Assembly (NCBI GenBank): GCA_029258885.1
Contig: JAPDJW010000002.1
Span: forward strand, 32,001-96,000
DNA from: Thermoproteota archaeon
GTDB lineage: Archaea; Thermoproteota; Thermoprotei; Thermofilales; B9-G17
Reading direction: 5' to 3'
DNA length: 64,000 nucleotides
A model generated the notes under the pieces. That model made no database searches, was not told the origin of the DNA, and saw only the letters and a list, made by a program, of their open reading frames with translations. Below, piece after piece: positions 1-64,000 of the stretch; the stretch's first letter is position 1; every line of letters begins with the position of its first letter. The position numbers and the translations under genes are program-made.

Positions 1-227
1 TTGAGATCTATAAATTTAGCTCCAACGATCTCCGGCTTACAGGCTATCTCTGATCCTTCGATAGTATCTAGGATATATACCTTAGTCGGCCTTCTACCCC
101 ACTTAACTGAAAACAGCCGCGTATCCTCATTAAGATAGTTCAGGTCAAGCTTTTCGGTTAAATCTACGTTAATTCTATGTCTGCTTATGATTTCATCGAG
201 AAGCCTTTGATTTTGAATGTAGTTCAA
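1..227 (-). CDS. Partial hypothetical protein (5' part only; runs off the window start)
   Basis: Manual translation from TTG at 227 is open to position 1: LNYIQNQRLLDEIISRHRINVDLTEKL...IACKPEIVGAKFIDL. Confidence 0.55.
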   Translation of the reverse strand, partial: MNYIQNQRLLDEIISRHRINVDLTEKLDLNYLNEDTRLFSVKWGRRPTKVYILDTIEGSEIACKPEIVGAKFIDL

Positions 228-426
228 TGCCCTAGCCTAAAATAAGGTGAAGAACTTATTAACCTTACTTTTACTTATCCTAGTTTTCCATTTAGCTACT
301 CCAGTTATTTTTTCAAATAGATGAGGCTACATAATTTTTAAGTTAAATTTTATTTAGTATTAGGGGGGTTTATTAGGCTTATTTTGATGTGTTAAGTTTA
401 AATTTATGTTTGTAATAGATAGATGT

Positions 427-849
427 ATGAGCAAAGTTGGGACGATTGGATATCATTATATTATAGAGGCAACGGGATGTGACCCGAAGATACTCGCTGA
501 CTCGAAAAGGCTAAGGGATATACTCACTGAGTCAGCTAAGGTAGGAAAGATGGATATTAGAATAGTGCACTTTTACAAGTTCTCGCCAACGGGCGTCAGC
601 GGAATGATAGTGGTATCGGAGTCGCACATATCCATTCATACATGGCCCGAGGAGGGCTACGCAGCAATAGATGTATACATCTGCGGTACGAAGTCGGAGC
701 CGGAGAAGACTATCGAGTATATACTAGAGCACATCAAGGCAAAGTATGCACACATAACGGAAATCAAGAGGGGAATTAAGGACAACGATGAGTATACGCA
801 CAGCATACTTTCATGGGACGAGACATTTGAAGGATCAAACCAAGATTAA
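427..849 (+). CDS. speD: S-adenosylmethionine decarboxylase proenzyme (pyruvoyl-dependent, class I); arginine decarboxylase paralogue not excluded
   Basis: FSPTGVSGMIVVSESHISIHTWPEEGYAAIDVYICG with the E-S-H self-cleavage site; ATG 427 preferred over ORF-track start 406. Confidence 0.85.
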   Translation: MSKVGTIGYHYIIEATGCDPKILADSKRLRDILTESAKVGKMDIRIVHFYKFSPTGVSGMIVVSESHISIHTWPEEGYAAIDVYICGTKSEPEKTIEYILEHIKAKYAHITEIKRGIKDNDEYTHSILSWDETFEGSNQD

Positions 850-1706
850 TTTATTCTATATTTAAATAGCTCCAGCATAAGCCTTCTCTCGGAAACATTC
901 ATAGGTCTCCCTAAAAACTCCTCAATATTCCCGTATAGCATATTTACGTCTCCATCATACATTCCACCAACTATCCACAGTAGTGCGTCTAGCCTTAAGG
1001 GCGGTATACGGGAGAGATAGCATATATCGCTCCAAACTCTCCTTACCAGAGTAGGATATTTACTTCTTAGAATCCTAACGGCATCAGACAATTTAATATT
1101 GTCTTCGGCCTCTATGACGCCATTTGATAGGCTTACCATACATACTCTATAGTCTACTGGTATGGGTATCTCAAACGGTACCTCTATCGATTTTCCCAAC
1201 GCCTTGAGTAGATAGTAGAACATTTTAATGCTGAAGACAATGGTTTTGGAGTCGCTTCTCGTATCCAATATACGGGCGAGATCATTTCGTAGCTTGGCCA
1301 GATCTAGGACGTATTCATCGAACTTAAGTCTTAGTAGTTGAGGCATCCTAGATATGTATAGTCTAGCTCTGCGTAGCCTAGCATCCCTGAATCTTCCTAG
1401 GCTTGGACTGTTCTCAACGAAGCTTAAGAGTATTAGTTCGGGTCTTTCCCCAGCGTTCCTGGCTACATGTTCTGCGAGGAGATTCCAGTGTTTTTCGCCC
1501 TTAACTGATAACATATAGCTTACTAATGCTGTTCCAACAATGATAATTGCCGCATCGACGGGATCATCTAGGATACTTAATATTTTTCGGACAACAACGT
1601 ATTGTATATCCTTTTCTTCGAGTTCATCTATTATCTTCCTACATGACGCCAGTATTTTACCGATTAATAATACTCTATCTCTATTAATTGAAAACATTTC
1701 AACCAC
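846..1706 (-). CDS. N-glycosylase/DNA lyase, AGOG family (8-oxoguanine repair)
   Basis: KTIVFSIKMF (catalytic Lys), IPIPVDYRV (catalytic Asp), LDALLW. Confidence 0.85.
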   Translation of the reverse strand: MVEMFSINRDRVLLIGKILASCRKIIDELEEKDIQYVVVRKILSILDDPVDAAIIIVGTALVSYMLSVKGEKHWNLLAEHVARNAGERPELILLSFVENSPSLGRFRDARLRRARLYISRMPQLLRLKFDEYVLDLAKLRNDLARILDTRSDSKTIVFSIKMFYYLLKALGKSIEVPFEIPIPVDYRVCMVSLSNGVIEAEDNIKLSDAVRILRSKYPTLVRRVWSDICYLSRIPPLRLDALLWIVGGMYDGDVNMLYGNIEEFLGRPMNVSERRLMLELFKYRIN

Positions 1707-1899
1707 TAATACTCCTTTTAACTATCTTAAGTATTTTAAGCGCCTTTCTCCTGCTTCGAGTCCTCAGCAACACATAGCTACCCATATCAACTACGTTAAA
1801 ATCGCTTAGACTTATACCCAGCCTACTAAGCAGACTCTTCTCTACTTTAACTACGTAGTAGCCCTCCGGATCCCTAGGTCCAAGCTCGCTCAATGACAT
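1699..1899 (-). CDS. Small hypothetical protein
   Basis: 66-aa ORF overlapping the AGOG start by 8 nt, which suggests translational coupling. Confidence 0.6.
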   Translation of the reverse strand: MSLSELGPRDPEGYYVVKVEKSLLSRLGISLSDFNVVDMGSYVLLRTRSRRKALKILKIVKRSISG

Positions 1900-2064
1900 A
1901 CCGCTAGAATTGATAACTCTAGCAATTAATTTGCTTTACCTCACTTAAACGTATACAACAAAGACTATTCGTTTATTTGGGATATTTTGGGAACGCTATA
2001 TTTATATTTCTCTTTTTGTTTGGATGCTTGGTGCTATCAGGCTTACGCCGATGACGGCTTACCC

Positions 2065-2199
2065 CGTAACCCGCACCCAGTGGTGTGCGGGAATGTAGCT
2101 CCCAATGAACCATCGAAAAAGGTGAAGTGGATGAGGAAGAAGCCCGTGCCAGCCATCAAAATATCGAAAATACCCAAAAGATAATGCACAGGCAACCAC
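2065..2199 (+). ncRNA. Orphan TnpB right-end/omega-RNA-like scaffold (non-autonomous IS200/IS605 remnant); putative guide from 2200
   Basis: Ungapped 106/135-nt identity to the reverse complement of 4565-4699; hairpins CCCGCAC/GTGCGGG and GCCCGTGC/GCACAGGC; similarity ends sharply after GGCAACCAC. Confidence 0.8.
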
Positions 2200-2204
2200 G
2201 TGTG

Positions 2205-2666
2205 TTACCAGTACCAGAGATACTTCTCGTAGTTTTCAACTTTGTATTTTCTGCCCTTCTTAACTATTTTAAATCCCTCGTTTCTCAGCCTCTCCGCCTG
2301 TAGCTCTACGCCGCCGGGGAACTTTTCGTTTAAGCTTCCATCGGCCTTTAATACGCGCCAGTAAGGTGTTACCTCGTCTAAGGTTTTCTCTCCCTTTCTC
2401 AGCATCTCCTCCGCGCACTCCGCAGCTATACGTAGGAACCATCCCGTAGCTAGTGGGCAGGTTAAGTCTGCTCCAAAATCTTTTGCAAGCTTATCCCTCA
2501 GTATTTTAACGGTAGAGAGCCTGCCCTTGGGAATCTGCCTTATCATGGAATCCACTAAGAGAGGCGAAGGTACAAGCATCTTGCCTCTTCCACGGGGATC
2601 ATCTTCAATATGCGGCTTAATATCCTTCCTAAGCTTTTCACACCAAGTCTTTCTCTTATAAACCAT
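2205..2666 (-). CDS. MGMT/alkyltransferase-like (ATL-type) DNA-binding protein
   Basis: IRQIPKGRLST...TCPLATG...TPYWRVLKADG...LRNEG; PYWRV in place of the catalytic PCHRV; ATG 2666 preferred over 2705. Confidence 0.75.
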   Translation of the reverse strand: MVYKRKTWCEKLRKDIKPHIEDDPRGRGKMLVPSPLLVDSMIRQIPKGRLSTVKILRDKLAKDFGADLTCPLATGWFLRIAAECAEEMLRKGEKTLDEVTPYWRVLKADGSLNEKFPGGVELQAERLRNEGFKIVKKGRKYKVENYEKYLWYW

Positions 2667-2990
2667 AGTTAAAAGCACCGATATCCAATAGTGTGCCATC
2701 AACATAAATCTAACCTATAAGATTGTTGTATGATAGCTTAGTGGTTGCTATAGTCGTACGAGTTAATTAAGCTAATTGAGTTTTGACTTGCCTATAGCAG
2801 TAATGCTATCGAACTGTATGAGCTATAGGTGAAAATATGAATTAGCTGAAATGTGTAAGGTTTATGAAAGAAGTTTTAACTACAGGGAAAAGCCAGTTGT
2901 TATACCTATGTAGTTAAAAGATCTATAGATAAGCAGTTTAGGAAGAAGAGATTATAAGTTGCACGAGATTGTAAGGAAAGATGTATGTTA

Positions 2991-3066
2991 TGGGGCCCGG
3001 GCCGAGATTTGAACTCGGGATCTTCGGCTCCACAGGCCGATGTGTTGCCGCTACACCACCCGGGCC
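2991..3066 (-). tRNA. tRNA-His (GTG), intron-less, with genomically encoded G-1, C73 and CCA
   Basis: Acceptor stem GCCCGGG/CCCGGGC, anticodon arm TCGGC-CTGTGGA-GCCGA, T arm with GTTCAAATC, upstream AAAAAATATAAAT BRE/TATA. Confidence 0.97.
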
Positions 3067-3242
3067 TCATTTAGTGTTTTAAAGAACTTTGATTTATATT
3101 TTTTGACGGTATTATGGGGTGTGGTGACTTTCATAATAATTTTAGATTATCGCGGGTTGTTGGTGATGGCTTTCTACGTGTTTGTCGATTGTCGTCTACA
3201 GTATGTTTATTTCTATCTACTGTTATTTTATGGTAGGGGATT

Positions 3243-4109
3243 ATGGTTTCTGAGATTGATTTAAGCTATATTTTTCAGGCTTTATCGCATGAGACTAGAA
3301 GGAAGATGATTAAGATTTTGGCTGAGAGGGGGTCTTTATCGTTTAGTGAGCTTATGGAGCTGGCTGGTATCGAGGAGACGGGTACTTTTGGCTTTCATAT
3401 GAGGAGGATTGAGGATTTAGTTGAGAAGCTTGATGATGGAAGGTATAGACTCTCGGATTTAGGTAGGCTTGCCTATAGCATTATATGTTTTGCTGAAGGT
3501 AAGGGAGATATTGTACCGTCTCGCCCCGTTAAAGGGGAGGTTAAGGTGTTTAACTATATATCTAAGGTTGTTGTTGATAGAAGTTTGCTGGAGAAGTACA
3601 GTAAGGTTGGCTTCGACTATATTGGTAAGGTCGTATTCACGGAGGATGTCGATGAGGAGCTATTCAGGGATAAGGTTCTCTTCTTTAAGGGAGTTGGGAA
3701 AATTGTTGTCCCTAAGCACTTGGTTAGGTTAGCTTACAGCCTACTGGATGAATACTGTGGCAGCGTTATCGGATATGAGGATAAGGTTCCGAAGCGGTGG
3801 CTTGAGGAGAAGAGAGGGGTCAGGGAACTGGTTAACTACGGTGAAATGGTAATTACCAGGAGAAGGCTTGAGAAGGCAGTTGAGGAAGGCTATATGCTTA
3901 GAATAGAAAACCATGGCACGCTCATCATAGAGGAGGACGTCAATCCCGAGCTATTCGAAAGAGCAGTATTTTCGATAGATTCACGTGGAGAAATATATGC
4001 CGCCAGTAAGCTACATAGGATAATCTCGGATAAGATAGAGAGTATAAGCGGAGGAGTAAGGGATCTAGCAGAGCTTACTGAGAAGGGTGCTTCACTTCAA
4101 CATGCTTAG
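3243..4109 (+). CDS. ArsR-like winged-helix regulator with internally duplicated C-terminal domain
   Basis: IFQALSHETRRKMIKILAERGSLSFSEL...FGFHMRRIEDLV...GRYRLS; repeated EDV..ELF...V unit. Confidence 0.75.
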   Translation: MVSEIDLSYIFQALSHETRRKMIKILAERGSLSFSELMELAGIEETGTFGFHMRRIEDLVEKLDDGRYRLSDLGRLAYSIICFAEGKGDIVPSRPVKGEVKVFNYISKVVVDRSLLEKYSKVGFDYIGKVVFTEDVDEELFRDKVLFFKGVGKIVVPKHLVRLAYSLLDEYCGSVIGYEDKVPKRWLEEKRGVRELVNYGEMVITRRRLEKAVEEGYMLRIENHGTLIIEEDVNPELFERAVFSIDSRGEIYAASKLHRIISDKIESISGGVRDLAELTEKGASLQHA

Positions 4110-4564
4110 CAGTTTACGTAGCTCGTTAATCTTAGCTTTTACGGCCTCCTCTGTCTTGAATTCATGCTCTATTCTATCTAGTAGCTTGCTTATTTTTACT
4201 TTTAAATCTCCTCCAGCTAGCTCCTCCACTCTTTTCCAGTCGATTGAATAGTAGTGCATGATCATTAGTTTAAGGGCGTCCTCTAAATCTTTGATGGAGG
4301 ATAGTATTAATACTTTAGCAACTATGTTCTCTTCCAGAGGAGTTATTTTAACGTCCTGACATTTTACGTGAACTGTAATGCTGCGCTTAAGCGACTCCTC
4401 GTCTAAATATGTTCTTGGATACTTGAAGTCAAGCCTATATCCATCTACGATAACGGTGAAGTGTCCTCCATTCCTATATGCTGCAAGTGCTTCATTGGGA
4501 TTTATATCGAAGTTCTCCCTTTTAAGCTCCTCTACAAGCCTATATATCGATTGTAGGCTATCTG
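4092..4564 (-). pseudogene. 5'-truncated nucleotidyltransferase-superfamily gene (about 157 codons), cut at the TnpB right end
   Basis: Manual translation PDSLQSIYRLVEELK...ITPLEENIVAKVLILSSIKDLEDAL...IDWKRV...MLK*; no start codon; frame begins at the element end. Confidence 0.65.
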
Positions 4565-4759
4565 GTGGTTGCCCGTGCTTTATATTTTGGAAATTATGAG
4601 TATTTCAGGAATTTGCACGGGCTTCTCCCTCAGCCACCTCATCTGGCTCGGTGGTTCATTGGAAGCTACATCCCCGCACACCACTAGGTGCAGGTTACGA
4701 TGGATTAGGCATATTCTCCCGCTCCTGATGGCTACTTTGCCGTCATTGGAGCGGGAGAA
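4545..4759 (-). ncRNA. Putative omega-RNA overlapping the tnpB 3' end; scaffold 4759-4565, guide about 4564-4545
   Basis: 12-bp stem TTCTCCCGCTCC/GGAGCGGGAGAA; CCTGCAC/GTGCGGG stem with GTGGT in the loop complementary to terminal ACCAC; perfect GCCCGTGC/GCACGGGC stem; end defined by comparison with the orphan copy. Confidence 0.75.
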
Positions 4760-5840
4760 GAGGTTAAGACAAGCAACATACTGAGCGTTAAATGTAAAAC
4801 CACATCTCCTACATCTAAATGTCTCTTTATCAACTCTATTCCTCTTATCCATGTAACCGCATATTGGGCATGTGATGGAGGTTTTCCTAGCATTAACCTC
4901 CAGTACACTCAAGCCTCGTTCATAGAATTTATAGTCAATGTACTCTATGAACCTACGGTATGGGAAGGTGGATAACCTGTAGTTCAGTTGCTTACTCTTC
5001 TTCCTACCATTAAGCCTTAAGTCCTTGAGGTTCTCTCTGATTAAGTCAGCCTCATATTCCTTGGCAGTCTCTGCTAGTAACGTAGTTATCTTCTTTAACC
5101 TATCCTCTACACGCTTCCTCTCACGACGACCATACTTAGCTAGGAGCTTATCGCGTACTCTTGGGTTCTTCACTTTCTCTTGTATGCTCTTCCTGATTCT
5201 CCTGTAGTTAGTACGTATTTTCCTGATATCGTGCCTTATTGAGAACAGTACAGCTTCATTCCTATTGTAATTAACTAGTAGGCAGTCAATACTATCCTCA
5301 TTAATATCTATGAAAAGCTTATTCTCATGCTCACCAACCTCAACGTTCTTACGTATGGTTAGGAGTAAGTAGATACTGTTACCATCAACTAGCATCTTGG
5401 AGTTGCCTAGCTTAGCTCCTTCAAGCTCTCTCCTAGCGTAATCGTACTTCATCACTAGGAATCTTAAGTAGACACCATTACCTTTAGATACCGTCAGTAC
5501 TGAGAAGCCGTGCCTTCTCTCAAGCTTGTAGGTATCAACGTGGAGTTCAACGACTTTATTATCCTCTACTGTAGGTAGTGATGGCGGCGATATTCTCTTC
5601 CTCTTCTTCTCCGGTAACCGCTTCCACCTGTTCAGTAGCTTCCTGTAGCTACGGTACATTGCTAACGCCCTCTTATATGCTTCCTGAACAAACTTATTGT
5701 GTAGGTGAGGATACCTTTCTCTCAATACTCTATAGCATAGCTCGTGTGCTTTCTTCCTACTGCAAACATTATTTTTAACAATGATTTTTAGAGCATCCCT
5801 TATCATTGCTGTATAGTCGTTTAGAAGAGAGAACAACTGG
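4565..5840 (-). mobile_element. IS200/IS605 (IS1341-like, tnpB-only) element; right end at 4565, left end not recognisable
   Basis: tnpB plus structured right end; no tnpA in the window; left boundary approximate. Confidence 0.7.
4580..5836 (-). CDS. tnpB: TnpB (IS200/IS605 family RNA-guided endonuclease) with non-canonical RuvC-III and probably clipped N-terminus
   Basis: RuvC-I FIDINEDS, RuvC-II IRENLKDL, YKFYERG, TSITCPICG...CRRCG zinc finger, NAQYVACLNL; 418 aa. Confidence 0.92.
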   Translation of the reverse strand: MFSLLNDYTAMIRDALKIIVKNNVCSRKKAHELCYRVLRERYPHLHNKFVQEAYKRALAMYRSYRKLLNRWKRLPEKKRKRISPPSLPTVEDNKVVELHVDTYKLERRHGFSVLTVSKGNGVYLRFLVMKYDYARRELEGAKLGNSKMLVDGNSIYLLLTIRKNVEVGEHENKLFIDINEDSIDCLLVNYNRNEAVLFSIRHDIRKIRTNYRRIRKSIQEKVKNPRVRDKLLAKYGRRERKRVEDRLKKITTLLAETAKEYEADLIRENLKDLRLNGRKKSKQLNYRLSTFPYRRFIEYIDYKFYERGLSVLEVNARKTSITCPICGYMDKRNRVDKETFRCRRCGFTFNAQYVACLNLFSRSNDGKVAIRSGRICLIHRNLHLVVCGDVASNEPPSQMRWLREKPVQIPEILIISKI

Positions 5841-6212
5841 TTATATAGGGAATATATTGCCTTAAGGAAATATGCTGAAAAATATGGAATTAGCTTTGCA
5901 ACATGTAAGGAGGGTTTCTTCAGCCTTCATACGGCTCCGGACTGCTGTGGCATGTTTTTCCTCGAAGACTATGTGCTAAGACCTACTCTTTATGAGGCGT
6001 GGCTTATGTATAGGCGGGATCGACGGGTTCCATCGATCGATGAATTACTTTCCGAATATTGTACCCAAGGAAATTACATCTGTAGTATTAGATTAGTCGA
6101 CTACCCGAGGGTAATTAGGAAGGGTATTAGAAATCACGAAAAAATGTTGGGGAAAGTGTTATGTAATAGAGAGCTTTTAGGGAAGGTAGCTTTTGAATTC
6201 ACCTATGTTTAG
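5838..6212 (+). pseudogene. C-terminal fragment of a radical SAM (SPL-like) gene
   Basis: Frame upstream of ORF 5952 reads LRKYAEKYGISFATCKEGFFSLHTAPDCCG, similar to the C-terminus of 34854..35741 (AHEYGLTFATCREGFPELH..TCNG); no CxxxCxxC part; 5' boundary approximate. Confidence 0.65.
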
Positions 6213-6508
6213 CTTTTCGTCGAGTTTACGCATACGTGTTGGCGGTGCCTATATGTATGTCTATGTACAGTCATGTTGCAGTTGTGGTGGTAGAGGTGCT
6301 GGCATGTGCACTTGTGTGTTCTAGTACAGTTATGGATTCTTAATCTAGTGTGGTTCTGACAGCATATTCTACACGGAGTATATCCCTGCCCTTCACTATC
6401 GTCTGTTGATTGATCCTGAACTGTTGTGCTTGGCTGGGTGTATGCTATAATTAGTCCTGCAAGCACTATCAGCATTATTATTGAAACTACGGCTATCGTC
6501 TTCATCAA
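6209..6508 (-). CDS. Small membrane-anchored/secreted Cys/His-rich protein
   Basis: N-terminal hydrophobic helix, Ser/Thr/Asp linker, then CRICCQNHT...HNCTRTHKCTCQHLYHHNCNMTVHRH. Confidence 0.6.
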   Translation of the reverse strand: MMKTIAVVSIIMLIVLAGLIIAYTQPSTTVQDQSTDDSEGQGYTPCRICCQNHTRLRIHNCTRTHKCTCQHLYHHNCNMTVHRHTYRHRQHVCVNSTKS

Positions 6509-6544
6509 GCATTAGGGGGCTAGGATACCTTAATTAAGGATTAT

Positions 6545-6973
6545 TCACAATTTGTGACTCCTAATTCGACTCAAGTCGTTATCCCATGTGCATAGCTTGT
6601 ATCTGAGCCTTAATATGGGATCCTTATCCACTAGAACTAGACCTTCCTTGAATATCCTAATTCTAATCCAGTCGCGGGCGAAACGTATATCGACAAAATC
6701 TATAGGGAAACCTATATTCCTTTCAAGCTTCTCGGCTAAATCGCTCAGATAATTATACGATTCTATTATGTCAGCTATCTTATTATCTAGAATTACCGCT
6801 ATATCTATATCCCTGAAAGGCCTATCCTTAAGGAATCCTCCGAAAAGTATTGCACATACAATGTTATCATCCTTAAGTAGTAGTTCCCTAATTAAATCTA
6901 CGACCTTCTCCTTTTCGCCGGGACTTAAAGTGTAAAATCTCAGTTTAGAACTATCCTTTATGCTTGGCTGCAT
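6545..6973 (-). CDS. Minimal nucleotidyltransferase (MNT) antitoxin
   Basis: AILFGGFLKDRPFRDIDIAV, IGFPIDFVDI, IFKEGLVL; ATG 6973 preferred over 7030. Confidence 0.8.
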   Translation of the reverse strand: MQPSIKDSSKLRFYTLSPGEKEKVVDLIRELLLKDDNIVCAILFGGFLKDRPFRDIDIAVILDNKIADIIESYNYLSDLAEKLERNIGFPIDFVDIRFARDWIRIRIFKEGLVLVDKDPILRLRYKLCTWDNDLSRIRSHKL

Positions 6974-7382
6974 ATTTAATAACCTCATCGATAAACGTTT
7001 TAATAGAGCCGATACCACTTTCCCTCGCATTCTTATATATTAAGGAATCATCTACCTCCCAGTACCTATGTACGACTAGATTCCTTAAACCCACAAGTTT
7101 TATCATATTATTAGCGGTATTCTCATCTATAACATTTAGTCTCGCTAATTCCCTAAAAACATCCTTATATGCCTCCGGTGCTTCATTGAATACCTCCTCC
7201 AAAATATGTATGCCCATAAGTGTACAGGCTTCCACCACCTGTACTATTGCATACCTCACTGCAAATACTATCTTGAAATCGTTTAGGAATAGATTTAATG
7301 GTCTAGAAGTAGCATCCTCAATTACCTTAAGCGCTACCTCCGCTTCACGCCTTAATCTATTTAATCGCCTAAAGTCTAACAT
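6951..7382 (-). CDS. HEPN (DUF86/HepT-like) RNase toxin
   Basis: AVRYAIVQVVEAC, GLRNLVVHRYWEVD (R-x4-H motif). Confidence 0.88.
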   Translation of the reverse strand: MLDFRRLNRLRREAEVALKVIEDATSRPLNLFLNDFKIVFAVRYAIVQVVEACTLMGIHILEEVFNEAPEAYKDVFRELARLNVIDENTANNMIKLVGLRNLVVHRYWEVDDSLIYKNARESGIGSIKTFIDEVIKYAAKHKG

Positions 7383-7487
7383 TATATCCTTACCAATTAC
7401 TTATCTATCAATAGTTTATATAAACACTTGTTCCTAGATTAGCACTAAGAAGATAAGTTAAATAGCCTATGTTTTTAGTATTTCGTT

Positions 7488-8075
7488 ATGGGAGATATAA
7501 TCAATGTTCTAGTTAACATTGCTAGGGAGACACAGGGTATTAAGTGGATTCTAGTCGGTAGTACGGCGAGCTATTTAAACGGCGTGGACGTTAGGCCTAA
7601 GGATATCGATATTTTATCCGATAGAGATGGCGCAATTGCCCTTGGAAGGTATTTATCCGCAAAGTACGAAGTTGTTAAGCCCATGACGTATAGCACTTCA
7701 GAAGTATATGAGAGCTACTTTGGAATATATAAAATAGGTGCCGTAAAAGTGGAGGTTATGGGCAACCTGGTAATTAAGGGTAGGTATGGAAGATTCTCGG
7801 TACCCTTTGATGAAATGCTACGCTTTTCTAGGGAGATTATATTAAAAGGGGTAGTTGTTCGACTAGTTCCGCTCGAGTGGCAGCTTGTAGCAAACCTCTA
7901 CATTCCAGGTAAGGAGAAGCGTGTGGACAGGATACTTGATGCTCTAGTAAGAAATGGTATAGATATTGAAGCGTTAAGATACATATTAAAGTATTGTAGC
8001 AAGGGAGTCGCTACAGTGGTTAATAGACTGCTGAAATCTAGAGGAGTAGAAGTCCAGTTAAATTACTTTATGTGA
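7488..8075 (+). CDS. Nucleotidyltransferase-fold protein
   Basis: WILVGSTASYLNGVDVRPKDIDIL, KVEVMG, VPLEWQL. Confidence 0.7.
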   Translation: MGDIINVLVNIARETQGIKWILVGSTASYLNGVDVRPKDIDILSDRDGAIALGRYLSAKYEVVKPMTYSTSEVYESYFGIYKIGAVKVEVMGNLVIKGRYGRFSVPFDEMLRFSREIILKGVVVRLVPLEWQLVANLYIPGKEKRVDRILDALVRNGIDIEALRYILKYCSKGVATVVNRLLKSRGVEVQLNYFM

Positions 8076-8116
8076 TCTTTACTGGTTTTAGAAAAGGAGA
8101 TTGGAATAAAATAGGT

Positions 8117-9367
8117 TTATAGGGTTTTGAATAGTAGTTTCAGTGATTTAATTAGTCCCAGCTTCTTGATTATTAGTGACTGTTTAGCTTTTAAGGCATT
8201 ATAGGCATATTTCCTGGAGTACTTGTGGTTTAGTAGCCATCCCATTATCCTCCTCAGCTCTCTATCCTCTATCGCTGCCTCTACTAGAGCATCCACTAGG
8301 TCGTCTGAGAGGTCGTGACCGTAGGACATCTTATGTAGCTTCATCGCATACTTTATTTCCTCCTCGTATATCTCTTTCATCCATCTATCCTGATACCTCT
8401 TTAGCGACGTCTCGCTTAGATCATTTTCTTCAAGCGCCTTAGCGATTACTTCGCTTGCAATAATTCCTGATCTTAGGGCATAGAATATTCCCTCGTAGCT
8501 GTAGGGATCAACTAGGCCGGCTGCGTCGCCTACTACCACGAACCTGTGTCCGTAGGTCTTCTTCAGCGGCTCGGTGGGTATGGTGTCTGCTACCAGCTTC
8601 TTCCCTTCAACAAGCCTTATTTTCGCTCCCTTAAGCTTCTCTGAGGCTATTGGATGCTCCTTTATGAACTTGTCAAGCCTTTCAATCATCATTTTAGCGT
8701 TTGTGCCAGCGTAGAAGTGTAGCCCTACCTCCACAACGTCCCTTCGCGGGAACATCCATACGTAGGCTAGCTGAGAATACGCCTGGTTGAAGTACACCTC
8801 TATGGCGTCTCCTATCCTCTCGTCAATTATCTTCTCGGGGAGCTCAAGCTCATACTGTATTACATTTATGTACTTCGGCGTCTCTATCCCCAGCTGTTTG
8901 CTTAAATTGGACTCCATGCCATATGCTCCTATAAGAACCTCGGCCTCATACTTCTCCTCCTTCCCCTCAACCTCCGCTGTAACCTCAACCTTATCCTCGA
9001 ATATCTTTATCTTAGTGGCCTTGGCATTATTGATTACGTCGGCGCCAGCCTTCTCAGCGCTATCCATGAGCCATTTATCGTATGCTGGCCTATAGACTAT
9101 GAAGCCTGGCTCCTTGGCACTGCCAACGTAAACGGATTTATTCGACCTCGAGACGACAAGGCCTTTAACTATCTTCCTCTCAACTAATTCATCGGGAACT
9201 TTAAGCAGATTATAGCATCCATTAGATATTCCTCCAGCACACGGCTTTACTCTCAGCCTAGAACCCTTCTCGAGAAGAACTACGTTAACCTTATTCTCGG
9301 CAAGCCTCCAGGCAGATATTGCACCAGAAGGACCACCGCCGATAACTACGACGTCATACTTTTTCAT
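8117..9367 (-). CDS. Geranylgeranyl reductase family FAD-dependent oxidoreductase
   Basis: YDVVVIGGGPSG, KPCAGG, YVWMFP, VVGDAAGLVDPYSYEGI; ATG 9367 preferred. Confidence 0.88.
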   Translation of the reverse strand: MKKYDVVVIGGGPSGAISAWRLAENKVNVVLLEKGSRLRVKPCAGGISNGCYNLLKVPDELVERKIVKGLVVSRSNKSVYVGSAKEPGFIVYRPAYDKWLMDSAEKAGADVINNAKATKIKIFEDKVEVTAEVEGKEEKYEAEVLIGAYGMESNLSKQLGIETPKYINVIQYELELPEKIIDERIGDAIEVYFNQAYSQLAYVWMFPRRDVVEVGLHFYAGTNAKMMIERLDKFIKEHPIASEKLKGAKIRLVEGKKLVADTIPTEPLKKTYGHRFVVVGDAAGLVDPYSYEGIFYALRSGIIASEVIAKALEENDLSETSLKRYQDRWMKEIYEEEIKYAMKLHKMSYGHDLSDDLVDALVEAAIEDRELRRIMGWLLNHKYSRKYAYNALKAKQSLIIKKLGLIKSLKLLFKTL

Positions 9368-9719
9368 AAACAGCACCGATATCTTAAAAGCCTTCAAATT
9401 AATAAGCATTAACACATATTCTATTGAAGACTATGGTAACAGTCAACTATCCGTGATATTACTCCTTTAATAATAGAGTAATAGCTACGTTATGCTTATC
9501 GATTTAAAATATTTTATCGCTCTTGTTTTTAGGTTAAATGATTTATTGTTGTAATGTATTATAGCGTATGGATCGGGTTAAGCTTAAGCTGACCCTCACA
9601 GACGAGCAGGTAATAGAGATGCTCCGAAAACACCGCTGACCTAACGGCGTAAGAATACACGCTGATACAAGAAAATCTGATTGAATATGTTTTCTGATTT
9701 TAGGTTAAAAGTTCTAGTC

Positions 9720-10808
9720 CTAGATAATTGCCTTTCCATCTTTTTTGTTGAATATATGGATGTGTTTGACGGGGATCTCAATATAAATCGTTTCATCCGG
9801 CTTTAGGCTTATTTCGCCTGGATATCTTGCTTTGTATATTTTTCCTCCTAGGCTAAAGTTAATAATCATTTCCCCTCCAAGTGGTTCCACAACATATACT
9901 CTACATTTGACCGTCGATGCCCTTGGTTCCTTATATATTTTAATGTGTTCAGGTCTTATACCTAAAACCACTTCTAAACCCGCCTTATCCCTTAAGATGC
10001 TACTAAATGTTTTTGGTAGTTTCAGTTTAAATTCTCCAGCATCTAGAACGATAAAGTCGTCCTTATATGTGAGAGTTGCATCAAAGAAGTTCATGGCAGG
10101 GGATCCTATAAAACCTGCAACGAATATATTTTGTGGTTTTTTATATAGATCACTTGGTGTACCTATTTGCTGAATCTTACCTTTATGAAAGACTACTATT
10201 CTGTCAGCCATAGTCATTGCTTCCACTTGATCATGTGTGACATAGATTGTAGTTATTCCTAACTCTTTCTGCAGCCTCTTGAGCTCGGCTCTCATATATA
10301 CTCTTAGCTTTGCATCTAAATTGCTCAGTGGCTCATCCATGAGGAAGACCTTGGGTTCTCGGACCAATGCTCTTCCTAATGCAACTCTCTGTTGTTGCCC
10401 ACCACTAAGCTGGCTTGGTCTCCTATCTAAAAGGTCTTCAATTTTTAGTAACTTAGCGACCTCTTCTACCTTTGCTTTAATGTACTTTTTCGGCATTTTT
10501 CTTACTTGCAAGGGAAAGGCTAAGTTATCGAATACCGTCATGTGCGGATAAAGTGCATAGTTTTGAAATACCATTGCGACGTCCCTTTCCCTGGGCGGTA
10601 TGTTGTTAACTAGTCTGCCACCAATGTATATTTCTCCTTCGTCAGGCCTTTCTAGTCCTGCAATCAACCTTAAAGTAGTAGTTTTTCCAGAACCGCTAGG
10701 CCCCAAGAGAACCACGAACTCCTTATCTTTAACGTCAAAGGATACCTTATTTACGGCTATTACCTTACCGAAACGCTTTGTAAGATTTTTAACTTTCACA
10801 TCCGCCAT
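9720..10808 (-). CDS. malK: Sugar ABC transporter ATP-binding subunit (MalK/MsmX type)
   Basis: GPSGSGKTT, VFQNYALYPHM, LSGGQQQR, DEPLSNLDAKLR, GIRPEH, C-terminal regulatory domain. Confidence 0.93.
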   Translation of the reverse strand: MADVKVKNLTKRFGKVIAVNKVSFDVKDKEFVVLLGPSGSGKTTTLRLIAGLERPDEGEIYIGGRLVNNIPPRERDVAMVFQNYALYPHMTVFDNLAFPLQVRKMPKKYIKAKVEEVAKLLKIEDLLDRRPSQLSGGQQQRVALGRALVREPKVFLMDEPLSNLDAKLRVYMRAELKRLQKELGITTIYVTHDQVEAMTMADRIVVFHKGKIQQIGTPSDLYKKPQNIFVAGFIGSPAMNFFDATLTYKDDFIVLDAGEFKLKLPKTFSSILRDKAGLEVVLGIRPEHIKIYKEPRASTVKCRVYVVEPLGGEMIINFSLGGKIYKARYPGEISLKPDETIYIEIPVKHIHIFNKKDGKAII

Positions 10809-10825
10809 GTTTCATCACGCTCCAT

Positions 10826-11659
10826 TTAGCCTTTAACTACCCAGCCGACCATTCCTCGGATATAGTATTTCTGTAAGGCAAGATATAATACTATAGGTAC
10901 AGCTATGATTATGAGCGAGGCAGCGGATAAAACACCCCAGTCAACATGATACTGGCCTCTCATTAGAGGCAGTCTCTGCGTTGCCAAAAGTTTATCAGGA
11001 GAATATATGAGAATTAACGCTAAGAAGAAGTCGCTCCAAACCCATGTGAATTGTAGTGCTGCAACTGATGCTATCCCCGGTAAGGATAGAGGGAGAACTA
11101 TTTTATAAAATATCTGGAAGTCCGTGGCCCCATCTATTCTAGCAGCTTCCTCCACTTCAACGGGAAGCGTGGCAAAGAAATTTTTCATAAAAAGTATTAT
11201 CCAAGGTAATCCCCACGCTGTATGTACTATGCTTAATCCGATAAGGCTGTCGAGCAATCCCAGTTTTTTCATTAACTGAAATAAAGGTATTGCGATGCTC
11301 TGTTGAGGAACCGCCATCAATAAAACAATTGTAAGGAAAAGGTAGCTTTTGATCGTAAAGCTGTATCTAGCGAAAGCGTACGCAGCAAGTGCTCCTATTA
11401 TTATCGGCATTATAGTTGCAGGAATCGTAACTATTAATGAATTTACTATTCCCTTACTGAGGGGTGCGGTCGGATGATATAAAGCATTAAATATGTTGGT
11501 TAATGAAGGGTTAAATTCGCTAAAATCCCACCATCCACGTACTATTTCCTTGTATGGTCTAATCGAAGCCATTAATATCCCCATTAGTGGCAGAATCCAT
11601 ACAAACGATATGGCCCATGCTATTACGTTGATAAGTATGGCAACCTTGTTTATCTTCAT
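10826..11659 (-). CDS. Carbohydrate ABC transporter permease (MalG-like)
   Basis: EEAARIDGA EAA loop, multiple TM helices, operon context. Confidence 0.92.
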   Translation of the reverse strand: MKINKVAILINVIAWAISFVWILPLMGILMASIRPYKEIVRGWWDFSEFNPSLTNIFNALYHPTAPLSKGIVNSLIVTIPATIMPIIIGALAAYAFARYSFTIKSYLFLTIVLLMAVPQQSIAIPLFQLMKKLGLLDSLIGLSIVHTAWGLPWIILFMKNFFATLPVEVEEAARIDGATDFQIFYKIVLPLSLPGIASVAALQFTWVWSDFFLALILIYSPDKLLATQRLPLMRGQYHVDWGVLSAASLIIIAVPIVLYLALQKYYIRGMVGWVVKG

Positions 11660-12534
11660 TTTCTCACCACGTACTTAAACATGACTATAGCAACAATTAG
11701 GGTTAGTGCAGTTAAAAGAGTGGCGATTACGGATGAGGCGTTAAAGTCTAGGCTTCTAAATGCTAGGAAATACATCAATAATGCGAGAACGTTTGAAGCC
11801 CCTCCAGGTCCGCCATAAGTTGCCACATAAACTATATCGAATATTTTAAGCTCCCATAAAAGGGTCATCGTAACCACAGTTGTTGTAACCGGCTTAAGGA
11901 GAGGCAGGGTTATTCGAAAGAATATCTGCATAGAGGAAGCTCCATCAATTTTTGCAGCCTCGTAATACTCCTTTGGTATCATAGCGAGACCAGCAGAGTA
12001 TAGAATTAAACTAAACCCAGTCCAAAGCCAAACAGAACCTAAAATTAAGGAAAATAAGGCTGTGTCAGGGTACATGGTCCAGGTCCTGACAAGGTGACCT
12101 AAACCAATCGCCTTGAGAAACATATTAACAACCCCTACCTCCCTGTCGAAGGTAAACCTAATAATTATTCCTCCCACGATTAGGGGAGTCACCATGCCTA
12201 AAAATATGATGGATTTAATTATGGATGAACCCTTCACGTTCTGTAGAAGAACTGCTAGTACCAATCCGAGGAGTGTGGATAGGGGAAGATGTATGAGAAT
12301 CCAGATAGCGTTATGAACTATAGCCCCCATCGGGAAGTAACCCTTTAAAATTCCATCGTAGTTGATCACTTCCCTCCTACTTAAAACTCTAATATAGTTG
12401 TCAAAACCTACAAAATAACCTTCAGGAGAGAGAAAACTGAGAGAAATAGTAGCAGAAATTGGATATAGGACGAAAATTATTATCAGAATTAGGGCAGGTA
12501 AAATGAAAAAGTAGGGGGTTAGGTTTAGCTTCAT
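11656..12534 (-). CDS. Carbohydrate ABC transporter permease (MalF-like)
   Basis: YEAAKIDGAS, ITLPLLKP, FDIVYV. Confidence 0.92.
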   Translation of the reverse strand: MKLNLTPYFFILPALILIIIFVLYPISATISLSFLSPEGYFVGFDNYIRVLSRREVINYDGILKGYFPMGAIVHNAIWILIHLPLSTLLGLVLAVLLQNVKGSSIIKSIIFLGMVTPLIVGGIIIRFTFDREVGVVNMFLKAIGLGHLVRTWTMYPDTALFSLILGSVWLWTGFSLILYSAGLAMIPKEYYEAAKIDGASSMQIFFRITLPLLKPVTTTVVTMTLLWELKIFDIVYVATYGGPGGASNVLALLMYFLAFRSLDFNASSVIATLLTALTLIVAIVMFKYVVRK

Positions 12535-12546
12535 CCCGTATCTACC

Positions 12547-13842
12547 TTATCCCTTTGGAGCCTTTTCCTGTAGGGCTTCAAGTACACTATCTAAAGCATC
12601 TGGATTTACCCATAATAACTTTAACTGATCCCAGAAGGTCGGTTGGAATTCTCCGCCAATTGAATCGTCTAAATCTGATAGCACTTCCTTACCAACTAAA
12701 AGCTTTGCAACTTCTCTATCAACAGGTGGATAGGCATCTAAGGGGACGTTGACGTTAGTAGCGAGATGTCCTCCCTGAGCAACCTGAAGTCTTTGAGCTT
12801 CTGCACTGCATAAGAACTTAAAGAACTCCTTCGCTGCTTCTAAGTTTTTGGTGTAAACAGGTATAAAGAAGTAATCAGGTGCAAACACTAGACCTTTATT
12901 TCCTGGTAGGGAGAAGACGCCGAGATCGGATGGATCTTCCACCATTCCAGTTATCCAGCTTCCCATAAAGTATAAAGCGTAATCTCCTTTCCACCATAAT
13001 TCTAGAGCTGTTGTCCACTCTATGGGTTCGCTAAAGTATCCTTTACGTAGAAGTGGAACTATTCTTTCCTCAAATATTTGCCTGACTTCCGGATCTGTCC
13101 ATTTAACTTTTCCTGCTATAAGATCCCTTTGAAGCTGGGGACCACCATAGGTTATGAGAAAATGCTCCACTACATCAGAAATAGGCCATCCTACACCATC
13201 TCCCGTAACTATTGGAGCTTTAATTCCCTCTATGCCCTTAATTTGTTCAAGCAAATTAACGAATTCGTCCCAAGTCTCAGGAACCGTTAAATTGTATTTA
13301 TTAAAGAAGGATTTTCTATACCAGAACCCCGGTTTAACTTTCCCTGTCCATACTCCGCCGTATATCCTACCATTTAGTTTAACGGCATCAAGAGCGCCCG
13401 GTAAGAAATCAGCTTCATTAATTAGATCTGTAACATCCACAACATGCCCCTTCTTCGCCTGCTCAACTATAAACCATCCCCACATAAAGATGACATCGCC
13501 AGGTGTAGAATTGGCTTCAAACTGTGCTGGTAGTATAGTCGCTAGGTCTTCAGCTCGATAAATCTTGTATATTACTTTTATACCAGTCATGCGCTCAAAT
13601 CTCTCTAAGACAGGCATGAAAGCATCCATTTCAGGCCCAGCCCAGGGACCTATCACCGTTATTGTAGCAGGTATTTCGCCAACCTTTTCCTTAATTGCTT
13701 CTATCGCTTCCAGTTTCTGACTTATCTCATCTAACTTGGCTGAAAGCGTTGCAACCATAGACTGCAATTGAGCTATTATTGCTCCAGTGGAGATAATAAC
13801 GATAAGCAAGGTTGTCACAAGAAGTATTTCCGTTCTAGTCAT
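12547..13842 (-). CDS. Sugar ABC substrate-binding protein (alpha-glucoside/trehalose-type), N-terminal anchor plus short coiled coil
   Basis: GPWAGPE, PETWDEF, DGVGWPISDVVE, operon context next to treT. Confidence 0.85.
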   Translation of the reverse strand: MTRTEILLVTTLLIVIISTGAIIAQLQSMVATLSAKLDEISQKLEAIEAIKEKVGEIPATITVIGPWAGPEMDAFMPVLERFERMTGIKVIYKIYRAEDLATILPAQFEANSTPGDVIFMWGWFIVEQAKKGHVVDVTDLINEADFLPGALDAVKLNGRIYGGVWTGKVKPGFWYRKSFFNKYNLTVPETWDEFVNLLEQIKGIEGIKAPIVTGDGVGWPISDVVEHFLITYGGPQLQRDLIAGKVKWTDPEVRQIFEERIVPLLRKGYFSEPIEWTTALELWWKGDYALYFMGSWITGMVEDPSDLGVFSLPGNKGLVFAPDYFFIPVYTKNLEAAKEFFKFLCSAEAQRLQVAQGGHLATNVNVPLDAYPPVDREVAKLLVGKEVLSDLDDSIGGEFQPTFWDQLKLLWVNPDALDSVLEALQEKAPKG

Positions 13843-13872
13843 AATACCACCCGCCAGTGATAAATATAGAGT

Positions 13873-13917
13873 AAAACTAATATATAAGTTTTATTACAAT
13901 TAAAACTGATTTTAATT
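13873..13917. promoter_or_regulatory. Divergent promoter region (ABC operon/trmB) with BRE-TATA and two palindromes
   Basis: AAAACTAATATATAAGTTTT (13873-13892; minus strand reads AAAACTTATATA) and AATTAAAA-CTGA-TTTTAATT (13898-13917). Confidence 0.5.
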
Positions 13918-13992
13918 AAACTTAAACAAAAACGTTAAGCAAATATTTCAAATAGGAATAATAGATATAATCAATAAATCTGGAGTAGGATA

Positions 13993-15003
13993 GTGGATAT
14001 GAACCAAAGAAATGAGCTGATAGACATCTTAAGAGAGAAGCTCGCAAGCCTAGGCTTAACTTCATATGAAATTACGGTATATCTTACTTTGCTAAGAGAG
14101 GGCCCCCTATCGGCTGGCGAGATAGCCAAGAGAAGCGGCATCCCACATAGTAGAGTATACGATATAATCCATAGATTGGATGAAAAGGATCTAGTTGAGA
14201 TATTTTACGGCAAGCCTAAAAAGGTTAAGGCAGTTGACCCAAACATAGCACTTTATGCACTCGTTGAAAGAAAGAAGAGAAAGCTGGATAGGCTATGTAA
14301 TCATGCATTAAGTTTGATAAATACTGTTATATTGGCAGGTAAACAAGCTGAAAAAACCACTTGGGTTATTGAGACTAGCCTAGCTGAAGTAGTATCACAT
14401 CTGATCTTAAAAGCGAGACATCAGCTTCTCCTAGCATCCGACCACGTTTTAATCGATGAATTGAGTGATGAGCTATGCCATGTATCTAAAAATGGAGTAA
14501 ATGTAACAGTAATATGTTATGATAACATAGAAAAGCTAGGTTCTAAAGATAAATTAGTTCAGGCTGGGGTAGAACTTTACGTAAGAAAGGCTTATTCATT
14601 AACTATAGTCCTTATTGATTTTCTAGCTGGAGCCATAAGTAGCCCCGGTATCAGCTATTCAATAATGACAACCGAACCTGTCCTCATAAGAGCTTTAATG
14701 GATCTTTTCTACAGCTCGATCGTAAATACTTCAAGCATTGTAGCAAAGCCACCGGAAGTAAGAGGCCGCTTCGTTTCAATATGGGCAATTATAAATAAAA
14801 TTGAAAAAGGTAGGAAACTGCGTGTAAATGGAATAGATTTAAAGACAGGAAAAGAGGTGATTGTTGAAGGAGTAGTCGAAGACAAAATAATAGAGGATGG
14901 AGTTGTGTGCTTGCTTTTAAGGACTGAGAAAGGAATAGTTAAGGTGGGTGGATTAGGCGCAATGCTAGAAGATATAGAGGGACTTATATTCGAAGTAATT
15001 TAG
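13993..15003 (+). CDS. trmB: TrmB family sugar-sensing transcriptional regulator
   Basis: LGLTSYE..VYLTLL...A.EIA..SGIPHSRVYDI..RL..K.LV; C-terminal KVGGLGAMLEDI. Confidence 0.9.
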   Translation: MDMNQRNELIDILREKLASLGLTSYEITVYLTLLREGPLSAGEIAKRSGIPHSRVYDIIHRLDEKDLVEIFYGKPKKVKAVDPNIALYALVERKKRKLDRLCNHALSLINTVILAGKQAEKTTWVIETSLAEVVSHLILKARHQLLLASDHVLIDELSDELCHVSKNGVNVTVICYDNIEKLGSKDKLVQAGVELYVRKAYSLTIVLIDFLAGAISSPGISYSIMTTEPVLIRALMDLFYSSIVNTSSIVAKPPEVRGRFVSIWAIINKIEKGRKLRVNGIDLKTGKEVIVEGVVEDKIIEDGVVCLLLRTEKGIVKVGGLGAMLEDIEGLIFEVI

Positions 15004-15015
15004 AGAGGTGTTTAG

Positions 15016-16245
15016 GTGAAAGTTTCAGTTAAACGAGATAGAAGACTGGAAGACTATAGAAAGATAGTTTCGGACGCTGTTCTAAATAGCATAATGAGCA
15101 TTGCCGATAAGCTTAAGGGATTATCTGTTATTCATGTAAATTCGACTTCATTTGGTGGGGGTGTAGCTGAAATATTACATAGCATGGTCCCTTTAATGGC
15201 TTCAGTGGGTCTGGATGTCGAATGGAATGTCATAGAAGCGCCTATCGAATTCTTTAATATTACAAAGTTATTACATCATGGAATTCAAGGAATGAAAGTA
15301 GACTTTGATGAGGGTATGAAAAGTTTTTACCTAAAAATAAATGAGGAAAATGTAGCGAAAATAGATTTAGATAAAGATTTCATAGTAATTCATGACCCAC
15401 AACCCTTGCCGATTAAATATTTTGCAAAAGATCATGGATTGTGGATTTGGAGATGTCATATAGATGCGTCTTCCCCGTATAAGCCAGTTTGGAATTTCAT
15501 CAGCAAATTTGTTAAACTGTATGATTCCTATATTTTTCATATGGAGGAATATGTTCAACCGGACTTGGATAGAGGAAAGGCATTTATCATGCCTCCGTCG
15601 ATAGATCCTCTCACGGAGAAAAATAGAGAAATGAGTGACTCAGAGATAATGGATATCCTTGATAAATTTGACATAGATCCAGAGAAGCCCATACTAATAC
15701 AAGTCGCCAGATTTGATCCGTGGAAGGATCCTATAGGAGCTATAAAAGTATATAGGAAGGTAAAGGAGCGGGAGCCTGGACTTCAGCTTTTACTTGTAGC
15801 ATCTATGGCACATGATGATCCTGAGGGATGGGTATATTATGAAAAAGCCGTTAGGTATGCTGGAGAAGATTACAATATTCATTTTCTAACAAACGTTGTT
15901 GGTGTTGGTGATAGGGAGGTTAATGCTTTCCAGAGGGCGGCTGATGTAGCGCTTCAAATGAGTATAAGAGAGGGATTTGGTTTAGCAGTTACAGAAGCGC
16001 TCTGGAAAGAGACGCCAGTTGTAGCTAGAGGGGTGGGTGGAATTAAATTACAAGTAATTAATGGTATAAACGGATTCATTATTAAAACGGTAGATGAAGC
16101 AGCAGAAAGAGTCTTGTATTTGCTTAAAAACCGAGCCTTAAGAGAGAAAATGGGCAGAAGAGGTCGAGATCACGTTAAAAGGAATTTTCTGATTACTAGA
16201 CACCTTTTTGATTACCTAAAACTTTTCTATAAGTTATACTATTAA
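15016..16245 (+). CDS. treT: Trehalose glycosyltransferring synthase (GT4)
   Basis: HVNSTSFGGGVAEIL, HDPQP, WRCHID, RFDPWKDP, EGFGLAVTEALWK. Confidence 0.92.
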   Translation: MKVSVKRDRRLEDYRKIVSDAVLNSIMSIADKLKGLSVIHVNSTSFGGGVAEILHSMVPLMASVGLDVEWNVIEAPIEFFNITKLLHHGIQGMKVDFDEGMKSFYLKINEENVAKIDLDKDFIVIHDPQPLPIKYFAKDHGLWIWRCHIDASSPYKPVWNFISKFVKLYDSYIFHMEEYVQPDLDRGKAFIMPPSIDPLTEKNREMSDSEIMDILDKFDIDPEKPILIQVARFDPWKDPIGAIKVYRKVKEREPGLQLLLVASMAHDDPEGWVYYEKAVRYAGEDYNIHFLTNVVGVGDREVNAFQRAADVALQMSIREGFGLAVTEALWKETPVVARGVGGIKLQVINGINGFIIKTVDEAAERVLYLLKNRALREKMGRRGRDHVKRNFLITRHLFDYLKLFYKLYY

Positions 16246-16320
16246 GCCGTAGTTTAAGCCAAAATACGTTACAACGATAAATTATTTAACTTAAAACAAG
16301 AGCGTAAAATAGTATCATAG

Positions 16321-16776
16321 TTACCAAATTACTTTAACTCCTGATCTCTTAGCCACGTATGATAGATCTTTATCGCCAGTAACTATTGGTATCCTAAATT
16401 TTAGGGCAAGAACTATAGTAGTAGCATCCGCAATTGACAGTCTTCTATGCTTTAAAGTATCATCCGTAGCTTCCCTCAATATTCTATCTCCTCTTATCTT
16501 CACCTGTGAAGCTGATGCAGCAATATTTACATCGAGCTCTGCTACTTTAAAATATATCTTGACAAATTCTATTAGTTCTTCCTCATTTTTAAATGGCAAC
16601 CTCCCTCTTCTCCAATGATATGCCAGCTCATAAATAATGAGATAATGAACTATACCATCTAATGTCCCAGTTCTTATACTATCCAGAACCTTAAGGGCCC
16701 TAAACGGTATCTGCCCTGAGAAATCGGCCATAATTGCATAGGAATCCACTATTACTGCTGAAATCTTCTCAACCAT
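16321..16776 (-). CDS. vapC: VapC PIN-domain toxin
   Basis: VIVDSYA...ELAY...LSIADAT...IVTGDKD acidic tetrad; downstream of an AbrB-type gene. Confidence 0.85.
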   Translation of the reverse strand: MVEKISAVIVDSYAIMADFSGQIPFRALKVLDSIRTGTLDGIVHYLIIYELAYHWRRGRLPFKNEEELIEFVKIYFKVAELDVNIAASASQVKIRGDRILREATDDTLKHRRLSIADATTIVLALKFRIPIVTGDKDLSYVAKRSGVKVIW

Positions 16777-17003
16777 TCTTCCTCCTCCATATCAATTTCA
16801 CGTTCAGCTTCATCTATGTTAAAGCTTATCTTTCGGCCACGTTCACGAAGGATACTCCATAGATCCTTAGTTTTTAATATTATTTTATCTTCCTTAACTT
16901 CAAGCTCTAGCACCATACCCTCTTTAATTCCTAAACTATCGCGAATCTCCTTAGGTATTACTATAACGCCGCGTTTACCTACCCTTACCCTAAAAATATA
17001 CAT
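16752..17003 (-). CDS. vapB: AbrB/MazE-type antitoxin
   Basis: VRVGKRGVIVIPKEIRDSLGIKEG; ATG 17003 preferred over 17084. Confidence 0.85.
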   Translation of the reverse strand: MYIFRVRVGKRGVIVIPKEIRDSLGIKEGMVLELEVKEDKIILKTKDLWSILRERGRKISFNIDEAEREIDMEEEEWLRRFQQ

Positions 17004-17094
17004 CACCTTACATACATAACATAGAGTTAGATTAATAAATTCTTCTGACAGAAAACAATATTTTTCAGACATAAAGCGTATCATTCAATAATTA

Positions 17095-18264
17095 TTAATA
17101 AAATATCATTACTGGTACTGCGAGTTCCTCCGGGGAAAGGCCTCCGTGATGTCCTAGTAATTTCTTCTCCTCCTCTTTAGGCGGCTTTGTTGATACTATC
17201 ACTCCATCTAGAGCTGCTAGAACATATCTTCCAAATCTGGTCCATACGTTTCTCGGAGGGGTACGGCCGAAAAGCTTCTCATATTCATCTAAGCCGAATA
17301 TTGTAGCCTTATCTTTAAGCTCTCCCAAGTCATCCTCGTAAACATCTGTATCCGGTATTAGGTACAGGAACCTCCTCTCTCCGAAGGGTGGTAGTATAAG
17401 CTTATCCATTACGGGCTTATCTACTATGTAGGTCTCCTCCTTAACATCTATCTGGCCGTGGTCGGCTGTAATTACTACTATGGAGTTCATTCTAGTAGCC
17501 TCCTCAATTATCGACCTAATATACTTGGAGAACATCCTTAGTCCCGCCCCGACTTCAAGCGAGCTTGGACCATAGACGTGAGATAAGTCGTCTAGTTCGC
17601 TCCAGTAGCTCACCACTAAACCCTTTTCAATGTTCTTCAATGCGGTTAGTGTTCTGCTAGCAGCATCGCTTAAAGCAACGTACTTCACTATCTCTGATCC
17701 ACGAATTAGTTCATCCGTGAATATGCCCTCTAAATGCCACTCACCAACCACCATATACGACTTAATATCCTTACTCGTAAGCTTCTCGTAAATTGTGTCC
17801 GTGAGAAGTAGACTAAAGGATTTCTCCTCCTCACTCTGCTTCTTTATCTTAAGGCTTTCAACTATAGCTCCAAGCTCCTTAATATACATCCTATACCCCG
17901 ATACTCCATGAACTCCCGGCGGCTCACCTGTTGCAAGTGTAGCAAGTGCAGTGGCAGTAGTTGATGGCGCTACGCTACTGAAAACGTCCACGTATTTAAC
18001 TATCTCTAAAATATCCCTTATTTCATCGATATGTTTAAGTATCGTTGATACGCCGAAGGAGTCAACTATAAGGAAAAGTATCTTCTTCCTGCCTGGAGTA
18101 ATCTCCGCCAGGTAGCCGGACTCACTAAGTAAGAATTCCATAATTAATTTAGCTAATCCATCTAGCCCCTTACCACCGTATCTCGGTCTCGATAAACCAT
18201 TCTCGTCAACTGCGTCTCTAAAGCTTTGTAGGCCATCTTCGAGCGTGTTTACCCAATTATTCAT
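17095..18264 (-). CDS. Alkaline phosphatase superfamily (nucleotide pyrophosphatase/phosphodiesterase-like) protein
   Basis: IVDSFG, APSTTATA (Thr nucleophile), DDLSH, TADHGQ, GHHGGLSPEE. Confidence 0.85.
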   Translation of the reverse strand: MNNWVNTLEDGLQSFRDAVDENGLSRPRYGGKGLDGLAKLIMEFLLSESGYLAEITPGRKKILFLIVDSFGVSTILKHIDEIRDILEIVKYVDVFSSVAPSTTATALATLATGEPPGVHGVSGYRMYIKELGAIVESLKIKKQSEEEKSFSLLLTDTIYEKLTSKDIKSYMVVGEWHLEGIFTDELIRGSEIVKYVALSDAASRTLTALKNIEKGLVVSYWSELDDLSHVYGPSSLEVGAGLRMFSKYIRSIIEEATRMNSIVVITADHGQIDVKEETYIVDKPVMDKLILPPFGERRFLYLIPDTDVYEDDLGELKDKATIFGLDEYEKLFGRTPPRNVWTRFGRYVLAALDGVIVSTKPPKEEEKKLLGHHGGLSPEELAVPVMIFY

Positions 18265-18385
18265 GCAAGAATTATGCGCGTTGAATCATATACGGTTTTC
18301 TATGAAAATATAGGGCCTCGAATCTTACGCAAAATATTGGATAAAAGATATTGATGATGTAACTCTATTATGAAACTGTGGGAGA

Positions 18386-19624
18386 ATGGCTTTAAATGTA
18401 GATGGTATAAGGAAGGATTTTCCTATTTTAAGTAGAAAAATTAACGGCAATCCTCTAGTATACTTCGATAATGCTGCTTCTACGCTTAAACCCGTTCAGG
18501 TGATAGAATCGATAAGTAGGTTCTATGGGATGCATTATGCTAACGTTCATAGAGGTGTACATACTTTAAGTCAGGAAGCCTCGGACATGTATGAGGAGGC
18601 TAGAGCCACTATACGTAAGTTTATAAGCGCTCGTAGCGATAGAGAAATAATCTTTACGATGAATGCTACTGAGGCACTGAATGCTATAGCCTATGGTATC
18701 TGTCAGAGGTATGTCGGAAGGGGCGATGAGATAATTTTAACGGTGATGGAGCACCACAGCAACATGCTGCCGTGGATCAGATATGCGAGAGAAAGGGAAG
18801 CCAGAATAAAGTATGTTGATATAAAGGAAAACGGGGTTTTAAAATACGATATGCTCAACGACCTTATCAGCGAGAGAACTAGAGTTATAGCTTTAACACA
18901 TGTATCCAACGTCCTGGGAACAATTAATGACATAAGCTACGTGGTTAAGCTTGCACGTGAAGTAGATGCCTTCGTCGTAGTAGATGGAGCACAATCCGTT
19001 CCTCACATGCCTATCAACGTATATAGTCTTGATATAGATTTCCTAGCGTTCAGCGGCCATAAAATGCTTGGCCCCACGGGTATAGGTGTTCTATGGGGGA
19101 GAGAGGATATTTTAAGTGAAATGCCTCCATTTAAGCTTGGAGGAGGAATAGTTAAGGAGGTTGCTTTAGACAAAGTTAAGCTTGAGGATCTACCCCTTAA
19201 AATGGAAGCTGGCACACCAAACATAGCTGGCGCCATAGGACTAGCTGAGGCGGCTAAATACTTAATGAACATAGGTATGGAGAACGTTATAGAACACGAG
19301 AAACAGCTAGTTAAGTATACTTTAAGGCTCATGCACGACGAATTAGAGGATTATATCGAAATCTACGGTCCACTAGATCCCGAGATTAGAAGCGGCATAG
19401 TAACATTTAACTTAAAGGGAGTTAATCCACATGCAGTAGGCGCCATCCTTGATAGTTACGGAATAGCCGTAAGAACAGGTATGCACTGTGCACATCCTCT
19501 GCATCAGAAACTTAACCTAAAAGGTACCGTACGGGCAAGCTACTACATATACAATACTAGTGAAGAAATCGAATACATGGTCAACACCCTCAAAGAAATC
19601 GTAAAGGAGGTTTCTCATACCTAA
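18386..19624 (+). CDS. sufS: Cysteine desulfurase, SufS class II
   Basis: YFDNAAST, EHHSN, SGHKM (PLP Lys), RTGMHCAHP. Confidence 0.93.
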   Translation: MALNVDGIRKDFPILSRKINGNPLVYFDNAASTLKPVQVIESISRFYGMHYANVHRGVHTLSQEASDMYEEARATIRKFISARSDREIIFTMNATEALNAIAYGICQRYVGRGDEIILTVMEHHSNMLPWIRYAREREARIKYVDIKENGVLKYDMLNDLISERTRVIALTHVSNVLGTINDISYVVKLAREVDAFVVVDGAQSVPHMPINVYSLDIDFLAFSGHKMLGPTGIGVLWGREDILSEMPPFKLGGGIVKEVALDKVKLEDLPLKMEAGTPNIAGAIGLAEAAKYLMNIGMENVIEHEKQLVKYTLRLMHDELEDYIEIYGPLDPEIRSGIVTFNLKGVNPHAVGAILDSYGIAVRTGMHCAHPLHQKLNLKGTVRASYYIYNTSEEIEYMVNTLKEIVKEVSHT

Positions 19625-20243
19625 GATTTTTATAAAGTCTAAATAATTTAGCCAAGTGCTTTATTCACGATAAGGATATATCCTCAACCATATCTTAGGG
19701 AAGAACAAATGTTATCTTTATAAACCTTATTAACTAGACATCTATAACCCTGTTATATATGGAAGAAAACAACCTACCGAATACGGATTTAAGAGTTTTT
19801 CCGGATATTCTATCACTGTTAATTAATAATTGACCTAACTGTTTCATAACTATGAAACAATAAACCTGACTTCTGGAATGAGGCTAGAAAGCATGCCGAG
19901 AAAAGTAATGCCTTAAATTTGGATCAGTTTGAAAATGACGCTAATTTCGAGGTTCACTGTAATACAACGGCCAGGGAAATTATTCTGCAACTTAAATCTA
20001 TTGGAAGACACCAAACTATGTAATAGCTGGTATTGAAACATCGAGTCACGTTCCAATACCAGCCTAGAGTATATGAGTGACCTAGATCCCGTAGAGGATT
20101 TGAAGGCCGTTGCTGAGAAGTAGTGTACTTATGGTACATAAGCCTTATATATTTAACATTTATATCATAGTATCTTAGATATATATGTTTGTGTGATACA
20201 TGTTTTACCAAAGCATACGGTATCGCTACGAGGGTGAGGCAGT

Positions 20244-21809
20244 ATGCTAAGGAATATGGCTGTTTTCTGTCTAGTTTTCCTAGTTATACTGTCTGCTGTC
20301 CACGTATATTCGATGCCTGATATGGTGTTTGTAGTTAGCTCCTACTCCTGGACTAGGTTGTCTGGCAGAGCTGGCGGCGTTAACGTTCTGGAGCTTATCC
20401 TAACGTATTATGGTGATAGAATTATTCTTAACGTTAGGGTGCACCTTAAGCTTATGAACGACAGCTGGAGCTATACTGCTACTCCGTGTTTTGAGGGCTC
20501 TTGGGAGCCAGGTTTTTCTAAGAAGTTTAGTTTTATTGTGAATGCCAGCGAAATTCCTAATGATATAAAAGCTCTGGTTAAGGTAACGTACGATTCTGTT
20601 GCAGAGAAGGTTGGAGGTAAGTACGAGGTTAGTTCCGAAGGTGGTGAATATACGTTCTCCTTTGACTTGAAATATTCAGGTCTGCCTCTGCCGTCGATTT
20701 ATGTTAAGCCTAATACCTTGATTGATGGTATGGTAAACAATATTTCACTAATGATTTTCAATAATGGCTCCGGCAACATTATTGATCCCCAGGTAACTGT
20801 TTACGTTAGTGGAGCAACGATTATTGATAGACCTACCCCCTTGAGGCTATCCTATAGTAAGATAGAGGCAGGGAGCTACGTTATTGAGAAAATGGAGGTG
20901 TTACCTTCCCAGAAACAGGTTACTTTTACAGTTAATATTAACTATCTGGATGAGGAAGGCAATGTTAGGAATGAGCAATATACCATAACTTTGCCCGTTA
21001 TTGAAAGTACTACCGTTTTAGTTTTAGCTGAACCAAATAAGCTGTTTTCGGGCTCTATCAAAAGGATTAAAGTTAGAGTGATAAACTTAGGCGATATACC
21101 GCTTCTCAACACGTTACTTAAGCTGTATACGTCGCAGGGCTCGGGCATCGTGGTTAGTCCACAGCTTATAGAGCTTGGTGATATAGGTCCCCAGGATAGC
21201 GTTGAGTGCGAGGTTGAGGTAAGCGTACCTCTTACTGTTATCAGTACCCAGAATATACTTTACGATTTAATCTATAGAAGCGTAAAGGGGGTTAGGCTGG
21301 TTATACACGGCTCACTTAACGTTTTTGTCGTTGAAAAGGCAAGGCTGATAGTATCGTCAATAGATTATGTTCCGGAGAAGCCTTCGGTTAATAGCACGGT
21401 AGTTCTCTCTATAAGCCTAATAAATACTGGAAACCTAGCCCTAAATAGCATTAATGTTACTGTTGAACAGTCTAGCGGTTTAATACCCCTAAGGAAAACC
21501 TACTATTTTATAGGACAGCTTAATCCACAATCTCCAGTAAGCGTACCATTCTCATTTAGGGCAGTTGAGGTAGGCGAGCAGACTATTAAGATTATAGTAT
21601 TTTATAAGGATATATATGGTGCCTCCTGGAACATTACGCGTGAAGTATCCATTGATGTTTCAGGAAAAAGCGCAGGCTCTAACTCATCCACTAGCCCTGT
21701 GGGCGGAGCACTTAGCATTATGGATGAGCTAATAGTTCTGGCCATTTTGGTAGCTATTGTAGGTCTAGTAGCTGTTATGTGGTTTTTAGGTAAGAGGAGG
21801 AGGCAATGA
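20244..21809 (+). CDS. Secreted Ig-like/CARDB repeat protein (COG1361-like) with C-terminal TM anchor
   Basis: Signal peptide, repeated N.G beta-sandwich units, C-terminal TM plus KRRRQ; upstream of a MacB-type ABC. Confidence 0.7.
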   Translation: MLRNMAVFCLVFLVILSAVHVYSMPDMVFVVSSYSWTRLSGRAGGVNVLELILTYYGDRIILNVRVHLKLMNDSWSYTATPCFEGSWEPGFSKKFSFIVNASEIPNDIKALVKVTYDSVAEKVGGKYEVSSEGGEYTFSFDLKYSGLPLPSIYVKPNTLIDGMVNNISLMIFNNGSGNIIDPQVTVYVSGATIIDRPTPLRLSYSKIEAGSYVIEKMEVLPSQKQVTFTVNINYLDEEGNVRNEQYTITLPVIESTTVLVLAEPNKLFSGSIKRIKVRVINLGDIPLLNTLLKLYTSQGSGIVVSPQLIELGDIGPQDSVECEVEVSVPLTVISTQNILYDLIYRSVKGVRLVIHGSLNVFVVEKARLIVSSIDYVPEKPSVNSTVVLSISLINTGNLALNSINVTVEQSSGLIPLRKTYYFIGQLNPQSPVSVPFSFRAVEVGEQTIKIIVFYKDIYGASWNITREVSIDVSGKSAGSNSSTSPVGGALSIMDELIVLAILVAIVGLVAVMWFLGKRRRQ

Positions 21810-22987
21810 GAATAACTGACTACTTTTACCTATCCTTTGCGAGTCTCAGTGAGAGAAAGGGCAGGACTATCGGCGCAATTATAGGCGTTATTATAGCTGT
21901 CGTAGCTCTCTCAATGGCTCTGGGAATAGGTGAATCTTTTCAAGCAGTTTTTAAGGAGGAGCTAGGAAAGTCGCTGGCTGCTAACTCCGTATATGTTGTG
22001 GGTTCAAGCCTTACTGATGTAGATTTAATGTATTTCAGGGAAATTCCCGGAGTTAAGGATGTTTTCGGTGTGGCTCTGCGTTCTGCGCTTATAGTTGATC
22101 CATCCGGTAGTAAGAGTGTAATGATAGTTGCTATGGATCCTGATAAGATACCGATATATCTGGGTTTGAATAGCCTGGATGATCTTCTGATTGAGGGGCT
22201 GGGCGCCCCTGAGGGTTTAGGAGTGATTGTTGGAAGTGATATTTGGCGTGACCCGCAGACCGGGGATAAGCTTAGGAATATTGGGGAATCGTTGACTTTA
22301 ACTATTAAGGGTAGGAGTTCACGGCAGTTTACGGTCTTTATAGCGGGTTTAGCTAAATCGGTGGGTGGATTTAGAGGACCGACGTTTAATCCCGATATCA
22401 TGATATTTATGGATCCCGAGGTTTTCTTCACTTATGTTAGTAGAAGGAAAGTCTATACATTTGCGGTTGTAGTTATTGAGGATGTCGGTATGCTTGAATA
22501 TATCGAGGCTGAGCTGAGAGCACTGGCTCCACCGGGTGCTAGGGTTTTCTCACCGATAGCTATGGTTCAGCAGGTTAACGTGTTTGTTAGTTCCCTACAG
22601 ATGATACTTGCACTTATATCCTCCGTTGGAATAGGTGTAACAGCGTTGTGGGTTTTTGATAGCATGACTATAAGTGTAGTCCATAGAACTAGGGAGATAG
22701 GTATTTTAAAGGCTATAGGCTTTAAATCTATCGACATACTGCTTCTATTCCTGATGGAAGCTATCTATATATCGTTAATAGGCTCTTTTATCGGGATAGG
22801 AGTATCCTTAATCCTAGCAAATACCTTCGCAATACCAGTATTTAGGTACAGAATGAAAGCTATGATTACACCTACGATAATTTTGCTCTCTATAGTTCTT
22901 CCAACATTAGCTAATTTAGTTGCCTCAATAATACCTGCTAAGAAAGCTGCTAGTCTAGATCCCGTGAGGGCGTTAAGGTATGAGTAG
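21806..22987 (+). CDS. FtsX/MacB-like ABC permease
   Basis: RTIGAIIGV, RTREIGILKAIG, PAKKAASLDPVRALRYE. Confidence 0.92.
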   Translation: MRITDYFYLSFASLSERKGRTIGAIIGVIIAVVALSMALGIGESFQAVFKEELGKSLAANSVYVVGSSLTDVDLMYFREIPGVKDVFGVALRSALIVDPSGSKSVMIVAMDPDKIPIYLGLNSLDDLLIEGLGAPEGLGVIVGSDIWRDPQTGDKLRNIGESLTLTIKGRSSRQFTVFIAGLAKSVGGFRGPTFNPDIMIFMDPEVFFTYVSRRKVYTFAVVVIEDVGMLEYIEAELRALAPPGARVFSPIAMVQQVNVFVSSLQMILALISSVGIGVTALWVFDSMTISVVHRTREIGILKAIGFKSIDILLLFLMEAIYISLIGSFIGIGVSLILANTFAIPVFRYRMKAMITPTIILLSIVLPTLANLVASIIPAKKAASLDPVRALRYE

Positions 22988-23711
22988 TATAGTTACTGTT
23001 AGGGGGCTCTGGAAGATCTATAGCATGGATGGGTATACTGTCGAGGCTTTAAGGGGCATCGACATGGACGTTAAGGAAGGCGAATTCGTGGCCGTGGTTG
23101 GTCCATCTGGTAGTGGTAAGAGTACGCTACTGCACATCATAGGCGGCTTAGATAGACCTACTAGAGGAATAGTGAGAGTTGGTGGTGTTGAGATAGGTAG
23201 CTTAAAGAGTGATAGAGAGCTGAGCGATTTTAGAAATAAGTTTATAGGCTTTATATTCCAGATGTTCTACCTAGTCCCTAGGTTTACAGCGCTACAGAAC
23301 GTTGAACTCCCCCTAATTGCTAGAGGAGTACCTAGGGATGAACGCAGGAGAATGGCTTTTGAAGCCCTTGAAATGGTTGGTCTTAAGGATAAAGCATATT
23401 CTAGGCCAAGTCAGCTTAGTGGAGGCGAACAGCAGAGAGTAGCTATCGCTAGGGCTATCGTTGGAAAACCAAAGCTACTTCTAGCTGATGAACCTACAGG
23501 AAACCTGGATTCAAGAACTGCCGCAAATATAATGAATGTATTTAAACGCCTAAACAAGGAACTTAACATTACCGTTATACTTGTAACTCATAACTTAAGC
23601 CTAGTATGGTACTGCGATAGAGTCTTTAGACTAGCCGATGGCAAGGTTGTAGACGTATATAAGCCTAATGAATACGAGAAGTTATTAAGATCGTTTACAC
23701 TAAAGTCATAG
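22980..23711 (+). CDS. ABC ATP-binding protein (LolD/MacB type)
   Basis: GPSGSGKST, LSGGEQQR, ADEPTGNLD, VTHN. Confidence 0.93.
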   Translation: MSSIVTVRGLWKIYSMDGYTVEALRGIDMDVKEGEFVAVVGPSGSGKSTLLHIIGGLDRPTRGIVRVGGVEIGSLKSDRELSDFRNKFIGFIFQMFYLVPRFTALQNVELPLIARGVPRDERRRMAFEALEMVGLKDKAYSRPSQLSGGEQQRVAIARAIVGKPKLLLADEPTGNLDSRTAANIMNVFKRLNKELNITVILVTHNLSLVWYCDRVFRLADGKVVDVYKPNEYEKLLRSFTLKS

Positions 23712-23800
23712 CATTACTATAGGAAATGAACATATATATAAGCTGAGAGATAGATAAGTTTATTAGTGAGCTAAGGCCTTTACTCTGGCTAGGTATAAGT

Positions 23801-24085
23801 ATGATTACCCTGAAGGAGTGGTATTGGGAGAAGTTTTATAATCCATACCTATTCGAGTTCTTCTACGGAATGTGGCCTCTTAAGGGCTACGACTTCAAGG
23901 TTAGGCTCGTCTTCATAGCTGGGAAGAACCTGCTATACTGCTACAATGGTCCTAAGGGAGTGTATGCGGTATTAGGGAAGATAAATAAGCGGGATCTCGA
24001 CAGAACGTATAGGAAATGGCACGAAAGCGGCTCCACACTAGACGACTATATAGAATATTTGTCTAATGCTGGCATGCTAGAATAA
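23801..24085 (+). CDS. Hypothetical protein
   Basis: 94-aa ORF with plausible composition and an AT-rich upstream promoter. Confidence 0.6.
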   Translation: MITLKEWYWEKFYNPYLFEFFYGMWPLKGYDFKVRLVFIAGKNLLYCYNGPKGVYAVLGKINKRDLDRTYRKWHESGSTLDDYIEYLSNAGMLE

Positions 24086-24255
24086 AAGAACTGCTTTAAT
24101 TGGATTTCCTAAATCCGTATTCTTAAACCAGTTACGTCCGCCTCGGATATCCCTTAAAGCTAAACACGACGAGCTATAATTACCTTGCGTGGAATCGGAG
24201 CCAACCATGGTTAATCGTTATTAGTTTTAATATTATTTTATCATTCTGTGGAACC

Positions 24256-25650
24256 ATGCTTGATGCCGTGGTTATTGGTGGTGGAGTTACTGGAACTACC
24301 TTAGCCGCCTTATTATCGAGGAAGATGAAGGTACTTCTTTTGGAGTCTAGGGGCTATCTTGGCGGTAGAGCTGCGACTAGAACTCCGAGGGAGTGGGGGT
24401 GGGGTGACTCCGACGACTATAAAGTTGATTTCGGCCATCACATGATGGCTGCTAACGGCTTTATAGAGTATGCTGTACACTATACTGGCGCCGATAAATA
24501 CGTTAACTTGGTTAGAGTCCCTATTCCATACTTCTATAGGTATGGTAAGCTGTATCAGGCTCCAGTATCCTTTCTCCAGCAGCTTAGGGCATACGACTAC
24601 ATTCCCTTTGGACCAAAGCTTAAACTATTTAAGTTTATGCGATTCGTTAAGAGGGCAGGATTCAGCGAGATTATGAAGAAATATGCGTATACTCCATTAT
24701 CCGACTTGTTTAATGAATTTGGATTTGGAGACTACGAGAGGGAGCTAATTCTCGACGGTTTTGCCGCTGGATATCAGACTGTCGCGGACGAGAAGCTGAA
24801 CTCTGCAGCCGACCTAATATTCTGTCTTAAGATATTCTTTAAGGGACTTAAGAAGCATAAAACACCCCTACTGTATCCATACGGAGGGTTTGCTAGGCTC
24901 TCGGAGGCGTTTGCAAAGGTTGTCGAGGATAATGGTGGGGAGGTTAGGTTAAACTCTAGAGTTGAAAAGATTATCGTTGAGGATAATAGGGTTAAGGGAG
25001 TTGTTGTCGATGGTAAAAGGATAGAGGCGAAGTATGTAGCCATAACCTTCCCGATATATGAATCTCTTAGCCTATTTGATGAGGAAACTATTAAGAGGAA
25101 TAGTGACTTCTTCGATAGAGTTAAGGAATCCAGGAAGTATAGCTCGGGGCTCTTCCTAATTTTAACGGGCGCTAGGACTAGGCTTAGAGATAGGATGCTC
25201 AACACGTGGATATTTATTCCTAGGCAGGAGATAGATAGCAGGGATACCTATATGCTCGTAAGCGAAACGGGAGAGATGCTGGGAGTAGCTAAGGGAGATA
25301 GGTCGGTGACGTCGTTTGCAGTCCTATACGAGGAAGGCATGGACGTAAGTGAACTAAAGGATAAAATAGTTAGGAACGTGAGAAAGCTATTCCCGTCCTA
25401 TAGTTTCGATGAGGTTGACTGGCGTGCAGAGGTAGCCTTCCCAATAGTTGACGGAATTGCTAGGACTGTTGAATGGTATCATGAGAGGAGGTTTGGACCT
25501 AAGACTCCCATCGAAAACCTTTATGTTGCTGGAGACAGTGCCTACGAATTATCTACGGGAACTGATGGATGCGCCTCCTCCGCAATACTCACAGCAGAAG
25601 CCATACTCAAGGAAAAGATAATTGACCTAGAAACGTTCTTCAAGCTGTAA
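24256..25650 (+). CDS. FAD-dependent oxidoreductase (phytoene desaturase/amine oxidase family)
   Basis: VVIGGGVTG...LLESRGYLGGRA, YPYGGFARLSEAF, NLYVAGDS. Confidence 0.82.
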   Translation: MLDAVVIGGGVTGTTLAALLSRKMKVLLLESRGYLGGRAATRTPREWGWGDSDDYKVDFGHHMMAANGFIEYAVHYTGADKYVNLVRVPIPYFYRYGKLYQAPVSFLQQLRAYDYIPFGPKLKLFKFMRFVKRAGFSEIMKKYAYTPLSDLFNEFGFGDYERELILDGFAAGYQTVADEKLNSAADLIFCLKIFFKGLKKHKTPLLYPYGGFARLSEAFAKVVEDNGGEVRLNSRVEKIIVEDNRVKGVVVDGKRIEAKYVAITFPIYESLSLFDEETIKRNSDFFDRVKESRKYSSGLFLILTGARTRLRDRMLNTWIFIPRQEIDSRDTYMLVSETGEMLGVAKGDRSVTSFAVLYEEGMDVSELKDKIVRNVRKLFPSYSFDEVDWRAEVAFPIVDGIARTVEWYHERRFGPKTPIENLYVAGDSAYELSTGTDGCASSAILTAEAILKEKIIDLETFFKL

Positions 25651-25843
25651 ATTCGTATGATATTTTATTTCTACCTCCCGATTTCAAGTTTCTTAAGTTA
25701 GCTACATAAAGGTGAAAACCTTCTCGCCGAAGCCCAGAAAAAGCTAAAGTTAATGAATTAACAGAATAGAGGCAAAGACGTATCCTTTTTATTTCTATTT
25801 TAATCCATTACTGGATAATCGTGTTAGAGTAGAGGGGGTTAGT

Positions 25844-26160
25844 TTAGGTTATTGATATATTGGTTTTATCTTCACAGATTAAATGTTGCCTTTCTTTTAT
25901 GAACTCGTCCTCGTATATTATGTTGCTTGTTTCTTCTCCATGTTTTTGAAGAAACTCTATTAGATCTTTGTCTCTTGTTAGGAAAGGTATGTTATTTGCT
26001 AGTGATGTAGTGTATAGCAGTAGATCTATTAGGTCTTTAAATCCTTTCTTTCTGAGCTTTAATGCTTTAATATAGCTTTCAACTGTTGGGTTTAATTGGT
26101 TAAATTCCTCTATTATCGAAATTAGTCCCGTTAATAGTATTTTATTTAGATATTTCACCT
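25844..26160 (-). pseudogene. VapC PIN toxin lacking its N-terminal half
   Basis: Retains ALKLRKKGFKDLIDLLLYTTS...FLTRDKD, but no N-terminal DT(S/N) acidic motif; frame starts inside the antitoxin 3' end. Confidence 0.55.
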
Positions 26161-26387
26161 TGCATTTCCTCCGATTCTTTTTCAAATTCCTCAAATGTTG
26201 TTTTAGCATATTTTGGACCATGCAACGCTAGGTCGAAGGGGTCAGGAATTGGTTGGATTATTATTTTCATGCCCTCAACCTTTAGTTTTACATAGTCTCC
26301 TCCTTTTAGCCCTACGGCTAATGCTATTTGTTTATGTATATACAGCGTGTTTTTCTTGCTTAATCTTACCTTAACCTCAGAAACCAT
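26142..26387 (-). CDS. vapB: AbrB/MazE-type antitoxin
   Basis: VRLSKKNTLYIHKQIALAVGLKGGDYV...IIIQPIPDP. Confidence 0.8.
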   Translation of the reverse strand: MVSEVKVRLSKKNTLYIHKQIALAVGLKGGDYVKLKVEGMKIIIQPIPDPFDLALHGPKYAKTTFEEFEKESEEMQGEISK

Positions 26388-26589
26388 TTTATATTCCAGA
26401 AATATTTTGTTTTCCCAGAAATATATTTTTCTCAGATATGCATGTTTAGCACAGCATACGACTCTTCAGAGTATATTTTGTCTCCTTAATGACTAATATC
26501 GTAAGCCATACTTTAGGGGCACTGATTATCCGAGAAATTCCTCGAGCAACATTGGTAATATTTTTATTCTTATATTACTCTTCTTAACT

Positions 26590-27597
26590 ATGGTTAAAAA
26601 CGGGCTTTTTAATCGATTAATGGGCTTCAATTGGAGTGGGCTTGTGCCTCCCCAATACCTCCTTGCTAATAGAAGGTTTGTTAAGGTTGTTCTAGAACCT
26701 CCCGACTTTAACCCTGGATCATGGCGTGGGGCCGGTAAGGTACTGGTTGATTATGAGAATAAGAAGTTTTGGCTTACGACGAGGCCGAGGAAGAGAAATC
26801 CTATAAGGGGGTACGGCTTCGAAATATACAGCTCGAAAAACGGGGAAGATTACAGCCTTAAGTTCTTCATGTCGAAGGAAGAGCTCTCCGAATTAATTGG
26901 TAAGAGTGTTAGAAGCATTGAAGGCCAGCAGATCATTAAGGATCCGTTGACTGGAATGTATTATCTCTATCTGTCAGTGGATACTCCACCTCGCGGATGG
27001 GAAACTGTTTTACTTAAATCTGATGATCCGACAGGACCCTGGAGCTACGTTGACGTTGTCTTAAGGAGGGATATGGATTACGATAGAGTTGAGGCAAGGG
27101 ATGCTACGATAGATATAGTTGATGGACTCTATCTTGCTGTCTATAAGGCTAACAGTGGAAGTAGAGTGAACATGGCTCTAGCTATTAGTAGCGATGGTAT
27201 AAACTGGAGGAAACTTGGAGTATTGAAGCTTAATGGAGAAAGTCAGCCGGATTATATGCTGATTTGCGGAAAAATTTTAAGCTCCACATTCGGCCCAATG
27301 ATGGTTGGAATGGAGAATACTACTGTGATTAAGGGAGCTTCTGTATCAAATAAGTTTGCAGCGTATATCATCGACATTTTTAACGTTAATTTGTTTAAGG
27401 TTTTTGAGGGTATATGGAGGCCAGGCTCTAGATATGAGAGGGGGGATTATCCTATACACAGCTACCTTGACATCGTATATGATCCATTCAGGGATAGGGT
27501 TTTAATGTATGTTGAGGCGATAGATCCAAGCGATATAGGCTTAAATAAAGAAATAGATAGAGTTCTGCTATACGAAGTTTCCTTAAGTAGTATCTAA
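26590..27597 (+). CDS. Five-bladed beta-propeller glycoside hydrolase-like protein (clan GH43/GH130-like)
   Basis: WRGAGK, ARDATI, ALAISSDGINW, SDDPTGPW blade motifs; converges on GH116. Confidence 0.55.
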   Translation: MVKNGLFNRLMGFNWSGLVPPQYLLANRRFVKVVLEPPDFNPGSWRGAGKVLVDYENKKFWLTTRPRKRNPIRGYGFEIYSSKNGEDYSLKFFMSKEELSELIGKSVRSIEGQQIIKDPLTGMYYLYLSVDTPPRGWETVLLKSDDPTGPWSYVDVVLRRDMDYDRVEARDATIDIVDGLYLAVYKANSGSRVNMALAISSDGINWRKLGVLKLNGESQPDYMLICGKILSSTFGPMMVGMENTTVIKGASVSNKFAAYIIDIFNVNLFKVFEGIWRPGSRYERGDYPIHSYLDIVYDPFRDRVLMYVEAIDPSDIGLNKEIDRVLLYEVSLSSI

Positions 27598-30251
27598 ATA
27601 AACTCTATTTTTATTATGTTTCCTTCCTTTACCGTAAGTTCATTCTTGAAGTTAACTATGATGCTGTCCTCCTCAGTCACTGTGCTATAGGGTATCTCCG
27701 AATCATTTATCATTACTTTTGAGGGTTCACCGAATTTTGTGCTGAGCTCTAGGCTCCTAATCTTTAGTATGCCGTGTAGTACTTCTATGGTTAATATCTT
27801 AGCTTGATAATCGTACGTTACCGAGCCCCATGATCCATTTACTACCAGTGGTGCTTTAATTTTCTCGGAGTCTAGTTTAGGTTTAAATACGAGTTTTCCC
27901 GGCTGATAGTTTAAGCCAAATAATGATGTTAAGATAGCCCATGAATCCATAGCTCTATAGTAGTGTCCTCCGCATTCGATGTGGTTCCAGAATAAGCCGC
28001 TCTTTCCGTATCGCTCATAGACGTTCCTTGCTATCTTAAGCCCTTCCTCAATGAATCCCTCCTGTATGAGTAGAGAGGCGACAGAGTATTCGGTTCCAGT
28101 CCATGGAGTATCGGACTGTGAGCATGGTCTCCACTTTATATTTGTCCCGTTTGGATATACTATCTCCCCCATGAAGGAAGGTCTTTCTCCAGATGGATAG
28201 GCTCCATTAATTAATCCCTCCTCAGGCTTGTAGTTGTACTTTAGTATTTCCTTAAGGGAGCTACGTATCATGAATTCCTCCACTAAACGGCCTAAGCGAC
28301 ATAGGTTTGCATACCATTGTCCATTTAACTGATCAGCCATACACATTGAATCCCTTAATCCACTTACTGGATCATACCATAAATCGAAGTATTCACCGTT
28401 CCAGAGCATCTGAATAAATCTTTTCCTGGCCTTTTCATATAATTCTCTAATTTTATCTGCATAGTCCTTCTCTCCCATCATCTCCGCTGTCTTAACTACG
28501 GCCTTTAGAGCTGCTAACCATATCATACATACGTATGAGGAGTAGCCTAGAAAACACCATCCATCGTACGTTTGGAAAGATATAGGCTCATTAACCTTAC
28601 CCATAAGGAGGCTCAGTATATTATGGGATAGATTTATTGAGGCATATGCATCGAATCCTGAGGGCATATAGTGGTAAGGTAGGCCGTAGCCTAGCTCATC
28701 CATAGTCTTAAGAACCGTCTCCACCGATAACTTCACTTTACTCCACATATCCTCTAGGAATTTCCTGTCCCCCGTCCAGAGGTAGTCTCTGTAGACCATT
28801 AGGATAAACTTTGGCATTAAATCGACCATATGGTACGCATCTACCCTTGAGAATGTCTTTGGGAAGAAATGTGGCATTCGACCAGTTGGATCCTTACCGG
28901 TTATCCTAGCTATCCTTTTCAATACTTCGATTCTCCTCTTTTCATCGTATGCTATTGATGGATTCCTCGAAACCTCTTCTTTAAACCTTTCAACATTCTC
29001 CTGGAAGGCGAGCACATACCTACTATACTGTGGCTTACTTGGATCAAGCTGGAACTTTGCGAGCATCCTTATACAAGTTTTTTCAAGCTCGGGGAACATT
29101 AGCACCAGAGGTATTGAGCCATAGTACGCTACATCTAGAGTATTTAAGCCACAACAGCCGGGTCCTCCCTCCCATATGCCGAAGCTTCCATCCTTAGTAT
29201 AGAATGAGTTAGTAACTAGTGTCGTGAGCTGCGATGTAACGGTATCTATTATCCAGTAGTCTAGGGTAGAGCTATATAATATATCATGAAACTTCAGTGT
29301 ACGCTCCCTAAGGTATTTAAGGTTGCTTATAACGTAATCCAGCACGCTAACTGAGGATCTAAACCAGTTCTCATACATGTGGCCCAAATATATTCCATCG
29401 CAGTCTATATGGTTTGGGAAGAACCACGTTAGAATGAATACTATCTTCTCCTCTCCACCAGCCTCTACCTTAACTTTTCTAGCTAATACCCCGTAGATAT
29501 CCTCGCTCGAAGTACCTTCATCGACTCCATCGATATATCCATCGCTCCTGAAATCTATCCACATCTCCCTCATGCGCTCTATCTTCTTAGGCAGAGCGGC
29601 ATGATATGATACACTAGGACCTACTACTGCTAATGTCATCGATCCATTATATGTTCCATGATTTCTCGGGATATTTGCTCCATACATGTGGATATATACT
29701 AGATTCTTGCCCCTAAACGCCTTGTTTACTAGTATTCTGCCGCCATACCCGTATCCGATTGGATTCTTACATGCTGAGAGTATGCTTACTTCAACCTCTA
29801 TATCTGACGTATTCCTTATTTCGAACTCGAAGATAGCGGTTGGTAGGGATGAATTCTTTACATCGCCTGGTATGAAAGGCGTATAGGCTCTAAGCCTTAT
29901 TTCAACCGGAATATTGTCCTTGAATTTGAGCAAGGCTATCGGGTATTCACCGATATACTCTATTTCCTCTATGTTCTTAAGCCACGGCATGTGGTATAGA
30001 TCTCCACCTAAATCGTTCACCCCCAGCCTTAAAATCCTGACATATACTTCGTCCCCCACTTTCACTCTAGCTGCGAAGAAGAAGTCGTCTTGACCCATGC
30101 AGTTTTCCTCGCTCCCACAGCCCCTCCAAGGATTATTGTTGAATATCTGCCACTCATAGAACCTGCCATCAGGTCTAATTTCAAAGTATCCTGTTCCTAA
30201 TCCTCCAAGAGGTATCCCTGATTTAGGTATAATTTTAGAAACGTATTTCAA
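27594..30251 (-). CDS. GH116 family glycoside hydrolase
   Basis: GIPLGGLGTGYFE, FGIWEG, NTLDVAYY, QTYDGW, DQLNGQWY, WTGTEY, WNHIECGGHYYRAM. Confidence 0.9.
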   Translation of the reverse strand: MKYVSKIIPKSGIPLGGLGTGYFEIRPDGRFYEWQIFNNNPWRGCGSEENCMGQDDFFFAARVKVGDEVYVRILRLGVNDLGGDLYHMPWLKNIEEIEYIGEYPIALLKFKDNIPVEIRLRAYTPFIPGDVKNSSLPTAIFEFEIRNTSDIEVEVSILSACKNPIGYGYGGRILVNKAFRGKNLVYIHMYGANIPRNHGTYNGSMTLAVVGPSVSYHAALPKKIERMREMWIDFRSDGYIDGVDEGTSSEDIYGVLARKVKVEAGGEEKIVFILTWFFPNHIDCDGIYLGHMYENWFRSSVSVLDYVISNLKYLRERTLKFHDILYSSTLDYWIIDTVTSQLTTLVTNSFYTKDGSFGIWEGGPGCCGLNTLDVAYYGSIPLVLMFPELEKTCIRMLAKFQLDPSKPQYSRYVLAFQENVERFKEEVSRNPSIAYDEKRRIEVLKRIARITGKDPTGRMPHFFPKTFSRVDAYHMVDLMPKFILMVYRDYLWTGDRKFLEDMWSKVKLSVETVLKTMDELGYGLPYHYMPSGFDAYASINLSHNILSLLMGKVNEPISFQTYDGWCFLGYSSYVCMIWLAALKAVVKTAEMMGEKDYADKIRELYEKARKRFIQMLWNGEYFDLWYDPVSGLRDSMCMADQLNGQWYANLCRLGRLVEEFMIRSSLKEILKYNYKPEEGLINGAYPSGERPSFMGEIVYPNGTNIKWRPCSQSDTPWTGTEYSVASLLIQEGFIEEGLKIARNVYERYGKSGLFWNHIECGGHYYRAMDSWAILTSLFGLNYQPGKLVFKPKLDSEKIKAPLVVNGSWGSVTYDYQAKILTIEVLHGILKIRSLELSTKFGEPSKVMINDSEIPYSTVTEEDSIIVNFKNELTVKEGNIIKIEFI

Positions 30252-30343
30252 TTAATTCACCTAATTTAAGATGGAAAAAGGCATTATTAATCATTAGCAG
30301 TTATGGCCAGGCTAGACGAGTTAACATAGGCTATATATTCATT

Positions 30344-31330
30344 TTACCTACATCCTCTAGCTGCTTTAACTAAAGCCTTAATATTTTCGGGATGCGACCA
30401 TAGTGGTACTTCACAGCCAGCACTTAGAATATGATACCTGCCTCCTCCCCTTTCGATACATTCCCTAGCCTTATTAAACACTATATCCGGGACAGAATTT
30501 ACTAAAAGTCTTGTGTCAATATTGCCTAAAATACATTTATTTGCTAGTATCTTCTTCGCCTCCCTTAAATCCACGTAGCAATCCAGCTGAATTACGTCAA
30601 ATGATAAATTTTTCAAATGCTGTATGATCCTATTCGATCTTCCACACACATGTATTGCTGAATATACACCTCGCCGTTTAATATAAGACAATAGGTTCTC
30701 AACAGCCCTTCGAGCGTAGCGTTCAAATACGACTGGGCCTGCTAATATTAAACAAGGCTCTAAAACCATTATTAGATCCGCTTTACCCCTATCTATAAGT
30801 AGATCTACGTATCCTTTACTATATTCAGAAAGCTTAAAGATATATGTTTTAACGGAAGAAGTTTCTCCATATATTATTTTTCTGAAAACTTTAGCTATAC
30901 CAAATAGTTGACATAAAAAGGTAAAGGGGCCTAAAACATAGCCTCCTATAATTTTCTCGATGGAAAGCTCTTTAGATATCTTAGCTAAGGCTTTTACAAA
31001 TACCTTTATTCTCCCCCTCTCCTCATTAAAGATAGGTTCAGGCGGCTCTGTTAGATGTCCTACTATCGTTGGAAGACTATTCTTAATATCTATCTTTGCT
31101 CCTAAAGCTTCCGCCTCTAATGTGGTGTCCATGTAATGAAAAACTATATCAATATCATAGAATTTAGCAGCTTTAATCTGCAAACGAGCCATAAGCTCAG
31201 GATTTCTATAGGCCTCCTTAACAGATTCTCTATAAAGCATAGCTGAATGAGCACCTATGAGTGGAGCAACCGGAGTGTTAACCGGAATTTCGCCATTAAT
31301 CGCCTGTTCAACTAATTTTCTCCTGTTCAT
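30344..31330 (-). CDS. Uroporphyrinogen decarboxylase family (MtaA/CmuA-like) protein
   Basis: EAEALGA, GPFT, IHVCG and SAGCEVP zinc ligands, GNID, ENIKALV. Confidence 0.85.
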   Translation of the reverse strand: MNRRKLVEQAINGEIPVNTPVAPLIGAHSAMLYRESVKEAYRNPELMARLQIKAAKFYDIDIVFHYMDTTLEAEALGAKIDIKNSLPTIVGHLTEPPEPIFNEERGRIKVFVKALAKISKELSIEKIIGGYVLGPFTFLCQLFGIAKVFRKIIYGETSSVKTYIFKLSEYSKGYVDLLIDRGKADLIMVLEPCLILAGPVVFERYARRAVENLLSYIKRRGVYSAIHVCGRSNRIIQHLKNLSFDVIQLDCYVDLREAKKILANKCILGNIDTRLLVNSVPDIVFNKARECIERGGGRYHILSAGCEVPLWSHPENIKALVKAARGCR

Positions 31331-31443
31331 TCCATCACTATCTAATACCTGCTTCTATACTATAGCCTCCCTATATTATGCAATACGTAATAACTTGGAA
31401 AATAAATAATTTAGTGATGTTACTTGTTATCCAAGGTACTTAG

Positions 31444-32406
31444 GTGTTTTATATGCCCTTAAGTATACGTTTAGCAACTCTGAATGATGCAGAAGGTATA
31501 ACGGAAGTACATTGCTCGGATGTTAATAGATGGTATAAAATAGTTAATGGCAGGAAGGTTGAGGCTAAATATGATGAATTGACGGTAGAGGATCGTTTCA
31601 GGCATGGAGGGCCTTGGATGAGCGTTGAGACCTGCGCAATTCACCTTAACTATATGCTTACATCAGGTCAGTATCCGATTATAGCTGAGCTTAACGGAAA
31701 AATAGTTGGTGAATTAGAGCTCTATATTGGTGAAGATAGAGGAGTTTTAGGTAAAACGGAATTCATAGACATACTTTACGTCCACAGGGACTTTAGGAGG
31801 AGGGGTATAGGTAGAATGTTGATAGCTAAAGCTCAGGAGATAGCCGTCAGCGAGGGATGTGATACCTTAAGCGTATGGCCTGAAGAGGATGCGATACCAT
31901 TCTATAGGAAATGTGGCTTAGATAAAGTAGCTTATAGGATAGTTAATCTAAGCATAGACTTGAAGAAAATAGAGAAGGTACACGCCGAATACGAGGTACT
32001 GCCCTTTCCAAGCAGATACGATATGCTCAGAGACTTTCATTTAATAACTCCCAGAATATATTCCTCATTTGCCGCTTGGCTTAAAAGCAGATGGGAGATA
32101 GCGTTGAGAAGCTTTAAGATTAAGTTCTTTGAAGGCTACTCCGCCTATCCCGAATCGACTTTTATAATTGAATGTTGGCGTGAAGATAAGGTAGCTAGCA
32201 TATATTTGTGGCTTAAAGATGAAAGCTATATCCTAGACATGCTATGCTGGCTTCTATGGAAAGCCAAGAATATGGGATTTATGAAAGCATGTATCTTGAT
32301 AAACGATCATGTCTATAATTACATTAAAAACAAATTACCTGTCAACATGCTTGGAAATGAAGTAATATTGATGATGAAAATCAAAGAAAAGGGGATATCA
32401 CTATAG
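31444..32406 (+). CDS. GNAT family N-acetyltransferase
   Basis: LYVHRDFRRRGIGRML, AIPFYRKCG. Confidence 0.85.
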   Translation: MFYMPLSIRLATLNDAEGITEVHCSDVNRWYKIVNGRKVEAKYDELTVEDRFRHGGPWMSVETCAIHLNYMLTSGQYPIIAELNGKIVGELELYIGEDRGVLGKTEFIDILYVHRDFRRRGIGRMLIAKAQEIAVSEGCDTLSVWPEEDAIPFYRKCGLDKVAYRIVNLSIDLKKIEKVHAEYEVLPFPSRYDMLRDFHLITPRIYSSFAAWLKSRWEIALRSFKIKFFEGYSAYPESTFIIECWREDKVASIYLWLKDESYILDMLCWLLWKAKNMGFMKACILINDHVYNYIKNKLPVNMLGNEVILMMKIKEKGISL

Positions 32407-33168
32407 TTGATGAGATTTTGGATTTATGTGAAATCTCCTATGTAGTCTTCTTAGGAATCTTCTTGTTCTCTCATGTTTCGGGTTATAGAATATCTCGTGC
32501 GCGTTTCCCTGCTCAATTATTACTCCATTGTCCATAAAGATTGCTTTATCAGCAACTTCCTCCGCAAAGTCGAGTTCATGGGTTACTATCATCATTGTTA
32601 TGCCTCGCTTAGCTATTATCCTAAGAGTCTCTAGAACCTCGTCAACTAGCTCTGGGTCTAGGGCTGAGGTTGGCTCGTCTAGTAGGAGGAGCATTGGATC
32701 CATGGCTAATGCTCTGGCTATAGCTGCCCTCTGCTGTTCTCCCCCGCTTATCAATAAGGGATATTTATTGGCTTTATCCTCCAGGCCTACGACTCTCAAC
32801 ATCTCCATAGCTTTTTCAACCGCCTTCTCCCTCGGGTACTTTTTAACTATTGTTAGCGGCAACGTTATGTTCTCCAATACCGTTAGATGTGGAAATAGGT
32901 TGTAGCTTTGAAATACGAAGCCTATTTTCTGCCTTATGCTCCTTATATCCGTGTTTGGATCATTTACCCTAATATTGTTGAAATATATCTCACCCCTATA
33001 GGGTTTAACAAGTAATGGTATGCTTCTAAGCAACGTGGATTTCCCCGAGCCGCTTGGTCCCATTATAACTACCTTCTCCCCCCTATTTATGCTAAGGTTT
33101 ATTCCCCTCAAGACAGGCGTGCTATCATATTTAACGTGTAAATCTACGATCCTCAGTATTTCGCTCAC
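32401..33168 (-). CDS. Polar amino acid ABC ATP-binding protein (GlnQ-like)
   Basis: GPSGSGKST, FQSYNLFPH, ISGGEQQR, DEPTSALDPEL. Confidence 0.93.
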   Translation of the reverse strand: MSEILRIVDLHVKYDSTPVLRGINLSINRGEKVVIMGPSGSGKSTLLRSIPLLVKPYRGEIYFNNIRVNDPNTDIRSIRQKIGFVFQSYNLFPHLTVLENITLPLTIVKKYPREKAVEKAMEMLRVVGLEDKANKYPLLISGGEQQRAAIARALAMDPMLLLLDEPTSALDPELVDEVLETLRIIAKRGITMMIVTHELDFAEEVADKAIFMDNGVIIEQGNAHEIFYNPKHERTRRFLRRLHRRFHINPKSHQL

Positions 33169-33848
33169 CTCAATCCACCCATATATCCCGGTATACTTAT
33201 CTTAGCCTCAAGGATTTTGGAGAGCTTAGAACAAGCTAAACAAACTATTAAGTAGATTAAAGCTACCGCCATATATACCTCGAACACCCTAAAAGTTGTT
33301 GCAACGAGATATCTTCCCCTCTTAGTCAGCTCCACCAGGCCTATTACGGAAGCTAGTGAACTATCCTTAATTAACGCTACCACCTCATTTACTAGTGCAG
33401 GCACAGCGTTCCTAAGTGCCTGCGGCAGGATAACGTACCTATATATTTGTATTCGACTCATGCCTAGAGATTCAGCTGACATATATTGGCTTTTAGGTAT
33501 AGCATTTATTGAAGCTCTAAGTATCTCAGCTTGGTATGCTGCAGAGTTTAACCCCAAGGCTAGTATACTTGCAGTTAGTGGATCAAACCTTATCCCTAGG
33601 TAGGGTAGGCCAAAATATATTATGAATATCTGAACGAGCAATGGAGTTCCCCTGAAGAACTCTATGTACGATAAGGCGAACATCGACCAGGGTCTATCTA
33701 AAAATACTCTAACCAACGTCAGTATACTGCCTAGAGCCATGCCCAGTATGAAAGCGAGGATACTTACCTCTAGAGTTAATTGGAGGCCAAAAAGTAGGAA
33801 TGGAATGATATTTAGAAAAAAGTTTAAGGTATCAACTAGATAAGTCAA
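33165..33848 (-). CDS. Polar amino acid ABC permease
   Basis: FRGTPLLVQ, NSAAYQAEILR, KDSSLAS. Confidence 0.93.
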   Translation of the reverse strand: MTYLVDTLNFFLNIIPFLLFGLQLTLEVSILAFILGMALGSILTLVRVFLDRPWSMFALSYIEFFRGTPLLVQIFIIYFGLPYLGIRFDPLTASILALGLNSAAYQAEILRASINAIPKSQYMSAESLGMSRIQIYRYVILPQALRNAVPALVNEVVALIKDSSLASVIGLVELTKRGRYLVATTFRVFEVYMAVALIYLIVCLACSKLSKILEAKISIPGYMGGLR

Positions 33849-33871
33849 TGCAGTCCACCCTGTTTACAGCC

Positions 33872-34684
33872 CTAGCTCTTTACGCCAATGAACTCCTCAA
33901 CCTCGGCTTCAACTATCTGCTTCAGCTTACCAGTCTCGAGAAGCTCCTTAATAACCTGGTTTACTATAAACTTTAGATCCTCAGCCCCCTGAGGCACAGC
34001 TATTGCCGCATACTCAGTTGTTTCGGGTACCTCTATAGCTATCTTCAGGTCGTTATCCATGCTTACAATTACGTCGGCTACGAACTTACCTATCAGTATT
34101 GCCTTCAACTCGCCCTTCTTAAGCTCCAGAACCATCTCCGGAAATACTCTTTCGTATGAAACTATTGTACAGTTGCCCGCCAACACGCTGTTGGCCCACT
34201 CCTCCTGCGTTGTTCCTGTCTGAACGCCTATCTTCTCGCCGTATAAATCCTCGATAGATTTAACGTCGCTTGAGGACAATGTAACGAATACGAAGTAGTC
34301 TATGAAATACGGCATTGAAAAATCGACCTCGAGTTCACGCTCAGGAGTTATAGCCATGTCAGCTATAATGATATCTATTTGACCTCCTTTGAGGGCTGCT
34401 ATTAGCGAATCAAAGCCCATATCCTTGATTTCAAGCTCTACTCCCATCTTTTTAGCTATCTCTTTAGCAATCTCAATGTCTATGCCAGCGTATCTACCGC
34501 TACTATCAATATACTCGAAAGGCGGCCAGTCAGCCGAGGTGCCGACTATGATTTTACCCCTCTCCTTAATTTTCTCCACTAGAGACTTTTCGCTGGGGCT
34601 TAGGAGTAGATTGTTAACGACTAAAAAAGCTACAATAGCAACCACTATAATACCTAAAATAATCTTTATCTTCATCCGCATCAC
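33872..34684 (-). CDS. Polar amino acid ABC substrate-binding protein
   Basis: GTSADWPPFEY, GIDIEIA, FDSLIAALKGG, VQTGTTQE. Confidence 0.92.
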   Translation of the reverse strand: MMRMKIKIILGIIVVAIVAFLVVNNLLLSPSEKSLVEKIKERGKIIVGTSADWPPFEYIDSSGRYAGIDIEIAKEIAKKMGVELEIKDMGFDSLIAALKGGQIDIIIADMAITPERELEVDFSMPYFIDYFVFVTLSSSDVKSIEDLYGEKIGVQTGTTQEEWANSVLAGNCTIVSYERVFPEMVLELKKGELKAILIGKFVADVIVSMDNDLKIAIEVPETTEYAAIAVPQGAEDLKFIVNQVIKELLETGKLKQIVEAEVEEFIGVKS

Positions 34685-34853
34685 CTCTAAATATTCTCAA
34701 CTTTAAATCAATATCTGCTTAATAAATTTTATCATAATGACTATTTAGTTAAAGCATCATTTAGGAAAGGAGATGGCTTGTTAGACGTTCTAAAGTATTG
34801 GAATATGCATAACAGAGAGTATACCCCAGTTCTTTACAATTGTAAAATATTAA

Positions 34854-35741
34854 CTACTGTCTCCATCCCTCCACCAAGTGTACTCCGTTACAGGTGACAT
34901 CCCTATCGTGAAGCTCCGGAAAACCCTCCCTACAAGTTGCGAAAGTTAATCCGTATTCGTGTGCAATCTCTCTTACCGTCTTAAGAATCCGCCTCCTAAT
35001 CTTCCTGGGGAGATATAATGCACCATGTATCCTTTCGCCCTCCTCAATGTACAGCGTTTTATACTTATCCCTTAACTCGGGAAACATCGCCAGTACTCTC
35101 CTTAAGCTATCGGGCTTAGCCTTATAAGTTGAAGTAACTACGTGTTTCACTCCAGCCCCCGCAGCCTCCTCTATAACTCTTCTAATTGAATCTATGTTGT
35201 CGTTTAGCCCGGGCAGTATTGGATCAAGCCTCAACACTGTTGGTACACCTGCACCGCCTACGGCTTTTAATGCCTTTATCCTCTCTATAGGTTTAGGTGC
35301 GTTTGGCTCGAGCCTCTCCGCCACCTTTAAGTCCATAGTTGTTATAGTCATTTGAACAAGGGATTTACTCTTTGAAATTATATCTAGGTCTCTGACTACA
35401 AGGCTTGACTTAGTTACTATCTCAAGTATGTAGTCTTTAACTAGTATTGCTAGTAGCCTCCTTGTGAGCATTAATCTATCTTCGGGCGGTGTATATGGAT
35501 CGCTACTAGATGACACGTTTATTATCGACCCTTTAGGTATCCTCCTTAAGTCCCTTTCAGCCCTAGCTATTAAATCCCTTTTTGGTCTAGGGTTAAATGC
35601 ATCCTTAATATAGGCGGTTATATAGCAGTATATACAGCGATGCCCGCATCCAGTATACGGGTTAACAGTATACTTAAATGGACACGTGCATAAGCTGCCA
35701 GTTCTCCATGGATCAAACGGTCTAATTACCTGTAAGCTCAT
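34854..35741 (-). CDS. Radical SAM protein (SPL-like family)
   Basis: NPYTGCGHRCIYCY, SSSSDPY, RLDPILPGLND, FATCREG. Confidence 0.88.
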   Translation of the reverse strand: MSLQVIRPFDPWRTGSLCTCPFKYTVNPYTGCGHRCIYCYITAYIKDAFNPRPKRDLIARAERDLRRIPKGSIINVSSSSDPYTPPEDRLMLTRRLLAILVKDYILEIVTKSSLVVRDLDIISKSKSLVQMTITTMDLKVAERLEPNAPKPIERIKALKAVGGAGVPTVLRLDPILPGLNDNIDSIRRVIEEAAGAGVKHVVTSTYKAKPDSLRRVLAMFPELRDKYKTLYIEEGERIHGALYLPRKIRRRILKTVREIAHEYGLTFATCREGFPELHDRDVTCNGVHLVEGWRQ

Positions 35742-35773
35742 ATGCTGTTATAAATAAAAATTGGATTATTATT

Positions 35774-36409
35774 CTAATCGCTGAAGTCTATATCTATATC
35801 CACGTCCCAGTCTATTTCTTCACGTTTCTGCATAGCTCCTAGCGCTCTTTTCAGTTCATCCGTTATGATTTTACAGTAGGCTCCTCTATATCTGTAGTAT
35901 TGTATATAGAGGTTTCTCAGCCAATTCGCCTGCTGACTGTAAAGGTATATGTTCTGGCAGACTGGCTTTGAAGCTTTATTTTGATAGAATAATCCCCTAT
36001 TAGCTAGGTCATATACAAATATTCTTGAAATCATGTACTTAGTTGGATGCTCCACCTCTATGTTTCTTACTAGTGCATCGTACATGGTGATCCATCTACC
36101 AGGGTATAGCCTCCCAATCTTATATGATAGATAACCGTATCTTCTCGGATCAAAGTTCTTCTGTTTAACGACGGCTAAGGTATTTCTCTTAAATATCCTG
36201 CCTCTCTTCGTAGGTACTACCCTTATAACTCCTCTATGCTCCATATAGGCGAAGGTTGAAACAGCCATGGCTTCAAGCATCTTATCATGTTTAATCTTAA
36301 TTCCACTGCAGGGTGACTTAAAACCGCCAATGGACGCTTTCTGAGCAAAAAACTCAGGGAACAAAAACACTAGGCCAGCCGGAGATAGAGTTAATCCCAT
36401 TATATTCAA
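35774..36409 (-). CDS. Hypothetical protein, tandem paralogue A
   Basis: 211-aa ORF collinear with 36550..37140 (LSPAGLV...F...YxEY/H...YDLAxxGLFY). Confidence 0.75.
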   Translation of the reverse strand: MNIMGLTLSPAGLVFLFPEFFAQKASIGGFKSPCSGIKIKHDKMLEAMAVSTFAYMEHRGVIRVVPTKRGRIFKRNTLAVVKQKNFDPRRYGYLSYKIGRLYPGRWITMYDALVRNIEVEHPTKYMISRIFVYDLANRGLFYQNKASKPVCQNIYLYSQQANWLRNLYIQYYRYRGAYCKIITDELKRALGAMQKREEIDWDVDIDIDFSD

Positions 36410-36549
36410 CTCAGGAGAAAGTTGATATTAGATCTATAAAAACTTATTGCATGAGAAAGATGTTGTAAGCATCAAAGATAATAAAAAATAATTTGTTTTC
36501 GATAGTAGGCTTAATATCTGTTACGTTTTAACTCTAAATAGATCCGCAT

Positions 36550-37140
36550 CTATCTTAGAAAAGCAGGTAATTTCTCCATATTTTTCACTACCTGCTTTAC
36601 CTCTTTTACTACTACTTTACATTCCTCATCCTTCTCTTCCATATATGATGTTAATAGCTTCCTTAACCATAGTGCTTGCTCTTTAAATGATTTTATTAAC
36701 TTGCATTTAGGCAAATCTGGGGAATCCCTGTAAAATAATCCTTTCCCAGCAAGGTCGTATTCGAATACGCTTGTTACGAAGTATCTTTTTGCATCGTGAA
36801 CCTTAACTTTTTCATAGAGTGAACTGTATACGGATATCTGCTTATTTATCGGTATTTTCCATATTTTTCTTGTTAAAAAACCGTATTCATTAGGATTAAA
36901 ACCTGATTTTTTAAGTATATACGCTTTTTTACCTCTAAATGTCCTTTTTGATACAACCAGTTCCGCTACTGAGTTATATTCCAGATATGCATAGGTAGAT
37001 AGTATCATAGATTCCAGAAGCTCGTTATAGTTTACTCTAACCGAAAAGCATGGATATATAAAGCCATTAAAGTTGAGTCTTTGTGAAAAATATATAGGAT
37101 ATATGTACACTAAACCCGCAGGAGATAATTTTAGTTTCAT
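36550..37140 (-). CDS. Hypothetical protein, tandem paralogue B
   Basis: 196-aa ORF similar to the adjacent paralogue. Confidence 0.75.
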   Translation of the reverse strand: MKLKLSPAGLVYIYPIYFSQRLNFNGFIYPCFSVRVNYNELLESMILSTYAYLEYNSVAELVVSKRTFRGKKAYILKKSGFNPNEYGFLTRKIWKIPINKQISVYSSLYEKVKVHDAKRYFVTSVFEYDLAGKGLFYRDSPDLPKCKLIKSFKEQALWLRKLLTSYMEEKDEECKVVVKEVKQVVKNMEKLPAFLR

Positions 37141-37410
37141 TCTACCAGCTCATTGTATTTTAACAACATACACATCTAATATATAAATTTATTCCTTAAA
37201 ATGATTACCTTAAGTAGTTTTCCAATTGAATATTTGCAAGGTGAAATAAAAATTCTTCTTTCAAATATCGCTTAGATAATTCCTAGTTATTAATTATAAC
37301 TAAGCGTTATTCATATAACTAATACATTACTGCGCTTTAATTTGTAAATATATTCCTGGCACAGAAGTAAGCTAGAATAGGTTTAATATTTCAGAGAGCA
37401 CTAAGTTACA

Positions 37411-38487
37411 TTGATGAAGAATAGATTAATTGATTTACCTAATGTTAGGCTTACGCCTCTTCAGGAGAGGCTTAGAGAGGATAAGACTAGGTGTCTTGTT
37501 TGTGAAAGACGTTGTGTGGTTGATAGTGGTTATTACGGCTTCTGTGGCACTAAGGTTAATATCGATGGTAAACTTTACACAATAGTTTATGGCGATCTTT
37601 CGGCGCTTGAGTCTAGGCCTATTGAAATTAAGCCTTTTTTCCACTTTTGGCCTGGCTCTACTGCCCTCACATTTAGCACTTGGTCGTGTAATTTTACTTG
37701 TCCTTGGTGTCAGAACTGGCATTTATCTAGAGTTAAACCCGATCCCTTTAATGCCAACTATGTTCCTCCCGAGAAGATTGTTGAGAAGGCTTTAGGTAGG
37801 GATGAGGGTACATGCGTCTCCTTCAATGAGCCCCTACTATTGTTTGAATACTCTCTCGATGTGTTTAGGCTTGCTAGGAGTAAGGGGCTCTATAACACTT
37901 ATGTTAGCAACGGCTATATGACACTTGAAGCGCTACGCATGCTAAAGGATGCTGGTCTGGATGGTCTTAAGATAGATGTTAAGGGTGGTCGGGAGGAGTA
38001 TATCAAGTATAACTCCGCTAACGTTGATGTTGTCTGGAGGAATGCTAGGGAGGCTCTCAGAATGGGTATTCACGTTGAAATAGTGTATTTAATGGTTACT
38101 AATGCCACCGATAGAGAGGAGGTTGTTGTTGAGACTATTGAACGCCATTTAAGTGAACTAGGACCCGAGACTCCGATACACTTCACCAGATATTATCCCG
38201 CATATAGGTTCCATGAGCCTCCGACTAGTGTTGATAAGCTTGAGTGGGCCTATGAGACGGCTAGAAAAATGGGGGTGTATTATCCATATATTGGTAATGT
38301 CCCGGGGCATAGGTACGAGAATACCTACTGCCCTGAATGCGGCGAGGTTTTGATAAAGAGGTATGGTATGTGGGTTACTAAATACAGAATTACTGAGGAT
38401 AAAAAGTGTCCTAGGTGCGGCTTCAGGATAAACATAAGGGGAAAGTATGTAAAAAAGTCTAAATTGAGAATATTTTTTGGATTTTAG
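37411..38487 (+). CDS. AmmeMemoRadiSam-type (PflA-like) radical SAM enzyme
   Basis: CLVCERRC, RPIEIKPFFHF, CNFTCPWCQNW, FNEP, HFTRYYP, CPECG/CPRCG. Confidence 0.88.
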   Translation: MMKNRLIDLPNVRLTPLQERLREDKTRCLVCERRCVVDSGYYGFCGTKVNIDGKLYTIVYGDLSALESRPIEIKPFFHFWPGSTALTFSTWSCNFTCPWCQNWHLSRVKPDPFNANYVPPEKIVEKALGRDEGTCVSFNEPLLLFEYSLDVFRLARSKGLYNTYVSNGYMTLEALRMLKDAGLDGLKIDVKGGREEYIKYNSANVDVVWRNAREALRMGIHVEIVYLMVTNATDREEVVVETIERHLSELGPETPIHFTRYYPAYRFHEPPTSVDKLEWAYETARKMGVYYPYIGNVPGHRYENTYCPECGEVLIKRYGMWVTKYRITEDKKCPRCGFRINIRGKYVKKSKLRIFFGF

Positions 38488-40391
38488 GGTGGCGGTGGCG
38501 GCGGAGGAATATATACCCTCTCTTTCGGCTTCCTCGACTTAGCGATTACCACTATTAAAAGTATTATGACTATTACTGCTACTCCAGCTAGCACAACCAT
38601 CATGTTTAGCTCTTGCTCCCACACGGCTGTTAATGTTACTGGCTGATTTACGGTGAAGGTGTAGGTTGAGGATGTAGATACTATATTTCCGCTCTGATCC
38701 CTCCATCCCTTAAATACTTTATTAAACGGTATTCCCTCAACCTTAGTAGTAGATATAGATACTGTGGCGGTTGACCCCTTATCGTACCATCCCGTGCCCG
38801 TAGGCGTTCCATATTCCGATATGACCTGGACATAGTATCTCGTCTTCCACTCTGCAGTAAACTCGTAGGGCTGGTTTACGGTAAACGTATAGGTCGGCGT
38901 AGTCGATACAGTTACTCCTCCACTCTTCCATCCCAGGAATATCCTTTTAGTATAGTTTCCCTGGTCTACGGTAGTTGATGAAACGCTTATTGTCGCTGTA
39001 GATCCCTCATCATACCATCCCTCTCCAGAAGTTGTCCCGTAGGGTGATGTTACTCTGACGTAAAACTGTCTTGTATATTCCGCCGTTAATTCTAGGTCGT
39101 CTTCAAGCTCGATAGTTCTTGTAGCGTCAGTTTCCCCGTCACTCCACTCGTTAAACACATACCTTTCATCATCTAAGGATAATATTTCGGGAACTTTAAC
39201 TTGACAGGAACCCTCAATTAGGTTGAAGGCTACCTTCTTACCAGTTTTATTTATTCCGCCCGCCATACACCAAAAGTCCTTTGTAGGCAGATTTACTGTT
39301 AAATTATGTGAAATATCCATACAGAGTACGAAGATTTTACTTGTATCAATGCTTCCGACAACATACAGTTTTTTGAGACAATACGCTATCCCGTAACCCC
39401 TCTCAGAGCTACTTGTACCCCATGTAAAGTACCACTTTAAGTCTCCATCTAAAGTATACCTCAACAACAGGACGTCGAAGCTACCTGCCCCATAGGATGA
39501 TGTACAGCCAGCTACATATATGCTATCACCACACCTAACTATGTCCATGCCGTAGTCATCGCCTGATCCACCCCACTTCCTCATCCACTTGAGATTGCCG
39601 TCTAAATCGCAGGCTAATACTATTACATCATCGCCTTCATATCCTACAATGTATATGCTGGATCTGTCCACGTATATCCCTTCTCCAATCTCGTTTCCGG
39701 CTCCGCCGTAGGTTTTATTCCATATCATGTTACCATTCATATCATACTTTACCAGTAGTATATCATAGCCTCCATTCCCATAGCTATTCGTGCATCCAAC
39801 CACGTAGATATAGTTGCCGCTACAGGCTACATCGGAGAATAGATCTGCGTAATCTCCTTTCCATTTCACATCGACCAGCACGTTACCACTATGATCGCAT
39901 ATTATAAGCCAGCCATCGTAGGCCAAAAAGATGCCCGATGCCCCCACGGCTATAACCCTATCCCTAGTAACACAGATACCATAACCGTATCCATAGCTCT
40001 TAGATACGCTCCACAATATTTTCCCCTCGTAATCAATTTTCATTATTAAAAATTTCGGCATGTATCCTAGGATAATATCCTTAACCGACGTTCTGCCCAC
40101 CATGTATATGTAGTCTCCTGTAGCATATACGTCGTTAAAGACATCGGGCCCCTTCTGTTCATATATCATTGTGAGAAACATTTTTCCATTTAATTCCAGC
40201 CCTAAGAGGTAGGCAGTATCACTGCTTGTTCCTACAACAAATATTTTGTTACGTACAAATAATCCATATGCGGCATTTAATCCCGGAAATATCATGTAGT
40301 TTTTATGCCATTCCACCGTAGGTAGAGCATTGACATACACCATACTAATAGCTATTAAGAAAACTAATGATAGTATACCTGCTTTCATCAT
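38484..40391 (-). CDS. Cell-surface protein: beta-propeller, tandem beta-sandwich repeats, C-terminal TM and poly-Pro tail
   Basis: Signal peptide; GG.G.D.G..I...G..IYV.G blades; two YV.V.S.YGT..G.GWYD.GSTAT repeats; ends IPPPPPPP. Confidence 0.8.
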   Translation of the reverse strand: MMKAGILSLVFLIAISMVYVNALPTVEWHKNYMIFPGLNAAYGLFVRNKIFVVGTSSDTAYLLGLELNGKMFLTMIYEQKGPDVFNDVYATGDYIYMVGRTSVKDIILGYMPKFLIMKIDYEGKILWSVSKSYGYGYGICVTRDRVIAVGASGIFLAYDGWLIICDHSGNVLVDVKWKGDYADLFSDVACSGNYIYVVGCTNSYGNGGYDILLVKYDMNGNMIWNKTYGGAGNEIGEGIYVDRSSIYIVGYEGDDVIVLACDLDGNLKWMRKWGGSGDDYGMDIVRCGDSIYVAGCTSSYGAGSFDVLLLRYTLDGDLKWYFTWGTSSSERGYGIAYCLKKLYVVGSIDTSKIFVLCMDISHNLTVNLPTKDFWCMAGGINKTGKKVAFNLIEGSCQVKVPEILSLDDERYVFNEWSDGETDATRTIELEDDLELTAEYTRQFYVRVTSPYGTTSGEGWYDEGSTATISVSSTTVDQGNYTKRIFLGWKSGGVTVSTTPTYTFTVNQPYEFTAEWKTRYYVQVISEYGTPTGTGWYDKGSTATVSISTTKVEGIPFNKVFKGWRDQSGNIVSTSSTYTFTVNQPVTLTAVWEQELNMMVVLAGVAVIVIILLIVVIAKSRKPKERVYIPPPPPPP

Positions 40392-40500
40392 TCCCTACCT
40401 AAAACATTTCTAATACTACGTGGAAATGGATGGCGTGTAGTATATTATAGATAAGATTAATATATTTTCTTAGGTGGATTAATAACAGTGATGTAAACCT

Positions 40501-41568
40501 CTAGAATTTTACATATATTACGGCCTTATCGGTCTCTATATCCTCTAAGTAACAGCCCCAACCTCCAACAGAGAAACGTCTTCCATCATCTGTCTCGATT
40601 ATCAAGCTATACTTTAAACCATTCTCAGAAATTAATACATCTTTTATTTCACCAGTAATATCCACATGCCTCTTATTAACCACATACCTGCCTACTATTC
40701 TGGCCTTTACATTTACCCCCATACTTAGGAGCTCCTTCACGTCTTCAACCAACCTCCAGAAATGTACATACCTTAAAGGCCTTGAGAATATGCTTTTTTT
40801 ATCAAATGCCTTAAGCTCTGATATATTCCATAGTGCTAGATGATAGAAGTCATTTAATAGCCTGAGGAGATTTTCATCTTCTATTATTAGGGCATAATCC
40901 ATGTTTACCTTAGATTCTGGACTCAGCTCTGGCGGTATAAAGTAGCTGAAACCCTTCTTCCTATCAATTAGTAACACTGTTACTGTAACTATTTTTCTAA
41001 CCTTAACTTTTGAGAAGGCTCTGCTTATGTTAACTAAATATTCAACTAGCTTCGGGTCGGTCTGATATATTACTAGCGATATGTTTACTCCTTTATTTGC
41101 AACTGCTACTATCTTATCCATAACCTTTGATAGAATATAATCGGTGGTTGCTATAGCTAAGCCGTAGGAAGCCTCATTAAATAGGCTACACATCCTTGAA
41201 ATAATGTTCCTTCTCCCCCTAACAGTCCACACAACCCCCGTCGCCTCAGGCTCTCCACTAACTCTTATCTCCTTAATCATTTCTAGAGTCTCCGCTAGCG
41301 TTGTTTCATACTGTTTAATTAGACTTTTTAAGCCTCTATTTGGATCTGTTATTCTATAGACTTTAGGCCTGCTTTCTTGGGATTCTATTAGACCCTTTTC
41401 CTCAAGACCCCTTAATATATCATAGATCTTAGATAATGGTATTCCCGCCTCCTTAGCTATTCTTGATGCCACAGCTGTGCCTAGCCTCGCTAACGCAATA
41501 TATGCTCTTGCTTCAACTTTCTTTAATCCTAGTTTAACCAAATTTTCCTCGATCTTCCTAGTGGTCAT
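40501..41568 (-). CDS. TrmB family transcriptional regulator
   Basis: LGLKKVEARAYIAL, IPLSKIYDIL, RFSVGGWGCYLEDI. Confidence 0.9.
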   Translation of the reverse strand: MTTRKIEENLVKLGLKKVEARAYIALARLGTAVASRIAKEAGIPLSKIYDILRGLEEKGLIESQESRPKVYRITDPNRGLKSLIKQYETTLAETLEMIKEIRVSGEPEATGVVWTVRGRRNIISRMCSLFNEASYGLAIATTDYILSKVMDKIVAVANKGVNISLVIYQTDPKLVEYLVNISRAFSKVKVRKIVTVTVLLIDRKKGFSYFIPPELSPESKVNMDYALIIEDENLLRLLNDFYHLALWNISELKAFDKKSIFSRPLRYVHFWRLVEDVKELLSMGVNVKARIVGRYVVNKRHVDITGEIKDVLISENGLKYSLIIETDDGRRFSVGGWGCYLEDIETDKAVIYVKF

Positions 41569-43487
41569 CTCATCGCCCGAAGCCTGTATATAGCATAGAG
41601 CAATACTATGACCAACGTTATTACAGTAATTATGATGTAGCTTAAATAATCTTCTTTATCCTCTTTATGTTCCTCTATAGGAATTATCTTTAAGGGAAAA
41701 CAGTATAGGTTTATCTTAAGTCCGCTTTTCAGCTTGATGCTAAAGGGGCTAAATATCGTGTAGTTCCCTATAATAGCCTTGTTATTCTCCAGCTGACAGG
41801 GAATGGATATATTTACTATACTCTCATTCGATGATATATGCACAGTATTATCTTTAGTTGAGAATGCTATTTTAGTTACGCTATTCTCGGCTTCAACTAC
41901 AATTGTATGATTTAGCGAGTCAAAGAGCTTTAATCCTATAACAATAATATTGTCCTCGGCTACCTTGAAAACCTTGTACTCTATTGACGGTATTATGAGA
42001 ACTGCATCTATAGCTAAGTCTCCTTCTTCTATGCTTATCTTTAGGGTTCCCGAGATATCGTTTGATACATGGAGTTGATGGAGTGGAATAAATCTTAGGC
42101 TACCGCTACTAACATCCCTAACAGTACTTCCTATAGACGGCGCTTCCAGTTTAACTCTTGCGTTGCCCTTAGCAAGGAGAACTATTTCCCATGTTCCTTC
42201 AGTATTCGGCTTAAGGTTAAATGATATATACTTACCTTTCTCGAGATACACGGCTTTTCCTCCACTATATATTTCAGAGAATAGCTTCTTTCCGTTAGTC
42301 TCTAAGTCTTCGGATTCGATAAATAGAGGCTTTACTGAGTATAGATCTCTGCCACGTATAATCGAGCAGCTGACGTTATTCCTATAAATATACAGTAGCG
42401 CATCAAGGGGTACTTCCGTTGCTTCAGCTCCACTATTCCAGTTAATCTCATGTGGTCCACATATTCCATCTCTCACTATCCCCGTTTCCTCGTTGTACAT
42501 TGGCGTATTTGCAGGGTTATTACCCATAAACCAGGAGGCGTAGAGGCCAGCTAGTATCGAGTAGGCCTCGCTCTCCTTGCCCTCGGTAGCATTAGCTAGG
42601 AGGGAGTAGGCTTTACATATAGTTGCTGGGATTATTGGTGGACAACAGAACTGCTTCGGCCTATGCCTCCAGAGGTATGTGCTGTATGTACAGTCATATG
42701 CTATAGCCAGGTGTAGTGGGAATCCCTGGGCAGCGGATTTCGCCGATTCAATGTATCTACTTTCATTTAATGTTACGCCAGCCATGACTAGGGCTTGTAT
42801 CGGTAGGCCTGGAGCATACGTTGCTTTAACTTCAAAGTAGCTCCATGGAGGATACCAGTCGACTGTTGAGTTAACGTATGCTTGTTTAACAACTATCTTA
42901 TCCGCTAGTTTCCGGATTGTTGTTTTAATGCTTTCATCGCCTGAGCCCATATAATAGTATGATAGCCCCATTACAATGTGCGATATTGTAAATAATGCAT
43001 CCGTTCTATCGACGTTATTTAAAGCCTTCATTAGACACTCTTTTATCTCATTGGCGAATGTCTTGTTTACTCTAGAGAACACCAGATAGCCTAGACCAAG
43101 CTCATGTACGGCTCTACCGTACCAGTCCCCCACGCCGGGATCTCTCGGCGTCCAGCGTTTATTGTCCTCTAGGTATAGGTAGAAGTCTCCTCTCTCGGTC
43201 TGCATCTTCATGGTGAATCGGATAGCTCTCTCAGCCATCTTCAATGCCTCGCTGTCATTGAATATTAGGTAGTAGTTTAGGTAGGTTATTCCAGCTCTGG
43301 CTGTATCGTCAAGGTTTACTCTGCCGAGAACTCTGCCGTTAGACCAGAACTCCCACCATCCACCGGATATTGGGTCGTATAGCTCATTTAAATGCGATAA
43401 GTTGATCTTTAGATTACATGGAATAGCGTACACATATTCTAATAGTACTATTAAAAATATTATTATTGTTAATTTTCTCGATGTCAT
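41565..43487 (-). CDS. Membrane-anchored (alpha/alpha)-toroid glycoside hydrolase-like protein
   Basis: Signal peptide, LDDTARA, GDWYGRA, WFMGNN, NWNSGAEAT, C-terminal beta domain and TM. Confidence 0.6.
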   Translation of the reverse strand: MTSRKLTIIIFLIVLLEYVYAIPCNLKINLSHLNELYDPISGGWWEFWSNGRVLGRVNLDDTARAGITYLNYYLIFNDSEALKMAERAIRFTMKMQTERGDFYLYLEDNKRWTPRDPGVGDWYGRAVHELGLGYLVFSRVNKTFANEIKECLMKALNNVDRTDALFTISHIVMGLSYYYMGSGDESIKTTIRKLADKIVVKQAYVNSTVDWYPPWSYFEVKATYAPGLPIQALVMAGVTLNESRYIESAKSAAQGFPLHLAIAYDCTYSTYLWRHRPKQFCCPPIIPATICKAYSLLANATEGKESEAYSILAGLYASWFMGNNPANTPMYNEETGIVRDGICGPHEINWNSGAEATEVPLDALLYIYRNNVSCSIIRGRDLYSVKPLFIESEDLETNGKKLFSEIYSGGKAVYLEKGKYISFNLKPNTEGTWEIVLLAKGNARVKLEAPSIGSTVRDVSSGSLRFIPLHQLHVSNDISGTLKISIEEGDLAIDAVLIIPSIEYKVFKVAEDNIIVIGLKLFDSLNHTIVVEAENSVTKIAFSTKDNTVHISSNESIVNISIPCQLENNKAIIGNYTIFSPFSIKLKSGLKINLYCFPLKIIPIEEHKEDKEDYLSYIIITVITLVIVLLYAIYRLRAMR

Positions 43488-43489
43488 GG

Positions 43490-45484
43490 CTAGTACGGGA
43501 ATAGGAACTTGTATATTTGTCCTAATCCAAGCACGAAGACTGAGAATATGTATCCTAGGAATAGTCCTGTAGCTAATGGTACTCCGTAGTTCTCATATAC
43601 TTTTGCTCCACCGAACTTTAGTGTTATGTATTTGAACAGCCATGCTATGAAAGCTGAGAAAGCTCCTCCCCATGCTCCGCCGATAGTTCCGAAGAGTAGT
43701 CCTATGCCGCTTATTGGGAACCAGTAGTACCTTATCTTCAGATAGAATATTGCTCCAGATAGCGCTAGTCCTCCGAGGACATGTAGCCACCACGGCTCGT
43801 CTGCTGGATAAGGCGATATCAGTGAAGGATTCGTCCATCTATCGGGCCACCACCATCCATCGACGCTTGACGGTATCTTGCTGTATCCTATGGTGTACCA
43901 GGACCATACAACTAGTGGTATTGCAATAGCTATACTTACGGCAGCTGAGAAGAATAAGTTCTTGAATATTGTAGCTGACTTCATGCCGTGCTCCTCGCCT
44001 AACTTATACGCTAGTAGCGAGTAGTATGTTGGACCATAGCTTATCGAGCTAGCTGATGCACATATTAGACTGTGGGCCATTAATTGTACTGAATAGTAGC
44101 TTGTGTTGAATTTATCCAGTGTATATCCTCGGTAGAGTACGTGGTATGTTAGTGCCTGCAGTGTTCCCCACCATCCTCCGCTGAACGCTACTCCTGCCTC
44201 TGCTAGCTGTCGTGCCATGACAAGATTATGGATTATTACCGCTATGAAGAGCCAGCATGCTTCAACAATGTGTGCGCCACTTATAACCATTAGAACCACT
44301 AGTACTAGGAAGGAAGCTGTAAGTAGTGTGTAGCTGAAACTATATCCTACCTCTCCTTCCCTTAGCTCCCTAATTGGCGTGCTTTTGATAGCCTTCTTTA
44401 TGGTATTTAGGTACCATTTCCAGTTTAATAGTACTGGCCATATGAAGACTCCTATGAATAGTCCTACGCCTGCAAATGCGTGGATTTTCAGTGGATCCGT
44501 TCTGCCTATTAGGTCGTATCTAGCTATGCTGTCCGCTAGCGCCGGCATGTTCGGGTAATATCCGAGAGTGTATGCTATCTGTGGGATTAGGATGAGGAAT
44601 ATTAGCCATGAAATCCACGCCGTAAACAGTACATCCAAGGGCACTAGGTAGTAGAAGGCTACGGTAACGGGTGAAGTTTCTATCGAAAACACGCCAGCAT
44701 AGTTCTGTTTGATAACAGGAGAGAATACTACTAGATCCAGCATTGTAGGCATACCGTATCTGAATGGAGGCCTATTCCATCCATAGATGTTTGGAAAGCC
44801 CGGCACTAGTAGATGTAGGATCCACGGCAGGTAGATGAGGAAGCCTACAGCTATTCCTGTGTGGAATAGCCAGGAAGCCGATTTCTTCTCTCCCGTTGTG
44901 TAGCTTACTACTGTATCTATTACCACCGCGTGGGGATATGCTAGCATCTCTATCTTATTCCATCTCTCCTTAACTATGCTTGCGAGCGCTATTGCCATGG
45001 TAACCGATGATAGGAGGAATATATACCAGAAGGCTATGGGTTTAATCCATTCACTCCATGGTACTGGAGCTCCGCCAGCTAGTGCTGGCTGTAGGACTGA
45101 CGGAGATGGAGCCCAGATGCTGGGCAGATACTCATTGTATATTGCTGGCTGGAGCAGCCTAGCGCCCATGAACTGGTTCATGAAAACCCATGGCATGAAG
45201 TAGCTTGAGAATGCGAATGGAATTATTATGAGTGTGGCTAAGAAGAACAGTGCCTCCCCGCTAACGTATTCTCTTAGCCATGGACCAAGCAGTACAAGTA
45301 GATAGAATATTCCCAATATCAGTAGTGTTCCTTCCACCGGTCCTAGGTGGAAGCCGAAGAGAAGGCCTATGTAGGCCACCTGATAGGACATTAGTATAGT
45401 TATCGCAATTATTATCAGTAGAGTATATATATACCATTTGGCTCTAGCCACGCTTCTCACCCCTAACCCTCCTCCTGTAGACAT
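43490..45484 (-). CDS. OPT-superfamily-like polytopic transporter 2 (DUF6785-like)
   Basis: Many TM helices, E.LAYP motif, KFGGAKVYE..GVPLATG; true start probably GTG 45460. Confidence 0.65.
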   Translation of the reverse strand: MSTGGGLGVRSVARAKWYIYTLLIIIAITILMSYQVAYIGLLFGFHLGPVEGTLLILGIFYLLVLLGPWLREYVSGEALFFLATLIIIPFAFSSYFMPWVFMNQFMGARLLQPAIYNEYLPSIWAPSPSVLQPALAGGAPVPWSEWIKPIAFWYIFLLSSVTMAIALASIVKERWNKIEMLAYPHAVVIDTVVSYTTGEKKSASWLFHTGIAVGFLIYLPWILHLLVPGFPNIYGWNRPPFRYGMPTMLDLVVFSPVIKQNYAGVFSIETSPVTVAFYYLVPLDVLFTAWISWLIFLILIPQIAYTLGYYPNMPALADSIARYDLIGRTDPLKIHAFAGVGLFIGVFIWPVLLNWKWYLNTIKKAIKSTPIRELREGEVGYSFSYTLLTASFLVLVVLMVISGAHIVEACWLFIAVIIHNLVMARQLAEAGVAFSGGWWGTLQALTYHVLYRGYTLDKFNTSYYSVQLMAHSLICASASSISYGPTYYSLLAYKLGEEHGMKSATIFKNLFFSAAVSIAIAIPLVVWSWYTIGYSKIPSSVDGWWWPDRWTNPSLISPYPADEPWWLHVLGGLALSGAIFYLKIRYYWFPISGIGLLFGTIGGAWGGAFSAFIAWLFKYITLKFGGAKVYENYGVPLATGLFLGYIFSVFVLGLGQIYKFLFPY

Positions 45485-47006
45485 GGCCCCTACCTGAAAT
45501 ATATCCTAGGATAAAGAGAATTATCGACACTATTACTAGGAGTATTCTAGTTCTATAGTTGACCATTTCGACTACCTCTATCTTTGACTTAAGCTCAGTT
45601 ATTCTTCTAGTAAGGTTCTCGATCTGTAGTTCCAGCTCGGTAATTGCCTTCTGAAGCTCGAATATCTCCTTCATCTGAGCCAGCTCACCCGGTAGTTCCT
45701 CTATTACCATGGCCTGCTCTATGCTTACAGTAGGCTCAGCTATGTAGTACTCCTTATATATTCTTTTAACGTGGTTCACCGGATCATCTGTTATGCTCTC
45801 ATCAAAGGGTATTAGTAACGATTTGAAGGGGAAGCTCATGGCTGTATAAACGTTATGTATGCCTTCATCGATAAACGACCAGGTAATCGCGTCTAAGCCT
45901 TCAAGAGTATACGTGAAGCCGAAACCTTTCTTCAAATCCTTATTGTATGCAACATACCATCCCTCCTTTATCTCAGAGACTGGCACTGATACGTCGGATG
46001 TTCTATCAAACTCTCCAGCTTCTCCGATAACAACCGTATAGTATTTTCCTCCCTTACCTACTCCGCTCCACTCCCTATTTGCTAGGTTTACATGAAGAAA
46101 AGTTCCTGGCTTAGCATTTTCTCCAGTTATATCAAGTATAGCATATATCCACGTATGATTTACGTATAGTATGTAAGTGAAAACAGCGTATATTTCCGTT
46201 AAATTATGATAACTAGATTCAAGCTTAAGTTTAATTATGCCCCTAACAGGCCCCTCTTTTATAAAAACTAGTTCTCCTGCTCCATCATATGCATTAGGAT
46301 TATTCTCTATCCAACCCGGATCGGCTGGACAGAAAAATCTGCTCCACTTCCACAGCAGGCTCATGAACTCCGAATCCTGCTTTATCACATCATAGCCAGT
46401 CTTAGTTAAGTTTATAGAGAATATAGAGCCGGACATCCACGCAGCCTTTACTGCTATAACGTATTCAACCAGTCCATTGGACATAGTGTAGGCTTCCTGC
46501 ATGAACTCTGGTGAACCTTCTTTTATGCTCTGTAAATATTCATATTCATCTATTCTCACAGCCAAGGGGTACGTAACCTCTGGCAACCCTGCGCCCTTTA
46601 ATGCTATGAAGATACTGTATTCATCAGTCTCACCACTAGCTATCCTACTTACAGTTAAAAACGCTAGCTCATCCTCCGGAGTAATACCTTCTTCATTATC
46701 TATATCATCTACTTGCGATGGAATTACCTTCTCGCCATGCAATACGGCTAGGGCTTTCCAGTCAACATCATCGGCAGAATCAAGCGTATTAGTACCAAAT
46801 ACATCAACATTCTCAGGTAGTGCTGCAGCTATATCTCTTATCCTAATGACTATAGGATAATTAACTGGAATATCAGTGCCTGGGGGAGCTCTAATCTTAA
46901 CTTTAATTAGATAATAAGTCGGTAAAGGTTGAGAAAGAACGTATGGGGAAGGTAGGAGGTAAAGGATAGCAACAAAAATGATAAAAAAATAAATAGGGTT
47001 TTTCAA
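45444..47006 (-). CDS. Surface protein with DUF4861-like beta head, coiled-coil stalk and C-terminal TM (paralogue B)
   Basis: PSQVDDID...DELAF, WKWSRF, EGPVRG; C-terminal heptads and TM. Confidence 0.6.
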   Translation of the reverse strand: MKNPIYFFIIFVAILYLLPSPYVLSQPLPTYYLIKVKIRAPPGTDIPVNYPIVIRIRDIAAALPENVDVFGTNTLDSADDVDWKALAVLHGEKVIPSQVDDIDNEEGITPEDELAFLTVSRIASGETDEYSIFIALKGAGLPEVTYPLAVRIDEYEYLQSIKEGSPEFMQEAYTMSNGLVEYVIAVKAAWMSGSIFSINLTKTGYDVIKQDSEFMSLLWKWSRFFCPADPGWIENNPNAYDGAGELVFIKEGPVRGIIKLKLESSYHNLTEIYAVFTYILYVNHTWIYAILDITGENAKPGTFLHVNLANREWSGVGKGGKYYTVVIGEAGEFDRTSDVSVPVSEIKEGWYVAYNKDLKKGFGFTYTLEGLDAITWSFIDEGIHNVYTAMSFPFKSLLIPFDESITDDPVNHVKRIYKEYYIAEPTVSIEQAMVIEELPGELAQMKEIFELQKAITELELQIENLTRRITELKSKIEVVEMVNYRTRILLVIVSIILFILGYISGRGHVYRRRVRGEKRG

Positions 47007-47022
47007 TTGTACCCACCTCTAC

Positions 47023-48570
47023 TTACTTCTTTTTCTTAGCTACTATAAATCCTATTATTAGACCTATTATTAATCCAACTATTAACATTACATACTGCAT
47101 CGACTGAGCCGTGCCTAGCTGTGATTTAAGTGAGTCTATTTCGGATTGAAGCGATGAAATCTGATCCTGTAAGCTTGATATCTGAGCATTTGCCTGATCA
47201 AGCTGTCCCTGAAGAGTCGAGATCTGTGCTTCTAAGGAGCTTATCTGCTCATTTAGACTACTTATAGTCTCCTCCTTCTCCTTAATCGCGCTTTCATACG
47301 CAGTTATTATATTGGCAGGTACTAGACCAGCTTTCTCCTCTCCAACAACCTTAATTGTTGGCTTGTTAATGCAAATTCTATAAATATTCGACATTAAAGC
47401 TAGGAAATCATCAGTTATAGTACTATCGAATAGTACTAACACTCTATAGAATGGTACTGGTATACCATCCTCAAAGTGTAGCACAAGCTCAGCTCCTGGA
47501 GATCCCCAGTCAAAGGTTAGTAGCTTTTCTGCTGGATAAAATATTACTCCAAATCCCTTACCCTCAGCCTTCTTATATACTGCAAACCAGTATTCGGTAA
47601 AGTTCTCAAGCCTTAGCCCTTTACCTTCCATTCTGGACAATTCTCCAGTTCCAGGTACGTAAACTGTGTCGTGTTCAATGCCCTGATCTCCCATATCGAC
47701 AAAGCTTGCTTTAACTGGTATTTTAGTGCCTGGTGTATAGCCTGGACCTGTTACTGTTAATTCTAATTCTATATATGACTGGCCCTTATATACTGCATAC
47801 TTCTTCACCGCATATGCTCCATCTACACTACCATGAGGCTCGGTTGACTTCAAAACAACCACAGCTCTAACAGGTCCCTCTGATATGTATAGCACGTTGA
47901 AATCTGGGTTTTTCTCAGCCCATCCGGGGTCTCCCTCAGCACAATACCTAGACCATCTCCATCCAACGTTATCCACACCCTCCCTGCCCTGCTTAACTAC
48001 ATCGTATCCAGAAGCCTTAATATATGCCGAAAATATAGTGCCAGCAATCCAGTCACTCTCATTAAGTATGATAGCTGAAATTAAATCATTTGAGAGAATT
48101 AATGCTGGACCTAATTCTTCAACGCCTTGATATGGACTTTCTATTGTTACAGTACATACTTTCTCAGCGGGTGGCGGAAGGGATTCACCTTCCCTTGCTA
48201 CAAGTATCTTATAGGTATCGCTACCTCCCGCAGGTATACCCGCGACCAGCTCAAAGACTATTTCATAGTCATTTACGCTCTCGCCTATTTTATCAAGCTG
48301 AGCTGGGACAACGTCATTCCCGTGAACTACATAAATGTTATCCCAACTATATGATCCTGTTAGCTGAGGAAGTATGTCTCCAACTTTTATAACCACTGGA
48401 GTGCCAGCAGGCATATCGGTAGTTGCAGTTACTTCAACAACTATATAGTATAGATCTGGAGATGCAGTTACGTTAAATGGTACTAATAATGTTGCTAGTA
48501 GAAGCAATCCGAGAATACATTTGAGGGGTTTATTCATATTTTTACCACCATCGATAGGTATAAATCTCAT
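47023..48570 (-). CDS. Surface protein with DUF4861-like beta head, long heptad stalk and C-terminal TM (paralogue A)
   Basis: PAQLD...YEIVF, WRWSRY, EGPVRA; ISSLNEQ/ISSLEAQ/ISTLQGQ/ISSLQDQ heptads; TM plus KKKK. Confidence 0.6.
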   Translation of the reverse strand: MRFIPIDGGKNMNKPLKCILGLLLLATLLVPFNVTASPDLYYIVVEVTATTDMPAGTPVVIKVGDILPQLTGSYSWDNIYVVHGNDVVPAQLDKIGESVNDYEIVFELVAGIPAGGSDTYKILVAREGESLPPPAEKVCTVTIESPYQGVEELGPALILSNDLISAIILNESDWIAGTIFSAYIKASGYDVVKQGREGVDNVGWRWSRYCAEGDPGWAEKNPDFNVLYISEGPVRAVVVLKSTEPHGSVDGAYAVKKYAVYKGQSYIELELTVTGPGYTPGTKIPVKASFVDMGDQGIEHDTVYVPGTGELSRMEGKGLRLENFTEYWFAVYKKAEGKGFGVIFYPAEKLLTFDWGSPGAELVLHFEDGIPVPFYRVLVLFDSTITDDFLALMSNIYRICINKPTIKVVGEEKAGLVPANIITAYESAIKEKEETISSLNEQISSLEAQISTLQGQLDQANAQISSLQDQISSLQSEIDSLKSQLGTAQSMQYVMLIVGLIIGLIIGFIVAKKKK

Positions 48571-48647
48571 TAATACTATTTTCTTTAGAGTATATAAATC
48601 TTCACAAAAAGCTTTTATAATCCAGCAGGTGTTTTATTATAGTAAAG

Positions 48648-48971
48648 GTGAATTATATGAAATCAACTTCTATTATTGTCCTAGTAATGTTGATTACAGT
48701 AATTTTCCTGACTCAGGCGGCGTTTCATGCTCTTCCTAATGGTGGATTAACAGCTAAACTTAATGAGCTTAAAAAAATTTACCAACAAAAGTTGGTTGAG
48801 TATGAACAGCTAAAGAAGCTACACGATGAATTATCTGAGAAGCTTAGCTCGTTAGAAGGAGAGCTATTCCTATTGAGAAATGGAATATTAGTTGCTGGAG
48901 GCATTCTCTTCATCGTCGGATTTATAGTAGGTATGTATCATGAGAAGAAGCGGCCTTCAGGCTCCCGTTAA
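48648..48971 (+). CDS. Small signal-peptide/coiled-coil/TM protein on the opposite strand inside the locus
   Basis: 107 aa: hydrophobic N-terminus, heptads, C-terminal TM; stop overlaps the OPT stop by 4 nt. Confidence 0.7.
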   Translation: MNYMKSTSIIVLVMLITVIFLTQAAFHALPNGGLTAKLNELKKIYQQKLVEYEQLKKLHDELSEKLSSLEGELFLLRNGILVAGGILFIVGFIVGMYHEKKRPSGSR

Positions 48972-50839
48972 TAGGGTAGGAGCCAGGCTGCTTTACCTAC
49001 TAGCTTTAGAACCATGACTAATGTACCTAGGATATTGTCTCCGAGGAGGAATCCCATTACGAGATAAGGTGCAGTTTTGCTCCATTTATCTCTTCCGAGT
49101 TTTCTAGCTATTAGCTTGCTTCCTATAAATGAACCTACGAATTGAGCTATGACGTATGTTGGTAGTTGAAGAATTCCAGATATTAATGCTATAGGTATGA
49201 AAGGCTTCTTTAGTATGAAATCGCATATAAGGTAAAGTACTCCGCCTGATATTATGCCTGATGTTATCCAATCTATTCTAAACATGTATCCTGTCCATAG
49301 CCACTTTTGGAATCGCCAGAAATCTAGCGCTTCAACAGGCCATCCTGTAATTGTGTATGGGTAGGCGTAGGATGGTATTGGAGCAACGTACCAGAATATG
49401 GATACGTATACAAAGCTCATTAGAAGACCCAGGAACGTTACTAGAATGTATGCTTTTATGTAATCGCTCATCCTACATTTAACTATCTCAGCCATTTTTA
49501 GATGCTGAGCTACACCTGAGCCTCCAGTATAGACTTGTATTGGAGCATACCAAGCATCTAGCCCCTTGTATCCGCTGAAGTATATTAGGAGTTCCTTCAA
49601 GTAAGGTATGTTTAGTGCAAGTGTTACTCCTGCAGCGTATGTTTGAAGTAGTGTCGCTATAAACGACCAGCCGATGACTAGTAGCAATAGAATCCATACG
49701 GGGAATGACGGTACTAGAATATATACTAGAGTAACCGTGCCTATAGCTGATATTAGGAACATGGCTAAGTATACCTCTCCCCTAGCTTCACCCCTCTCCT
49801 TTAACCTCGAGATTATCGAGAACGTTTTAATGACATCCCTATAGTGGACTACCATTGGAACTAGTGCCACCGATACTCCCAGACCTATTGCAAGGCTTAG
49901 CCAGAAGTATAGCTGTGATTTACTGTATATCCACATCCACCCGTATCCAGGCTTCCACGTAGCCTCAGCAGGCCACATGTTACGGGATGTTATTATATTA
50001 TTTCCAACGATGTAGGTAGCTATCATTCCTATGAGCTGTATGAAACATACGTCAAGCGGAAGTATGAAACCAATTACATATAGGTCAAAATCCGACGGTA
50101 CTACTAGCAGTCCGCCCGGTGCATTTAGATCCATTAGATAGGTTAAGTCTATCGGTTGCTTAGTTGGTATCTCCACCCCCAATATAAATGGTAGGAATAC
50201 TGCTAGAAAATTGTACAGTATTCCTGCAAGCATAGATAGGAAAAATATTCTAAGCTCCTCCACCCTCTCTTCAGCTATCGTCTCTATTATCTTTGCTTGA
50301 GCTGAAGCCCATGGAAACTCTAGCCTAGCTACCACGCCGTAGAGGTTATAGGAGAATATCCCCAGCGATATATTTGCTATTACCGAGAAAACCACCGATA
50401 GTATTAGGATTATTATTGGCAGGGTCCATGCAGGATCTAGGAATGTTCTATTATGAAGTATTCTTATTGCATCCGATCCGATTGGCGAGAAGAAAAAGGG
50501 GACTTGCCCAGATATGTCGAACATTATGGCTATCTCGCTGTTAGCATAGTATAGCTTTTTGATTAGGTCTAGGAAGTACCATGCTCCTCCCCAGAGTCCA
50601 ATCCATTCAAACGCCATTATTATGAATATCTCCTGCCTTGTTAGTTTCGCCCCCAATAACGCTGCTAACTCGTTCCAGAGCAGTATTATCATCCAGACGG
50701 ATAACGGCAATCCTGAGATTCCGGAGACAAGGTAGTAGTAGATTACGGCTGGCTGTATGACTATGATTGCAAAGATTAACGCTAGGAAAGATCTCCAGGT
50801 TAAGCCGGATTTATATTCAACATCAATTCTACTGCTCAA
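48968..50839 (-). CDS. OPT-superfamily oligopeptide/oligosaccharide transporter-like protein 1
   Basis: GLTWRSFLAL, LTRQEI, RLEFPW, many TM helices, LGRDKW. Confidence 0.75.
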   Translation of the reverse strand: MSSRIDVEYKSGLTWRSFLALIFAIIVIQPAVIYYYLVSGISGLPLSVWMIILLWNELAALLGAKLTRQEIFIIMAFEWIGLWGGAWYFLDLIKKLYYANSEIAIMFDISGQVPFFFSPIGSDAIRILHNRTFLDPAWTLPIIILILSVVFSVIANISLGIFSYNLYGVVARLEFPWASAQAKIIETIAEERVEELRIFFLSMLAGILYNFLAVFLPFILGVEIPTKQPIDLTYLMDLNAPGGLLVVPSDFDLYVIGFILPLDVCFIQLIGMIATYIVGNNIITSRNMWPAEATWKPGYGWMWIYSKSQLYFWLSLAIGLGVSVALVPMVVHYRDVIKTFSIISRLKERGEARGEVYLAMFLISAIGTVTLVYILVPSFPVWILLLLVIGWSFIATLLQTYAAGVTLALNIPYLKELLIYFSGYKGLDAWYAPIQVYTGGSGVAQHLKMAEIVKCRMSDYIKAYILVTFLGLLMSFVYVSIFWYVAPIPSYAYPYTITGWPVEALDFWRFQKWLWTGYMFRIDWITSGIISGGVLYLICDFILKKPFIPIALISGILQLPTYVIAQFVGSFIGSKLIARKLGRDKWSKTAPYLVMGFLLGDNILGTLVMVLKLVGKAAWLLPY

Positions 50840-53800
50840 ACCTCTTCACACCTCTTCTCACATATTCATCTTTAAGATTTGGCTTAAGGGATCTCCAGAT
50901 TAGGAACTGCTTCCTAATTTCCCGGAAGAATGCAGAGTTAGAAGATATCCAGGGCAAATCCGGCCCACTTTCCCTAACGACAAGTGCCTCAAAGACGTAT
51001 ACCTTACCGATCCTTCTTGCAATTAGGTTGAAGTCCTGAATTATCCCCTGATCAAAGGGTGCCAGCCTCATCCTTACCGACATTATCTTTACATCCTCCT
51101 TAGCAGTTGATCTAACGCTGTAGTTAAAGCCTCCATCTATGTAGAATAGGCCTACCCTCTCTATTGAGTGAGCTTCCAAGTACTCCCTAATGAACTCGAA
51201 GACCCCACACGCCTCCCTCTCGGTGGATCTGAATGGCAGCGGCAGTGACCACATGTTCCCAGTTGGTTTCGTCGTTATCTTCCATTTCCTTTCAAGTGAT
51301 GGCGTAACCAATTTCGCAGCCTTTACAGCTGGATAAACGGTTGATAAGAGGGAGAAAGCCATTGCAACGCTGGTAATTATGAGTATAGCTAGTGACGCAT
51401 AATTTGGATAAAAGCCGGCCGGATAGAGTCCCAGTTGCCATAGTGTCCATGAACCTATTACACCTGCAATATATCCTAATATTCCTCCAATGGCTGCATG
51501 AATCAATGATTCAGCTAGGAATAAACCCAAGACATGTAGTGGCGCTAGACCTATGGCGCTATATATCTTTATCTCCCTAACCCTCTCATAGACAGAGCCG
51601 AGCATAGTAATGAGAATTGTAAATGACGCTATAGTTAGTGGAACTACTATTCCTTGGGCTCCACCTATACTGTAGTATATTCTAGGCGATATCCTGTATA
51701 TTCTACCCATTATTTCGTCAGGCTTATCCTTATATCCCACGTACGCGTCCACCATTAACCGTTTGGAGAAAGCTACAGCTATATCGAGGATATCTTCACG
51801 TGAAAGCTGTCCCTTTAATTCTAGGCTTATGGCGTTTGGCTCCTGATAGAACATAATTTGAGCAAGCTTATATGGTATTATTAACACTTCATCGCCCGTT
51901 AATCTTCTCCCCATAGCTCCCTCGGATAATTGCCGTGGATCAATAGGCGTTATTGGCATGCCGTCTAGGTCTGTTACTCCCTCAGTTCCCGTCCATAGAA
52001 TATCGCCACTATATATCGCCACAATCTTTAGATGTACACCCCATATTTCAATCGTGGATCCCAGATCCACTGCTTTGCCAGTATATTTCTGTATCAATTC
52101 GGCGGTCTTTTCGCTTATTGCACATACGAATACTTGATCCTCGGTAAACCATTCTCCTCTTTCAATAATTTTATCTATGCCTAAGGCTCTTCCACCCTCG
52201 GGCGATACCGCTAATAGGGCTTTTATTGGTACGCTAGGCGATACATTCCATAAATATAGTATTTGGACGCTCTTCGGGTATATCCACGTTCTAACGCCTA
52301 CTGCAAATGAATCCCTGTAGTTTATCGAGAACTCATATACGAACTCATACGGTATTGGCCTCAATATCATCCATGGTGCTCTTTCAACAAGTATTCCTGT
52401 ATAGGGCGTAATGCCGTCGGAGCTTTTAATTGATAATGTTACCGCCGAGGAGATGGAAGTGAATGCCGTGAGCGAGAACATAGTTATTACGACTGAAGTT
52501 ATGGTTAGGAATGTTCTAAGCCTCCTTTTACGCATATTCTGTACGCCTATCGAGAGAGCTGACATGAATGCCCCTAGCCTCTCGATTTCGGCGTAGTGCT
52601 TTCCTATGAGTATTTCCCTTATCCTCTTCATGTGCGAGTACGTCTCCCCTATAGATAATACGAGCAATATTAACAGGAATATGGTTAAGGCTGTAGCTAC
52701 CGCTAGTATGAAAACGTTAGTTGCAACGTGTACGCCGGGATGGAATATTGCCAATATGAAAGCTGTAATTATGTAGATTAGGATGAAGTATATCAGCCGT
52801 TTAACCCCGTATGACATGAAGATTAGCCTCTCCATACCCATCGAGAACGGTATGGCTAGGAACATGAAGAACAGTATTGATAGTATTATCTCGTTTATCT
52901 GATCCATGGCGGATGAATACGTAGCCCTAGAGAAAGCCCAGAGGGGTATCGATAAAGTATAAACCTTCAGCATATCCTCTTTCTTCAGCGCCTCATCTAC
53001 GAGCTCCCTATATTTAACCATAAGGCCGTAGTATTCGAAGAGTCTAGCTGTCACTGCTCCCTTCTCTACTAGAATCTTTGCCCTAGATATTGCTATGTGG
53101 TAGAGGTCTCGTGAGAAGTTTATGGGTGAAAGAATTATACATTCTCCCCTCTTCAGCGTGTAGCCGTATCCTTGAGGATGCTTATCGGATGAGTTTATCA
53201 GAATTATAAGCGGATATACTTCATCCGTCCTCACTATTACCTCTGAGGGCATATTTGGCTCTATGAAAGCCATGATATCCTGTATCGCTGTTGGTATGGA
53301 TTTCGCCGTAATCTGCGGCTGTGTAAACAGCACATCCCTATGGATCAGAGGCGTATGGGAGAAGAAGTTTAGGACTTCTATGCTCCTAATGTTTATCTGA
53401 AGAGATTGCGGGTTTATGGGTTGTAGTATAGCTATTGATGCCGCCTCAAATACTGGGACTATCTTATACGCATTCGCCACCGTGAGGCTTATCTCCCTCG
53501 ATAGGCCGTAGACTCCCGTATCTGTAGCGCATATTATGGCATTATATTCCTCGTTAAAGGTATACGCTTGAACGTCAACTGTAGAGAACGGCTTTAAGCC
53601 CTTTAGCGTGAATATTCCGTTTTCATCAGGTATTGCTACTATGGTGAATCCGTTTGCCGCCCACTTGGGGTTCGGTGGATTATTATAAGCCCTGATAAAG
53701 AACACTGTATTAGGAAGACTTACATTATCATACCATGCAGTTGTAATGTTGTATTTTGCAAGTTGTATTGTTAATGTTACGTAGCCCCAGTCACTATATA

Positions 53801-55244
53801 ACTCCGCTGGATTTAGTACATAGGGTATCTCCATGTTAACGTATTCGTATAGCGCTATCCAGAGGTACTTTGCTTGAGGCTCCACGTTTTCCCACTTAAT
53901 TCTCTCATATGTATCCAGTATTGTACATTGAACAATCCTTAGAGCATTAGTTGTTACGAAGCTTAATCCTCCTCCAAAGCAGGCTGAAGTAAACGGCTCC
54001 GACTCCAAATATAGAAGTGGGGGATCCATCGGCAATGTAAGCTTTATCCAGGGCGGATAGGAATTTAATACCATATCAACTACGTGAAAATCCTCATTGA
54101 AGATGGATTTAGCTTCGTCAAGCCATGAACCGAAGAAGGTATCCATAATCCACGTATACTTCTGGTTTATTAGGGAGTCAGGGCTTACATAGCCGTATCC
54201 AAGCCCAAACACGTAGAGTCCAAGCACATCGCTATCGCTAGCCAAGTCTATGCTTAGAAAGCCCTTTATGAATACACCTAGCTTCCTGAAGTATCTACTC
54301 ACGAACTCCCTAGATCCCCATAGACCTTGATAGTGACCAGACAGGGCAACAAGCCAGACTGTTCTCTTAGGTCTATACTTGTTGAGTACTCTTGCATACT
54401 CCAGTAGGAAAGCTATTCCCAGTGCGTCGGTTGCACCGGGAGCTTTACCTAGCACATGGGAGAATGAATCGTAGTGTGCGGCTAGTACAATTATTTCACC
54501 CCTTTTAACCGGATCACTTCCCTTTATTACAGCTATTATATTGGGTACGGCTATCTTCCTCCATACGACTCTAACATTAACTCTAATTCTAACTTCGTTA
54601 CCTGTGGAAAGAAGGTTTTTCAGCATTTCTCCACTACTTGAATTAATTAGGAGACGTGGGAAGGCTACGGGTATGCTCAGGCTCTTAAGGAAGCCCTCCA
54701 TGTAGCTCGTAGTTTTAGGCTCAATGAATATTACTCCCTTTGCACCAAGCATCAGATATACCTTCCATTCCCACCCGGTATTGAACTTCGTTAATACAAA
54801 CTTGCCTCTAACGCTGGTATTTCCCAGCTCATCCAGCCTTTTAATATAGACTATACCGTCGCCCTCGGCTGGGCTTGTGTACGACGATGGATTTACATGG
54901 TTTGGATACAGCGGGTAGGCTATTATATTATATATGTGTCCGCCGTGAAGTACTTCAATGTAGGAATACTCTACTATGGGAACCGTTATGTTATAGTAAT
55001 CAAGCCTTACGTCAGCACCGTACTTTCTAAAGATTTTCTTAATATACTCCGCTGCCTTAAAGAATCCGCTATAGCCTGTCATTCTGGTGTTAAGTGATGA
55101 AAGATACTTTACGTGTTCTTTAATTTTATTAAGATTTAGGAGACTCGCCACGTCTTCAAGAGAAGCCTCGGCGTATACATGGTTTAGGCTATAGAGACTT
55201 GCAGCCAATATTGTTAGGATAAATAATGCCAAAACTTTCCTCAA
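50829..55244 (-). CDS. M28-peptidase-like ectodomain fused to FtsX/MacB-like permease modules
   Basis: R.TG..G...AA.YI, PA-like insert, AAHYDS, GATDALG, SGHYQGLWGS; NMRKRRLRTFLT, VYERVREIKIYSAIGL FtsX motifs. Confidence 0.8.
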   Translation of the reverse strand: MRKVLALFILTILAASLYSLNHVYAEASLEDVASLLNLNKIKEHVKYLSSLNTRMTGYSGFFKAAEYIKKIFRKYGADVRLDYYNITVPIVEYSYIEVLHGGHIYNIIAYPLYPNHVNPSSYTSPAEGDGIVYIKRLDELGNTSVRGKFVLTKFNTGWEWKVYLMLGAKGVIFIEPKTTSYMEGFLKSLSIPVAFPRLLINSSSGEMLKNLLSTGNEVRIRVNVRVVWRKIAVPNIIAVIKGSDPVKRGEIIVLAAHYDSFSHVLGKAPGATDALGIAFLLEYARVLNKYRPKRTVWLVALSGHYQGLWGSREFVSRYFRKLGVFIKGFLSIDLASDSDVLGLYVFGLGYGYVSPDSLINQKYTWIMDTFFGSWLDEAKSIFNEDFHVVDMVLNSYPPWIKLTLPMDPPLLYLESEPFTSACFGGGLSFVTTNALRIVQCTILDTYERIKWENVEPQAKYLWIALYEYVNMEIPYVLNPAELYSDWGYVTLTIQLAKYNITTAWYDNVSLPNTVFFIRAYNNPPNPKWAANGFTIVAIPDENGIFTLKGLKPFSTVDVQAYTFNEEYNAIICATDTGVYGLSREISLTVANAYKIVPVFEAASIAILQPINPQSLQINIRSIEVLNFFSHTPLIHRDVLFTQPQITAKSIPTAIQDIMAFIEPNMPSEVIVRTDEVYPLIILINSSDKHPQGYGYTLKRGECIILSPINFSRDLYHIAISRAKILVEKGAVTARLFEYYGLMVKYRELVDEALKKEDMLKVYTLSIPLWAFSRATYSSAMDQINEIILSILFFMFLAIPFSMGMERLIFMSYGVKRLIYFILIYIITAFILAIFHPGVHVATNVFILAVATALTIFLLILLVLSIGETYSHMKRIREILIGKHYAEIERLGAFMSALSIGVQNMRKRRLRTFLTITSVVITMFSLTAFTSISSAVTLSIKSSDGITPYTGILVERAPWMILRPIPYEFVYEFSINYRDSFAVGVRTWIYPKSVQILYLWNVSPSVPIKALLAVSPEGGRALGIDKIIERGEWFTEDQVFVCAISEKTAELIQKYTGKAVDLGSTIEIWGVHLKIVAIYSGDILWTGTEGVTDLDGMPITPIDPRQLSEGAMGRRLTGDEVLIIPYKLAQIMFYQEPNAISLELKGQLSREDILDIAVAFSKRLMVDAYVGYKDKPDEIMGRIYRISPRIYYSIGGAQGIVVPLTIASFTILITMLGSVYERVREIKIYSAIGLAPLHVLGLFLAESLIHAAIGGILGYIAGVIGSWTLWQLGLYPAGFYPNYASLAILIITSVAMAFSLLSTVYPAVKAAKLVTPSLERKWKITTKPTGNMWSLPLPFRSTEREACGVFEFIREYLEAHSIERVGLFYIDGGFNYSVRSTAKEDVKIMSVRMRLAPFDQGIIQDFNLIARRIGKVYVFEALVVRESGPDLPWISSNSAFFREIRKQFLIWRSLKPNLKDEYVRRGVKRFEQ

Positions 55245-57838
55245 GGTTTATCATCTCTTTTTAATATTTTAATCATTTCTATGAATAAAATAGTAATTGG
55301 TATAATTATTAGAGCCCCCAAGGTAATAAGGGGCATAAAACTAGGTCTCTCAGGTTGTTTTACTTCCTCCTTAACAGTATAGAGGATGATTGAGATTATG
55401 CCGTCTTCCGACTTAATGTATACGAGGTAGTAGCCTCTCGTCAAGGGCTTATATTTAACCTCATTGACCCCGGCTGTTATATTGATTTTAATTGAGCTAA
55501 TGAAGCCAGTTACTACCTCAACTATCTTTAACTCCGCCTTCCCAATATTGGTGTTTGATGACACCTTGATGGCTATGGTATTGTTTTTAGGCTGAAAGGC
55601 TATCTTGACATCGCTTCTCAGTCGAAACATCTTGCTCGGGATAACCAAGTATAGAATCCCTGTGGAGTTTGATACCTTAACTTCGAAGCCCTCGGCTAAG
55701 TCTACGTCCTTAACCTGGGACTTCCTAAAGACGTCGTAAACTGTATACTCCGTGTCTTTCAAATCGCTTAGATTCAGAAAGACGCTGTACTCCTTATTTG
55801 CTAGGTTGGTTAGTGCCTTAATTATGTATATTTCGCCGTCCCTTAACGTTCCTACCTGAAGCCCAGCGAACTCCATAATGCCATATGGTGGAAGCCTTAC
55901 GGTATTGTAGTGGTAGATGCGGTTCAATGTAGCGAGAACTATCGGCTCACCCGCTCCATAGATTTCCTGCCCTATAATTCCGTTCTTCCTAAATCCAAAC
56001 CTTAAATCTTCAATAGGTATCGTATAGTTCCTTACAATGACGCCTATATTCGGCTTCTTCTCAATAGTCTCGGGTGGCAGGAATTCAGGCAACGTATACT
56101 TTGCCACAGTATTTGAGTATTTAAAGAACTCATTAAGTAGGCTCTTTAAGTAGTCGGGCAGTTTATCTCCCACAAGCAAATAGTATTCTTTAAGCCACAG
56201 AACACTCTCATACAGCTCCTTAGCAGCTATGTAATCAACAATTCCACAGCATGGAAGTATTCCAAAGAATGTAATCCATCTATCTTCAAGCTGCCATATT
56301 GAAGCCCTCCACATGAGGTTTGCAATCATATAGTAGCTCAATTTAAGATACCTCTCTTTGCCCGTGTAGAGATATGCCTTAGCGGCAGCCACTGCAGACA
56401 TAGCTGTGATATGTGCTTCGTAGAATACCTCTAATGGAAAATCCATTAACCTATCTAAGGCTTTTAACGCCTCATTTAGGTAGGTGCTATTTCCACTTAA
56501 CTCATATGCTAGAAACATTACGTAGGAGTAAGCTCCAGCCACGTCCAGTTCCTGACCACCTGGTATCGGTTCCAGGGTATACCTGTTAAAGAACACCGGA
56601 AAAGTATAGTTTATTTTCCTTGCAAACTCTATTAAATTATCTATGCTATTGAAGAACGTTAAGTACGCATTCTGCGATCCCATAAATGCTAACTTTGCAA
56701 GCTTAGCCATGTGTCCAACTATGTACCATGAATCCTCCTTAACGCCGGGTGGATACGAGTTTGAAATCATACCCTTTGAATAGAATAGAGGTATGAGTCT
56801 GTCTAAATGGTCGTCAATCCATGATACATTACCTAAATAGGATTCATAGAGCCTTATAGCATAGCAGAGCTCTAAAACTGTTATTAGTTCTGAAGCCACA
56901 CGTGGATCTTCTACATAAGCTCTTGGAAAAATTTCCCCTCTCAAATTTACCCAACACTCGTTTTTACCTAAATCCAGCAACGCCTTCTTAGCGTAGTTAT
57001 CCCAGTTAATCTCCTCATACTTAGGCTTCTTAATTCTCTCATAGAGATTAGCGAGAGATCTTAGGTAAAAGCCTGAGACCTCAAGCTTATTATTGAAGGT
57101 TAGGTTTGGACGAATTAAAACATGATACTTATGTATAGGGATCTCACTCTCAGCTAGCTGTACGCTCTTTTCAGCAACGCACTTAAAGCCGAAGCAGCAG
57201 AAAGATTTCATGTCCCTTTTGCCCTTGTATGCTACGGTATTTTTCCATATGTGATAAGCTCCCTGCTTGAGTAGAATTTTGGAATAATATATATCCTCCA
57301 GATAAGCTACTCCCAGGGATAAGGGGGGTATATATATGCATATGTAGGGCGTCCCCATGCCAAGCTGCGGGAATATTACATTATATTCAAGCTCACCCTC
57401 ACATATTACATAGGCGTCTGGATAGATGTTCAGCTTTACACTCTTAGAAGACTTACTACTAACATAAATTGCTGAATCTATCAGGAGACTATCATTAACC
57501 AATGTAATATTAATTATCACATGATATATTACTTCGTCGACCTCGGATGATAAGTCTATTTTAATGCTGTTATTAAAACAATTATAACGGAAATTCCGTA
57601 TATGTTCCTCGCTCAAAACCGGCCTATTGTATCCTGTGGTTATACCATTTAAAACTACAACGTAATCCTCATTCCCATACCTAATAACTATACCTTTATT
57701 CTCCTTAAAATCAAATTCAATATGATAATTTCCAAGAGTTAGCTTGTTGGCAGAGATCATGAAATCCACCAAGCTAAATATTAGGAGGAGGATTATTGAA
57801 AAAGTAATTATCTCATTAAATATATCAAGCAATTCCAT
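55241..57838 (-). CDS. Membrane-anchored (alpha/alpha)-barrel glycoside hydrolase-like protein of unknown family
   Basis: N-terminal anchor, SELITVL, DSWY, ELDVAGAY...AYELSG..YL.EA helical repeats, GQEIYGAG, C-terminal TM. Confidence 0.55.
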   Translation of the reverse strand: MELLDIFNEIITFSIILLLIFSLVDFMISANKLTLGNYHIEFDFKENKGIVIRYGNEDYVVVLNGITTGYNRPVLSEEHIRNFRYNCFNNSIKIDLSSEVDEVIYHVIINITLVNDSLLIDSAIYVSSKSSKSVKLNIYPDAYVICEGELEYNVIFPQLGMGTPYICIYIPPLSLGVAYLEDIYYSKILLKQGAYHIWKNTVAYKGKRDMKSFCCFGFKCVAEKSVQLAESEIPIHKYHVLIRPNLTFNNKLEVSGFYLRSLANLYERIKKPKYEEINWDNYAKKALLDLGKNECWVNLRGEIFPRAYVEDPRVASELITVLELCYAIRLYESYLGNVSWIDDHLDRLIPLFYSKGMISNSYPPGVKEDSWYIVGHMAKLAKLAFMGSQNAYLTFFNSIDNLIEFARKINYTFPVFFNRYTLEPIPGGQELDVAGAYSYVMFLAYELSGNSTYLNEALKALDRLMDFPLEVFYEAHITAMSAVAAAKAYLYTGKERYLKLSYYMIANLMWRASIWQLEDRWITFFGILPCCGIVDYIAAKELYESVLWLKEYYLLVGDKLPDYLKSLLNEFFKYSNTVAKYTLPEFLPPETIEKKPNIGVIVRNYTIPIEDLRFGFRKNGIIGQEIYGAGEPIVLATLNRIYHYNTVRLPPYGIMEFAGLQVGTLRDGEIYIIKALTNLANKEYSVFLNLSDLKDTEYTVYDVFRKSQVKDVDLAEGFEVKVSNSTGILYLVIPSKMFRLRSDVKIAFQPKNNTIAIKVSSNTNIGKAELKIVEVVTGFISSIKINITAGVNEVKYKPLTRGYYLVYIKSEDGIISIILYTVKEEVKQPERPSFMPLITLGALIIIPITILFIEMIKILKRDDKP

Positions 57839-57842
57839 ACAC

Positions 57843-58733
57843 CTAGAAGAAGTCTGAGATCTCTGCTGTAGCTACGCATACTACTGTATCAGCTGCACCA
57901 TAGTAGACGTATACTTTCTCATCCTTCACTATAGCTCCACAGGTGAATGTTACGTTAGGTACGGCACCTACTTTTTCAAATTCCTCCTCTGGTTCAAGTA
58001 TTGGATCCTTACACCTGTATATTACTCTCCTCGGGTTCCTTAAGTCTAGTATTGCGTAGCCGAGCCTGTAGACATAGTTTTCATCTACTCCATGATATAT
58101 GAAAAGCCAGCCATCCTTCGTTTTAATGGGGGGTGCTCCTGCCCCTACTTTGAGGCTATCCCAAGAATTCTTGCGTGGCATCATAATAATGTTATTGTTG
58201 ATCCATGTCCTCAAGTTCCTGGAGTATGCTATCCAGATATGTGGATGTATCCGGTGGTACATAACGTACATGCCATTATACTTCTCTGGAAGTATTACCG
58301 CATCCTTATTGACTACTTGTGGAAAAGCCATTATCCTCCTTCCCCATCTCCACCTCCTGTTTAGGAAGTCGTCTAGCCTTATCGATGTTATGCCTATCTG
58401 AGGTATTTTACCATCATATGCGGTATAAGTCATGAATATGGTTGATCCAATTCTTGTTAAACGTGGATCCTCGCACCCCCTAGCCTCAGTGCTTAGCTTT
58501 GGCGTAAATATGGGCCTAGGAAGCCTCTCCTTTATAGTGAAGCCATCCTCTGAACACGCATATCCTAATCGTGAAACATTATCCCTTCCCATAGCCCTAT
58601 AAACTATGTGCACTAGACCTCCATCATAGATTGCACCAGCGTTGAAAACCATCTTAGATTCCCAGGAATGATTAGGCACTGGCTTTAAAATTGGATTACC
58701 GGGATATCTCTTTAACTCCATAGAATGTAACAC
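57843..58733 (-). CDS. GH130 family beta-mannoside phosphorylase/glycosidase
   Basis: VFNAGA, GCEDPRLT, NKDAVILPEK, KVGAGAPP, IYHGV, VPNVTF, YYGAAD; no signal peptide. Confidence 0.92.
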   Translation of the reverse strand: MLHSMELKRYPGNPILKPVPNHSWESKMVFNAGAIYDGGLVHIVYRAMGRDNVSRLGYACSEDGFTIKERLPRPIFTPKLSTEARGCEDPRLTRIGSTIFMTYTAYDGKIPQIGITSIRLDDFLNRRWRWGRRIMAFPQVVNKDAVILPEKYNGMYVMYHRIHPHIWIAYSRNLRTWINNNIIMMPRKNSWDSLKVGAGAPPIKTKDGWLFIYHGVDENYVYRLGYAILDLRNPRRVIYRCKDPILEPEEEFEKVGAVPNVTFTCGAIVKDEKVYVYYGAADTVVCVATAEISDFF

Positions 58734-59139
58734 CAGTAAATATAAGCTGATATCAACTTAAAAATCTTTTTGCAAAAGATAACCACCGATAGATGGTAAA
58801 TAAATGTTAAGATTCTGAAACATATTCGAATCGACAGAATCTATAATCTATATGTTAGTTTAATATTTTTTGATGTTTTTATTGAGTTTTAGGTTGTTTT
58901 GGTATGGATAGTTGTGAAATGGATAAGGCTATTAAAGAGTATGAGTAAAGGTTTTGTAAAACCTTATTTCAGCCCTTAAGCTACATCCAGCTATTTCACC
59001 TTAATTTTTCTAATTTCAGCTTTAAACTCCTCCTTTAAGTGCGTTACTTTTTCCTTAGCTTAGTTAACCTTTTGCTTACCGTCTAAGGTTTTAATCCTAA
59101 CAACTCTTTATTCAATAAATATTAATTTAAGGGTTAAAC

Positions 59140-59908
59140 GGTGCTGACAACTTTATGCAATATGCATCACCTCACATACGAGCCAGCATAATCTAGCAAA
59201 CTCATCCAGCGGCTTTAAGCCTAAAGGCGGAAAACCTAGGCTTAAATAAGTTCTAACGTAATTATAGAAGGCAAGCCAGGCGCTAATCCAGGAAATAGCA
59301 CTAGTAAAACGCTTAAGGCTTAAACGCGGGAAACAAACGTCAAAGCCCCATCCTTCAACATTCAATGAGGCGTTCAGCATAGCTCCTCATACCGCCTGAA
59401 AGCACTACGTGCCTAAGCCTAGCCCAACACGCTGCAGAGGGATACCAGGTAGCGCCATCCATAACGACTATCCTGACGCCGTGTCTAAGACTAAGCCTCC
59501 TTAGAAAGCTGTATGCAGTCCATACGTTGCGTACTGGAGTTATCTGGAAGGCTAGGAACGCCCTATTATAGGGGTCTACTGCAATCCAGAACCAGGCTTT
59601 CCGCCGTCCAAGCCCAATACACGTTTCATCAACTACGGCTATTCTCCTGCTAGCTTTCGGTGTAAGTAGCTTCAGGCTTAGGCTTCCGAATCTATGTATC
59701 CATTTTCTAACTGCTTCCCTGCTCCTATCTATTCCAGCTGTCTTTAGTGTTCGCTCTACTTGCCTTAGGCTTAGTCCTGAGAGATAAAGATATATTGCGT
59801 AGAGCATTATCCATAATGGGGTCCGTAGTCTCCTAAAGAGCTTATGTTGCTTGTTGCCCATACATTATAGGCTACGGACCCTCCCAATAAACTTAAGTTG
59901 TCAGCACC
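59140..59908 (-). mobile_element. IS6-family insertion sequence, 769 bp
   Basis: Perfect 14-bp terminal inverted repeats GGTGCTGACAACTT at 59140-59153 and 59895-59908; DDE transposase inside; no 8-bp TSD. Confidence 0.9.
59153..59861 (-). pseudogene. IS6 transposase, frameshifted near 59360
   Basis: ORF1 has HTH, VVDET, MDGATWY, YAERLIE and then stops; ORF2 continues GFDVCFP...FYNYVRTYLSLG in another frame. Confidence 0.85.
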
Positions 59909-59927
59909 GTAGAATTTCTTAGTCAGT

Positions 59928-61004
59928 TTATATATTATGATAGGGAAATATCAGAGACTTAATACGTTCTACTCTCCTCCTTACTGTCTCAAGAATATAA
60001 TTGCTAGAGGTAGTTTTAAAATCATCCCTGAGGTCGTTAAACATATCGCTAGGCAAATCCGCGATTATCATAAATGCTAGAGCCCATATTCTAGCGGCGT
60101 CCTCAGCACTATAACCTCCCCCACCAGTCATTACAAGCCTTCCACTACACAGTTCATGCGATAGCATGTGTAGTCTTCTAGCGACATGTTCATAGGTATG
60201 TGTCGTTAAAGCTAAGCCAACTAGAGGATCCGTATAGTATCCATCAGCGCCAAACTGAACAACTATAACCTCAGGCCTATATGACTTAAGTAGCGGTGGA
60301 ACTATCTCGTCAAATACGTATATGAAGGCGTCATCACCAGTTCCAGCTGGAAGAGGGACGTTAACCGAATATCCCTTCCCCTCCCCCTCGCCAATTTCAT
60401 CCATCCATCCGGAGCCGGGATAGAAGTAGCCTCCGTACCTATGAAAGGATATGGTCAATATAGGCTCATCGTAGAATATCCTTTGAGTTCCATCACCATG
60501 ATGCCCATCTATATCAACTACAGCAATTCTCTCAATTCTATACTTTTCCTGCATAAACCTAACGGTTAATGCTACGTCATTGAAAACGCAGAACCCGGCA
60601 GCATAATTCGATCCTGCATGGTGAAAGCCTCCGCCTGGATTAAATGCGTGTAGAACTTCTCCCTCAAACACTAGTTGTCCACAATATATTGAAGCACACG
60701 CCCTATATAATGCTCCCTTGAAGATCCCCCTAGCGGCTGGTGTATCTCCATAGTCAAGATAGCCCCTCCCCTCCTTGCTCTTTGCTTTAACGAAGTCTAT
60801 ATAACTTCTATCGTGAATCAGTTCAAGAAGCTTCTCATCAACCGGAAATTTCTCTATAAGCCTTAATCCTTCTCTCTTAAAAACTTCTTTCTCTTTTAAT
60901 ATATCTATCATTCTCTTACAGCGCCAGGGTTTAAATGGATGAAATTCCCCTAAATCATATTTAAGAAACTCATCACAGTATATTACGGCTGATCTACAGG
61001 GCAT
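59928..61004 (-). CDS. acuC: Acetoin utilization AcuC/histone deacetylase family protein
   Basis: HPFKP.R, GGGFHHA, GFCVFND, DIDGHHGDG, GADG..DP, GGGGY. Confidence 0.9.
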   Translation of the reverse strand: MPCRSAVIYCDEFLKYDLGEFHPFKPWRCKRMIDILKEKEVFKREGLRLIEKFPVDEKLLELIHDRSYIDFVKAKSKEGRGYLDYGDTPAARGIFKGALYRACASIYCGQLVFEGEVLHAFNPGGGFHHAGSNYAAGFCVFNDVALTVRFMQEKYRIERIAVVDIDGHHGDGTQRIFYDEPILTISFHRYGGYFYPGSGWMDEIGEGEGKGYSVNVPLPAGTGDDAFIYVFDEIVPPLLKSYRPEVIVVQFGADGYYTDPLVGLALTTHTYEHVARRLHMLSHELCSGRLVMTGGGGYSAEDAARIWALAFMIIADLPSDMFNDLRDDFKTTSSNYILETVRRRVERIKSLIFPYHNI

Positions 61005-61102
61005 ACTACTATAATACTTAGGGTACGGGATAAGTCTGTCGGATCAGCTTCAGGCGTCCCTGCAGTCTCCGGATAAGAGTAAAGATAGGAATATGTTAAA
61101 GG

Positions 61103-62779
61103 CTAGTGCCTAGCAATCTGCAATTCATAAAAGATGAAGTCAAAGTAGTCGCTTTCATTACCAGCTGAAACCTGCAGAGAGAAGTAGCGTATATCGGTAT
61201 ATTCATTTAGATTTGTATACTCTTTCATACCCAATAGTGTTCCATTTTCATCATATACCAGAGCTACTATCCTATAGGGATCTCTAAATACATGTAACTC
61301 CAAGATATATACCTTATAGAGCCTGTTTTCTTCATCGAAGGAAACTAGCTCATCTGGACTCCACGACCAGCCCGGATATCCATAATTATTTGAATATATT
61401 CCTCCACCAATAACAGGGACTATTCCAAGCGACACCACGTACCCGCTATCTGCTAAATGCGATAGGATTAAATATCCCCCGCCACAGCTAGGATTAAGAG
61501 CCTTAACTCGAGCCCTAACAACATATCCATCGGGGTAAGCGTTAGGATCAATCAATTTATAAAGGTGCATACCGGGATATCCGGATCTAGGCCTAGTTAT
61601 GTATACCCTAAGGCTTCCACCATAGAAAAGGTAGTAGACATCTCTCCTCGTACTGAGAGCATCCACATAATTCTCAAATGAAAAATCAGTATCTATACTT
61701 ACGAGTCCAACTCTACACCAATATACTTTAACGTTACCACGGGTACCGACAAAGAGCTTGTAAATCCTACTAATACCGGGGAACTCGCCCGACACATTAA
61801 TCATAAATAAAATCCAGCCATTAGTACTGGGATCGTTAGAGGCTATATCACTCGCTCTAACTATCTCCCCCACACGTACTAGCCCAGAATAGCTCGCATA
61901 CCATAAATCCGTCATGAAGTCGGGCAAGCCGGGATAAGTGTCCGTGTCACTCCAAAATATTACATAGAAGTGATGATTCTCAGGGCTTGAATCGATCTGA
62001 TAATCTATAAGGATTTCCATAAGGGAATCCGATAAATCGCTTGTGGGATCAACATATATACATGCTGTTAAAAAGGTACCGTCGGTTACTTTAACCCCCT
62101 CTTCGCCAAAGTCAATTTCAAAGTAGCTTTCATCACCACCACTACTGCCCTCGGTGAGTATAGCTGAAACCGAGATATCGCTTAGAGGCTCGGGTAAAGA
62201 AGAGGGCAGATCTTCACCAAATGATACGGATCCAGAGCCTGATACGTGACTTCCTCCAGAAGTTCCCTCGTTGATTTCCTCCTCACCGCTGAACGTGATA
62301 ATGGCTTCAGTAGTCCTGTATTCAGCTCTAAGGTTCCTTGAAAAAACTATTCCACTGGCTGTGTGAAAAGTAAGCTCGTAAAACATGCCAGGCTTAAGTA
62401 GAAACGGAGTAACACCATATATCTCAACGGTATGGCCGGGGTAGATCATGATTTGTCTTTCTTCAGTTAAAACGTACCCACCAGTATCTGCATCTCTCGC
62501 ATAGAGGATTATAACGCCCGGTTTACCGTTAATAAGAACCCTGTCAATCCAGACAGGATCGCTGCCGAGATTCTTAACGGCAATCCAGAAGTCGTTATCC
62601 CTTACTTGAAACTCTCCATGAATGGCAAGCTTAATAGGTCTAGTACCATAGCCAGCAGCGCTGAGCAGGCCGGAAGCCCAGAGAGCAAAAGCTATAGCAA
62701 CAGCAATAGTAACAGCAACAATAATAACCGTAGCAATAACGGGACTAATAGCATGGCACGTAAAATAAGATTTTTTCAT
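61103..62779 (-). CDS. Large archaellin/type IV pilin-like protein with extended C-terminal domains (putative adhesin)
   Basis: AISPVIATVIIVAVTIAVAIAFALW, VKNLGSDPV.IDRVLING, PG..YELTFHTASG; ATG 62779 preferred. Confidence 0.82.
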   Translation of the reverse strand: MKKSYFTCHAISPVIATVIIVAVTIAVAIAFALWASGLLSAAGYGTRPIKLAIHGEFQVRDNDFWIAVKNLGSDPVWIDRVLINGKPGVIILYARDADTGGYVLTEERQIMIYPGHTVEIYGVTPFLLKPGMFYELTFHTASGIVFSRNLRAEYRTTEAIITFSGEEEINEGTSGGSHVSGSGSVSFGEDLPSSLPEPLSDISVSAILTEGSSGGDESYFEIDFGEEGVKVTDGTFLTACIYVDPTSDLSDSLMEILIDYQIDSSPENHHFYVIFWSDTDTYPGLPDFMTDLWYASYSGLVRVGEIVRASDIASNDPSTNGWILFMINVSGEFPGISRIYKLFVGTRGNVKVYWCRVGLVSIDTDFSFENYVDALSTRRDVYYLFYGGSLRVYITRPRSGYPGMHLYKLIDPNAYPDGYVVRARVKALNPSCGGGYLILSHLADSGYVVSLGIVPVIGGGIYSNNYGYPGWSWSPDELVSFDEENRLYKVYILELHVFRDPYRIVALVYDENGTLLGMKEYTNLNEYTDIRYFSLQVSAGNESDYFDFIFYELQIARH

Positions 62780-63522
62780 AAGCAACACCTGAGAAATAAT
62801 TTTCAATAGATAAAGATATGTCTTACTTATAAATAACTATTACATAAAATCTCACCTTAATATGAGTAAAAGTTACATATTTCAACAATATAGATTTTTA
62901 AGCGGATATACAAAAACCTATAAACTTAATGGAAACAATTAAAGAACATTGAGTTCTAGAGATTCAGGCAAGGAGTCATTACAATATCAATAGTTATTGT
63001 AGCCTTAGTAACAGTAGCATCCAGCTATTGAAGCAAAACATTAAAACTAGTACATGAGCCAGATCTATGCCTAAAGGTATAAATTTTATGATTTAAAATG
63101 CCAGCATTAGACTTAAGGAGTTGAGGACTCTTTTCCTAATAATGATAGAGGGTTCATGGAATCCTGATGAGTAAGCAATGGATAGAAGGTTTTACTGAAT
63201 AGAACGCATATTTAAAGCGACATGACTAGAAACAGGAGAAGTAAGAGTGGTAGCACATCGAGAAGGAGGTCCAGGACTACACGTAGTAGCAATAAGCTCC
63301 CATGCATATTATAAATCAAATGAAGAGCATCTGAGCGAAAAGCCTGAATTAATATACTACAAATGTACTAAATATCTAAAAAATAATTTAAATATTGTAT
63401 ATTATATAGAGAATACATCCGAATTTAAACGAAAGTTATTGCGGTATAACGTAGATGTAATAATCAAGCCCTTGAAAACTAGCCACATTAAACCTATGCT
63501 CAGCATGATAGGGAAAATAATT

Positions 63523-64000
63523 TTAACTATTTTCTGAGCTTTCTTTCTTCTCTATTTCTTTAAGAAGAACCTTCACGGCTTCAACTACGCTATCTTTTCT
63601 TAACGATATAACAGGTATAACGGGGATTTCCTGAGGTACTTCTAAAAGGTCTCTAATCTTGGCTGGCGTTAAAGAATCCTTAATATCTTGCTTATTAGCG
63701 CCTACAACATGCGGATGATTACCATACATTTTAAAATGCCTATAAATAAATTTAGCAATTTTAATGCTATCTAAGTCGCTGCTATCAACTAATAAAATAA
63801 ATCCATCCATGCCCTTAGACAATATATCCCACATAAAGCAGAACCTAAACTGACCAGGAGTACCAAATACATACAGCATTTTACCATTAATATAGACCTT
63901 GCCGAAATCCATTGCAACAGTTGTTGTTTCTTTAATTTTTCTCTCATCATCCCTGAAAAGTCTCTTATCAGTGTTTAGGATTTTACCGCATAAACTTTTA
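63523..64000 (-). CDS. Small GTPase of MglA/ATP_bind_1 type, partial (P-loop lies beyond the window)
   Basis: Frame open to 64000: ...KETTTVAMDFG...FGTPGQFRFCFMW...GANKQD. Confidence 0.85.
   Translation of the reverse strand, partial: KSLCGKILNTDKRLFRDDERKIKETTTVAMDFGKVYINGKMLYVFGTPGQFRFCFMWDILSKGMDGFILLVDSSDLDSIKIAKFIYRHFKMYGNHPHVVGANKQDIKDSLTPAKIRDLLEVPQEIPVIPVISLRKDSVVEAVKVLLKEIEKKESSENS

Follow-up and report, generated by a model that had tools for sequence, protein, structure and literature searches.

An archaeal IS607-type TnpB lineage with glutamine or histidine at the RuvC-III aspartate position

Introduction

A TnpB-like reading frame in a 64,000-nucleotide stretch of Thermoproteota DNA (hereafter the window) carries glutamine where the third catalytic residue of the RuvC nuclease is expected, and the question raised by this locus is whether the glutamine marks a decaying gene, a protein that binds DNA without cutting it, or a nuclease with an altered active site. 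Every TnpB or Cas12 enzyme tested to date loses cleavage when any residue of its D-E-D triad is changed (PMC10705468). An altered RuvC-III motif has been described in six large TnpB branches, the largest of which replaces Asp by His, and the rearranged branches Ser-6 and RIIIr-6 are archaeal and occur with a serine recombinase (Altae-Tran et al. 2023, PNAS, PMC10691335). A further group, the TldRs, is bacterial, has lost tnpA and the transposon ends, lies beside fixed partner genes (fliC, oppF, csrA) and usually carries at least two triad mutations or a truncated RuvC C-terminus (Wiegand et al., PMC10705468, PMC13622181). Single-residue variants were left out of the TldR study, as many proved spurious (PMC10705468).

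Results

The window frame encodes a TnpB with a D-E-Q triad

The reading frame at 4580-5836 on the minus strand (418 codons counted from a TTG, with the open frame reaching back to 5926) is a TnpB with a WED-REC-RuvC-zinc finger fold. With 110.5 bits it exceeded the cut-off of the NCBIfam model guided_TnpB (NF040570), which is 100, and it matched the Pfam domain Cas12f1-like_TNB (PF07282) with an E-value of 1.7e-16. An AlphaFold model built on 101 sequences (pLDDT 88.3) retrieved Cas12f/TnpB structures in Foldseek with E-values between 1e-16 and 1e-9, namely AsCas12f, OsCas12f, Fanzor2, ISFba1 TnpB and ISDra2 TnpB. The best matches in both structure and sequence were AsCas12f and OsCas12f (PDB 7WJU, 8J12, 9NZQ), which share the WED-REC-RuvC-zinc finger arrangement and align without gaps through RuvC-III; unlike the window protein, Cas12f is CRISPR-associated, has the canonical Asp of N-A-D at RuvC-III and reads D-x-G at RuvC-I.

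Reading the minus strand directly, GAT at 5306-5308 encodes Asp177 in the context F-I-D-I-N-E-D, GAG at 5033-5035 encodes Glu268 in the context L-I-R-E-N-L, and CAG at 4781-4783 encodes Gln352 in the context C-G-F-T-F-N-A-Q-Y-V-A-C-L-N-L. The coordinates given in the first-pass annotation for the frame, the RuvC-I Asp, the RuvC-II Glu and the CAG codon thus all hold. The complete RuvC-I motif, D177-I-N-E180-D181, occupies 5294-5308 (Glu180 at 5297-5299), and the CxxC...CxxC zinc finger of the TNB domain (Cys323, 326, 342 and 345) lies at 4802-4870, upstream of Gln352. In profile and pairwise alignments to solved chains, Gln352 falls without a gap on the Asp of CGYEANADYNAARNI in AsCas12f (7WJU) and on the Asp of CGFSANADFNASQNI in OsCas12f (9NZQ), and family alignments place it in the same RuvC-III column. 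The aligned Asp of N-A-D, D401 in AsCas12f, is a catalytic residue. The triad of the window protein is D177-E268-Q352 instead of the canonical D-E-D.

The RuvC-III substitution is shared by the lineage

A word-indexed protein search returned 183 significant matches, of which the best 120 (about 60-99% identity) were aligned with the query to give a family of 121 proteins. Among the matches listed, the named homologues came from Thermoprotei, Desulfurococcales, Acidilobaceae, Thermofilum, Fervidicoccus and Bathyarchaeia assemblies. In this alignment, drawn from the best 120 of 183 matches, the RuvC-III column holds Gln in 112 proteins, His in six, a gap in three and Asp in none; Gln or His is therefore present in all 118 proteins that have a residue there. 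Asp177 and Glu268 are unchanged in 121 of 121 proteins of the same set, and the successive D, N, E and D columns of the D-I-N-E-D motif are conserved in 121, 120, 121 and 116 proteins, respectively. The alignment of homologues that the first-pass annotation had proposed, in order to see whether the two motifs go together, thus finds the NAQ-type Gln and D-I-N-E-D conserved side by side.

DNA loci fetched independently gave the same picture, with Gln in 44, His in eight and Asp in none (n=52). The His form reads N-S-H-Y-V-A-C-L-N-L and is represented by the proteins P0114 and P0117 and by the loci L047-L052. The substitution is clade-wide and conserved in both data sets, and Gln at RuvC-III is a feature of the lineage, not a fresh mutation; as a lineage trait, the pattern lies far beyond chance. 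This bears out the earlier view that the Gln is unlikely to have arisen by a fresh single mutation, and the observation that the annotation had named in advance as speaking against its interpretation, Asp in all close homologues, is the opposite of what the alignment and the fetched loci contain. The two substitutions between Asp and Gln are explained by a His intermediate (GAY to CAY to CAR): a single change separates His (CAY) from Asp (GAY) as well as from Gln (CAR), and the family holds both His and Gln.

A private inactivating Gln mutation in a decaying pseudogene would be in keeping with the window copy, which is truncated and has no tnpA. With Gln or His in 118 of 118 proteins (best 120 of 183 matches) and in 52 of 52 loci, most of them complete elements, and with Asp in no homologue, this explanation has next to no probability, and private decay of an Asp codon was ruled out.

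Glutamine and histidine occur in a D-x-N-E background

For a wider comparison, 103 relatives were sampled from an exhaustive search, a sample biased towards relatives of the query, and a tree was built without the motif columns. His or Gln occupies RuvC-III in 26 of 40 proteins with D-x-N-E at RuvC-I and in two with D-F-N-N, but in none of the 48 D-x-G relatives among the 103. Within the DxN(E) clade (51 rows of the tree), the state switches between Asp, His and Gln at least ten times. The canonical Asp is kept in 13 DxNE relatives, one of which is a paralogue from the genome of the window, with D-V-N-E at RuvC-I, the Asp of H-R-D at RuvC-III and 27% identity to the window TnpB. This second tnpB is full-length (contig C2:438298-439467), and both types of RuvC-III site are therefore present in one genome.

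DxNE is therefore a permissive background, not a Gln-specific change, as Asp, His and Gln switch within the DxN(E) clade and His or Gln never accompanies DxG among the relatives sampled; DxNE is ancestral to a larger clade that includes members with the canonical Asp. The split between DxNE and DxG occurs once on the tree, and the association with His or Gln is accordingly without independent replicates. The first-pass annotation had proposed to see whether the RuvC-I motif and the Gln co-vary. D-x-N-E is indeed linked with Gln, but compensation specific to Gln was rejected on account of the 13 DxNE relatives that retain Asp, including the DVNE...HRD paralogue. An Asp at -2 (the first Asp of DRD-type motifs) was likewise considered as a general substitute for the RuvC-III Asp: it is found in many distant His and Gln relatives (DRH, DRQ), but the query family, which reads FNAQ, lacks it, and the idea was dropped. 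The link between His or Gln and DxNE is an observation of the present analysis, and we found no mention of it in the text of PMC10691335.

The window copy is truncated

A metagenome contig (Ga0209410_1000762, locus L025) is 99-100% identical to the window on either side of 2,269 bp that are absent from the window. Full-length homologues begin MTIKTIEKTIKLKLIPLTxxDKNQ..., about 24 residues before the frame annotated here, where the window has unrelated DNA, and the missing codons correspond to the first WED strand. The absent segment comprises the left flank of a split host gene, the left end of the element, tnpA and the 5' end of tnpB, together with a membrane-protein ORF, a 72-aa ORF and, on the opposite strand, the first ~240 codons of a radical-SAM gene. 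Judging from this comparison, the window copy lost its tnpA and left end, and with them about 24 codons of the tnpB N-terminus, through a 2,269-bp deletion between 8-bp repeats, whose junction is the microhomology AACCAGTT at 5835-5842 (minus strand). The first-pass annotation was right that the left end and tnpA are absent, although their absence is attributable to this deletion and is no sign of exaptation; likewise, the frame is open over 418 codons, as had been stated, but the gene is 5'-truncated.

Between the window and L025, tnpB differs by 11 synonymous and three non-synonymous changes, which suggests purifying selection until recently and a deletion that looks young. With the promoter region, native start and first WED strand lost, the window copy is most likely non-functional.

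The window retains the 3' third of the radical-SAM gene (5817-6212, plus strand; 372 aa on L025), and this host gene was inactivated too, since the same 2.27-kb deletion took its first ~240 codons. Adjoining the element at 6545-7382 (minus strand) are overlapping genes for a Pol-beta-type nucleotidyltransferase (MNT) and a HepT-like HEPN ribonuclease, a pair that is a typical type VII toxin-antitoxin module. On the other side, a 288-aa protein with an N-terminal winged-HTH domain (DUF7347/HTH_20) and a weak RHH_8 match is encoded at 3243-4109 (plus strand), convergent with the interrupted host gene.

Related loci are IS607-type transposons

An alignment of upstream DNA revealed a conserved gene overlapping the start of tnpB in related loci. 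In the 205-aa TnpA of L025, an HTH_17/MerR domain precedes the Resolvase catalytic domain (PF12728, PF00239), an order that identifies the protein as IS607-type. Among the 52 loci whose tnpB is complete at the 5' end and preceded by 700 nt or more of sequence, 48 have a tnpA gene directly upstream on the same strand. The context statistics derive from a metagenome scan; a scan of genome contigs yielded nine loci.

At the left end, DNA conservation begins at G-A-C-T-R-T-T, roughly 90-110 nt ahead of tnpA, and at the right end it stops at ...CACGGGCAACCAC, 15 nt beyond the tnpB stop codon. In related loci, 47 distinct sequences lose their homology at ...GGGCAACCAC and have unrelated flanks beyond it, and conserved ends abutting unrelated flanks were seen in more than 40 loci. 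The lineage was present in seven of 120 genomes of the class, in one copy each, and its members are 70-82% identical across different families and even orders, a patchy distribution typical of mobile DNA. The lineage is an IS607-type transposon family and not a domesticated gene.

The start of tnpB itself is unusual. In several loci (L025 at 3001-3048, and L004-L008 at the corresponding place), the conserved stretch with which TnpB begins (KTIKTIEKTIKLKLIP...) comes after a stop codon or an open frame, with no ATG, GTG or TTG, and it overlaps the 3' end of tnpA; counted with this in-frame stretch, tnpB of L025 spans 3001-4326. Because these start codons are absent at the conserved N-terminus, gene callers begin TnpB 16-34 residues late, which suggests that translation starts at a non-canonical codon (ATT or ACG) or is coupled to that of tnpA.

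A conserved omega RNA overlaps the tnpB 3' end

The last ~195 nt before the right end contain conserved stems with compensatory changes, which affect 12 of 24 predicted pairs. In a 7-bp hairpin (GRCSGSC/GSCSGYC), two pairs differ on both sides in 19-20 of 44 sequences; one pair of a CUCC/GGAG-type helix shows 11 double changes; and an 8-bp long-range pairing, GCCCGUGC/GCACGGGC, located just ahead of the 3' terminal CAACCAC, shows three and six double changes at two pairs. By eye, there is a further hairpin, CCACC/GGUGG, for which other members have CCUGC/GCAGG, CCCAC/GUGGG or GCGC/GCGC. The window retains each of the four elements intact, and here the scaffold spans 4565-4758 (minus strand), its last 15 bases lying past the tnpB stop and the remainder within the 3' end of the ORF, with the right end ...CACGGGCAACCAC as its 3' terminus. 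The C-terminal 30 residues of TnpB, which have a pLDDT below 50 in the AlphaFold model, are probably conserved because of the RNA. That the guide-RNA scaffold has been retained shows that selection acts in this lineage on the RNA-guided component. A search of window positions 1-12000 against Rfam matched no omega RNA family; the sole hit (67 bits) was a tRNA gene at 2994-3065 (minus strand), about 800 bp from the miniature element described below.

On the TnpB model, the predicted guide (CAGATAGCCTACAATCGATA) would be the flank adjoining the right end, at 4545-4564 (minus strand), which forms part of the interrupted host gene. The window also contains a miniature non-autonomous derivative of the same IS607-like family, 237 bp long (1963-2199, plus strand), in which the left end (GACTATTCG...) is joined directly to the last two-thirds (3' side) of the omega RNA, followed by the right end (...CACAGGCAACCAC). 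A second copy in the same genome assembly (G000 contig C5:42384-42619, L083) is 96% identical and has unrelated flanks; the derivative was therefore mobilised in trans. Each miniature copy could supply a stand-alone guide RNA.

The element interrupts a host gene

The sequence at 4092-4564 (minus strand) is the 3' part of a gene for a protein of about 205 aa that is split by the element and has intact homologues in other genomes. The left flank on L025 encodes ...VGGLACILMGIRRVTEDVDFIIR, and the right flank, which corresponds to window 4092-4564, continues with PDSLQSIYRLVEEL...; intact homologues elsewhere read through the insertion region with the same length and are exactly collinear. The target reconstructed from this protein collinearity, a single site, is ...ATAATTAG-AC-CAGATAGC... 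(...TTAG-AC-CAGAT...), with AC at both junctions, and the element would have inserted into the ~205-codon host gene at ...TTAG-AC-CAGAT.... Occurrence of AC at both junctions without duplication is expected for a serine recombinase that exchanges strands at a 2-bp core. Two copies of the element end in AT, and no empty-site DNA was found that would define the 2-bp core.

To the left of the element, G-AC is present in 38 of 38 sequences, a purine at -1 in 35 of 38, and A or T at -2 in 30 of 38, while the assignment of G-AC to target or element follows from the one reconstructed site. A strong TAM upstream of the left end was not found, just W-R at -2/-1 plus the invariant G-AC. Following the established TnpB homing model (PMC13622181), W-R-G-A-C is a candidate TAM that, once the donor joint is vacated, would lie beside the flank matching the guide, and the flank after the right end would serve as guide.

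Discussion

The window ORF is best explained as a 5'-deleted remnant of an IS607-family insertion sequence. The intact element runs from a left end through tnpA, whose serine recombinase product carries an HTH at its N-terminus, and a tnpB that overlaps tnpA and holds the omega RNA in its 3' end, to the right end ...GGGCAACCAC, and the lineage comprises Thermoprotei TnpBs with Gln, or less often His, at RuvC-III and strictly conserved RuvC-I Asp, RuvC-II Glu, zinc finger and omega RNA. Canonical IS607 TnpB elements (ISFba1 TnpB, PDB 8IAZ; IS607 of Helicobacter pylori) likewise have a tnpA with N-terminal HTH, a tnpB and a 3' omega/reRNA, as well as asymmetric ends; their insertion without target duplication would also agree with the one site reconstructed here. 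In contrast to them, the present lineage has the triad D-E-Q/H instead of D-E-D, places the omega RNA scaffold almost wholly inside the ORF and inhabits hyperthermophilic Thermoprotei.

This kind of RuvC-III variant is already catalogued. The lineage fits the RIIIr kind: it shares the clade-wide replacement of the RuvC-III Asp, the archaeal hosts and the association with a serine recombinase, but has mostly Gln rather than His and, unlike RIIIr-4, keeps the C4 zinc finger (PMC10691335). Resemblance to TldRs extends to the TnpB fold, the departure from the canonical RuvC triad and the retention of a guide RNA (PMC10705468, PMC13622181). Where TldRs have lost tnpA and the ends and sit beside a fixed partner gene, tnpA is present in 48 of 52 loci here and the flanks are unrelated between loci; where TldRs have a degenerate RuvC, RuvC-III alone is changed here and the C-terminal region is present. 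On account of the retained tnpA and ends and the unrelated flanks, a TldR-like domestication of the lineage was rejected. The first-pass annotation had seen the protein as either an RNA-guided binder or a compensated nuclease: a TldR-like repressor is unlikely, as it does not fit complete IS607 elements that possess tnpA, ends, omega RNA and unrelated flanks, whereas a compensated nuclease is plausible.

As to whether the D-E-Q/H site cuts DNA, we give a little better than even chances to a site that is altered and yet active; a non-cutting DNA binder has a smaller, though still considerable, likelihood. Held with the same slight preference, an active lineage would still serve transposon maintenance as an RNA-guided enzyme whose metal site is modified, in that the Glu at +3 supplies negative charge and Gln or His acts as a neutral ligand or hydrogen-bond partner. 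The invariance of Asp177 and Glu268 and the residence of the lineage in complete transposons favour a working site. The repeated exchange of Asp, His and Gln in the DxN(E) background suggests that proteins of this type can do without the third carboxylate, and the invariant RuvC-I Glu at +3 is the obvious candidate for supplying the charge. By analogy, the active site of retroviral integrase (D64-x-T66-H67) is lined by the residues at +2 and +3 from the first Asp, and His can take the last catalytic position in other RNase H-fold nucleases, as in the DEDH tetrad of Argonaute. Conserved RuvC-III substitutions have also been argued to imply retained activity (Altae-Tran et al. 2023, PMC10691335). 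Counting against an active site, a change of one triad residue ends cleavage in every TnpB or Cas12 tested (PMC10705468), Gln is a weak metal ligand and a poor substitute for a metal-binding carboxylate, and single copies in seven of 120 genomes give no sign of vigorous homing.

It is rather unlikely, though well short of negligible, that the D-E-Q/H lineage is nuclease-dead for DNA and resides in the transposon as an RNA-guided binder that, for example, occupies or marks the donor joint, regulates the element or aids the return of the recombinase. Such a role would agree with the loss of cleavage upon single DED substitutions in tested TnpB and Cas12 enzymes (PMC10705468), with the inability of Gln to act as acid or base, with the low copy number and patchy distribution, and with the fully conserved omega RNA, by which RNA-guided binding would be retained. 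A pure binder would have no need of Asp177 and Glu268, which are nevertheless invariant in the 121 proteins (best 120 of 183 matches) and nearly so in distant His and Gln relatives; Asp, His and Gln interchange repeatedly within one clade, and neither a truncated C-terminal RuvC nor a new gene association, as known from TldRs (PMC13622181), is seen. More specifically, TnpBs of the D-E-Q/H type might be unable to cut and yet reside in active IS607 elements, serving by RNA-guided binding alone, for example to mark the vacated donor joint or guide the recombinase back, a proposal we consider improbable; if true, such a role would be distinct both from homing cleavage and from TldR-style repression of host genes.

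As a special case of a non-cutting protein, the modified RuvC site may be kept only for processing the element's own transcript into omega RNA, with target DNA left uncut, which strikes us as quite doubtful. Cas12c retains its RuvC for crRNA processing. The omega RNA lies almost wholly inside the ORF and must be cut from the mRNA, and a processing role would account for conserved Asp and Glu beside a weakened third ligand; in the TnpB studied, however, processing reportedly uses the same full triad. That TnpB processes its own mRNA into omega RNA is documented (PMC10278001).

As a deletion remnant, the window copy itself adds little. Cas12 descends from TnpB, which also serves as a compact genome editor, and how much variation the RuvC site of TnpB tolerates without loss of activity is a testable question. 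The lineage offers a natural test set, with Gln and His variants, close DxNE relatives that have Asp, a defined omega RNA, a candidate TAM and hyperthermophilic hosts. An active lineage would mean that a DxNE background makes the third carboxylate dispensable; an inactive one would mean that a nuclease-dead TnpB is maintained within a mobile element.
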